A stretch of 32,000 nt of DNA, from positions 3,300,001 to 3,332,000 of the forward strand of contig OY759724.1 in assembly GCA_963662715.1 (NCBI GenBank), given 5' to 3'. The first letter of the stretch is position 1. The number at the start of each line of letters is the position of its first letter. The DNA comes from Candidatus Omnitrophota bacterium. Its GTDB lineage: Bacteria > Omnitrophota > Gorgyraeia > Zapsychrales > JANLHA01. The translations under genes and the position numbers were made by a program. The notes beneath the pieces are model-generated. The model was given only the letters and a program-made list of their open reading frames with translations, was not told the origin of the DNA and made no database searches. This document shows positions 1 through 32,000 of the stretch, in pieces.

Positions 1-3000
1 ATGACCGTGTGATACCCGCCCGTGCGGCTGGTGGCATAATGCAGGGTCAGGCCGGTCCCGGCAACAGGGATATCTTCATGATAAACCCGGCTGCGGCAAG
101 AGACGTAAGAATCTTCAGAAACATCGCTTCTAACGGCATGAGCTTTACATTGATCTGTCTGCTGTTCGACATTAGAGCTTTTTCCGGAATTCGGGTCAGT
201 CGAACCTTCCGGAGGGCCGGACGGATAATTGCAGTCCCAGGCCGAAAAATGAGGCACCTCAACCCGCCAGTATGTATCGCCGGGTGTGTATTCAGATGGG
301 TCATCAAGTCCCGCAACTTCATCCGCATAATCTCCGTCACTGTCCAGATCATCCGGAAGAAAATCGCCGTCCATATCCAGGCTGTCAACAATACCGTCGC
401 TGTTATCATCCAGCAGGGTCACCACCCTGCCGTTTTCTGAAGCGATCCATTCCGCCTGGTCCGGGTCGTAATATCCGACCGGAACAATTTCCCCCACGTC
501 AAACCCTAAAAAGTTATCGATCCAGGTGATAACCGGGTTCTCAAACCGCACGTTGGCAACACCGTCCACGCTCAATTCCACACAATACGTGTAGGATGTG
601 GTCGGCGGCAGGATCGCGGGCATGGATTCCGGGGTTTTAAACTCCGTGGCCCGGATGGTCATCGTCGAAAGAGCGAAAAGGTCATCGCCGTTTTCATCAA
701 CGGCAAAAGCCTGATTGTCGCCGGTCATCACCACAGTGGCTTTACGGGTGCCGAACGTGTCGGTCACCGGGCTGCTTTCATGCAGCAACACGGTTTGTGC
801 ATTGCCGTCCAGGGTAAGTGTCGTGGCTTTTTGGTCTTCGGCTAATAATACCGGGGTTTCAACAATAACCACATCGTTGATAGGCACCTCGACTTTACGG
901 TACGCGGTTATCAGCCCCTGCTTTTGAAAAATCACGTTAAGAGTTGCGTCGCCTTCAACCGGCAGAGAATATTCGCCGCTGGTGTCGGTCTGTACTGTGC
1001 CGTATTCCGGATGACCGTCAATTGTGACCAGGACATCAGGAACAGGGTCGTCATAAATATCCAGCACCTGGCCTCTTATCACGGCAAAAGTATCCGGATC
1101 GTATTCTGCGATAGTGGCATCGTCCGGGACAAGCTGTTCATATTGCTGGCCGTAAGCCCCGTCCGGCTGAGAAGCAGGTTCCGACTGCACGGAAACCAGC
1201 ACCTGCGCGCTGGCCGAGCCGTTAGGCCCGGTGGCCGTGACAGTATACGTTGTCGTATGCTGGGGCGTCACTTCGAGTGTTCCGCTCACCCCGACAGCCC
1301 CCATATCCTGATCCATATACACGTCATAAGCATCTGTTGACGTCCAGGAAAGGGTTGTGGATTCTCCGGCCTGAATCACCGCCGGGTTGGCGGAAATTTC
1401 AATAGCGGGCCGTCCATCATCCACCAAAACTGTTACGGTATCTCTGGCCGTGCCTTCGGGCCCGGTCGCGGTAATGGTATAAGTCGTATCCGTGACCGGA
1501 TAAACAGCCACAGCCCCGTTAGGATCTACTGCTCCGATTTCAGGTTCGATCGTACAAGTATCCGCATCCGTGGAAATCCAGTACAGGGTTGTAAACTCCC
1601 CGGCCTGAATCGCCGTAGGCTCCGCCTCAATGCTCACGGTCGGCGGAAGCGTGGTATATTCGGTGACGACATCAAAATTCGTGTCATGGTTCAGCCAGCC
1701 GTTGGCATCGCCATACTGAATATAATAATAGGCGATATCATTATCAGCGATATCTCCGTAATCCGGGATACTAGTCCAGGCAAATGTCACTGTTATTGTA
1801 TCCGTGCCGATCACGACTTCGCTGTCCCCAGCCTGCAAATTTATGAATTCAGAGCCGTACCCGCCTTCCTTAATAAACCCCGTATCCTTATACCAGCTTA
1901 AGTATCCCCGGTTGGGATTGCCCGAATCATCCTGGTAATTGATCAGAATCGACACCCTCTCCATGGAATCCGGTTCCGGCACGTTAAACACCAAGGTCGC
2001 CTTCTGCACATCCGCACTATTGGCCAGCACGGTTTGTTTATCCACAGTCAAAGAAGAAAGGCCGGCCCGCATATCCTGCACGTCAAAGTTCGTGTCATGG
2101 TTCAGCCAGCCGTTGGCATCGCCATACTGAATATAGTAATAGGCGATATCATTATCCGTTATGCCGCCGTAATCCGGCAGACTCCTCCAGGCAAACGTCA
2201 CGGTTATTGTATCCGTGCCGGTCACGATTTCGCTTTCTGCTGTCTGCAAATCGATGTACTGAGAGCCGTAACCGCCTTCCTTAATAAATCCCGTATCCTT
2301 ATACCAGCTTAAATACCCCCGGTTGGGATTGCCCGAATCATCCTGGTAATTGATCAGAATCGACACCCTCTCCATGGAATCCGGTTCCGGCACGTTAAAC
2401 ACCAAGGTCGCCTTCTGCACATCTGCACTATCAGCCAGCACGGTCTGTTTATCCACGGTCAGGGAGCCTAAACTTGCCCGCATGTCCTGCACGTCAAAGT
2501 TCGTGTCGTGGTTCAGCCAGCCGTTAGCGTCGCCATACTGAATATAGTAATAGGCGATATCATTATCCGTTATGCCGCCGTAATCCGGCAGACTCCTCCA
2601 GGCAAACGTCACGGTTATTGTATCCGTGCCGGTCACGATTTCGCTTTCTGCTGTCTGCAAATCGATGTACTGAGAGCCGTAACCGCCTTCCTTAATAAAT
2701 CCCGTATCCTTATACCAGCTTAAATACCCCCGGTTGGGATTGCCCGAATCATCCTGGTAATTGATCAGAATCGACACCCTCTCCATGGAATCCGGTTCCG
2801 GCACGTTAAACACCAAGGTCGCCTTCTGCACATCTGCACTATCAGCCAGCACGGTCTGTTTATCCACGGTCAGGGAGCCTAAACTTGCCCGCATGTCCTG
2901 CACGTCAAAATTCGTGTCATGGTTCAGCCAGCCGTTAGCATCGCCATACTGAATATAGTAATAGGCGATATCATTATCCGTTATGCCGCCGTAATCCGGC

Positions 3001-3800
3001 AGACTCCTCCAGGCAAACGTCACGGTTATTGTATCTGTACCGGTCACGACCTCGCTGTCCCCGGCCTGCAAATCGATGTACTGAGAACCGTAACCGCCTT
3101 CCTTAATAAATCCCGTATCCTTATACCAGCTTAAATACCCCCGGTTGGGATTGCCCGAATCATCCTGATAATTGATCAGAATCGACACCCTCTCCATGGA
3201 ATCCGGTTCCGGCACGTTAAACACCAAAGTCGCCTTCTGCACATCCGCACTATTGGCCAGCATGGTCTGTTTATCTACGGTCAGGGAACCTAAACTCGCC
3301 CGCATGTCCTGCACGTCAAAGTTCGTGTCATGGTTCAGCCAGCCGTTAGCGTCGCCATACTGAATATAGTAATAGGCGATATCATTATCCGTTATGCCGC
3401 CGTAATCCGGCAGACTCCTCCAGGCAAACGTCACGGTTATTGTATCTGTACCGGTCACGACCTCGCTGTCCCCGGCCTGCAAATCTATAAATTCAGAGCC
3501 GTAACCGCCTTCCTTAATAAATCCCGTATCCTTATACCAGCTTAAATACCCCCGGTTGGGATTGCCCGAATCATCCTGGTAATTGATTAATATCGAAACC
3601 CTTTCGATTGTCTCGGGTTCGCTGGTGCTGAATTGCAAAGTCGCTGTCTGAAGGTCAGAATTATTAGCCAGCACCGTTGTTTTCCCGACAGTTAAAGACT
3701 CCAAGACCGCGGGATCTTCGGCAAAAACCGGAGAAGAAAAACAGGCGATTAATAATACGGCGGCTACTCCTTTGAGAATTTTTTTGCAGTGGCTGGACAT
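1..3800 (-). CDS. Giant secreted (possibly lipoprotein) Rhs/teneurin-like surface protein, N-terminal ~1266 codons; the 3' end runs off the left window edge
   Basis: Not in the ORF track because there is no stop inside the window. Hand translation from ATG at 3800-3798 (SD-like AAAGGAAAAG just upstream) gives MSSHCKKILKGVAAVLLIACFSSPVFAEDP..., a signal peptide with a LIAC lipobox-like motif. It continues with 5 x 137-aa repeats, then two ~80-aa Ig-like modules (PTVSIEAEPTAIQAGEFTTLYW... and PAIEISANPAVIQAGESTTLSW...). Next comes a CarboxypepD_reg-like segment (IRGQVLDIYDDPVPDVLVTIDG). The last part visible, at the window edge, is ...YWRVEVPHFSAWDCNYP...IPVAGTGLTLHYATSRTGGY, which resembles the region preceding YD repeats in bacterial teneurin-like/Rhs proteins. 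No minus-strand ORF ending between 410 and 3800 is listed, so the frame stays open to the window edge. The frame was spot-checked by hand at 3-59 and 1380-1439. Confidence 0.8.
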   Translation of the reverse strand, partial: MSSHCKKILKGVAAVLLIACFSSPVFAEDPAVLESLTVGKTTVLANNSDLQTATLQFSTSEPETIERVSILINYQDDSGNPNRGYLSWYKDTGFIKEGGYGSEFIDLQAGDSEVVTGTDTITVTFAWRSLPDYGGITDNDIAYYYIQYGDANGWLNHDTNFDVQDMRASLGSLTVDKQTMLANSADVQKATLVFNVPEPDSMERVSILINYQDDSGNPNRGYLSWYKDTGFIKEGGYGSQYIDLQAGDSEVVTGTDTITVTFAWRSLPDYGGITDNDIAYYYIQYGDANGWLNHDTNFDVQDMRASLGSLTVDKQTVLADSADVQKATLVFNVPEPDSMERVSILINYQDDSGNPNRGYLSWYKDTGFIKEGGYGSQYIDLQTAESEIVTGTDTITVTFAWRSLPDYGGITDNDIAYYYIQYGDANGWLNHDTNFDVQDMRASLGSLTVDKQTVLADSADVQKATLVFNVPEPDSMERVSILINYQDDSGNPNRGYLSWYKDTGFIKEGGYGSQYIDLQTAESEIVTGTDTITVTFAWRSLPDYGGITDNDIAYYYIQYGDANGWLNHDTNFDVQDMRAGLSSLTVDKQTVLANSADVQKATLVFNVPEPDSMERVSILINYQDDSGNPNRGYLSWYKDTGFIKEGGYGSEFINLQAGDSEVVIGTDTITVTFAWTSIPDYGDIADNDIAYYYIQYGDANGWLNHDTNFDVVTEYTTLPPTVSIEAEPTAIQAGEFTTLYWISTDADTCTIEPEIGAVDPNGAVAVYPVTDTTYTITATGPEGTARDTVTVLVDDGRPAIEISANPAVIQAGESTTLSWTSTDAYDVYMDQDMGAVGVSGTLEVTPQHTTTYTVTATGPNGSASAQVLVSVQSEPASQPDGAYGQQYEQLVPDDATIAEYDPDTFAVIRGQVLDIYDDPVPDVLVTIDGHPEYGTVQTDTSGEYSLPVEGDATLNVIFQKQGLITAYRKVEVPINDVVIVETPVLLAEDQKATTLTLDGNAQTVLLHESSPVTDTFGTRKATVVMTGDNQAFAVDENGDDLFALSTMTIRATEFKTPESMPAILPPTTSYTYCVELSVDGVANVRFENPVITWIDNFLGFDVGEIVPVGYYDPDQAEWIASENGRVVTLLDDNSDGIVDSLDMDGDFLPDDLDSDGDYADEVAGLDDPSEYTPGDTYWRVEVPHFSAWDCNYPSGPPEGSTDPNSGKSSNVEQQTDQCKAHAVRSDVSEDSYVSCRSRVYHEDIPVAGTGLTLHYATSRTGGYHTV
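1650..3704 (-). repeat. Five head-to-tail copies of a 411-bp (137-codon) unit inside the giant CDS
   Basis: Antisense ORF ladders in the track are spaced exactly 411 nt apart (1686/2097/2508/2919/3330 and 1939/2350/2761/3172). Copies 2097-2507 and 2508-2918 differ at 4 of 411 positions by direct comparison. The outer copies are more diverged, especially 3580-3704. Confidence 0.95.
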
Positions 3801-4064
3801 GAACTTTTCCTTTCGAGGATAAAATTGGATAAGGAATAAAAAATTATAAATGGGGTATTTAATAAATTAAAAAACAGAAAATCTATTCAAAGAATCAGGG
3901 GAAAAAATTTATCTCACCCTTCTCTTTTTGAGATAACCCGTCACTGAAAACACATTCATCTCTTTAGAAGGGCGATGATTTATTTAAGGGGTAGTATTAT
4001 TTTACCAGGGGAAAATTTTTTGCCAATCGGCTGACTTGACATTAACTGACTTTTCTTACTGCTT

Positions 4065-4090
4065 TTGTGAAATTTTTTTAAATTTCACAA
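4065..4090. promoter_or_regulatory. Perfect 11-bp inverted repeat TTGTGAAATTT-N4-AAATTTCACAA; candidate operator upstream of the giant gene
   Basis: Read directly from the sequence. It lies in the AT-rich spacer about 265 bp upstream of the ATG at 3800. There is no adjacent U-tract, so it is not a convincing terminator. Confidence 0.3.
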
Positions 4091-4254
4091 AACATAAAGC
4101 AAAAAAAGCCCGCGCTCACTTTCTGTTTGACGAAAATTCCTGTAGTAAAATATTTAATTTATGGGGATAGATAGGGGAAAAATGTGTGAATCTGGGGTAG
4201 TAAAATTATTATAAGATGATTTTATGCAAAAATCAATATGACAAACCAGGACAT

Positions 4255-4296
4255 GTTGCCCTGTCCCTAAAAGGGGACAGCTCCTTTCTTTTTCTT
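4255..4296 (+). repeat. Intergenic motif copy a: GTTGCCCTGTCCC, hairpin and pyrimidine-rich tail
   Basis: GTTGCCCTGTCCC at 4255-4267. The hairpin is CTGTCCC (4261-4267) / GGGACAG (4274-4280) with a 6-nt loop, followed by CTCCTTTCTTTTTCTT. It lies just downstream of the sulfotransferase stop. Confidence 0.6.
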
Positions 4297-4350
4297 GACC
4301 ATCCAGACTACAAAACGTATTTTTGAAACCATTAAAGGGCATTCTATAAC

Positions 4351-5250
4351 TTATAGATAACCCAAATCTTTCAAAACAGGACCTGTAATAGAAACAATTT
4401 CCTCAATAGGTTTAGGATCAGAGTTCTTCCATTTTCCAATTCGATTCTTGTTAGGAATCTCACACAATTGCTCCATATTTTTATAATCTCTCATCCCGAC
4501 ATGATCAAGCATTTTGGAAATGATCTCTTTTGGATTTTGACACAAATCCTCATATCGAAGGACCAAAACCCGCGTATGGTCTCTGTGCGCAATAAGCCGA
4601 GACGTACTCTCCTTCCAAAGAAGGGCTCCAAACATATTTTTTCTAGGAGGATTTTTAGCCTCTTTAGAATGAATGGAATCGAAAGATAATCCCTCATACT
4701 CTTTTATATCAATCTTATTAAAAAAACATTTCTTTTTCAATTTTGTAAACATATACCAATCCGCACGAAATAACAGACAAAATTTAAGATAACCAAGGAT
4801 GTGAGGAAATTCACTAGCCGTTAGACATCGAGTCGGAACACCCATCCCCAACCCCGAAAGAACAACATCCCGACTATCACGAACGATTCCGATAATCTGG
4901 CCACGAGGAAACAATTTAAGCATATACGGAATCATGTATGACAAGAAGGGCATCTTAAAACCCCACGGACGAGAAAAATCAAAGTATTGAGACAAAATTT
5001 TATAAGCTCTCTTGATTTCATTTTGAGTAGGACTCCGTAAACCTTCATGGCGAAGAAAGGCCTTTTGACATAATCGATTAAACTCTTTATTAGAAAAGTC
5101 GTTATTATCGGCTATTATAGCTTTTTTCCCACGACCAAAATCGACCCCCCTCTTTTCAAAAATCTCAACCAGCATCCTCGTTCCCGCATGCCACATACCT
5201 GTGAGAATGATCGGCTTATCAAAAAATAAAAGTCTTTCTTCTTGAGCCAT
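4351..5250 (-). CDS. Sulfotransferase family protein
   Basis: 299-aa ORF. It has a PAPS-binding-like N-terminal loop (ILTGMWHAGTRML), a 3'-phosphate-binding-like motif (RDSRDVVLS) and a C-terminal LRYEDLCQNPKE...LDHVG pattern typical of sulfotransferases. The gene is visibly more AT-rich than the neighbouring tal/tkt genes. Confidence 0.7.
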   Translation of the reverse strand: MAQEERLLFFDKPIILTGMWHAGTRMLVEIFEKRGVDFGRGKKAIIADNNDFSNKEFNRLCQKAFLRHEGLRSPTQNEIKRAYKILSQYFDFSRPWGFKMPFLSYMIPYMLKLFPRGQIIGIVRDSRDVVLSGLGMGVPTRCLTASEFPHILGYLKFCLLFRADWYMFTKLKKKCFFNKIDIKEYEGLSFDSIHSKEAKNPPRKNMFGALLWKESTSRLIAHRDHTRVLVLRYEDLCQNPKEIISKMLDHVGMRDYKNMEQLCEIPNKNRIGKWKNSDPKPIEEIVSITGPVLKDLGYL

Positions 5251-5425
5251 CGTTAACCTCCCTTTATAATTCCTTTAATTTCGAAGCCAAGGGCCTTCAT
5301 TGAAACATCCTTAACGTAGATTCAGCGAAGAATCCTTCAAAGCGAGTTCCGCAGCCGTTCCGCTTTCATTGTCCAAGAGTCGCGGAACGCTGAAAGGACT
5401 GTTTAAGCGAAAAGAGTTCTCCTCT

Positions 5426-5475
5426 CCGAAAAGTTGCCCTGTCCCTAAACGGGGACTGGCCCCTCCTTCTTCTTT
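5426..5475 (+). repeat. Intergenic motif copy b: CCGAAAAGTTGCCCTGTCCC, short hairpin and pyrimidine-rich tail
   Basis: GTTGCCCTGTCCC at 5433-5445, followed by TAAACGGGGAC and CCCTCCTTCTTCTTTTC. It aligns with copy a over about 42 nt and overlaps the last codons of the transaldolase ORF. Confidence 0.6.
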
Positions 5476-6578
5476 TCGATGGCATGGAACAAATCAGCGA
5501 AGGATTTCTTGAAAGCATCTACGCCGTCTGCGAGCAGGCTCCGGCAGATATCGTCTATCTGAATTCCGGTTTGCGGAAGGACTTTAAAAACTGTGCGCGC
5601 TTCCTGTTCATCCAAGGCCAGATCATGTTTCAGCTGACCATGGTCTAAATAGGCAAATAGCGTCTTTTCCGGCACGGTGTTGACGGTGTCTTTCGCGATA
5701 AGCTCTTCCACATATTTGATATCACTGTAGGCGGGGTTTTTGGTCGATGTCGACGCCCATAAAACACGCTGGGGACAGGCCCCTTTCTTTTTCAGCTGAA
5801 GCGCCTGACCGGAAGAAAACAGCTGCCGGTATTTTTCGTAAATGAGCCGGGCATTGGCCACGGCAACCCGGCCCTGCAGAGAGGAAAAGATCGCTCTTTC
5901 ATGATCCGTCTGCGCGGCAAGCAGTTTTTCTTTCAAAACCTGATCGACCTTTGTATCAACACGGCTCACAAACACACTCGCCACCGAATGAATCCGGCGT
6001 AAATCCTTTTGCCGGGCATTGGCCTGCTGAAGTCCGTCCAAATAAGCGGCCGCTGTCTGACAGTATTGTTCGATGGAGAAAATGAGCGTCACATTCACAT
6101 TGACCCCCTGCGCCAACAGGGCTGTCACAACCGGGAACCCGGCTTCTGTAGCCGGCACTTTGATCATCACGTTCGGGCGGTGAACAGCGTCAAAAAGCCG
6201 CAGCCCTTCCTTAATAGAGGCCTCTGTATCGTCAGCCATCAGGGGATTGATCTCCAGGCTCACGTAACCATCCAGAGCATTGGACTGTTCATAAACCGGG
6301 TTAAAACAATCGGCCGCGTCCTGAATATCCCTGATCGTCAAAGCATCGTAAATATCAGGGACAGAACAGCCCTCCTGATGCATGCGGGTGATCACATCAT
6401 CATAATCCGTCCCCCGGCTGATCACCTGGTTAAAAATGGCGGGATTGGAGGTCATGCCTTTCAGGCCTTGCGCGATCCATTCATTCAACGCACCGCTTTC
6501 GATCAGCTGACGGTTGATATAATCAAGCCATATGCTCTGTCCGAAAACAGCCAATTGTTCGAGCTTGTCGGCCGGCAT
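5445..6578 (-). CDS. tal: Transaldolase (long, ~375-aa type)
   Basis: 377-aa ORF with SIWLDYI, GMTSNPAIF and the Schiff-base lysine context VMIKVPAT. SD-like AGAGGAAAG lies upstream of the ATG. Confidence 0.9.
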   Translation of the reverse strand: MPADKLEQLAVFGQSIWLDYINRQLIESGALNEWIAQGLKGMTSNPAIFNQVISRGTDYDDVITRMHQEGCSVPDIYDALTIRDIQDAADCFNPVYEQSNALDGYVSLEINPLMADDTEASIKEGLRLFDAVHRPNVMIKVPATEAGFPVVTALLAQGVNVNVTLIFSIEQYCQTAAAYLDGLQQANARQKDLRRIHSVASVFVSRVDTKVDQVLKEKLLAAQTDHERAIFSSLQGRVAVANARLIYEKYRQLFSSGQALQLKKKGACPQRVLWASTSTKNPAYSDIKYVEELIAKDTVNTVPEKTLFAYLDHGQLKHDLALDEQEARTVFKVLPQTGIQIDDICRSLLADGVDAFKKSFADLFHAIEKKKEGPVPV

Positions 6579-6599
6579 AACTTTCCTCTATGATTTCTT

Positions 6600-6640
6600 C
6601 CGAGAAGTTGCCCTGTCCCCTTTTATTTTTTTTATCTTTT
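6600..6640 (+). repeat. Intergenic motif copy c: CCGAGAAGTTGCCCTGTCCC followed by a T-rich tract
   Basis: 6600-6619 matches 5426-5445 at 19 of 20 positions. It lies between the transketolase C-subunit stop (6639) and the transaldolase start (6578). Confidence 0.6.
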
Positions 6641-7577
6641 ATTTCCGTTTGACCGCTTTCTTGGCCGCGACCGCGATATCCACATCTTTCAGATGATAGG
6701 CTTTGAGCAGTTCCTGCGGAGAACCGGTTTCCCCGAAACGGTCCTGTACGGCAACCATCTCCATGGGAACAGGACAAAAACGCACAAGCACTTCCGCCAC
6801 AGCGCTGCCCAGCCCGCCGTGGATCTGGTGCTCTTCAGCCGTAACAATCGCCCCGGTTTCGGCTGCCGCCTGCTGGATGGCGGAAATGTCGATCGGCTTA
6901 ATCGTGTGCATATTGATCACACGGGCCTCGATCCCGTCCTTCTTCAATATCTCTGCGGCCTGCAGGGACTCGTAGACCATGAGTCCGCAGGCAATAAGAG
7001 TGACATCCGTGCCTTCTCTCATGACCACAGCCTTGCCGACCTCAAAAGGATCCGACTCTTTGGTCATAACCGGAAAAGGCGCCCGGGACGTTCTCATGTA
7101 AACAGGGCCTTCTGCCTGGCTGATCACGCGCGTGGCTTTGGCGGCTTCAACGGCATCCACCGGGCAGATCACCTGTATATTCGGAAGGACACGCATAATC
7201 GCCAAATCCTCCAGGCATTGCGCGGAAGCGCCGTCTTCCCCGACCGTAATCCCGGCGTGGGAACAAACAAATTTCACATTGCGGTTGTTATAGCAGACGT
7301 CCAGCCGGATCATATCATAAGCGCGGTTGGTCATGAAAACGGCAAAAGAACAGGCAAACGGGATAAAGCCATGGAAACTCAACCCGGCCGCCGTGCCCAC
7401 GACATCCTGTTCGGCTATCCCCAGGTTATAAAATCTCTCGGGAAAAGCTTCCTTAAAATATTCCGCCCGGGTCGCGTCTTCCAAATCACCGGATAAGACC
7501 ACAATTTTCTCATTCGTTTTTCCTAATGCCACCAGTTCATTGCCGAAACCGTCCCTGGTCGGGATCATTTCACTCAT
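6639..7577 (-). CDS. Transketolase, C-terminal (pyrimidine-binding) subunit
   Basis: 312-aa ORF with RDGFGNELVALG..., FYNLGIAEQDVVGTAAGLS and typical Transket_pyr plus C-terminal domains. It sits directly downstream of the N-terminal subunit gene. Confidence 0.9.
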   Translation of the reverse strand: MSEMIPTRDGFGNELVALGKTNEKIVVLSGDLEDATRAEYFKEAFPERFYNLGIAEQDVVGTAAGLSFHGFIPFACSFAVFMTNRAYDMIRLDVCYNNRNVKFVCSHAGITVGEDGASAQCLEDLAIMRVLPNIQVICPVDAVEAAKATRVISQAEGPVYMRTSRAPFPVMTKESDPFEVGKAVVMREGTDVTLIACGLMVYESLQAAEILKKDGIEARVINMHTIKPIDISAIQQAAAETGAIVTAEEHQIHGGLGSAVAEVLVRFCPVPMEMVAVQDRFGETGSPQELLKAYHLKDVDIAVAAKKAVKRK

Positions 7578-7606
7578 CTTTTTCTCCTGTTGACTTCTCT
7601 GTAAAT

Positions 7607-8443
7607 TTAATTCGAATTAACCTGTTCCAATTCCGTTAAAGCAGCCTGCAGCTGGTCCGCCTTCGGCGCCTTGCCGTGCCACTGGGATTTTCCCTCCATG
7701 AAAGACACGCCTTTGCCTTTAACCGTATGGGCGATGATAACAAAAGGCTTTTCCGGGACGCTGTCAAACTGGTCCAGCGCGCTGAACAATTCATGAAAAT
7801 CATGTCCGTTCACCTCAACGGCATGCCACCCGAAACTGTTCCATTTGGATAAAAGCGGCTCAAGGTTCTTGATGTCATTCGTCGGACCGTTTTCCTGGAC
7901 TTTATTATAATCAACGATGGCGCACAAATTATCTAATTTATAATGGGCGGAGGTCATGGCCGCCTCCCAGATGGATCCTTCCTGGATTTCCCCGTCGCCT
8001 AAAATACAGTAGGTCTTAAAATCTTTTTTCAGCATCTTGGCGCCCAGGGCGATGCCGTTGGCCACAGCCAGGCCGTGACCGAGCGACCCAGTATTAAATT
8101 CGACGCCGGGTGTCTTGACATGGACATGCCCCTGCAGAGGGCTGCCGTACTTGCGGTAACGCTTCAGCTCCTCTTCCGGGAAATATCCGCTGTCGGCCAA
8201 AGCCACATAAGCGACCGGAGTGCAGTGCCCCTTGGAAATAATGCATCTGTCCCGGTCCGCCCAGTCAGGGTTATCCGGACGATGGTTCATTTTATAATGA
8301 TACAGCGCGATAAAAATCTCCACGGCCGAAAGAGAACCGCCGGGATGGCCGGAACCGGCAGAATGGACGATTTGTAAAATCTTCTTCCGGAATTCTGTTG
8401 CCTTTTCTTTCAGTTCGTTCATATCAACTCTTTTGGTTGTCAC
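7607..8443 (-). CDS. Transketolase, N-terminal (TPP-binding) subunit
   Basis: 278-aa ORF with SGHPGGSLSAVEI and the GDGEIQEGSIWEA TPP motif. The GTG start at 8443 is preceded by AAGGAGG with 5-nt spacing. Confidence 0.9.
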   Translation of the reverse strand: MTTKRVDMNELKEKATEFRKKILQIVHSAGSGHPGGSLSAVEIFIALYHYKMNHRPDNPDWADRDRCIISKGHCTPVAYVALADSGYFPEEELKRYRKYGSPLQGHVHVKTPGVEFNTGSLGHGLAVANGIALGAKMLKKDFKTYCILGDGEIQEGSIWEAAMTSAHYKLDNLCAIVDYNKVQENGPTNDIKNLEPLLSKWNSFGWHAVEVNGHDFHELFSALDQFDSVPEKPFVIIAHTVKGKGVSFMEGKSQWHGKAPKADQLQAALTELEQVNSN

Positions 8444-8628
8444 AAAATCCTCCTTTACTAAGCAGAAAATCAGCTTATAACTAAACCGTTGACTTGTATC
8501 ATTGTATTACATATTTAAACAGTAAATATAGGGAAAGATGGCCAAGGTGATTGTCATGGAATAAACGTCCATTCTTTTTGAAACAATGATTTTTGCGGAA
8601 AACAGCCGAGACATAAGAAGAAATAAAA

Positions 8629-8702
8629 TGGGCCATGGAGGACTCGAACCTCCCGCCCTCTGATTAAGAGTCAGATGCTCTACCAAGATGAGCTAATGGC
8701 CC
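8629..8702 (-). tRNA. tRNA-Lys (anticodon CTT), 74 nt, CCA not encoded
   Basis: The reverse complement reads GGGCCATTAGCTCATCTTGGTAGAGCATCTGACTCTTAATCAGAGGGCGGGAGGTTCGAGTCCTCCATGGCCCA. It folds as a cloverleaf: 7-bp acceptor stem GGGCCAT/ATGGCCC, D stem GCTC/GAGC, anticodon stem TCTGA/TCAGA with loop CTCTTAA, and T stem GGAGG/CCTCC with loop TTCGAGT. Confidence 0.92.
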
Positions 8703-8945
8703 AAATGTTACAACTTATTTATTTTCAATTTTTTAGCACAAAAGGATCTGGTCATCTTTATTCATAATCATCCAATATGCTAAAATAGCGCTATTTTCAG
8801 AGTCTTTATTATACCTGATATACATAGCGTGTAAATTATTTTTTTCGTATATTTGATAGCCATACTCAGTCCTGTGGCCTCCCCTTATCCCTGATCCACA
8901 GCCCCAATAACAGTCCCTTTACGATAACTGATTTATTATCCTGTC

Positions 8946-9420
8946 TTAATTGAATAAAATAAAGGTAATGATTCCGCCCATGTATCCCAGGAAAACCGGG
9001 AAGCTCATTTTCCGGACATACCAGCCAAAGTCCATTTTCTCCATGCCCATCACGACCACACCCGCCGCAGAGCCGATAACCAGCAAACTTCCCCCTGTCC
9101 CCACACAATAGGCAATGAGCTGCCAAAGCGGCGCGTCTTTGGGATAAACGTTGACATCAAACATCCCCATGGTTGAAGCCGTTAAAGGGACATTATCCAC
9201 CACAGAGGATGTGACACCCAGGAAAGCGACCATGACATTCTTGTTCCGGAACATTGTGTCCAGCACATGAGCGATTCGCAACAGGATGCCGGCTGAATCC
9301 AGAGCCGCAACGGTTAGAAGGATGCCTAAAAAAAACAGAAGACTCGAATAATCGACTTGTTTCAATATGCGCGGGACCTGAAGCCTGGCCTTCTTTTTAT
9401 GGGCTTTGTCCGTATACACC
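8946..9420 (-). pseudogene. nhaD: NhaD-type Na+/H+ antiporter, C-terminal fragment (disrupted by the insertion)
   Basis: The ORF reads (V)YTDKAHKKKARLQVPRILKQVDYSSLLFFLGILLTVAALDSAGIL... It continues colinearly from the N-terminal fragment at 11990-12755 once 9421-11994 is removed. Confidence 0.7.
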
Positions 9421-9804
9421 GATAGTGTCGGAAAACCTATTGTAGAAACAAATCTGTACTCTTATACCGGAAATGACCCCGTAAATTGGATAGATCCTTT
9501 GGGTTTGTTGAAGAGGGATCATCGTTTCTGGGAGAATGTCAAAGAAGGGGTAATGAATAATCTTAAAAAGAAGTATGCTAAGTTTAAGAAAGAGAATCCC
9601 TGTGAAGAAGCTCCGCCAATTGCCGGGGAAGATTTGGAGAGCTCATTAGATAAATTTGCAGAAGCTTTTGCCGATGAATTAACAGAGAAAGAATTCGGTT
9701 TCTTGGGCAGGGGCGTTGAAAAAAATAGTGATGCTGTTAAGGAACGCTTAAAAATTAAATATCCTGATTGGCCATGGGAAGAATGGGACATAATTTTTAA
9801 ATGA
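9406..9804 (+). CDS. Orphan Rhs C-terminal tip: end of the RHS core (..NLYSYTGNDPVNWIDPLGL) followed by a ~98-aa unassigned toxin-like domain
   Basis: The end-of-core signature NLYxYxxNxPxxxxDPxGL lies at 9457-9507. Only about 29 core residues are present, so this is not a full rhs gene. The listed TTG start at 9406 lies outside the element, in antisense nhaD, so the true start is uncertain. An internal ATG at 9553 is preceded by GAAGGGG. Confidence 0.6.
   Translation: MSVYTDSVGKPIVETNLYSYTGNDPVNWIDPLGLLKRDHRFWENVKEGVMNNLKKKYAKFKKENPCEEAPPIAGEDLESSLDKFAEAFADELTEKEFGFLGRGVEKNSDAVKERLKIKYPDWPWEEWDIIFK
9416..9420. repeat. Target-site duplication, left copy (ACACC)
   Basis: ACACC lies immediately outside the left inverted repeat. 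An identical pentamer lies immediately outside the right inverted repeat at 11990-11994. Confidence 0.8.
9421..9437 (+). repeat. Left terminal inverted repeat (IRL)
   Basis: GATAGTGTCGGAAAACC; 14 of 17 match to the reverse complement of 11973-11989. Confidence 0.75.
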
Positions 9805-10178
9805 GAAATAACCTGAGAGAGCACGTTCCAAGGCGGAAACTAATATTGGGATGTTTTATGGGGTTTTGCTTTGGTATTCTAATAATCGTTTGCGGGGATT
9901 TTGTTTCAAATATTCCGAATTATTCAAGCAGCTTTTTCCTGAATTCAATTTATTGGGTATGTACCTATTTAGCCAGTGTGGCGGCAATACTGGCAAAGCT
10001 AATATTAGGAACATTCTTTAATAAATGGTACTCAGTGGTATTAAATTTAATCGCATTGATGTATTTTTCAGTATTGGGAATGTGTTGTGTTGTTCTGTTT
10101 AGAAGGGGTAAAAAAATTTTTATATTTGTTTTCATTGCTCTTCTGGTCGTTCATGGAGCAGGTCTGTATTTATTCTGA
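9801..10178 (+). CDS. Putative cognate immunity protein, small 4-TM membrane protein
   Basis: 125-aa ORF whose ATG overlaps the toxin stop (ATGA at 9801-9804). Four hydrophobic segments lie at roughly aa 13-33, 45-70, 76-99 and 104-125. The position immediately 3' of an Rhs tip is the canonical immunity slot. Confidence 0.55.
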   Translation: MRNNLREHVPRRKLILGCFMGFCFGILIIVCGDFVSNIPNYSSSFFLNSIYWVCTYLASVAAILAKLILGTFFNKWYSVVLNLIALMYFSVLGMCCVVLFRRGKKIFIFVFIALLVVHGAGLYLF

Positions 10179-10292
10179 GATGTCCGTAATTTCAAAAAGG
10201 GATTTTCCTGTAAAATAATATATAAAACAATAATGTCGTCGAGATTATGAAGTATAATAGAGGTGTCCGAATAAAAGAAAGGAGCCTCTTGA

Positions 10293-11888
10293 ATGTTAAA
10301 GAATCCCCAAAACCAAGCCTCATTTTTTGATGCTGAGTATATCTGCGAAGACTTAATCCCTGCCGATAGTTACTACCGCAAGTTCAGGGAAATAGTCTTC
10401 CCGCTCATGGATGAGTTGGATTTTGAATCCATGTATTGTCAGGATAATGGCCGTCCGCCGATCTCGCCGAAGTTGTTGGCCATGGCGTTGCTGTTGCAAT
10501 TCCATAAGAATTTGTCAGATCGGGGAATGGAGCGGGCATGCATGTATGATATTGAGATCAAGTATGCCTTGGGATTAAAACTCAACGAGCGACCGTTCGA
10601 TCATTCAAGTCTGGGAGATTTTAGGAAGCGATTGTATGAGCATGGACAAAGCAAGAGGGTTTTTGACCAGATACTCAACAAGTTGATTGAGGCAGATTTG
10701 ATAGAGCGTGATGAAATTCAGCGGATTGATGCGACGCATATGATTGCTGATATTGCGATACCGACGGTGGTGGCGTTGGTCAAGAAAGGCATTCGTGAAA
10801 TATTAAAACCGTTGAAAGGCCAAAAGCCCGAGTTATACGCTAAGGTTATAAAAAATATCGATGTCGAAGAATATACGCGGGAAAAAGTCAACCAGGCGGA
10901 TGAAGGACGGCTGGATATTGAGAAACGGCAAAGAAAGCTGGTCAAGGTCGTTACCGATGCGCGAAACCTTTTGAGAGAAGTCGAGGATGTTAACATGAGT
11001 CGTGGATTGCGAAAGCGGATTGAATTGCTTCAGAGGATACTGCAGGAGAACGTTAAGGAAGCCGACGAGGGCAAGATTGAGGAACGCAAATATAAAGATA
11101 AACCGCCGGACTTGCTGGTAAGTCCGATTGACGAAGACGCGCGGTATGGCGCAAAGTCGGATACAAAAAGATTTATGGGATACAAGGCAAATGTGACAGA
11201 GAGTGTGAAAAATCGGTTGATCACAAATATTGAAGTGATGCCCGGAAACAGACGGGATGGTGAGCCGACAGTGAAGATGGTGGTGGAGCAGAAACTGAAC
11301 GGATTAGTCCCTAAGAAGCTGGTAGGAGACGCGGCGTACGCGGACGGGATGTATAGAAAATTGCTCAAAGATAATGAAACCCTGCTGGTCGCACCGTTAA
11401 GAAAAGTTAATGAAAGTGCACAAAAAATTTACCCCAAAAGCATGTTTTATTACGATGAGAAAACAGGAACAGTAACGTGTCCGCAAGGCGTAAAAACAAA
11501 AACATGTTTTGAAGATCGTCGCCATGGGTTAAAGCAATTTCATTTTCCGATGAGCGCGTGCAATCAGTGTGGCGTTCAGAAAGAGTGTACAAAAGCAAAA
11601 GAAGGACGCCGGACGATAGGGATCAGTATCTTTAATAAAGAGCTGCGCGAAGCCGAAGTATACAACGAAACAGAACAATTCAAAAAGGACATGAAGCTGC
11701 GTCCACCGATTGAAGGAAAGCTGTCGGAGTTGACGCGGTATCACGGCTTAAGGCGCGCACGATATCGAAGGTTATATAAAGTGCGGCTTCAGGGTTATTT
11801 TACAGCGGCTGCGGTGAACATCAAGCGGTGGTTCAAGCTGATTATCGAAGGAATAGCAAGGCACCCGGAGGTTGCGATGGGCTTTTAG
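10293..11888 (+). CDS. IS1182-family-like DDE transposase
   Basis: 531 aa. The N-terminus matches the InsH/DUF772-like pattern (FFDAEYICEDLIPADSYYRKFREIV). It has a DDE region (RIDATHMIADI..., VGDAAYADG), a Cys-rich segment (TCPQG...CNQCGVQKEC) and a C-terminal YHGLRRARYRRLYKVRLQGYFTAAAVNIKR. SD AAAGGAG lies 8 nt upstream of the ATG. Confidence 0.8.
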   Translation: MLKNPQNQASFFDAEYICEDLIPADSYYRKFREIVFPLMDELDFESMYCQDNGRPPISPKLLAMALLLQFHKNLSDRGMERACMYDIEIKYALGLKLNERPFDHSSLGDFRKRLYEHGQSKRVFDQILNKLIEADLIERDEIQRIDATHMIADIAIPTVVALVKKGIREILKPLKGQKPELYAKVIKNIDVEEYTREKVNQADEGRLDIEKRQRKLVKVVTDARNLLREVEDVNMSRGLRKRIELLQRILQENVKEADEGKIEERKYKDKPPDLLVSPIDEDARYGAKSDTKRFMGYKANVTESVKNRLITNIEVMPGNRRDGEPTVKMVVEQKLNGLVPKKLVGDAAYADGMYRKLLKDNETLLVAPLRKVNESAQKIYPKSMFYYDEKTGTVTCPQGVKTKTCFEDRRHGLKQFHFPMSACNQCGVQKECTKAKEGRRTIGISIFNKELREAEVYNETEQFKKDMKLRPPIEGKLSELTRYHGLRRARYRRLYKVRLQGYFTAAAVNIKRWFKLIIEGIARHPEVAMGF

Positions 11889-11972
11889 AAGATTGAAGGG
11901 CGTAAAATAAGTGCGCCCCAAAAATAATGCTCTTTGAAACTGGACCAAAAGTCCAACGGCGGAAAAATACCG

Positions 11973-11989
11973 GGTTTTCAGACGGTATC
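11973..11989 (-). repeat. Right terminal inverted repeat (IRR)
   Basis: The reverse complement reads GATACCGTCTGAAAACC; see IRL. Confidence 0.75.
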
Positions 11990-11994
11990 ACACC
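11990..11994. repeat. Target-site duplication, right copy (ACACC)
   Basis: Identical to 9416-9420 and directly abuts IRR. Confidence 0.8.
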
Positions 11995-12755
11995 CATAAT
12001 AACCCTAATCCCAATAAAACGCTCAGATAAGGCGGCAGATCGAAAACGGCTTTTAAAACAGGGACCAGCAATAAAGCACCCGTCCCTATCAAAAAGACCG
12101 TATTGGTTTCAACGGAGCTGACGCACCGCACTGGCATAAGCCCCTTGGCGTTTTTGCCCTTGATCCGGAAAGAGAAATACAACAAAGGAAGCAATACGCT
12201 CACGAGACTGGAAAAAAACACTTTTTGAATCACCGCAGCAGATGTTAGATATCCTTTTATCCACAACATTGTTGTTGTCACATCCCCTATAGGCGTCCAC
12301 GCCCCGCCGGCATTCGCCGCGACAATAATCATGCTGGCGAAGGTCAGGCGCTCTGCTGTTTTCGGCAGGAATTGATGCAGAAGCGTCATCATAATGATAG
12401 ACGTTGTCACAAAAGCGGAAAGGAAGAACGTCATGAACGTGGTCAGCCAAAGCAGGGACAAATGGCTCCTGGCCTGAATCAGGCGGGAAATAACGCAAAA
12501 GCCGTGATAAGAATCAATAATTTCCACGATCGTCATCACCCCCATCAAGAAAAAGAATATCTGTGCGATATCCGAGACATGGTCATTCAGCTGCTGGAGC
12601 ACCACGGCATCATGATGCCAGCTGTCGATTAAAACAATGCTCCAGCAAAAGAAAGCGAGCAGTATCGCGACGGCAGATTTATTCACTTCAAACTTCTGTT
12701 CGAAAGAAATAAAAACATAGCCGCCGATAAAAACAATTAAGAGGATGATATCCAT
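11990..12755 (-). pseudogene. nhaD: NhaD-type Na+/H+ antiporter, N-terminal fragment (255 codons, then a stop created by the IS end)
   Basis: The ORF reads MDIILLIVFIGGYVFISFEQKFEVNKSAVAILL...LGLGLLWV and then hits a TGA formed at the junction with the element. It is a multi-TM permease pattern. Confidence 0.7.
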
Positions 12756-12776
12756 AATGTCATTATCTTCTGTCTG

Positions 12777-13733
12777 TTATTTCCGGATAAGGAGGATCAC
12801 GATGTATCCCACATAACACAGGCAGAAAACCACCCCTTCCCATCTGTCTAACTTGCGTTTTCCTCCGGTAAACATGAACAGGAACAACAGCAGGCTGGCA
12901 AGGACAGCGACCCCGATATCAAAATTGACGGCATGAGGAAACGGGATCGGCTTTATGACCGACGTTATTCCTAACACAAAAAATATGTTGAAAATATTAG
13001 AGCCCACAATATTACCGACGGCAATCTCGGGATTCTTCTTTAACGCCGCCATGACAGAGGTCGCTAATTCAGGCAGGGAGGTCCCGACCGCCACGACCGT
13101 TAAGGCAATCAGCGTCGTGCTGACATTTAAGGCTTGGGCGGCCGAGACCGCCCCGTCCACGATCAACTTCCCCCCTAATGTTAAACCTAAAAGCCCGAAC
13201 ACCACCATACTTCCGGCCTGAAGCATCCCCGCGGTTTGCGCGGGGACATGCTGGGACATACCGTCAATCTGCTGGGCTATGCTGAAGGAATAGTATAAAA
13301 AGATAATAAAAAAAGATAACAGGACAAGGCCGTCTGTGCGGGTTAACGCGGAGTCCTGTGCCCGGTCGATGACCTGATCGTTCGCCATAATCGCAAGCAG
13401 AACAATAGCCAAAAGACTTAAAGGGATCTCTTTCCAAACGGTCCCTTTTGACACGGCCAAAGGCGTTATGGCCGAAGATATCCCAAGGATCAGCAGGATG
13501 TTGGCAATATTGCTCCCGAGGATGTTCCCCACGGCAATATCGGTTGTGCCTTTTAAGGCTGAAAGGACATTGACAGCCAGTTCAGGGGTAGAGGTCCCAA
13601 AAGCGACGACCGTGAGCCCGACCACCAGATCAGAAACCTTCCATTTCCTGGCCAAACTCGACGCCCCGTCCACCAGGATATCCGCGCCTTTTATCAGCAG
13701 AGTGAAGCCGATGATGATCCACACATAGGACAT
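12777..13733 (-). CDS. Ca2+/Na+ antiporter (CaCA / YrbG-like)
   Basis: 318 aa with two alpha-repeat signatures, GNILGSNIANILLILG and GNIVGSNIFNIFFVLG, and about 10 TM segments. Confidence 0.85.
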   Translation of the reverse strand: MSYVWIIIGFTLLIKGADILVDGASSLARKWKVSDLVVGLTVVAFGTSTPELAVNVLSALKGTTDIAVGNILGSNIANILLILGISSAITPLAVSKGTVWKEIPLSLLAIVLLAIMANDQVIDRAQDSALTRTDGLVLLSFFIIFLYYSFSIAQQIDGMSQHVPAQTAGMLQAGSMVVFGLLGLTLGGKLIVDGAVSAAQALNVSTTLIALTVVAVGTSLPELATSVMAALKKNPEIAVGNIVGSNIFNIFFVLGITSVIKPIPFPHAVNFDIGVAVLASLLLFLFMFTGGKRKLDRWEGVVFCLCYVGYIVILLIRK

Positions 13734-13802
13734 AGACGGACTCTGTTTCTTAAAAAAAGTTATCGCCCTTTAAAACGCTTCCCCCGGCCGGACAGTGCGG
13801 CA

Positions 13803-14246
13803 TTACAGCTGGGACATCCTCTTTGTGATTGTCCTGTCATTCTGCGTAATGACGCGCAGTCTTTCCTTCGGGGCATGGCTGAATTTCCCGATCTTCTTCA
13901 CGTCCATGACGATACGCCACAAAACCTGAGGCAGGGTTTTGGTTTTTTTGTCGCCGAACTTATGGCCTTCCAAAAACGCCAACGTCTGCATTTCCGTGAC
14001 TTGCCCCGTCAACCCGAACCCTTCATCTTTATTTTCGTCCCAGACCAACAAGGTGCAATTTTTATTATCATACAGGTTCATGACCGTGCAGTCGCAGAGC
14101 CATTCCTTAATCACGACCCTGTTCCTGGAATCCAATTTGATCGTTTTGACAGTGTCTATCCCCGGCTCACCGTCTTTGTTCGCCGTGGCGATAAAAACAT
14201 ATTCCACCTTCCTGCTGAAGGCCATGACATCTTTAAGGTTTTTCAT
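13803..14246 (-). CDS. Hypothetical protein, possibly a PNPOx-like FMN-binding split-barrel fold
   Basis: 147-aa ORF. It shows a weak pattern resemblance (VFIATANKDGEPG...VVIKEW...LLVWDE...GFGLTG). No catalytic motif was recognised. Confidence 0.35.
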   Translation of the reverse strand: MKNLKDVMAFSRKVEYVFIATANKDGEPGIDTVKTIKLDSRNRVVIKEWLCDCTVMNLYDNKNCTLLVWDENKDEGFGLTGQVTEMQTLAFLEGHKFGDKKTKTLPQVLWRIVMDVKKIGKFSHAPKERLRVITQNDRTITKRMSQL

Positions 14247-14357
14247 AATCGGCTCCGTAAAGACTTAATCTTATATTTCATCTATGGAATTCAGGCTTTG
14301 TGTCCTTAAAAAACAGGGCGCCCCCTCTTCAGACAAGTCCGGGCATTCTTTTAAAAT

Positions 14358-15263
14358 CTAACGGGATCCGGGAATCTTCTTTCCTGGCCGCGGCGGGGAC
14401 AGCAGGCCCCCTGTTTTAACGGAAAAGGTCGTGGACCCTGTCTTTCCGACCATCACAGGCGTTGCCGTGATAAGGTACCCGTCCTCTTTTAAGTCGCAGT
14501 GGATGAGAAACCCGTTTCTGTTCTGGCCGCAGTAGTTCTCTTCAATCCGGGGAGGCATGCCCACGATCCAGTCAGGATTCACCGGGTACTTTTTGTCGTG
14601 ACTTGCCGCGTATCTTTCCAAAACATTTGATATTCTCCGGACAATCTGCAGGGCTTTCTTGTCGTTATCTTCAAGATATTTGTGTTTCGGAACATAAAAA
14701 ACGGCGAATAAAAAACCCAACACCACGACCGTCGGCATAGTAAAAACGATACACGCCCTGACCGTACTTAAAGCATGGACTTTTTTCAGGCCGAGAACCC
14801 CGAGGTATATTCCCCAGACCATGCTGATTAAAATCCCGGCCAAGGGAATGACCTGAAAAATGGCCGTAACACTGCTGAAAGCCATAACGCCGTAAGTCGC
14901 CTTGTAACCGCCCTGTCCGCCCAGAAGCCTGACAAAAATGTGGGCAAACCCGCTGATGGCAAAAAGGCTGACGATGATGATCGGGACAATGAAAATGAAC
15001 ATGATCACGAAGCCGACATAAGATTCAAGGGGACGGAACAGCACCTGCAGAATCGTCATAGATAAAACCGTTAACAGCTGTATTGTTAAATAAAAAAGCA
15101 GATGCTCCCCCAGGTCCTGGTGGGTTTTGACCCGGGCAAAAACAATTTCCGGCCGCGTCAGCAACAGTTTTACGGTCTGCCCCAAGGCCTTAAAAAAGCC
15201 GATGCGCCTGCGCTGATCCCAGGGCACTGTGTTTTCACTGGTTGTTTTTGTTATTTCTTCCAT
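14358..15263 (-). CDS. Yip1-domain membrane protein with a soluble C-terminal extension
   Basis: 301 aa. The N-terminus (PWDQRRRIGFFKALGQTVKLLLTRPEIVF) followed by 5 TM segments is typical of Yip1/DUF1282 proteins. About 110 aa follow the last TM. Confidence 0.6.
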   Translation of the reverse strand: MEEITKTTSENTVPWDQRRRIGFFKALGQTVKLLLTRPEIVFARVKTHQDLGEHLLFYLTIQLLTVLSMTILQVLFRPLESYVGFVIMFIFIVPIIIVSLFAISGFAHIFVRLLGGQGGYKATYGVMAFSSVTAIFQVIPLAGILISMVWGIYLGVLGLKKVHALSTVRACIVFTMPTVVVLGFLFAVFYVPKHKYLEDNDKKALQIVRRISNVLERYAASHDKKYPVNPDWIVGMPPRIEENYCGQNRNGFLIHCDLKEDGYLITATPVMVGKTGSTTFSVKTGGLLSPPRPGKKIPGSR

Positions 15264-15416
15264 AATAAAGCTGACATCCCGTTGCAGACATAGAACCGGC
15301 GGTGAAAGACAAAGACGTATATCTCAAGCACGGCAGACAATGTCCGGCAGTATCTTTTAATTTAATAACAAATTTCGATTTGGTCAAGCCCGTATTTATC
15401 ATATATACTTATATTT

Positions 15417-16193
15417 ATGAGTACTGGTTTCTCTCAAAAGGCTTTCCTACCCATCGTCTTTCTCTTTTTTTCCTGTCTTTTGATTCATACGGCCTCGGCC
15501 CAGGAATCCATTATTTCCCAGATGACAGCCGCCCAAGAATCTTTGGTCGAAATTTCCGCGGAAAATTTCAATCTGTCGAAATCTCCCGCCTACGGACCGG
15601 TTCTAGATCCCCAATCCGGACGCATCGGGGTCATCCGCAATGTCCAGCAATCCTTTTACCGCCGGACCGGTTCCGGCGTCATTATCCATAAATCCGGAAT
15701 CATCGTGACCAACGCGCACACAGTCAACCGCGCCCAGCAGATTCTGGTGAAACTGCACAATAACCTTGAGGTGCCGGCAGAAGTCATCCGTCTGGTCAGC
15801 CATATCGACCTGGCTTTACTGCGCGTCCGGGTTCCTTACCCGCTGACGCCTGTCCCCCTGGCGGATTCCAACAAAATACAGCTTGGAGATGATGTCCTGA
15901 CCATAGGAAATTCTCCCCTGTTAAAACAAACGCTATCCGGCGGCAAGATCATCGGCCTTGGACGAAACCGGACCGCAGCCCAGCGGGGAGAGACCCGGAA
16001 TGATTTCTTTCAGACCACGTTTAACGTCTATGAAGGGGACAGCGGCGGCCCGTTATTTAACCGGCAAGGGTCTCTCATAGGGCTGATGACAGCCAAGGAG
16101 ACGGGGGCTGACCGGTCCAGCTTTGCCATACCCGCCAACCAAATCTTTTTTTATTTGTCAGACTATCTTCATGGAACAAAACAAAAAAAATAA
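15417..16193 (+). CDS. Secreted trypsin-like (S1C/DegP-like, no PDZ) serine protease
   Basis: Signal peptide MSTGFSQKAFLPIVFLFFSCLLIHTASA. The catalytic triad contexts are TNAHTV, DLALLRV and GDSGGPLF. Confidence 0.8.
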   Translation: MSTGFSQKAFLPIVFLFFSCLLIHTASAQESIISQMTAAQESLVEISAENFNLSKSPAYGPVLDPQSGRIGVIRNVQQSFYRRTGSGVIIHKSGIIVTNAHTVNRAQQILVKLHNNLEVPAEVIRLVSHIDLALLRVRVPYPLTPVPLADSNKIQLGDDVLTIGNSPLLKQTLSGGKIIGLGRNRTAAQRGETRNDFFQTTFNVYEGDSGGPLFNRQGSLIGLMTAKETGADRSSFAIPANQIFFYLSDYLHGTKQKK

Positions 16194-16223
16194 TGTAAAC
16201 CTTATGTCCCTTTTACTATAATC

Positions 16224-18782
16224 ATGGTCAAGACTATGAACGCGACCAAGACATATTTTCTGTCTGTTCTTAAATCATGCCGCTGCCGGGGTTTTCTGCT
16301 GGCCTGGATTATTGTTTCTGCCATCGGCATCCACATGCGGCTTTATCCGTTAAGACACCATACTTCGGATGAAGTCAAGGATAAGGCTTCGCTTTTGGTC
16401 ATCACCCAGATCAAACAAACCGTCCAGAAGGCGGTGGCCGCCAACTTTCCGCAGCTCAGTGCCGTCGAAAAAGAGTTGCTCATCCAAAAACAGTTCAACC
16501 GGATCCTGCGCACGGAAAAAGCCAATGTCAGGAAAAGCATTCACGAGTTAAGCCGCAAACTTCAGGAACAGGACCCGGAACAAAGCCCGTTTTACCTCCT
16601 CGCTTCCGACTCATTTTATTATTACGACTTAACAAAAAACATCCTGAAAACCGGCCGGATCAGCGACAAAATCAAAGGGAGCAAATATTATAATAACAAA
16701 ATGAACGCCCCGCACGGGTACTGGGAACCGTTCAACCTGCATCCCTATACCGGAGCCCTGATACACCGCTGCCTGTCCCGGATAAAACCCGGGATTCCGC
16801 TTATGTCCTCGGTCAGCGTTACGCCTTTAATCATTATGTGTATCAGCCTCCTGCCTTTTATCTGGATATGCCGGCACCTCCAGTGTTCTCTGCCCGGGAC
16901 TATCACAGCCGCGCTTTTTCTCGTCTCCGCGCCCATCTTTCTTAAACGCAGCATGTACGGCTGGTATGATAACGACCCTTACAGCATCCTGTTTCCGCTG
17001 ACCATCCTGTCTGTGGCCTTTTCAGGATTCAAAAGCATTCAGGAGCAGCGGCCCTGGCTCCCTCCCGCGCTTTTCTGCGGTTTGAGCATCTGGCTCTACT
17101 CCCTTTTCTGGCACGGGTGGGTTTTCCTGGAAGCCCTGCTTTTTGCCGGAGGGGTTCTTTACGGGCTTTATACTTTATTTTTCCTTAAACAAAGGTCCCG
17201 GGCCAAACGCCTGTTTCATTTTTTTACGATCGTCATCTCAACCAGCTTTCTGGGGGTGAGCCTCTTCTTCGGATGGCGGGAATTTTTCATATTATTTCAG
17301 GAAGGCCTTGCGGCATTAAAACATTTCTGGCAGCCTTCCTTCTCTTTATGGCCGGACCTGTACATTGCAGTCGGGGAACTGAAAAGGGCAAGCCTTCCTT
17401 TCCTCGTTGAACTGTGCGGAGGATATCTGTTTTGCCTTCTGGCTTTTCTGGGGTTGGGGAGCTGTGTCTGGCAGCTTATCACAAAGAAAACAGACTTTCC
17501 CGGAGAAAACATTTTTCTGATTCTTTTCGTGGGCGTGATCGTTCCCATGACCCTAGGGGCGCAAAGGTTTGCCCTGCTCTGCATCGTCCCCGCATCTCTA
17601 CTGGCAGCGGTGGGGATCAAACAGGCCCTTTGCTTTATCAGGCAAGCCTGTCTGCGGCTGCCCCGGACAGCACTGCCCGTTCAAGCCGTCCAGACCATAC
17701 TCACATCCCTGGTTCTGCTGGCATTGGCCTGTTTCCCTGTGGCCCGCGCCTATCACAACACGGAATCTCTGCTGAACCCCATCTTCAACGCGACCTGGGA
17801 CCAGGCCTTGACCCGGGTTAAGAACGGCACTCCGGCTGACAGCATCATCAATACCTGGTGGCCGCCCGGTCATTTTATAAAAGCCATCGCTGAACGCCGG
17901 GTCACGTTCGACGGCGCAACCATCAACCAGCCGCAGGCCTACTGGCTGGCGAATATCCTCCTGGCCGAGGATGAAGATACCGCCCTGGGTCTGTTGCGCA
18001 TGTTAAACAATTCCTCTAATGAGGCCACGGACTACCTGCTGAGTACCGGGATGAAGTTATCCGAGGCTGTCGCGACGCTTCATGAAATTTCCAAACTTGA
18101 TAAAGACCGCGCACGGGATGATTTAAAGGATAAGTTGAACGAAGTCCAGCAGACGCATTTACTGAATTTAACGCATAGCCGGCCGCCGCCCAGTTATCTC
18201 TTGATCTATAATGAGCTCATTGAAGCTCACATCCTTATCAGTTTTACGGGACGGTGGGACTTTCAGGAAGCCGAAAACATCAATGAAGATCCCGCCCGGA
18301 TGAAAAAGGTCCCGCGGGCCGGGTCAAAAGAATACATCTCTTTTCTCTGGGGAATTGCCGGGGGATACCCCCGCTACAGCGGCATCCTCAGCCCTGTCCA
18401 TTCAGAAGAGAACAAAGTGCTCTTCTCAGACAATGTCCTCTGCCAAACAGACACCAAAGAATGCCTGATCAATTCTCCGACTTACGGCAAAGGCGTCCCC
18501 AAGTATATTCACTTCCTGGACAGCGGAAAAATCGTCGAGAAAGAACTTCCCAACGCAAACCTCAATTACTCTGTCTTATTGAGTCCAACGGAAAGCGGCT
18601 ATCAGTGCGCGTTAATGGACCATAACCTGGCCCGGTCCCTGCTGATGCGGCTCTATTTTTTCAAAGGCGCCGGTTTCCGGGATATCAAACCCTTCCTGCA
18701 GACAAAAGACCTCACCACCCGCACCCAGATTTCCGTCTATGAAGTCGATTGGAATGCTTATCTGAGCCGCACGGCCCCTTAA
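16224..18782 (+). CDS. STT3/AglB/PglB-type oligosaccharyltransferase homologue with non-canonical WWPPG
   Basis: 852 aa with a polytopic N-terminal half. SDSFYYYD (D at 16608-16610) resembles the first acidic motif. YDND (16965-16976) resembles the SYDNE motif of STT3. TWWPPGHFIKAIAERRVTFDGATINQPQAYWLANILL (WWPPGH at 17856-17873) is colinear with yeast STT3 [35 protein letters not shown]. Confidence 0.6.
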   Translation: MVKTMNATKTYFLSVLKSCRCRGFLLAWIIVSAIGIHMRLYPLRHHTSDEVKDKASLLVITQIKQTVQKAVAANFPQLSAVEKELLIQKQFNRILRTEKANVRKSIHELSRKLQEQDPEQSPFYLLASDSFYYYDLTKNILKTGRISDKIKGSKYYNNKMNAPHGYWEPFNLHPYTGALIHRCLSRIKPGIPLMSSVSVTPLIIMCISLLPFIWICRHLQCSLPGTITAALFLVSAPIFLKRSMYGWYDNDPYSILFPLTILSVAFSGFKSIQEQRPWLPPALFCGLSIWLYSLFWHGWVFLEALLFAGGVLYGLYTLFFLKQRSRAKRLFHFFTIVISTSFLGVSLFFGWREFFILFQEGLAALKHFWQPSFSLWPDLYIAVGELKRASLPFLVELCGGYLFCLLAFLGLGSCVWQLITKKTDFPGENIFLILFVGVIVPMTLGAQRFALLCIVPASLLAAVGIKQALCFIRQACLRLPRTALPVQAVQTILTSLVLLALACFPVARAYHNTESLLNPIFNATWDQALTRVKNGTPADSIINTWWPPGHFIKAIAERRVTFDGATINQPQAYWLANILLAEDEDTALGLLRMLNNSSNEATDYLLSTGMKLSEAVATLHEISKLDKDRARDDLKDKLNEVQQTHLLNLTHSRPPPSYLLIYNELIEAHILISFTGRWDFQEAENINEDPARMKKVPRAGSKEYISFLWGIAGGYPRYSGILSPVHSEENKVLFSDNVLCQTDTKECLINSPTYGKGVPKYIHFLDSGKIVEKELPNANLNYSVLLSPTESGYQCALMDHNLARSLLMRLYFFKGAGFRDIKPFLQTKDLTTRTQISVYEVDWNAYLSRTAP

Positions 18783-18797
18783 ACCCAGACGGACGAC

Positions 18798-20330
18798 TCA
18801 CCTATATAACCCCCCGCTATATGCTCCCCTGGCATCCCTTCTCTGCTGTGCTGGAGAGTCCAATTTTTGATATCTTTGAAATTGCCTATTATAATTATCT
18901 GAAATCCTTGAATCAGAAATATTCGATCTAATATGATTGGTCCTACTATTAATACGAGAAGAAGCTGATATCGCTTCCCTAGCCCTAATAGCATCCCTGG
19001 GGCTAATAGTATTTCTAGACCTATTATTCTTAAGTTGGTCATCAACGCTGGAAAGATTTGATTTTACTGGATCGGAAGCTCTCCAATTTGTAGATGTCCC
19101 GTTTATTTGTGAATATTCACTATTTTTCGCATTTCTATTACTTAATTCAATTATCTGATTTCTTGAATTAATCATATCATTTATTAAATCTTGCGTCTGC
19201 TGCCAATGACCTTTTATATCTTGGCTTAAAACGATCTCGTTAGATTCAAATTGTCTTAATAAATTGCTTCGCTCAGTGTTCCAAGCGTTGCGAGCATTTA
19301 CTAAATCACTGAAATCCTTACCATACATTTTCTTTAACTGTTCTATTGCGTTATTTATAATCGTTTCTACTCTTTCCTCAGCTTGCTTAAAACGAACAAG
19401 ACTAATCTCTAAATTTTCTAACACCATATCCTGTTCTTCCTTTAATTCCGCATAAAGATTCATCAAGTCCCTGAATTCCCCTTCAGTAATGTCTACCAGC
19501 TGTTCGCTTAAATCCTTCAGTTCACTTTCAATTTTCTGATTGTTCTCCTGCAAGTAGCCTTCAGAAGATTCGAAAGTTTCGATTAACAAATCATACTCGT
19601 TTCCCAACAAATCTGTTATTTCCGATAATTCTTCAAGTTTTGCTTTTTCTCTTTCAATATTCTTACTAAAAATTTCCTTAAAATAACTGTCGATATCTGT
19701 GACATATCTATTCAAACATTCTTCAAATCCCCCGCAATACGCGATATCATTCTTTTCTTGCCCAACGGCTATCTTCTCTATGGTACTTAAATTATTCTCT
19801 AATCTAACGGCGTCTGCTCTTCTTATTCTACCGGATTTCTCGGCAATCGACGCTAAAAGTTCTTCTTTGATTTCTTGATACTTTTTTGCCCGCAAGTCTT
19901 GATCGCTTATATTTTTAAATTCAACAATGTCTTTTTGAAATTTATCTAACTCAGGGAATTCATTTAAAAAAGCCTCCCTTTCTTTTTCAATTATTTCTGC
20001 AAACGTTGCCGCCTCCTCTTGCAGGTGTCCGTTAACTTCCTTTATTTGTTTTAAAATCTCTCCTCTCTTACGTATCAATTCTATCCGCTTCTCCTGAATC
20101 TCTTTATGAAATTTTTTTAATTCTCCCAATTTATTTTGCAATCTGACTTGGCTTTGCTTTCTAACTATTTCTACGGATGGCTCTTTCTTGGAATAGTCGG
20201 CTATTCCCGCAAAATCAATGATCTGGCCCACCAAACTTAATTCTCCCTTATTAATAAGATATTGGTTATAGGAAAAAAAACCAACCATCAGAAAAAGAAC
20301 TATTAAATATACATAAGGTTGTCCCGCCAT
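18798..20330 (-). CDS. Membrane-anchored coiled-coil protein, unknown function
   Basis: 510 aa. It has an N-terminal TM (YVYLIVLFLMVGFF), about 400 aa of E/K/L/I-rich heptad-like sequence and an N/S/R-rich tail. SD AAAGGAA lies upstream of the ATG. The gene is strongly AT-rich relative to its neighbours. Confidence 0.6.
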   Translation of the reverse strand: MAGQPYVYLIVLFLMVGFFSYNQYLINKGELSLVGQIIDFAGIADYSKKEPSVEIVRKQSQVRLQNKLGELKKFHKEIQEKRIELIRKRGEILKQIKEVNGHLQEEAATFAEIIEKEREAFLNEFPELDKFQKDIVEFKNISDQDLRAKKYQEIKEELLASIAEKSGRIRRADAVRLENNLSTIEKIAVGQEKNDIAYCGGFEECLNRYVTDIDSYFKEIFSKNIEREKAKLEELSEITDLLGNEYDLLIETFESSEGYLQENNQKIESELKDLSEQLVDITEGEFRDLMNLYAELKEEQDMVLENLEISLVRFKQAEERVETIINNAIEQLKKMYGKDFSDLVNARNAWNTERSNLLRQFESNEIVLSQDIKGHWQQTQDLINDMINSRNQIIELSNRNAKNSEYSQINGTSTNWRASDPVKSNLSSVDDQLKNNRSRNTISPRDAIRAREAISASSRINSRTNHIRSNISDSRISDNYNRQFQRYQKLDSPAQQRRDARGAYSGGLYR

Positions 20331-20544
20331 ATTGCATATTCCTTTCTTTTACAATTAATAAGGAGCTTCGCAACTCTGTCGTTTAGGGCGCGTTCCAAAT
20401 CTAGCGTAAAATCATCTTTTATTTTATCATATTTCGTCATTCCTTCAACCAATCCGAAGAATGGGGAAATGCCGGACGACAAGCGAATCCGAAACATCTC
20501 TTAAAGGCCGGACGCGTACGGCACGGGATCAAGTTTAAAAAGGA

Positions 20545-21420
20545 TTACTCCGGAGATAAGGAGCCTGGATGGATAAACGGCGTCGGGGTGGGAACGACAC
20601 GTCCGGTCCCGTCATCGGCCTGGGGGATGGTGTTCAAGGTGCCCTTCAGACGGATCTTCATCGTGGGGCCGCCCCCGGCCGGAGCGTTTGTCACCGCCGG
20701 TTTGGGTTTAGGCGTCGACTCCACCAGATGACCTGATGTTGCCGCCGAAGGAGAATGATAAAGGAACTGCTCCTGGGAAATCCGGGCCTCTTCCGGGTTG
20801 ACAATGGATCTTTCCAGCTGTCTGGCTAAATTGTTTTCCCCCATATGCCGTAAAAGGGTGATAACTTCCAGGACCCTGGCCCGCTCATTGTTCTGCGCAT
20901 AGGCCAATCCCAGCCCAAAATACACCATCGGACTCTGAACCTTTTCCGCAACGTCATTAAAATATAAGATGGCATCGGCCGGCTGTTGCTTGCCGACCAG
21001 GTAAATCCAGGCCAAAGAAAGTTTTACGCCGGCCAGTTCCGGGTTAATCGCCAAAGCTTTCCGGCAGGCCTGTTCGGCTTCATTATGTTTTCCGGCCTGA
21101 TAATAAACCCTGCACATATTATGGTAAGCGTCCGTGTTTTGGGGATCAATATCCACAGCCACTTTAAAGAACCATATCACGTCAGAGAGCGGGTCCTGTA
21201 TGGCCTGATGAGCCAAACCCAGGGCGTTATAAACCGGGGCAAAATTAGGATCAACCTCAACCGCCTTTTCATAATGCTGTATGGCCTGGGCATAATTGCC
21301 GCTATGGTATTCTGTTTCTCCTTTTTCATAAAGTTCTCGGAAAGACTGGGCCCCCGCTGTTGCCGGCCCCAACAGGCTGAAGCTTATAAAAACAAAAAAC
21401 AGCGATAAACATTTCCTCAT
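20545..21420 (-). CDS. Secreted TPR-repeat protein at the distal end of the T2SS operon
   Basis: The start is taken at ATG 21420 (AAGGAG 9 nt upstream) rather than the listed 21456. It has a signal peptide (MRKCLSLFFVFISFSLLGPATAGA) and several TPR units (YAQAIQHYEKAVEVDPNFAPVYNALG, NEAEQACRKALAINP). Confidence 0.7.
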   Translation of the reverse strand: MRKCLSLFFVFISFSLLGPATAGAQSFRELYEKGETEYHSGNYAQAIQHYEKAVEVDPNFAPVYNALGLAHQAIQDPLSDVIWFFKVAVDIDPQNTDAYHNMCRVYYQAGKHNEAEQACRKALAINPELAGVKLSLAWIYLVGKQQPADAILYFNDVAEKVQSPMVYFGLGLAYAQNNERARVLEVITLLRHMGENNLARQLERSIVNPEEARISQEQFLYHSPSAATSGHLVESTPKPKPAVTNAPAGGGPTMKIRLKGTLNTIPQADDGTGRVVPTPTPFIHPGSLSPE

Positions 21421-21460
21421 AATCCTGCACTCCTTGTTAGCTAGAATAAGGCTCATGACA

Positions 21461-23695
21461 TTAGGGTTTTATCATGCGCTCCCAGACATTCGTTTCTTCC
21501 TCTTCTTCCGCTTCTTCCGACGCATCATCCTGTAAAGCTTTTAATCCTTTTCTGACCGGTCTGGAACTCTTTTCCTTGGATGATTTCTTCTTGCTGGAAG
21601 TCTTTTTAGACTTCGTCTGAGATTCCTCGCTTGCTTTGTCTTCCGATCCCCAGAACTGCCTCCACAAGGTGTACAAGTCATCCAAACGGAAACCTTTGGC
21701 TTTACGGCTGTTTAACAATTTATCAAAATCCTTTGTATGTTCCTTAATCGGCTGGATATACGCCGGGGGTGTCGGTTGCGGCGTGGGTGTCCCCCGGGGA
21801 GATTCTTTTCCCTCCTGAGTTTCTTCACCGCCTCCCGTGCCTCTTCCGCGGGCGTCTTCGTCGTTACCCCCGCCCTCTCCGCCGGAACCGCTCCCGCTTT
21901 CCTGCGCGCCTTCCCCCTCGCCTTCGCCAGCGCCCTGCCCTTCTCCCCGGGCTCCCTCGCCTTCGCCTCCGCCTTGAGACTCGTCACTCTGATCCCCCAC
22001 GCCTTGAGATTCGCCGTCACCTCCCTGAACGTCTCCACTCCCCTCGCCTTCGCCTTCCCCGCCGCCTTGCCCTTCACCTTCTCCGGACCCGCTTCCCGCT
22101 CCGCTGCCTTCCCCGGCCCCTGTCCCTTCACCGCCGCTGTCTCCTTCTCCTTCGCCGGATGTATCACCCTGCCCTCCGGCATCCCCTCCGCCGTCCATGG
22201 AAATATCACTTCCCCCGTCGCCGGCCCCTCCCCCGGAACCGTCAGCCCCTCCGCCGTCTCCCTGCCCGCCGCCTGATCCATCCTGCCCGCCGGAACCTTC
22301 ACCCGAACTTCCGGCACCGCTTCCCGCTCCGGCCCCCTGCCCGCTCCCGGCGCCGTCGCCGGAACTGGACCCGCCTCCTCCGTCACCCTGCCCGGCACCC
22401 GTACCGCCCTGCCCTCCGGAAGACCCCTGCCCCTGCCCTGCCCCGGAACCGCCCGCCGATGAACCAGCACCGCCTCCGCCGGGCCCCTGACCGCCCTGCC
22501 CGGCGCCGCCATCACCGGTACCGGCGCCCTGGCCGCTGCCGGTGCCGCTGCCGAGACCTGATCCGGCCCCTTCTCCGCCGTCACCGGAGCCGCTTTGCTG
22601 CGAATCACCTCCGCCGGTCGTCCCTTTCCCCTCTCCGCCGGCTCCCTGCCCGCCGCCATCGCCCTGCCCCTGGGCATTTCCGCTCTGCCCTCCGGCGCCC
22701 TGGCCGTCGTTCTGTCCCTGCCCCTGGGAGTCTGCCGAGCCGCTGCCTCCCCCTTGCGCCGAACCGTCTTCTGAACCTCCGTCCTCCGATTCATTTCCTT
22801 CGGTCTTCTGGGCCTGTCCTTCGGCACCCTCCCCTTCCGGGGACGCGCCGCCCTCCTGCGCCTGTCCCTGCGTTTCTGTCTCCTGCCCTTTTTGACCGGC
22901 AACATCATCATCCGCCGAGGAAGCTCCGTCCTTTGTTTCCTGTCCGGGAATATCTCCTCCGTCTTTTCCCTCCTGCCCGTCCGAACCTTCGCCTTTCCCG
23001 TCTCCGTCAGAATCAGACCCGCCCTCTCCCGAGCCCGCCCCCTTGCCTTTGGCCTCTCCGTCTCCCGGCGCCCCGTCTTCCGCGGTCCTGTCCGCCCCGG
23101 CCGAAAAATCAATATCATCTTCCGAAAATTCCACACTGCCGATCGTCTTGGGATCAATAATCAATTTCGCGACCTTAAAAGCGGCGGTGACTCCGTCGGC
23201 CGAAGCTTTCTGTCCGGAAATGCTCATTTTGACAATCTTTAACAAATTCGTCGTCGTGTCGATCTTGTACATAAAACTGACCATATCCTCCAGCCGGCCG
23301 GAACATTCCATGTTGGCATAATATTCAACATACCCTTTTTTCTGGGTCATATCCGAAGAGATCAGTTTGATAAGATTGATATTCGCTTCTGACGCTAAAT
23401 TTTCAATCGTCTGCAAAAAGGCAGCAATGATCTCTTCTTCCGACTCCGGCGTTTTCTCCAGATAAATGCTGTATTCCTGCTCTTCCTGCAGGATCTTACT
23501 TTCATACGAGAGAAACCGGGAACTGTTTTTAATCCCGATCATCTTTTCTTTTGTTTCTGTATCGATAGCGTGTTTCTTGCTCGTATACGGGCGGAAAACA
23601 AGCCCGTCAAACAAAGCCAGGACAGCCACTCCGACGGCAATATAAAAGATTTTTCTTTCCTGCTCAGACAATTTGCTGTAAAAATTCTGAAACAA
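21461..23695 (-). CDS. GspM/PilO-like assembly-platform protein with a ~450-aa acidic Gly/Ser-rich disordered region and a Lys/Ser-rich tail
   Basis: TTG start at 23695 with AAGGAG 7 nt upstream. The N-terminal ~190 aa have a TM (IFYIAVGVAVLALF), a coiled coil and a ferredoxin-like module (YVEYYANMECSGRLEDMVSFMYKID...IVKMSI), as in PilO/GspM. Low-complexity sequence of the G, S, E, D, Q, A type follows. The frame is chosen by continuity with both structured ends. Confidence 0.65.
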   Translation of the reverse strand: MFQNFYSKLSEQERKIFYIAVGVAVLALFDGLVFRPYTSKKHAIDTETKEKMIGIKNSSRFLSYESKILQEEQEYSIYLEKTPESEEEIIAAFLQTIENLASEANINLIKLISSDMTQKKGYVEYYANMECSGRLEDMVSFMYKIDTTTNLLKIVKMSISGQKASADGVTAAFKVAKLIIDPKTIGSVEFSEDDIDFSAGADRTAEDGAPGDGEAKGKGAGSGEGGSDSDGDGKGEGSDGQEGKDGGDIPGQETKDGASSADDDVAGQKGQETETQGQAQEGGASPEGEGAEGQAQKTEGNESEDGGSEDGSAQGGGSGSADSQGQGQNDGQGAGGQSGNAQGQGDGGGQGAGGEGKGTTGGGDSQQSGSGDGGEGAGSGLGSGTGSGQGAGTGDGGAGQGGQGPGGGGAGSSAGGSGAGQGQGSSGGQGGTGAGQGDGGGGSSSGDGAGSGQGAGAGSGAGSSGEGSGGQDGSGGGQGDGGGADGSGGGAGDGGSDISMDGGGDAGGQGDTSGEGEGDSGGEGTGAGEGSGAGSGSGEGEGQGGGEGEGEGSGDVQGGDGESQGVGDQSDESQGGGEGEGARGEGQGAGEGEGEGAQESGSGSGGEGGGNDEDARGRGTGGGEETQEGKESPRGTPTPQPTPPAYIQPIKEHTKDFDKLLNSRKAKGFRLDDLYTLWRQFWGSEDKASEESQTKSKKTSSKKKSSKEKSSRPVRKGLKALQDDASEEAEEEEETNVWERMIKP

Positions 23696-23713
23696 AACGA
23701 CACTCCTTAATGA

Positions 23714-25237
23714 CTATTCTTCTTTACCTTCTTCCTCTCCGGCGCCTTCCCCGTCTTCTAACACATCCTCCGCCGCCGGGATCTCTTCTTCATCATCAGC
23801 CCATTCCAGCTTAAAGGCAATCTCAAAAGCCGCCACATCCTTCCCCCGTTCCTTTTTGGCCGATGTCGATCTTGTCTTAACATTCTTGAACAACTCCGAT
23901 TCTTCAAGCGCCGTAACGAAATTGAAAACCCGGGACATCGTTTCGGAAACACCGGTGATCTCAACGCTGCCGTTTTCTGTCATGCTGATGGACTGGAGAT
24001 AAATTTCATCCGGGATAAGTTTATACAGGGTCGTCACAACTTCCAATCCGACCATACGGCTTTGCAAGTACCCCTTCATGATACGGGTCTTTTGCGCTTT
24101 ACGGTCAAGCGCCAGGACTTTCTTCCGTTTTTCCTGATAGTCTGTCCGCAGGCGTTCAAGGTAGAGGTTATTGAAATGTTCCTTGCTGACGAAGATAAAA
24201 GCAAAAATAATAAAAATGAGAAAAGCTAATATTCCCGTCTTAATGACCTGCCGGCCTTTTTCTTCGATGACCCGCTGGGTTTTAATTTCCTCCGGCGTCA
24301 GGTCAACCTTCATTTGCTCAAGGCTCCATCCGCAGCCGATTATAGTGAAGAAGGAATCGTCGTTGTACTCCGAAACAAGCTTCATCATCTCCGGCTGCCC
24401 CGCCTGGATGATATCCAGATAAGGCATCATCTTAATGTTGGCTTTCAGTTTTTCCTGCAGAAGCGGCTGCATCTCTTTCAGCGTGGCGTCATCGCTCGTT
24501 ATAATAAACGTTTCCGGAAGGCGGTTAATATCCTCGTTCTGATAAGCTTCAACGGATTGACTTAACTCCATCAACAATTTGTCCCGCGCCTCGGCCCCTT
24601 CCTTAAGGAGGTGCGACAGACCGATAGGGATATGCCGGTACATAGCTACGGTTTTATTGGATTCGATCAGGAAAGACGTGTACGGGTTGGCCACATCAAT
24701 GATCCCCAGGGGGATATCATCCTCTTTGAGGTTCATGGCTTTGGCATAAAAATGAGCCATGCCTTCCGGGGCGAAAAGGACCTTATCCACCTTAATACCC
24801 GCTTCATCAAGCACTTCCAGTTGTTTCTTCACGACGTTCCGGTTGACAAGAATCAACAGGACCTTGGTGTAATTACGCTGGAAAACGCCGATCTTAATAT
24901 AGCCGACGAGGATCTCCTCTCGGGAGAAAGGCGTGTGCCGTCCGGCCTGCAGCTCGATAATGGACTGTATTTCCTCGGCATCCAAAGAAGGGATTTCGAT
25001 GTTTTTTGTGATCACCTGGCTGGGAGGAAGAGTACAGATGGCCGGCGTCTTTTTGATATGGATATCCGCCAGGCAAGAATGGATTGTTTTGGCCAGCTCT
25101 TCTTCGGGGAGATCCCGCAGGTCCCCTTTGGTCACGTGAAGAAGTCTTTTATCAGACTCCTTGCCCCTGATCTGAGCGACCTTGATGGAGACATCATCCA
25201 GACTGACGATAACGGTTTCTTTATCTTTGCTAAACAT
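23714..25237 (-). CDS. GspL-like protein (PilM-like cytoplasmic domain, TM, then PilN-like periplasmic domain)
   Basis: 507 aa. It has an actin-like PilM pattern at the N-terminus, a single TM (GILAFLIFIIFAFIFV) near aa 335 and a PilN-like coiled coil plus alpha/beta domain. The tail is acidic. It sits between the gspK and gspM-like genes. Confidence 0.65.
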   Translation of the reverse strand: MFSKDKETVIVSLDDVSIKVAQIRGKESDKRLLHVTKGDLRDLPEEELAKTIHSCLADIHIKKTPAICTLPPSQVITKNIEIPSLDAEEIQSIIELQAGRHTPFSREEILVGYIKIGVFQRNYTKVLLILVNRNVVKKQLEVLDEAGIKVDKVLFAPEGMAHFYAKAMNLKEDDIPLGIIDVANPYTSFLIESNKTVAMYRHIPIGLSHLLKEGAEARDKLLMELSQSVEAYQNEDINRLPETFIITSDDATLKEMQPLLQEKLKANIKMMPYLDIIQAGQPEMMKLVSEYNDDSFFTIIGCGWSLEQMKVDLTPEEIKTQRVIEEKGRQVIKTGILAFLIFIIFAFIFVSKEHFNNLYLERLRTDYQEKRKKVLALDRKAQKTRIMKGYLQSRMVGLEVVTTLYKLIPDEIYLQSISMTENGSVEITGVSETMSRVFNFVTALEESELFKNVKTRSTSAKKERGKDVAAFEIAFKLEWADDEEEIPAAEDVLEDGEGAGEEEGKEE

Positions 25238-25262
25238 AGATCATGAGCCTAATGTTAAAAAA

Positions 25263-26306
25263 TCATAATTCTTTCCAATAGACAATTTTTTGCTCCGGCG
25301 CGAAAAAAACGCAGGAAATGAGTTTTTTGCCCTTGGACGACGCTATAGTGGCGTAACTGTGAATACGGTAATAGTACGATTGTGTTCCCAGCCAGCCCTG
25401 GGCATTGAGTTCCTCGATAAGCTGAATATCCTCCTTTTCTATGGACTTCTGAGCCGCCATAAAAGACACGAGTTGGGGGAGATCAGGGAAGACCATATCA
25501 TCGGCCGTCCAGTCCATCCCGTCGACCCCTCTTCTTATAGCCAGAAAACGGCTCACAAAAACATCAGGGAATCCCAGCGACAGCAGGACAGGACGGGATG
25601 CGGTATTTATGTTCACCTTCCCGCTGCCGAAGACCGTCAGGTAAGGAAGGAGTTGCCCCGCCACTTCGGGAGTCCAGCCCCGAAGAAGAGCTAATTCGTG
25701 CGTGGTCTCAAAATTCGCCTTTTTCTCCGGGAAAGGGAACTCCAGGTTATCATAATACTCGTCACTGTAGAACCCGACGATTTCACTGTCGCCGTACTTG
25801 CGCCAGTCAATAACGGCCTGAGCCAGATCGTTAGCATCCTCCTCATCCATAGACAAAACAGTCTGGATCAGCTTTGTCAGGACATCTTCATCGGCCTTGT
25901 TGATATTGATTCTTCTTTCCTCATCGGTAAAGCCGTATAAGACCCGTGCCCGGCCGGCCGCGGACTCTTCCTCTGAGCGGTATTTCAACTCAAAAGAGCC
26001 CGGCCCCCGGGAAGCATCCTTGAAGACAGCCGGGTTATTCATCCACTGAATTCTCCGGACAGCAGGAGGCGTCCGGGTCCCCGCTTTATTCTTATGGGCT
26101 TCATAAAAAATATACATCGCCTTGGCGACTCCTGATTTAGCCAGCCAATAAAGGTCCTGGCGCTGTTCCAGCCGTGAAACGAGCGTCATCTTTTGACGGA
26201 TCTGCGCCCCGAGGCTGACGGTCAGAAAGCCCAGCAGGCCCAACGCCCATATGGCCAGAATAAGAATCGTCCCTTCTTTTTTCTGCAGCTTACGCATGTT
26301 CATCAA
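25263..26306 (-). CDS. gspK: Type II secretion minor pseudopilin GspK
   Basis: 347 aa. The N-terminal hydrophobic helix follows KKEG (GTILILAIWALGLLGFL) and lacks Glu+5, as is typical for GspK. It has a helix-hairpin-helix-like VNINTASRPVLLSL. Its start overlaps the upstream gene (ATGA). Confidence 0.8.
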   Translation of the reverse strand: MMNMRKLQKKEGTILILAIWALGLLGFLTVSLGAQIRQKMTLVSRLEQRQDLYWLAKSGVAKAMYIFYEAHKNKAGTRTPPAVRRIQWMNNPAVFKDASRGPGSFELKYRSEEESAAGRARVLYGFTDEERRININKADEDVLTKLIQTVLSMDEEDANDLAQAVIDWRKYGDSEIVGFYSDEYYDNLEFPFPEKKANFETTHELALLRGWTPEVAGQLLPYLTVFGSGKVNINTASRPVLLSLGFPDVFVSRFLAIRRGVDGMDWTADDMVFPDLPQLVSFMAAQKSIEKEDIQLIEELNAQGWLGTQSYYYRIHSYATIASSKGKKLISCVFFAPEQKIVYWKEL

Positions 26307-26929
26307 CCCGCAATAGGCAGATCCAGTAAACGTGTTAATGTTCTTGTATCCCCGTTCCGTTCCCGGACCTGTATTTCAACAAGCACGGCAACCGGCAAAA
26401 CATGATCGAGCTCTTTCTTCCAGATATAATCCTGTCCGTCAGGGACAAGATAGGACAATTTCAGCGCCTGAACCGGGGAGACCACAACGCGCTGGGTCCC
26501 GAATTCCGATTTTAAGGCCTGGCTGTAATTCGCCTGTTTGCGGATAACCGCATGACTCGCCTTGTCATATAAGTATTCAACTTTTCCGATCTGGTCAACA
26601 TAGCGGACAGAGTGCTCGGATATCTTCTTGTCCTGCGGGACACGCACCAAGGTCGGGATGGAAAGCCGGGTTTCTTCCCCTTCAAAATTAAACTGAGAAA
26701 AAGCAAAAGCATTACGCAGGTCAACGCCTATTTTATCCAGGAAAACAATGGCATCCTCCTCAAGGGTAAAATGCCGGCTCAACTCCCACAATTTAAGGCT
26801 GTTGACAACAGACCGGTTAACGGCCAGCCCGATCATGGCCAGGATTGAAATGACAAGAGTCATTTCAATGACGGTAAAGGACCTGAGCGAACGCCTGTTT
26901 TCCGATATTTTATCGCGGTGAATTCTCAT
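26303..26929 (-). CDS. GspJ-like minor pseudopilin
   Basis: The start is taken at ATG 26929 (the listed ORF begins at TTG 26944). The prepilin-like N-terminus is RRSLRS/FTVIEMTLVISILAMIGLAV, with Glu at +5 but Ser instead of Gly at -1. Size and position match GspJ. Confidence 0.6.
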   Translation of the reverse strand: MRIHRDKISENRRSLRSFTVIEMTLVISILAMIGLAVNRSVVNSLKLWELSRHFTLEEDAIVFLDKIGVDLRNAFAFSQFNFEGEETRLSIPTLVRVPQDKKISEHSVRYVDQIGKVEYLYDKASHAVIRKQANYSQALKSEFGTQRVVVSPVQALKLSYLVPDGQDYIWKKELDHVLPVAVLVEIQVRERNGDTRTLTRLLDLPIAG

Positions 26930-26940
26930 GACACCATCCG

Positions 26941-27375
26941 TCAAAAATAAGACAAGTACGCTGACCGGCTGAGCCTGGCCGTCCGGCTGCGTTCCGGCCA
27001 GGAAAGGGTCATCTCCATCTCATAAAAATCTTTTTCCGTGTTGAGCGGTTTCATGCTCACCGAAAGCCGGAACGGAATCAGTCGCTTGTTTAATCTGACC
27101 GCATGCACGGACCCGTTTAAGTCCTTGGGGAGAGCGGCCCCGCTCTTAAAAAGGTATTGTATACGGGTAGCCTGATGATCAAGATAATTCTTGGCAAACA
27201 ACCGGTTCGTTAAATGCTGCTGATAATCAAAAGACAGCAGCATCGCCTTGTGGATCATCACGAGGCCGAGGGAGAAAACGACAACGGTGACCATAACTTC
27301 GAAGAAGGTAAACCCCCGCCTCTTCAGACAACGCAGCTCCCCGGCGCTATCTTCATTCCCAGTTAACGATATCAT
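26941..27375 (-). CDS. GspI-like minor pseudopilin
   Basis: The start is taken at ATG 27375; the listed ORF start at 27489 would overlap gspG by 137 nt. The prepilin motif is KRRGF/TFFEVMVTVVVFSLGLV with Glu+5. The short beta-rich C-terminus (EMEMTLSWPERSRTARLS) resembles GspI. Confidence 0.55.
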   Translation of the reverse strand: MISLTGNEDSAGELRCLKRRGFTFFEVMVTVVVFSLGLVMIHKAMLLSFDYQQHLTNRLFAKNYLDHQATRIQYLFKSGAALPKDLNGSVHAVRLNKRLIPFRLSVSMKPLNTEKDFYEMEMTLSWPERSRTARLSRSAYLSYF

Positions 27376-27796
27376 CCTCGTCCGTATTTTCATCCTTCCC
27401 CTTTGAATAAAGGTCATAATCCATGCGATGATCCCCGGGAGAGCGATACTCGTATACCTGCCCCCAGGGATCAACGGGCCTTTTTTCAATATAAGGACCG
27501 TTCCAGTTCGTCGGGACCGGACTGCTCGTCGGCTGCTTCAGCAGGGCTTCCAGGCCCTGGCTGGTCGTCGGGAAATGGCCATTATCCAGCTCGTACAATT
27601 TCAAAGCTGTCGCTAAATTGGTCTCTATATCCGCCTTGGCCACGGCCTTTTTCGCTTGCTCTGAACGCCCGGTTAACCGGGGGACAACCATGGCGGCCAG
27701 CGCCCCGATGATAACCACCACCATAATGATTTCCACCAGGGTAAAACCTGCCTCTCGGGATCTATAAGAATTTTTCCTGCAAGGCATTCCTTTCAT
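27353..27796 (-). CDS. gspG: Type II secretion major pseudopilin GspG
   Basis: The start is taken at ATG 27796 (GAGAGGTGA 7 nt upstream) rather than the listed 27886. The leader is MKGMPCRKNSYRSREAG/FTLVEIIMVVVIIGALAAMVVP. The following RSEQAKKAVAKADI...ALKLYELDNGHFPTTSQGLEAL...DPWGQVYEYRSPG..DYDLYSKGKD is the classic GspG core. Confidence 0.85.
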   Translation of the reverse strand: MKGMPCRKNSYRSREAGFTLVEIIMVVVIIGALAAMVVPRLTGRSEQAKKAVAKADIETNLATALKLYELDNGHFPTTSQGLEALLKQPTSSPVPTNWNGPYIEKRPVDPWGQVYEYRSPGDHRMDYDLYSKGKDENTDEDDIVNWE

Positions 27797-27840
27797 TTTC
27801 GTATCACCTCTCTCCCGTTGATTCATCATAATCTCTAAAA

Positions 27841-28701
27841 TTACCGCCCATCCATCATGGACGACTGTTTCATAAACGAGATCCATTTTCTTTCAAGGTC
27901 ATTCAAATCCTTGATCGTGCTGGGATACACGCGTTGAAGGGCGGACTCAAAATCCCGCCCGTCGCGTATCTGACGGCAAAGCCGGCCAAAGGCATCACTG
28001 CCGTGCTTTTTAATCAGGAACTCTACGATGGAAAGACTTTGAGCGTAAAAAACCGCAACCTTAAGAGGATCCGTTTCCTGCTGTATATCCCAGATCATCA
28101 GATGTTCCAAAGGGATATATTGATCCTGGGCAAGAAAAGACCGCATGATTTTAAATGCTGATTCACTTTTGCCGGCCTCATAGAGCTGCGCGATCCCTTC
28201 GTCAAACCACATCGGGATACGCTCCGTGTCCGGGATGAAATCATGCAGTATTAAATGACCGATCTCATGAGGCAAAAGCCCGTCAAAGAATTCCTGGTCC
28301 TGCCGATACGTCACGATGACCCTCCCCAGCAGAGTATAGGAGTCTTTGTTGACATACCCGGTGGACCATTCAGGCTGTCCGGTCTGCTCGGAGAAAGTCT
28401 TCCGGTCCGGGAACAGATAAATGTTGACCCGCTGCTCCCAGGTCCAGAAATTACCGTAACGGGTAAACCCGATCTTAGCTCCGATGTTCTGATAGTAACG
28501 TTCCGCCTCCCGGAGGATCCGCTGGGCTGTTTTTTTATCTTTCGTTTCCTGGAAATGCACAACAAAATGCTTGTCTTTTAACTGCTGCCAGTCTTCTTCC
28601 TGAAAAACATTTTGGAGGCGAGGTTCTCCATAAACTGTCCCCGGAGAAAGGACCAGCACCTGCCAAAGAACAAAGATATGAATCATTTTTCTGCGCACCA
28701 T
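27841..28701 (-). CDS. Secreted zinc metallopeptidase (HExxH...E, peptidase MA-like) embedded in the T2SS operon
   Basis: 286 aa with a signal peptide (MIHIFVLWQVLVLSPGTVYG), HEIGHLILHD and a downstream WFDEGIAQLYE. AAGGA lies 5 nt upstream of the ATG, and the gene starts 17 nt after the gspF stop. Confidence 0.65.
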   Translation of the reverse strand: MVRRKMIHIFVLWQVLVLSPGTVYGEPRLQNVFQEEDWQQLKDKHFVVHFQETKDKKTAQRILREAERYYQNIGAKIGFTRYGNFWTWEQRVNIYLFPDRKTFSEQTGQPEWSTGYVNKDSYTLLGRVIVTYRQDQEFFDGLLPHEIGHLILHDFIPDTERIPMWFDEGIAQLYEAGKSESAFKIMRSFLAQDQYIPLEHLMIWDIQQETDPLKVAVFYAQSLSIVEFLIKKHGSDAFGRLCRQIRDGRDFESALQRVYPSTIKDLNDLERKWISFMKQSSMMDGR

Positions 28702-28718
28702 AATCGTCCTTGGAAATT

Positions 28719-29930
28719 CTATCCGGCAAAAACATCCAGCTGAAAAATGGGTAATAACATCGCGATAACAATAAACCCGATAACAGCCCCGATAATAACA
28801 ATCATAAGCGGTTCCAGCATTGTCGTCATGATCTTAATCTTTTCATTCGTCTCCTGCTCATAATTTTCTGCGATATCCAGCAAAGTTTCCCCTAACAGCC
28901 CTGATTCCTCTCCCACACTAATAAGATGACTGACCATTTCAGGGATCATCGGGGATTCCCCCAGAATTTCCCCAAAAGACCGCCCGGCCACCAACTCTTC
29001 CTGACACGTTTTAAGGTGATCCTGAAGGATAGAATTGCCGGTCACCGGGATGGACAGTTGAAAAGCCCTGACGACAGGGACTCCGCTCTGAATAAGTAAA
29101 CGCAAGGCCCTGGCAAAACGGGCTATCTCAAGTTTCAGCAGAAAGTCCCCCCAAAAGGGAGTTGCCAGACTCAATTGATTAAGGAATAACCGTCCCGCGG
29201 AGGTTCTCGCCCACTGCTTCAACAGGGCCGTCAGAACAATGACCGCCACCCCGCAGAAAAATCCGTACTGCAGCAAGAAATCACTCATATTCATAACCAT
29301 CAGGGTCGGCGCCGGGAGGGTTTGGTTAAAATTCTCATATAACGCCGTTATTTTCGGCATCACGTACGTTAAGGTGAAAATGATGGACGCGATACCAAAA
29401 ACAAGCATAAAAAGAGGGTACGCAAGCGCAGACCGCACTTTTGATAGGATCTCTTCCTGCTGTTTCTGATATTCCGTGATACTCAGCAAAGACTCCTTCA
29501 AACGGCCGCTTTCTTCCCCGGCCTTCACGAGAGTGACATATAACGGAGAAAATATTTTGGGATAATCCGCAAAGGATTCTGAAAGCGATTTACCTCCCCG
29601 CACCTTCGCCTGAATGGAATCGATGATAAAACGGGAATACGAATTCTTTGTCTGCTGGCTTAAGACTTCCAAGGCTCTTAAAATCGGGACCCCGGCCTTG
29701 ATTAAACTGACGAGCTGCTTGCTGAAAAGGTACCGCTCCTTTGAGCTGATCCGCCCGAAACGGTACGCCTTGCGGTCCGGCGCCGTTACCGGGGAGATTT
29801 CTTCAACGGAGACAGGAACGTAGCCCAGCTGATGGACCTTTTCAATAGCGTCTTCCCGGCTTTCCGCTGTCAGACGTCCGACGATTGTCTCAGCGTTTTG
29901 TTGTTTGGCTTTATAATGATATTGTGGCAT
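28719..29930 (-). CDS. gspF: Type II secretion inner-membrane platform protein GspF
   Basis: 403 aa with two T2SSF-type repeats (FSKQLVSLIKAGVPILRALEVL and FARALRLLIQSGVPVVRAFQL) and 3 TM segments. Confidence 0.88.
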   Translation of the reverse strand: MPQYHYKAKQQNAETIVGRLTAESREDAIEKVHQLGYVPVSVEEISPVTAPDRKAYRFGRISSKERYLFSKQLVSLIKAGVPILRALEVLSQQTKNSYSRFIIDSIQAKVRGGKSLSESFADYPKIFSPLYVTLVKAGEESGRLKESLLSITEYQKQQEEILSKVRSALAYPLFMLVFGIASIIFTLTYVMPKITALYENFNQTLPAPTLMVMNMSDFLLQYGFFCGVAVIVLTALLKQWARTSAGRLFLNQLSLATPFWGDFLLKLEIARFARALRLLIQSGVPVVRAFQLSIPVTGNSILQDHLKTCQEELVAGRSFGEILGESPMIPEMVSHLISVGEESGLLGETLLDIAENYEQETNEKIKIMTTMLEPLMIVIIGAVIGFIVIAMLLPIFQLDVFAG

Positions 29931-29964
29931 AAGCTTCCCTGATCATGATGTCCGGTGAAATTGT

Positions 29965-32000
29965 TTAACTTTCCTGGTTTTGCTGCTTCCCTTTTTTCCG
30001 TTGTTCCCGGACAAAATGATTAATATGAACACGGTCGGCGCTCGAAATATCCAGATAATAAACGACAATGTTAAACATCGCTGAAAGGTTGTCGTCTTCA
30101 ACACGGCAAACCCGGGCCAGACAATTGACCCGTTTTTCCGCTCCCGGCAATTGGATGCGAAGGTCAACGATAGCCCCGACCGGGAGCGTGTAGCCGGAGA
30201 CGAAACGCAGTCCTCCGGCACTGATGTCGCGCGTCACAGAAGCGTGCTCGACCTGGTCATAAAACAATTTCAACGGGTTTTTCGGATCCTGCCGTACGAT
30301 CGAGTACCGTATGCTGACCTTCTCCTCGGCCCGGTCATAAGCGCGTGAATTGTAGTCATCCTTGACCGAAAGGATTTCCTTGTTGATGACCCGGACATTT
30401 TCCGGGTTTTTGTTTAACCCTGTGACGATCAGGCCCTGCGACAAAGCCGGAGCTTCTTCACCTTGACTGAGATCATCTTTCACCGTAACGTTAATGACTT
30501 CGCCGGGGGTCGTAATCCCGGCCAGGACTTTTTGCCACCCATTCTGTCTCAATGTCGTCATACCCCGTTTAACGGCCAGCCGTTTAATCTGATCTGCACG
30601 CTGTTTCTCCAGGATGGCGCCACGGATATCTTCATCAATAACCAGAATCTCATAAAGAGCCGTGCGGCCGTAATACCCTGTCTGATGACAGAAATCGCAT
30701 CCCCGTCCCTGAAAAATTTTTATGTGACGCGGGTCCGTGATCCCCAGGGAAGCAGCCATCTCCTGCCTAATCTCCTGGGGCTGACTCAAATCTTCTTTTT
30801 TGCATTGAGGACAGATCGTCCGCACAAGCCGCTGCGCTATAAAAGCCTCTATGCTGGAAGACACCAGAAACGGCTCCATCCCCATTTCTATAAGCCGGGT
30901 GATTCCGCTGGAGGCATCATTGGTATGCAGGGTCGAAAAAACCAAATGTCCTGTTAAAGCCGTACGGATCGCGATTTCCGCTGTTTCAAGATCCCTGATC
31001 TCCCCGACCATGATAATGTCCGGATCATGCCGCAAAACACTTCTCAATCCCGTGGCAAAATCGAACTCCACCCGGGGATTGATTTGAATTTGCGTAATCC
31101 CCTCCATCTCATATTCCAGGGGATCCTCCAGTGTCACGATCTTTCTGTCGGGGGAATTGATCTCATGAAGACAGGCATAAAGCGTCGTTGTTTTTCCGCT
31201 GCCGGTCGGGCCGGTCACTAAAATGATCCCGTGCGGCCGTTTGACCAGATCACGGAAGACATCCAGGTTTTTCTGATCCAGCCCCAATTTCTCAAGGCTT
31301 AACAACATAACATTCGTGGGAAGAATACGGATCACCATACTTTCGCCATGAGAAGTCGGGATCGTGGAAATACGAAGATCCAGGGTCTGTTCTTTGGTTC
31401 TAACGACCGCGCTGCCGTCCTGAGGAAGCCGTTTTTCAACAATACTGAGGTTGGCGATGATTTTAATTCTGGATATGATGGACGGCAGAAAACCTTTAAC
31501 CGCCTGAGGAATATTGGCGTCGAGCAAACGTCCGTCTATGCGGTAACGCACCCGGACAATATTCCGGTAAGGCTCAATATGAATATCGGTCGCCCTTTTC
31601 TTATGGGCTTCCAGGAGAATCTGGTTAACTAATCTTGTTATCGTAACTTCATCGGCACCTTCGTCCAGATCCTCAACCGCTGTTTCCGCCTGTCTTGAAG
31701 GGGCCGATTCCCTGGACAACCGCTCAAGAGTATCAGCCGCCAGGCCGTAATATTTATTCAGAGCGTTCATAACATCAGCTTCCCTGGCAAGAACGATTTT
31801 CGGCTCCAAGGACAAATGCACCCGGATTTCATCCTGGGATTTGACATTCAGAGGATTGGCACAAGCCAAAAGAACGCTTTTGTCCGTTATCTTAACGGGC
31901 ATAAACTTGTAATACCAGGCGAACCGGACAGGAACCCGGGTCAGGACCGTTTGATCGACAGGATAACTCTGCAGGGAAATAATTTCAAGCTGATACAAAT
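29965..32000 (-). CDS. gspE: Type II secretion ATPase GspE with a C-terminal PilZ domain; the 5' end is probably just beyond the window
   Basis: It has a T2SSE N-terminal domain (LLACANPLNVKSQDEIRVHL), Walker A (GPTGSGKTTT), Walker B/Asp box (DPDIIMVGEIRD), a His box (TGHLVFSTLHTN) and a tetracysteine (CPQC...CDFC). About 120 extra C-terminal residues carry RAYDR (30331-30345) and DISAGG (30211-30228), the PilZ RxxxR and D/NxSxxG motifs. The listed start at 31998 is a TTG three bases from the window edge. Confidence 0.85.
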   Translation of the reverse strand, partial: LYQLEIISLQSYPVDQTVLTRVPVRFAWYYKFMPVKITDKSVLLACANPLNVKSQDEIRVHLSLEPKIVLAREADVMNALNKYYGLAADTLERLSRESAPSRQAETAVEDLDEGADEVTITRLVNQILLEAHKKRATDIHIEPYRNIVRVRYRIDGRLLDANIPQAVKGFLPSIISRIKIIANLSIVEKRLPQDGSAVVRTKEQTLDLRISTIPTSHGESMVIRILPTNVMLLSLEKLGLDQKNLDVFRDLVKRPHGIILVTGPTGSGKTTTLYACLHEINSPDRKIVTLEDPLEYEMEGITQIQINPRVEFDFATGLRSVLRHDPDIIMVGEIRDLETAEIAIRTALTGHLVFSTLHTNDASSGITRLIEMGMEPFLVSSSIEAFIAQRLVRTICPQCKKEDLSQPQEIRQEMAASLGITDPRHIKIFQGRGCDFCHQTGYYGRTALYEILVIDEDIRGAILEKQRADQIKRLAVKRGMTTLRQNGWQKVLAGITTPGEVINVTVKDDLSQGEEAPALSQGLIVTGLNKNPENVRVINKEILSVKDDYNSRAYDRAEEKVSIRYSIVRQDPKNPLKLFYDQVEHASVTRDISAGGLRFVSGYTLPVGAIVDLRIQLPGAEKRVNCLARVCRVEDDNLSAMFNIVVYYLDISSADRVHINHFVREQRKKGKQQNQES

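What the first reader, a model, noticed from the sequence alone, without database searches (positions are those of the whole stretch)
9416..11994. Clean, apparently recent insertion of a cargo-carrying IS into nhaD, with IRs, a 5-bp TSD and a restorable ORF
Seen directly:
- 9421-9437 (GATAGTGTCGGAAAACC) and the reverse complement of 11973-11989 (GATACCGTCTGAAAACC) match at 14 of 17 positions.
- Both are abutted on the outside by the same pentamer, ACACC (9416-9420 and 11990-11994).
- Removing 9421-11994 joins ...LGLGLLWV to YTDKAHKKK... in frame on the minus strand, giving one ORF of about 411 aa that looks like an NhaD antiporter.
- Both halves are otherwise intact, so the event looks recent.

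The element is 2569 bp, about 760 bp longer than needed for its 531-aa transposase. The extra segment encodes a toxin-tip/immunity pair. That would make it a passenger-carrying (transporter) IS rather than a plain IS.
Basis: partly seen in the sequence, partly recalled or inferred. Interest (0 to 1): 0.8.

Follow-up and report, generated by a model that had tools for sequence, protein, structure and literature searches.

The report
Toxin-swapping transposon stranded in nhaD
A 2.6-kb jumping gene has split a sodium/proton antiporter gene, and comparison with about 20 relatives suggests it belongs to an apparently undescribed family of transposons that normally land in frame at the end of Rhs toxin genes and give them a new toxin tip plus its antidote.

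Summary
The terminal inverted repeats match at 14 of 17 positions (9421-9437 and 11973-11989). A 5-bp duplication, ACACC, flanks them. Excision in silico restores a 411-aa NhaD that is colinear with intact homologues.

The interpretation, a cargo-carrying IS, is supported and can be extended. The transposase belongs to the IS1182 family. Relatives with only 62-90% identical transposases have the same 16-nt left end, GATAGTGTCGGAAAAC, 0.7-1.4 kb upstream of the transposase gene. Their right ends are near-identical too. Nine copies are flanked by a perfect 5-bp duplication.

The left end is translated as DSVGK and continues into an Rhs core-end motif (NLYxYTxNxPxNxIDPxGL). A variable toxin tip and an immunity gene follow; I found 30 unrelated tips among 54.

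Nearly all relatives sit at one codon boundary of Rhs genes (…NLYxYV|), in frame. The Rhs protein there reads through the repeat into the new tip, and the old tip and immunity gene are displaced downstream.

The window copy is an off-target event. A target matrix built only from other loci ranks the nhaD site 3rd-4th of 58,782 positions.

I found no published description. Toxin activity, chimera function and transposase targeting are inferred, not shown.

The parts
8946..9420 (-). 3' part of the interrupted nhaD gene (YTDKAHKKK… to the stop); its last 5 bp are the left copy of the duplication.
   Evidence: ORF list. In-silico excision. NhaD models. Alignment A2.
9416..9420 (.). Left copy of the 5-bp target-site duplication, ACACC.
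   Evidence: The 5-bp length is reproduced at nine copies elsewhere.
9421..9437 (+). Left terminal inverted repeat (IRL). The first 16 nt, GATAGTGTCGGAAAAC, are also the codons for D-S-V-G-K.
   Evidence: 14 of 17 match to the right end. The 16 nt are identical in L001, L003, L004, L009, L012-L015, L017-L027 and L030-L036, and differ at one position in L008, although the transposases are only 62-90% identical.
9421..9507 (+). Conserved left-end module encoding DSVGKPIVETNLYSYTGNDPVNWIDPLGL, an Rhs core-end (PxxxxDPxGL-type) motif that an upstream Rhs ORF could read into.
   Evidence: 72-75% nt identity to relatives over 85-95 nt, then no homology. Partial match to TIGR03696 Rhs_assc_core, model positions 57-76, 26.9 bits, below the 32.5 cut-off. 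In-frame continuity with Rhs cores in relatives.
9451..9486 (+). The element's own copy of its preferred target (aatctgtactcttatacc|GGAAATGACCCCGTAAAT; the predicted insertion point is after 9468).
   Evidence: Best-scoring position of the whole window with the target matrix, 25.4 bits. Relatives show other copies inserted at exactly this motif (L006, L008; proteins P0142, P0144, P0151).
9508..9804 (+). Variable C-terminal toxin tip, about 98 aa, helical, of unknown activity. In this copy it is not attached to any Rhs core.
   Evidence: No Pfam hit. Small family with motifs PxIPGK, AEAFAD and HPDWPWxxW, found at the ends of Rhs-type fragments. AlphaFold2 model with alignment has pLDDT 79.7. 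No Foldseek match in the PDB.
9801..10178 (+). Presumed immunity gene: 125 aa, about four membrane-spanning segments. Its ATG overlaps the tip's stop codon (ATGA).
   Evidence: ORF list. Hydropathy and the ATGA overlap. The position matches the small ORF that follows the tip in relatives. No family match.
10179..10292 (+). Spacer between the cargo and the transposase gene. Homology to relatives resumes inside it (at 10209-10278, depending on the relative).
   Evidence: A gapped local alignment of this spacer to the right end is weak and is not reproduced in relatives.
10293..11888 (+). IS1182-family DDE transposase, 531 aa, full length.
   Evidence: NF033551 transpos_IS1182, 342 bits against a cut-off of 270, model positions 3-488 of 488. 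Pfam DUF772, DDE_Tnp_1 and DDE_Tnp_1_6. At least 400 homologues with E <= 1e-50.
11942..11954 (+). Subterminal hairpin GGAC-CAAAA-GTCC in the right end.
   Evidence: Read from the sequence. Conserved only in the closer relatives in alignment A4. Function unknown.
11973..11989 (-). Right terminal inverted repeat (IRR), GGTTTTCAGACGGTATC on the + strand.
   Evidence: Identical in L006, L013-L034, with 1-4 changes in the other relatives.
11990..11994 (.). Right copy of the 5-bp target-site duplication, ACACC.
11990..12755 (-). 5' part of the interrupted nhaD gene (MDIILL… to …LGLGLLWV). As it stands, the ORF runs on for one more sense codon and stops at a TGA inside the IRR.

Best explanation
Window 9421-11989 is an intact 2569-bp IS1182-family transposon that moved as one unit into nhaD and made a 5-bp duplication.

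It belongs to a clade whose members share one layout. The parts, in order:
- a left inverted repeat that is also read as codons (DSVGK);
- about 70 nt that complete an Rhs core-end and cleavage motif (NLYxYTxNxPxNxIDPxGL);
- a variable toxin tip;
- its immunity gene;
- the transposase gene;
- the right inverted repeat.

Proposed mechanism: the transposase joins the two repeats to a 5-bp staggered cut. The cut is made preferentially in DNA that encodes the …NLYxYV|xN(D/N)P… end of an Rhs shell, and in one orientation. The host Rhs ORF then runs through the repeat, in frame, into the incoming tip. The incoming immunity gene protects the cell. The resident tip and immunity pair is pushed downstream as an orphan. 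Because the element carries the target motif in its own left end, later arrivals insert into earlier ones and build arrays.

The window copy missed. It landed in a sequence on the antisense strand of nhaD that resembles the Rhs target, so its tip has no Rhs shell and nhaD is broken.

Shown here:
- the unit, its ends, the 5-bp duplication and the restoration of nhaD;
- recurrence of the same ends with different cargo;
- in-frame Rhs junctions in relatives;
- the resemblance of the nhaD site to the usual target.

Inferred:
- that the transposase itself reads the target;
- that the chimeric Rhs proteins are cleaved, delivered and toxic;
- that the 125-aa membrane protein confers immunity.
For: Unit and insertion:
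- IRs, duplication and restored 411-aa NhaD.
- IS1182 transposase above the curated cut-off.

Same ends elsewhere:
- The exact 16-nt IRL and a near-identical IRR are present in copies from a Candidatus Omnitrophota genome and many metagenome contigs.
- Synonymous positions in the DSVGK codons never vary, while neighbouring codons do.

Perfect 5-bp duplications at nine copies:
- window ACACC; L001 ATGTT; L012 ATGTT; L013 ACGTC; L023 ATGTC; L033 AACAT; L034 ATGTG (two copies); L035 CGTTA.
- Excising the L001 copy in silico restores DLYGYV-LNDPVNGVDPEGL in frame.

Modular cargo:
- Homology covers only the first 85-95 nt and the transposase module.
- 30 unrelated tip clusters among 54 left-end-linked C-termini.
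- Cargo G+C is 35.9% against 48.5% for the window.

Rhs context:
- The gene order Rhs/YD-shell, small ORF, transposase, small ORFs recurs.
- Junction peptides …NLYxYV|DSVGK… occur in about 25 further protein fragments.

Targeting:
- Left-flank consensus is T-A-Y-G-T-N.
- A matrix built from 15 left and 12 right flanks of other loci scores the nhaD site 10.9 bits, rank 4 of 58,782 (mean -21.8, sd 8.1).
- With Rhs-type sites only, the rank is 3.

Self-targeting and arrays: L006, L008, P0142, P0144, P0151 and the L034 head-to-tail array with 5-bp spacers.
Against: - No experiment shows transposition, toxicity, immunity or autocleavage of a chimera.
- Non-Rhs sites fit the short consensus only loosely (L033 TAACAT, L035 TCGTTA, L003 CACAGT). 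Part of the Rhs bias could therefore come from selection or from sampling through homologous contigs.
- Several copies have unequal flanks (L003, L004, L025, L031, L032, L036). I read these as recombination between copies. They are not direct evidence of insertion.
- The duplicated NLYxY segment adds 14-17 residues to the Rhs core end, and whether that is tolerated is unknown.
- The window tip has no recognisable fold or family.
- Whether the source genome has Rhs genes or other copies could not be checked.
Confidence: 0.85

Rival explanations
1. It is an ordinary passenger-carrying IS with no intrinsic target choice. It inserts more or less at random, here into nhaD. Copies in Rhs core ends predominate only because in-frame fusions are kept by selection and then spread by homologous recombination between Rhs genes.
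For: - Non-Rhs insertions with perfect duplications exist (window, L033).
- Their 6-nt flanks match the consensus loosely.
- Hybrid flanks show that recombination between copies does occur.
- Many sampled loci are the same insertion seen in related populations (L013-L022, L023-L032).
Against: - The nhaD site cannot be under selection for an Rhs fusion, yet it ranks 3rd-4th of 58,782 positions with a matrix built from other loci, and in the matching orientation.
- Independent Rhs insertions with different duplications and different neighbouring codons fall at the same codon boundary.
- Elements insert into the same motif inside other elements, and the L034 array has exact 5-bp spacers.
Confidence: 0.11
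2. It is a plain 1.8-kb IS1182 element that once mobilised neighbouring DNA by using a chance IR-like sequence at 9421. The true left end is near 10180-10290.
For: - The IR alone is no better than dozens of chance pairs in the region.
- A weak gapped similarity to the right end exists at about 10170-10207.
Against: - The 9421 end is reproduced exactly in every relative whose left side is present and not truncated, 0.7-1.4 kb upstream of the transposase gene, with different cargo and matching 5-bp duplications.
- No conserved sequence lies at the position of a putative inner end; homology to relatives starts only 15-85 nt before the ATG.
Confidence: 0.02
3. It is an assembly chimera, or two successive unrelated events that only look like one insertion.
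For: None specific. The source is a single 3.36-Mb contig whose reads I could not inspect.
Against: - The duplication is exact and the reading frame is restored precisely.
- The same architecture occurs in independent assemblies from several sources.
Confidence: 0.02

Closest known systems
IS1182 family insertion sequences (for example IS1182 and IS1272)
   Same: - DDE transposase matching the NCBIfam IS1182 model above its cut-off.
- Terminal inverted repeats.
- A target duplication within the 2-60 bp range quoted from ISfinder (PMC7335449).
- Some family members have unusual target choice: IS1272 targets inverted-repeat structures (PMC5678879).
   Different: - The nearest annotated plasmid-borne IS1182 transposases are only about 30% identical.
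- This clade carries about 0.9-1.4 kb of passenger DNA between the left end and the transposase gene.
- Its left end is translated.
- It makes a constant 5-bp duplication, and its target is a protein-coding motif rather than a stem-loop.
Transporter IS (tIS): IS-like elements with passenger genes inside the inverted repeats (ISfinder concept, cited from my own knowledge)
   Same: A single transposase, short terminal repeats and passenger genes unrelated to transposition, all inside one pair of repeats and one duplication.
   Different: The passengers here are a modular, exchangeable toxin-tip and immunity cassette. The tip has no start of its own and depends on in-frame fusion with the target gene. 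I know of no tIS with that property.
C-terminal displacement and orphan toxin/immunity modules at Rhs and CDI loci (for example PMC3150448 and PMC3482391; the Rhs 'C-terminal displacement' model is cited from my own knowledge)
   Same: The outcome is the same. A new tip plus immunity gene replaces the old one at the conserved core-end motif, and displaced tip and immunity pairs accumulate downstream (L001, L012, L034, L036).
   Different: The accepted mechanism is homologous recombination at the conserved motif. Here the incoming cassette is bounded by transposon ends and 5-bp duplications and brings its own transposase. In PMC3482391 the word 'transposase' occurs once, in an unrelated context, and 'transposon' and 'insertion sequence' do not occur (first 300,000 characters).
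Site-specific or self-targeting transposons (Tn7 at attTn7; IS30 targeting its own ends and forming head-to-tail dimers; cited from my own knowledge)
   Same: Oriented insertion at a defined sequence, pseudo-site insertions at look-alikes, and head-to-tail arrays with a short spacer (L034).
   Different: There is no accessory targeting protein. The target lies inside a coding sequence and the insertion is designed to preserve the frame. The mechanism of recognition is unknown.

Membership tests
IS1182 family (insertion sequence) | DDE transposase that matches the family profile | tested here: met
   NF033551 transpos_IS1182: 342.3 bits against a cut-off of 270, residues 5-516 on model positions 3-488 of 488. 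Pfam DUF772, DDE_Tnp_1 and DDE_Tnp_1_6.
IS1182 family (insertion sequence) | Short terminal inverted repeats at both ends | tested here: met
   14 of 17 in the window. The same ends recur in relatives.
IS1182 family (insertion sequence) | Flanking direct repeat of the target (ISfinder range 2-60 bp, as quoted in PMC7335449) | tested here: met
   5 bp at nine copies.
IS1182 family (insertion sequence) | Compact element of about 1.3-2 kb carrying only the transposase gene (size range from my own knowledge of ISfinder) | tested here: not met
   The elements are 2456-3155 bp with two passenger ORFs. It is therefore an IS1182-derived transposon or tIS, not a plain IS.
Transporter IS (tIS) | Passenger genes lie between the two IRs and move with the transposase as one unit | tested here: met
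   One duplication encloses the tip, the immunity gene and the transposase gene, in the window and in eight other copies.
Rhs / YD-repeat polymorphic toxin, C-terminal tip with immunity | Core-end motif (…NLYxYxxNxPxxxxDPxGL) immediately before the variable tip | tested here: met
   ETNLYSYTGNDPVNWIDPLGL at 9442-9507. TIGR03696 model positions 57-76, 26.9 bits, which is below the 32.5 cut-off because only the last 20 positions are present. Alignment with Rhs-type C-termini.
Rhs / YD-repeat polymorphic toxin, C-terminal tip with immunity | Tip is fused to an Rhs/YD shell that encapsulates and delivers it | tested here: not met
   In the window the frame upstream of 9421 is 13 codons of nhaD antisense, and no Rhs gene was seen in the 32 kb among the ORFs checked. 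The feature is met in relatives (TEN_YD-shell proteins).
Rhs / YD-repeat polymorphic toxin, C-terminal tip with immunity | Tip is toxic and the downstream ORF neutralises it | not testable with these tools
   No family or fold match for the tip. The immunity assignment rests on position, the ATGA overlap and analogy.
NhaD Na+/H+ antiporter (the interrupted gene) | Full-length colinear match to NhaD profiles and homologues | tested here: met
   NF038006 NhaD_1: 110.6 bits against a cut-off of 80. TIGR00775: E 8e-98 but 328 bits, below its strict equivalog cut-off of 577. 47-58% identity over 97-100% of the length to annotated NhaD proteins.

The most novel reading that the evidence does not exclude
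This is a widespread, previously unrecognised class of bacterial transposon. Its terminal repeat is translated as part of the host's protein. It homes in, with a fixed orientation and in frame, on the conserved core-end codons of Rhs genes, and so delivers ready-made toxin and immunity cassettes. That would be a transposase-driven route to polymorphic-toxin diversification, alongside homologous recombination. It would also be a natural example of programmed in-frame gene fusion by a DDE transposon.
Probability: 0.6. Interest if true: 0.88.

Novelty: new variant of a known kind. Interest (0 to 1): 0.8.

Why it matters
How polymorphic toxins such as Rhs and CdiA acquire new C-terminal tips, and how orphan arrays form, is usually put down to homologous recombination at the conserved motif. 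The vehicle that brings new cassettes into a genome is generally left open.

A transposon with three properties would supply that vehicle: its end is read in frame, it carries the tip and the immunity gene, and it targets the core-end codons. It would explain three things:
- the duplicated NLYxY-DSVGK junctions seen in many Rhs fragments;
- the build-up of displaced tips;
- the spread of tips across phyla (copies occur in MAGs labelled Omnitrophota and Firmicutes/Bacillota, and a close transposase homologue in one labelled Thermodesulfobacteriota).

It would also be a rare case of sequence-specific targeting by a single-protein DDE transposase. The target is about 36 bp and the ends about 17 bp, which makes it directly testable and possibly useful for in-frame tagging.

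For annotation, the signature YVDSVGKP in Rhs proteins would mark a transposon junction.

For this genome, the practical result is a knocked-out nhaD and a stranded tip and immunity pair.

Tried and rejected
- Exact-protein look-ups of the window's transposase, the immunity ORF and P0001 found no record. I therefore could not search the source genome for other copies, Rhs genes or an empty site.
- The cluster look-up gave no accession or organism name. The closest NhaD and transposase relatives are labelled Elusimicrobia and Omnitrophota.
- Pfam and NCBIfam gave nothing for the tip beyond the core-end motif, and nothing for the immunity ORF.
- A word-based homologue search for the tip found only itself. 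The full HMMER scan found a small family without annotation.
- Single-sequence AlphaFold2 was poor (pLDDT 56.8). With an alignment it reached 79.7, but Foldseek against the PDB gave nothing better than E = 4.8.
- An inner left end near 10179 was considered. Only a weak gapped similarity exists and it is not conserved, so I rejected it.
- The inverted repeat is not significant on its own.
- The promoter and terminator scans were at background level.
- Seven literature searches found no description of this element type in the held library (IS1182+Rhs; Rhs+transposase+displacement; polymorphic toxin+transposon; the DSVGK peptide; and others). One further search, on 'transporter IS', returned noise. 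This is absence in that library, not proof of novelty.
- Plasmid records hold only relatives that are about 30% identical.


Full report
**1. The observation**

The sequence is as described.
- 9421-9437 (GATAGTGTCGGAAAACC) and the reverse complement of 11973-11989 (GATACCGTCTGAAAACC) agree at 14 of 17 positions.
- ACACC abuts both on the outside, at 9416-9420 and 11990-11994.
- Deleting 9421-11994 fuses …LGLGLLWV to YTDKAHKKK… into one 411-aa minus-strand ORF.

By itself the inverted repeat is unremarkable. The same 3.5 kb contains 46 inverted pairs of similar quality. What makes it real is its position, exactly at the break of a restorable gene and next to a direct repeat, together with its recurrence elsewhere (sections 3 and 5).

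The restored protein behaves as an intact NhaD.
- It matches TIGR00775 (NhaD) as one stretch, residues 4-409 on model positions 5-412 of 420, E 8e-98.
- It passes the cut-off of NF038006 NhaD_1.
- It is 47-58% identical over 97-100% of its length to intact NhaD proteins.
- It aligns to six of them with no gap at the junction, where W254, T257 and D258 are invariant.

One qualification: the window protein lacks a conserved LDN triplet that all six homologues have. The gene was therefore not flawless.

**2. What lies between the repeats**

- The 531-aa ORF at 10293-11888 is an IS1182-family DDE transposase. NF033551 scores 342 bits against a cut-off of 270 and is covered end to end. Pfam finds DUF772, DDE_Tnp_1 and DDE_Tnp_1_6.
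- Upstream of it, and still inside the repeats, the frame that starts at the first base of the left repeat reads DSVGKPIVETNLYSYTGNDPVNWIDPLGL. That is the end of an Rhs core domain; it matches positions 57-76 of TIGR03696.
- About 98 residues with no Pfam match follow.
- A 125-aa ORF at 9801-10178 then begins at an ATGA overlap with the tip's stop codon. It has about four hydrophobic spans.
- The cargo has 35.9% G+C, against 48.5% for the window.
- The rest of the window holds housekeeping genes: transaldolase, a split transketolase, tRNA-Lys and a Na/Ca exchanger. Among the ORFs checked there was no Rhs gene.

**3. Related copies decide the question of the left end**

Three routes gave related loci.
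- A scan of species-representative genomes found one relative (transposase 79% identical) in a Candidatus Omnitrophota MAG, locus L001.
- A metagenome scan found ten more loci, L002-L011.
- Context look-ups for transposase homologues gave L012-L036.

Every locus whose left side is on the contig and not truncated has the exact 16-nt sequence GATAGTGTCGGAAAAC about 0.7-1.4 kb upstream of the transposase ATG. L008 differs at one position. The right ends carry GGTTYTYMGACGGTATC. This holds even where the transposase is only 62-64% identical to the window's.

Homology between the window and the others has three zones:
- it covers the first 85-95 nt (72-75% identity);
- it is absent over the cargo;
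- it resumes 15-85 nt before the ATG.

There is therefore no inner left end.

Nine copies are flanked by identical 5-bp repeats: window ACACC, L001 ATGTT, L012 ATGTT, L013 ACGTC, L023 ATGTC, L033 AACAT, L034 ATGTG (two copies) and L035 CGTTA. The elements are 2456-3155 bp long.

**4. The cargo is the design, not an accident**

- All copies start with D(S)VGK and continue with 5-12 variable residues and NLYxY(T/A/V)xN(N/D)PxNxxDPxGL. They then diverge completely.
- Among 54 such C-termini there are 30 clusters with no detectable similarity to one another.
- A small ORF follows each tip.
- The DSVGK codons never vary at synonymous positions, while the neighbouring codons do. That is what is expected if those 16 nt are constrained as a transposase binding site as well as a coding sequence.

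**5. Where the relatives sit**

In L001, L012, L013-L022, L023-L032, L034 and L036 the element lies inside, or directly after, an Rhs/YD-shell gene and is co-oriented with it.

The junction is always the same codon boundary and always in frame: …DLYGYV|DSVGK…, …NLYGYV|…, …NFYAYV|…, …NFYVYV|….

To the right of the element the old reading frame continues with xN(D/N)PxNxxDPxGL and the displaced tip. For example, L001 reads ATGTT-CTCAATGATCCG…, giving (V)LNDPVNGVDPEGLVFETPSDY. Excision in silico therefore rebuilds an intact Rhs core end.

About 25 further protein fragments from an exhaustive HMMER scan carry the same …NLYxYV-DSVGKP… junction after Rhs repeats.

The element's own NLYxY(T/A/V) motif is also used as a target.
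- L008 has two left ends 57 bp apart.
- L006 has one element's right end abutting the GNNPVN… part of another element.
- P0142, P0144 and P0151 show nested left ends.
- L034 is a head-to-tail array in an Rhs gene: IRL…IRR|ATGTG|IRL…IRR|ATGTG|older left end.

Some copies have unequal flanks. L025 and L032 carry ATGTC and ACCAA, and L031 carries ACCAA and ATGTC. That is the reciprocal pattern expected from recombination between two copies. L003, L004 and L036 are also unequal.

**6. Was nhaD hit at random?**

The last six bases of 16 distinct left flanks give T(14) A(15) Y(14) G(10) T(11) N.

I built a 36-position weight matrix from 15 left and 12 right flanks of other loci only. I then scanned the emptied window on both strands.
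- The real insertion point scores 10.9 bits. The background has mean -21.8 and sd 8.1.
- It ranks 4th of 58,782 positions, in the orientation actually used.
- With Rhs-type sites only, it ranks 3rd. The right half (…CATAATAACCC, resembling xxx-AAY-RAY-CC) contributes most.

No selection for an Rhs fusion can act at nhaD. This resemblance therefore argues that the insertion machinery reads the target sequence, and that nhaD is a pseudo-site.

The best-scoring position of the intact window is the element's own motif, ending at 9468, with 25.4 bits. That agrees with the nested copies.

**7. Mechanism proposed**

Shown:
- the unit moves as a whole and makes 5-bp duplications;
- the ends are conserved and the cargo is exchangeable;
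- insertions in Rhs genes are co-oriented, in frame and at one codon boundary;
- the off-target site resembles that boundary.

Inferred:
- The transposase, or its complex with the left-end DNA, recognises about 20-36 bp that encode NLYxYV-xN(D/N)P.
- The host Rhs then reads through the left repeat, so that 14-17 extra residues and a fresh DPxGL cleavage motif lead into the new tip.
- The downstream ORF gives immunity.
- The old tip and immunity pair becomes an orphan.

In the window the tip has only 13 codons of nhaD antisense upstream, so it is probably inert. The membrane-protein gene may still be expressed.

The activity of the window's tip is unknown. It belongs to a small helical family with motifs PxIPGK, AEAFAD and HPDWPWxxW. 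The model has pLDDT 79.7 and no PDB neighbour. The membrane immunity partner hints at an envelope target, but that is speculation.

**8. Comparison with what is known**

- It is an IS1182-family derivative by its transposase, ends and duplication. The family range of 2-60 bp is quoted in PMC7335449. IS1272, a member, targets inverted-repeat structures and leaves no duplication (PMC5678879).
- It is not a plain IS, because it carries passengers. It fits the tIS concept.
- Annotated plasmid relatives are only about 30% identical.
- The outcome copies the classical C-terminal displacement and orphan arrays of Rhs and CDI loci (PMC3150448, PMC3482391). Those are attributed to homologous recombination.
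- Seven searches of the held library found no account of a transposon with these properties. The large polymorphic-toxin survey mentions a transposase only once, in another context.
- I therefore rate it a new variant of known kinds (tIS plus Rhs tip displacement). The caveat is that the library is incomplete.

**9. Verdict**

- Observation: confirmed.
- Interpretation: supported and extended.
- The window feature is almost certainly a recent off-target insertion of an active-looking element.
- The family-level model, an Rhs-core-end-homing, in-frame toxin-swapping transposon, is well supported by comparative data but is untested experimentally.

Noticed in passing
window about 12405-12413 (minus strand; NhaD residue about 115): The interrupted NhaD lacks a conserved LDN triplet (…FLSAF---VTTSI…) that all six aligned homologues have. 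This is an in-frame 9-bp deletion in a conserved motif, so the antiporter may already have been impaired before, or have decayed after, the insertion.
   Followed up: partly
L034:293-5760 (ERZ25039512 contig_56649, 1.9 Mb): Two identical 2720-bp elements lie head to tail inside an Rhs gene. They are separated and followed by exactly the 5-bp duplication (IRR|ATGTG|IRL). A third, older left end follows (DTVGK, one mismatch in the IRL). This is either repeated insertion at the regenerated target or an (IS)2-type dimer. A further identical copy sits at a non-Rhs site in the same contig (L033, duplication AACAT).
   Followed up: partly
L025:3108-5763, L032:834-3489 and L031:27-2682: These copies carry reciprocal hybrid flanks (ATGTC…ACCAA and ACCAA…ATGTC) around the same element. 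That is the signature of homologous recombination or inversion between two copies in one population.
   Followed up: partly
L008:32-104; L006:405-470; proteins P0142, P0144, P0151: Element left ends are nested inside one another at the element's own NLYxY(T/V/A) motif. Some Rhs proteins therefore carry two consecutive DSVGK…NLYxY segments.
   Followed up: yes
L004:1100-1200: Here the element's left flank is only 18 nt (GACCTGTATATATATGTT, which would read DLYIYV) directly after the stop codon of a SecA-like gene. The right flank continues an Rhs core end. It is a recombinant, or an insertion into a short remnant. Unexplained.
   Followed up: no
window 11942-11954: A subterminal hairpin, GGAC-N5-GTCC, lies about 35 nt inside the right end. 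It is conserved in the closer relatives (L001, L002, L006; one arm mismatch in L003 and L012) but not in the 62-64% clade. Function unknown.
   Followed up: partly
protein P0129: A homologue of the window's tip starts with …GVFRRYHVSNNPINLVDPYGL. VFRRYH is the translation of the element's right repeat. This tip family therefore also occurs as a displaced tip immediately downstream of another element.
   Followed up: no
window 16224-18782 (+): An 852-aa ORF matches the N-terminal domain of STT3 oligosaccharyltransferase (Pfam PF02516, E 2e-21). A TPR protein and large ORFs without family matches lie nearby. It may be a protein-glycosylation locus.
   Followed up: no
window 6639-8703 (-): A split transketolase (278-aa N-terminal and 312-aa C-terminal subunit ORFs, assigned by reading the translations) and tRNA-Lys(CTT) at 8628-8703 lie just downstream of nhaD. 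This is ordinary housekeeping context.
   Followed up: partly
L005:479-1471: An IS30-like transposase ORF (assigned by reading the translation) occupies the place of the cargo upstream of a 62%-identical transposase. No left repeat was found there, so this copy has probably been disrupted by another IS.
   Followed up: no

What the first reader, a model, noticed from the sequence alone, without database searches (positions are those of the whole stretch)
9421..9507. The left IS terminus lies inside the conserved end of an Rhs core and reads in frame into a toxin domain
The first base of the element starts the frame DSVGKPIVETNLYSYTGNDPVNWIDPLGL. This is the last ~29 residues of an RHS repeat-associated core: a DPxG-like motif followed by NLYxYxxNxPxxxxDPxGL. 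So the IRL itself encodes DSVGKP.

Two non-exclusive inferences follow:
1. The IS once sat downstream of an rhs toxin/immunity locus. It then mobilised the flanking DNA by using an IR-like sequence inside the rhs core as a surrogate end.
2. The retained ~87 nt of core-coding sequence gives homology for recombining this tip onto a full-length rhs gene. One such gene starts at 3800 in this window.

Either way, a transposase is physically moving a polymorphic-toxin tip. As far as I know, that is not the usual description of orphan rhs tips.
Basis: inference. Interest (0 to 1): 0.7.

Follow-up and report, generated by a model that had tools for sequence, protein, structure and literature searches.

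The report
Transposon that swaps Rhs toxin tips
The 87 bases are the true left end of a 2.6-kb jumping gene that carries its own toxin tip and immunity gene, and whose relatives insert, in frame, into the conserved end of bacterial Rhs toxin genes, so a transposase replaces the toxin; I found no description of this.

Summary
Bases 9421-9507 read in frame as DSVGKPIVETNLYSYTGNDPVNWIDPLGL, which matches the last 20 positions of the Rhs core model.

They are also the left end of a complete 2,569-bp IS1182-family element (9421-11989). It has 17-bp inverted repeats and a 5-bp target duplication (ACACC). It carries a toxin tip, a membrane-protein gene (likely immunity) and an intact transposase. This copy interrupts an NhaD antiporter gene.

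GATAGTGTCGGAAAA is the conserved left end of a whole subfamily. I found 48 non-redundant cargo-bearing copies, with transposases down to about 55% identity. All read DSVGK...NLYxYxxNNPxNxIDPxGL into unrelated tips (34 clusters).

In most copies the element sits exactly after the YxYV codon of a real Rhs core end, in frame:
- 31 of 43 left flanks are Rhs-type.
- 25 of 30 right flanks continue xNNPxxxxD.
- The duplication consensus is AYGTN.

One genome holds three near-identical copies, two of them stacked on a full-length Rhs gene. The window's own source genome holds another copy fused to an Rhs core end.

So a transposase replaces Rhs tips directly. I found no prior description. Expression and toxin delivery are inferred, not shown.

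The parts
9416..9420 (+). Left copy of the 5-bp target-site duplication, ACACC
   Evidence: Read directly from the sequence. It is identical to 11990-11994. Removing the element plus one copy restores nhaD.
9421..9437 (+). Left inverted repeat (IRL), GATAGTGTCGGAAAACC. It also encodes D-S-V-G-K, the counterpart of the first DPxGL motif of the Rhs C-terminal aspartyl-protease plug.
   Evidence: Inverted-repeat pair I5. The same 15 nt, with 0-2 mismatches, start about 48 related elements. The DSVGK-to-DPxGL spacing of 19 residues equals the host DPIGx-to-DPxGL spacing.
9421..9507 (+). The finding itself: 29 codons that re-create an Rhs core end, DSVGKPIVETNLYSYTGNDPVNWIDPLGL
   Evidence: Translation. 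TIGR03696 profile positions 57-76 of 76, E 6.1e-6. This is the left conserved block of the family: homology between elements with different cargo stops at nt 77-88.
9508..9804 (+). Cargo 1: a 98-aa C-terminal (toxin) domain plus its stop codon. It has no Pfam family.
   Evidence: No Pfam hit. Homologs at 35-44% identity sit directly after native Rhs core ends in P0243, P0244 and P0246, and after an IRR read-through in P0245. GC of tip plus the next ORF is 36.5%, against 48.5% for the window.
9801..10178 (+). Cargo 2: a 125-aa hydrophobic (membrane-like) protein, the candidate immunity gene. Its ATG overlaps the tip stop (ATGA).
   Evidence: ORF list and sequence. A small second ORF occupies this position in every cargo-bearing relative and falls into 39 unrelated clusters. 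No family hit. The immunity function is inferred from position only.
10233..10258 (+). Promoter-like block upstream of the transposase (TGTCGTCGA ... TATAAT); in close relatives conserved sequence resumes in this region, to the right of the variable cassette
   Evidence: Alignment of six elements. Pairwise homology resumes about 40 nt before the transposase ATG. Promoter function is inferred.
10293..11888 (+). Intact 531-aa IS1182-family DDE transposase
   Evidence: Pfam DUF772 + DDE_Tnp_1_6 + DDE_Tnp_1. NCBIfam NF033551 transpos_IS1182, 342 bits against a cut-off of 270. Full-length alignment with 29 relatives.
11973..11989 (-). Right inverted repeat (IRR). Read on the minus strand it is GATACCGTCTGAAAACC.
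   Evidence: It is conserved in relatives 100-270 nt after the transposase stop.
11990..11994 (+). Right copy of the target-site duplication, ACACC
8946..9420 (-). C-terminal part of the interrupted NhaD Na+/H+ antiporter gene (the target). Its antisense strand reads ...VYT|HNNPN, a weak mimic of the Rhs target.
   Evidence: Pfam CitMHS. The rejoined protein matches TIGR00775. The site ranks 81st of 58,764 positions under a matrix built from Rhs targets.
11990..12755 (-). N-terminal part of the interrupted NhaD gene. Its stop codon (11988-11990) is created by the IS end.

Best explanation
**In the window.** Bases 9421-9507 are the left end of a complete 2,569-bp IS1182-family element (9421-11989) that carries passenger genes. 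Its order is:
- IRL plus 29 codons of Rhs core end;
- a 98-aa toxin-type C-terminal domain;
- a 125-aa membrane protein, the likely immunity gene;
- a promoter-like block;
- a 531-aa DDE transposase;
- IRR.

This copy jumped as one unit into an nhaD antiporter gene. That site is off-target and only weakly resembles the normal one. Here the tip is parked and is not attached to a delivery protein.

**In the family.** The element belongs to a widespread environmental subfamily whose normal target is the 3' end of Rhs/YD-shell genes. The transposase inserts the element in one orientation, exactly after the Y-x-Y-V codons of the core end (DNA TAY GTN). It duplicates 5 bp (AYGTN).

The IRL reads GAT AGT GTC GGA AAA in frame. 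The Rhs shell is therefore fused to DSVGK-x19-DPxGL. This re-creates the double-motif aspartyl-protease plug and cleavage site, and is followed by the element's own toxin. The resident tip and its immunity gene are pushed downstream as an orphan. Repeated insertions at the same 5 bp stack tips.

**Shown by sequence comparison:** element boundaries, target duplications, site and frame specificity, cargo diversity, and recent mobility.

**Inferred:** that the fusion protein is made, folds, is cleaved and is delivered; that the second ORF confers immunity; and how new cargo is acquired.
For: **Window anatomy**
- Anatomy, inverted repeats and target duplication.
- The nhaD gene is restored when the element is removed.
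- Transposase family.
- Core-end match.

**Family**
- 48 non-redundant cargo-bearing copies have the IRL 547-1216 bp upstream of the transposase.
- All read DSVGK...NLYxYxxNNPxNxIDPxGL into a tip.

**Target**
- The left flank ends in an Rhs-type (L)YxY[VAT] in 31 of 43 copies.
- The right flank continues xNNPxxxxD in 25 of 30.
- The 5-bp duplication is perfect in 16 of 30, with one mismatch in 7 more.

**In-frame fusions**
- Stop-free ORFs run upstream to the contig edge, with YD repeats: 1,048 aa in L064, 571 aa in L030, 473 aa in L011.
- In L084, a 1,237-aa product called with RHS_repeat and TEN_YD-shell domains runs through the IRL into the tip.

**Recent mobility**
- Three 2,720-bp copies in one 1.9-Mb contig differ by 1-2 nt.
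- Two are in tandem on the Rhs gene, each flanked by ATGTG. One sits at an unrelated site with duplication AACAT.

**Cargo**
- 34 unrelated tip clusters and 39 second-ORF clusters.
- Three tips hit the known toxin or effector domains Tox-WTIP, Tlde1 and YkuD.
- Transposases 94% identical carry unrelated tips. The same tip family rides on transposases only 55-57% identical.
- The window's tip family also occurs on native Rhs core ends.

**Source genome and off-target site**
- The source genome holds the same tip fused to an Rhs core end...SLNRYSYV|DSVGKPIVETNLY... (P0248).
- The window's off-target site ranks 81st of 58,764 under the Rhs-target matrix.

**Literature**
- PMC8636562 places the C-terminal Rhs cleavage site after two DPLGL motifs 17 residues apart, with the catalytic Asp in the second.
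Against: - Nothing here is experimental. No transposition, expression, cleavage or toxicity was tested.
- The window copy is not in an Rhs gene. DNA of the source genome outside the window could not be fetched, so the Rhs-fused copy there is known only as a 208-aa protein.
- 12 of 43 left flanks are not Rhs-like, and 14 of 30 copies lack a perfect duplication. The window site's rank (81st of 58,764) shows only a weak preference.
- The first motif is DSVGK, not DPxGL. The fusion also adds about 19 residues to the plug domain (95 residues against a 76-position profile). Folding could be impaired.
- Most loci are metagenome contigs, which can be chimeric or collapse repeats.
- How cargo cassettes are exchanged or first captured is unresolved.
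- The window tip and its partner ORF match no known toxin or immunity family.
Confidence: 0.8

Rival explanations
1. An ordinary IS1182 element sat downstream of an rhs tip and immunity pair. In a one-off event it mobilised them by using an IR-like sequence inside the rhs core as a surrogate left end.
For: - The IRL region is homologous to an Rhs core end.
- IRL-less copies exist in which a native-looking core end, tip, immunity gene, transposase and IRR are contiguous (L017 and L062). These could be seen as pre-capture states.
- Something of this kind may have created the subfamily originally.
Against: - The IRL is nearly invariant (0-2 mismatches in 15 nt) across about 48 copies whose transposases differ by up to 45% and whose cargo is unrelated. 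Independent surrogate ends would differ from one another.
- No inner canonical IRL remains near the transposase: mean best match is 6.9 mismatches, against 7.2 in shuffled sequence.
- Even the cargo-less 2,016-bp derivatives keep a decayed core end behind the IRL.
Confidence: 0.07
2. The element inserts with only a loose AYGTN preference. Its enrichment in Rhs core ends comes from selection, because only in-frame Rhs fusions are retained, and not from target recognition by the transposase.
For: - Off-target insertions exist: the window, L083, L002, L033 and L037.
- The window site scores only -0.6, whereas 22 of the 27 training targets score 26.7-41.3.
Against: - The insertion point is the same nucleotide, frame and orientation in 31 of 43 independent flanks.
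- Insertions also occur in short orphan fragments, where a delivery benefit is doubtful.
- Tandem re-insertion at the same 5 bp.
- Off-target sites in non-coding-sense DNA still mimic the target. Antisense nhaD reads VYT|HNNPN and ranks in the top 0.14%.
Confidence: 0.1
3. The IS is a passive passenger of rhs orphan arrays. Tips move only by homologous recombination on core sequence (classical C-terminal displacement), and the 87 nt serve merely as homology, as in the reader's model 2.
For: - Seven copies have one-mismatch duplications, and several have different left and right flanks.
- L001 shows a 2.9-kb segmental duplication that includes core fragment plus IS.
- IRL-less copies suggest recombination between the tandem NLYxY repeats.
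Against: - Perfect 5-bp duplications in 16 of 30 copies.
- Cargo-bearing copies with their own duplications lie in non-Rhs genes with no core homology: window nhaD, and L083.
- Near-identical copies at unlinked sites in one genome.
Confidence: 0.05
4. The two passenger ORFs are not a toxin and immunity pair. They could be accessory transposition or regulatory proteins, with an accidental Rhs-like N-terminus.
For: The window tip and its partner hit no Pfam or NCBIfam family. Most tips in the family are unannotated.
Against: - Accessory transposition proteins would be conserved along with the transposase. Instead there are 34 unrelated tip clusters and 39 partner clusters.
- Three tips match the toxin or effector domains Tox-WTIP, Tlde1 and YkuD.
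- The window's tip family also sits behind native Rhs core ends.
- The cargo has low GC.
Confidence: 0.03

Closest known systems
Rhs C-terminal displacement and orphan rhs-CT/immunity modules (rearrangement hotspot elements; orphan toxin/immunity modules in PMC3150448)
   Same: A new tip and immunity pair replaces the resident one at the PxxxxDPxGL boundary. The old tip is left downstream as an orphan, and arrays build up. The cargo has lower GC than the core.
   Different: To my knowledge, displacement is explained by homologous recombination on core sequence, and the vehicle that brings new tips is left open. PMC5727410 only speculates about nearby integrases. Here a DDE transposase inserts the tip directly, with a 5-bp duplication, and the junction lies inside the core-end motif after YxYV.
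IS1182 family insertion sequences (for example IS1272 of Staphylococcus)
   Same: The transposase is an IS1182 equivalog (NF033551, 342 bits) and the element has terminal inverted repeats. PMC5678879 reports IS1272 targeting specific (inverted-repeat) structures and tandem duplications of the IRL side. This resembles the nested IRLs in L016 and L028 and the palindrome-targeting cargo-less derivatives.
   Different: IS1272 as described in PMC5678879 carries only a transposase gene. These elements carry 0.45-1.1 kb of cargo, have a protein-coding IRL, a 5-bp AYGTN duplication, and a protein-motif-coding target.
Transporter IS (tIS): insertion sequences with passenger genes inside the inverted repeats (ISfinder concept; from my own knowledge)
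   Same: The passenger genes lie between the IRL and the transposase and move with the IS.
   Different: Here the passenger is an incomplete gene (a 3' exon-like module). It becomes functional only by in-frame fusion to the target gene. The cargo is a hypervariable cassette, not a fixed accessory gene.
Site-specific DNA rearrangements that swap C-terminal protein segments (R64 shufflon pilV; Mu/P1 Gin/Cin tail-fibre inversion), and integrating elements that replace the 3' end of their target gene (tRNA/tmRNA-targeting islands). From my own knowledge.
   Same: The recombination site lies inside or at the end of a coding sequence, and the incoming DNA supplies a new, functional 3' end.
   Different: Those systems use serine or tyrosine recombinases and a fixed local repertoire, or they restore the same sequence. 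This is a DDE transposon that brings a different domain from outside and can also land elsewhere.
H-rpt (ISAs1-family) elements in E. coli Rhs elements (from my own knowledge), and the Burkholderia CDI-encoding transposon (PMC6350997)
   Same: Mobile elements physically associated with polymorphic toxin loci.
   Different: H-rpt does not, to my knowledge, encode tips or fuse in frame. The Burkholderia element moves a whole cdi locus, not a tip module into a resident delivery gene.

Membership tests
IS1182 family insertion sequence | DDE transposase that matches the family model above its curated cut-off | tested here: met
   NF033551 transpos_IS1182: 342.3 bits against a cut-off of 270, residues 5-516 on profile 3-488 of 488. 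Pfam DUF772 + DDE_Tnp_1_6. Sources name the homologs IS1182 family transposases.
IS1182 family insertion sequence | Terminal inverted repeats that bound the element, and a target-site duplication | tested here: met
   A 17-nt inverted repeat with 14 of 17 matches at 9421-9437 and 11973-11989. A 5-bp ACACC duplication. Removing the element restores nhaD.
IS1182 family insertion sequence | Transposition activity | not testable with these tools
   Indirect evidence only: three copies that differ by 1-2 nt at different sites in one genome, and three versions of the tip ORF with different upstream context in the window's source contig.
RHS repeat-associated core domain (TIGR03696), C-terminal end | Match to the end of the core model, with the PxxxxDPxGL boundary | tested here: met
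   Residues 10-29 align to profile positions 57-76 of 76, E 6.1e-6. The 26.7-bit score is below the 32.5-bit whole-domain cut-off because only 20 positions are present. The NDPVNWIDPLGL motif is present.
RHS repeat-associated core domain (TIGR03696), C-terminal end | Two DPxGL motifs about 17-19 residues apart (aspartyl-protease plug; PMC8636562) | tested here: inconclusive
   The second motif, DPLGL, is present. The first is DSVGK: Asp and Gly are kept, Pro is replaced by Ser. The 19-residue spacing is identical to host DPIGF-x19-DPEGL in L001. Catalytic competence was not tested.
RHS repeat-associated core domain (TIGR03696), C-terminal end | Attached to a YD-repeat shell | tested here: not met
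   In the window, a stop lies 13 codons upstream and the flank is antisense nhaD. The feature is met in relatives (L084, L064, L030) and in another copy in the source genome (P0248).
Polymorphic toxin tip and immunity cassette | A variable C-terminal domain directly after DPxGL, followed by a small, tightly linked ORF | tested here: met
   A 98-aa domain, then a 125-aa ORF with an ATGA overlap. The family shows 34 tip clusters and 39 partner clusters.
Polymorphic toxin tip and immunity cassette | The tip belongs to a recognised toxin family, or is toxic and neutralised by its partner | tested here: inconclusive
   The window tip has no Pfam or NCBIfam hit. Its homologs sit on native Rhs core ends. 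Three other tips in the family match Tox-WTIP, Tlde1 and YkuD. Toxicity cannot be tested here.
Transporter IS (IS with passenger genes) | Non-transposition genes lie inside the inverted repeats and move with the element | tested here: met
   The cargo at 9508-10178 lies between the IRL and the transposase. The whole unit is bounded by the duplication in nhaD. The same holds in L083.

The most novel reading that the evidence does not exclude
This is a selfish "toxin-swapping" transposon family. Its inverted repeat is dual-coded: it serves as a transposase binding site and as the first catalytic-plug motif of Rhs. Every on-target insertion therefore re-arms the host's own Rhs delivery shell with the element's toxin, and makes the element's immunity gene indispensable. 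Cells or kin that lack or lose the element would be killed by carriers. That would give the transposon population-level addiction, or drive, through the host's weapon. Stacked insertions would be a main generator of the orphan-tip arrays seen in environmental bacteria.
Probability: 0.35. Interest if true: 0.9.

Novelty: new variant of a known kind. Interest (0 to 1): 0.85.

Why it matters
How new Rhs (and other polymorphic toxin) tips arrive and displace resident ones has been attributed to horizontal transfer plus homologous recombination, with no identified vehicle.

These elements would be such a vehicle. They are autonomous transposons that carry a tip and immunity cassette, recognise the DNA encoding the conserved core end, and fuse in frame through a coding inverted repeat. 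This gives four things:
- A testable mechanism for tip displacement and the build-up of orphan arrays.
- A rare bacterial case of a transposon that delivers a protein domain into a host gene, with an IR under dual constraint.
- An anchor (the IRL plus 29 codons) for mining many unannotated toxin and immunity pairs from metagenomes: 34 tip clusters from about 50 loci, most without any family.
- A possible design principle for programmable C-terminal domain swapping.

For annotation, tip ORFs next to IS1182 transposases should be read as cargo, not as random orphans.

Tried and rejected
1. **Fetching the source contig.** I tried to see the 3' end of the giant gene and the other copies. Exact look-ups of the transposase, the sulfotransferase, P0001 and P0241 all returned "not on record".
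2. **Searching with the visible C-terminal 500 aa of the giant gene.** This returned only fragments of 278-872 aa at 37-60% identity, never the gene itself. Whether it ends in an Rhs core remains untested.
3. **Looking for an inner, canonical IRL near the transposase.** I first suspected GAGGTGTCCGAATAAAAG at about 10260. It is not conserved in relatives, and best matches equal shuffled expectation. Rejected.
4. **Looking for a conserved DNA motif at the tip/immunity junction.** Many tips end in Cys-Lys, which suggested an integron-like cassette site. No shared DNA motif was found.
5. **Word-based homolog search with the 98-aa tip.** It found only the source genome's own copy. The exhaustive HMMER search was needed to find relatives.
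6. **Loci "without IRL".** Most simply lack enough upstream sequence. Only L012, L017, L047 and L062 were informative, and L017 and L062 proved to be IRL-less fusions.
7. **Literature.** Eight full-text searches found no description of an IS whose end lies in an Rhs core end or that swaps tips by transposition. The library does not cover subscription journals.
8. **Other core ends in the window.** No other Rhs core-end motif and no nucleotide similarity to 9421-9507 elsewhere in the window.
Full report
**1. The observation**

From base 9421 the plus strand reads DSVGKPIVETNLYSYTGNDPVNWIDPLGL, then 98 further residues to a stop at 9802-9804. The NCBIfam model for the RHS repeat-associated core domain (TIGR03696) aligns residues 10-29 to its last 20 positions (57-76 of 76). 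E is 6.1e-6. The 26.7-bit score is below the whole-domain cut-off of 32.5, as expected for a fragment.

Base 9421 is also the first base of a 17-nt inverted repeat. GATAGTGTCGGAAAACC pairs with the reverse complement of 11973-11989, GATACCGTCTGAAAACC, at 14 of 17 positions.

**2. What is in the window**

The repeats bound a 2,569-bp element (9421-11989), flanked by the direct repeat ACACC (9416-9420 and 11990-11994). Inside it are:
- the tip ORF;
- a 125-aa hydrophobic ORF whose ATG overlaps the tip stop (9801-10178);
- a promoter-like block;
- a 531-aa transposase (10293-11888).

The transposase matches NF033551 (IS1182 family) at 342 bits against a cut-off of 270. It carries Pfam DUF772 and DDE_Tnp_1_6.

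The element splits a minus-strand gene. Deleting 9421-11994 rejoins the halves into a 411-aa protein that matches the NhaD antiporter model TIGR00775 in one continuous stretch (E 7.7e-98). The whole unit, cargo included, therefore transposed into nhaD.

GC is 36.5% in the cargo, 45.6% in the transposase gene and 48.5% in the window.

**3. Relatives**

A genome scan found one relative at 79% transposase identity in an Omnitrophota MAG (L001). A protein search found 466 relatives with E below 1e-30. A metagenome scan supplied 80 more loci.

Wherever enough upstream DNA is present, GATAGTGTCGGAAAA (0-2 mismatches) lies 547-1216 bp upstream of the transposase in cargo-bearing copies. It always opens the frame D-S-V-G-K-x(3-8)-NLYxYxxNNPxNxIDPxGL, followed by a C-terminal domain of about 60-150 residues (whole tip ORFs are 90-182 aa) and a second small ORF.

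After removing duplicates there are 48 such copies. Their tips fall into 34 unrelated clusters and the second ORFs into 39. Three tips match the toxin or effector domains Tox-WTIP, Tlde1 and YkuD.

Homology between elements with different cargo is confined to two blocks:
- nt 1 to about 77-88, that is the IRL through the DPxGL codons;
- the region from about 40 nt before the transposase start to the IRR.

The cargo is exchanged faster than the transposase diverges. Transposases 94% identical carry unrelated tips (L011 and L014). One tip family rides on transposases only 55-57% identical.

**4. The target**

In L001 the element sits inside a real Rhs core end...DPIGFDGGDVDLYGYV|DSVGK...[tip, second ORF, transposase]...IRR|(ATGTT)LNDPVNGVDPEGL... 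It has a 5-bp duplication, ATGTT.

Across the family:
- The left flank ends in an Rhs-type (L)YxY[V/A/T], in the same frame, in 31 of 43 evaluable copies.
- The right flank, after the duplicated 5 bp, continues xNNPxxxxD(PxG) in 25 of 30.
- The duplication is perfect in 16 of 30, has one mismatch in 7 more, and has the consensus AYGTN.

The fused frame runs stop-free upstream to the contig edge through YD repeats in several loci: 1,048 aa in L064, 571 aa in L030, 473 aa in L011 and 360 aa in L025.

The IS-borne DSVGK-x19-DPxGL has the same spacing as the host DPIGx-x19-DPxGL. PMC8636562 places the C-terminal Rhs cleavage site after two DPLGL motifs 17 residues apart, with the catalytic Asp in the second. 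The element thus brings its own copy of the double motif, and its IRL encodes the first half.

**5. Recent activity**

One 1.9-Mb contig carries three 2,720-bp copies that differ by 1-2 nt.
- Two lie in tandem at the 3' end of a full-length Rhs gene. The called product of 1,237 aa has RHS_repeat and TEN_YD-shell domains and runs through the IRL into the tip. Each copy is flanked by ATGTG.
- They are followed by an older element with a different tip and a truncated transposase. New insertions therefore stack at the same 5 bp, which suggests the left half of the target is sufficient.
- The third copy is at an unrelated site with its own duplication, AACAT.

A Bacillota MAG shows the same junction inside an orphan array that contains a WapI immunity gene. 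Source-given names place relatives in Omnitrophota, Bacillota and Thermodesulfobacteriota.

**6. Back to the window copy**

Its site is not an Rhs gene, but the antisense strand of nhaD reads GTA TAC ACC|CAT AAT AAC CCT AAT, which translates as VYT|HNNPN. Under a position matrix built from the Rhs targets, this site ranks 81st of 58,764 positions in the window, about 3 SD above the mean. That is a weak mimic and is consistent with DNA-level target preference. The tip here has no delivery shell: a stop lies 13 codons upstream.

An exhaustive HMMER search found the tip family (35-44% identity, shared ...YPDWPW..WD motif) in two settings:
- directly behind native Rhs core ends in P0243, P0244 and P0246;
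- in P0245 behind VFRRYHV|SNNPINLVDPYGL, which is an IRR read-through, so this is a tip displaced by such an element.

The cluster of the window's tip protein holds three sequences from the same 3.36-Mb source contig:
- P0249, the window copy, called from TTG 9499;
- P0241, MSLYEYA|DSVGK...;
- P0248, ...YYYGTRYYNPRIGRFLTADSVIPDYYNSQSLNRYSYV|DSVGKPIVETNLY...

The source genome therefore has at least three copies, one of them fused in frame to an Rhs core end.

**7.

The core idea, that a transposase moves a polymorphic toxin tip, is right, and it applies to far more than this one copy.

The surrogate-end model does not explain this copy:
- The IRL is the conserved terminus of the subfamily.
- No inner IRL exists.
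- Even cargo-less 2,016-bp derivatives (L050-L055, L079) keep a decayed core end behind the IRL.

It may describe the ancient origin of the subfamily.

Recombination through the 87 nt is not required for delivery, but it probably occurs. Duplications are sometimes mismatched. L017 and L062 also lack the IRL, as if it had been deleted between the tandem NLYxY repeats. Such a deletion would fix the cargo in place and immobilise the element.

**8. Limits**

- Everything is sequence inference.
- Expression, folding of a plug domain enlarged by about 19 residues, cleavage, delivery and immunity are untested.
- The route by which new tips enter the cassette position is unresolved.
- The 3' end of the giant teneurin-TTR gene at 3800 could not be obtained.
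- Many loci are short metagenome contigs.

**9. Novelty**

Eight full-text searches found nothing that describes an IS end inside an Rhs core end, or tip replacement by transposition. The nearest statements are speculation about integrases near Rhs loci (PMC5727410), and IS1272 (IS1182 family) targeting inverted-repeat structures with IRL-side duplications (PMC5678879).

I rate it a new variant of known kinds: an IS1182 element with passenger genes, combined with Rhs C-terminal displacement. Interest is high.

Noticed in passing
window 3-3800 (minus strand); repeat array 1672-3602: A giant gene starts near 3800 and runs off the left edge of the window. Its N-terminal part holds 4.7 tandem copies of a 411-nt (137-aa) unit at 94% identity. 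These are followed by Big_12 (Ig-like), carboxypeptidase-regulatory-like and teneurin TTR-like domains. The relatives found are fragments that source names place in Desulfobulbaceae, Electrothrix and other Deltaproteobacteria MAGs, some with NHL or teneurin-type domains. It is probably a YD-shell protein, but no YD repeats are visible in the window.
   Followed up: partly
L050-L055 (for example L054 3715-5730); L079: These are cargo-less 2,016-bp derivatives. The IRL is GATACTGTCGGAAAAG, 274-286 bp upstream of the transposase, and is followed by a decayed core end (DTVGKAPGMNVYRRAADNPHQLPRSGG). They do not insert into Rhs genes. They insert into a repeated palindrome (CCAGTGGTAAAGT / ACTTTACCACTGG) with duplication AAAGT. 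This recalls the inverted-repeat targeting reported for IS1272.
   Followed up: partly
L017 2120-5777; L062 about 799-3248: These are IRL-less copies. A native-looking core end (DPIGFGGSDFNLYAYVGNNPVNRIDPTGL) runs straight into tip, membrane-protein ORFs, transposase and IRR, with a displaced tip after the IRR. They look like elements fixed in place by a deletion between the host NLYxY and the IS-borne NLYxY.
   Followed up: partly
L016 34-145; L028 about 127-185; L070 3420-3600: Tandem or nested left ends, for example DSVGKPLSDLNLFLYA|DSVGKPLSDLNLFLYAGNDP. The element's own core-end copy can apparently serve as a target for another insertion.
   Followed up: no
Right junctions, for example L084 7012/7013 and 9737/9738; L017 5753-5800; protein P0245: The IRR end plus the duplicated 5 bp reads ...VFRRYHV in the frame of the displaced tip. 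Displaced tips therefore keep an open frame that begins inside the IRR. This peptide could be used to find displaced tips in protein databases.
   Followed up: no
Tip C-termini across loci (for example L009, L044, L057, L061, L063, L077): Many otherwise unrelated, often glycine-rich or hydrophobic tips end in Cys-Lys or Cys plus 1-3 residues. Their partner ORFs are mostly small membrane proteins. No shared DNA motif explains the pattern. It may be a functional C-terminal cysteine.
   Followed up: partly
window 9499-9804: The source genome's annotation calls the window's tip from the TTG at 9499 (P0249, MGLLKRDH...). That start lies two codons before the predicted cleavage site, so a free toxin domain could in principle be translated from the parked copy.
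   Followed up: no
L001 2557-5479 and 6668-9590: A 2.9-kb block (Rhs core fragment plus element) is duplicated at 98.3% identity, 4,111 bp apart, in the Omnitrophota MAG. Both core fragments are 95-96% identical to the core of an upstream Rhs ORF that keeps its own tip (44-1981). Segmental duplication or recombination therefore acts alongside transposition.
   Followed up: partly
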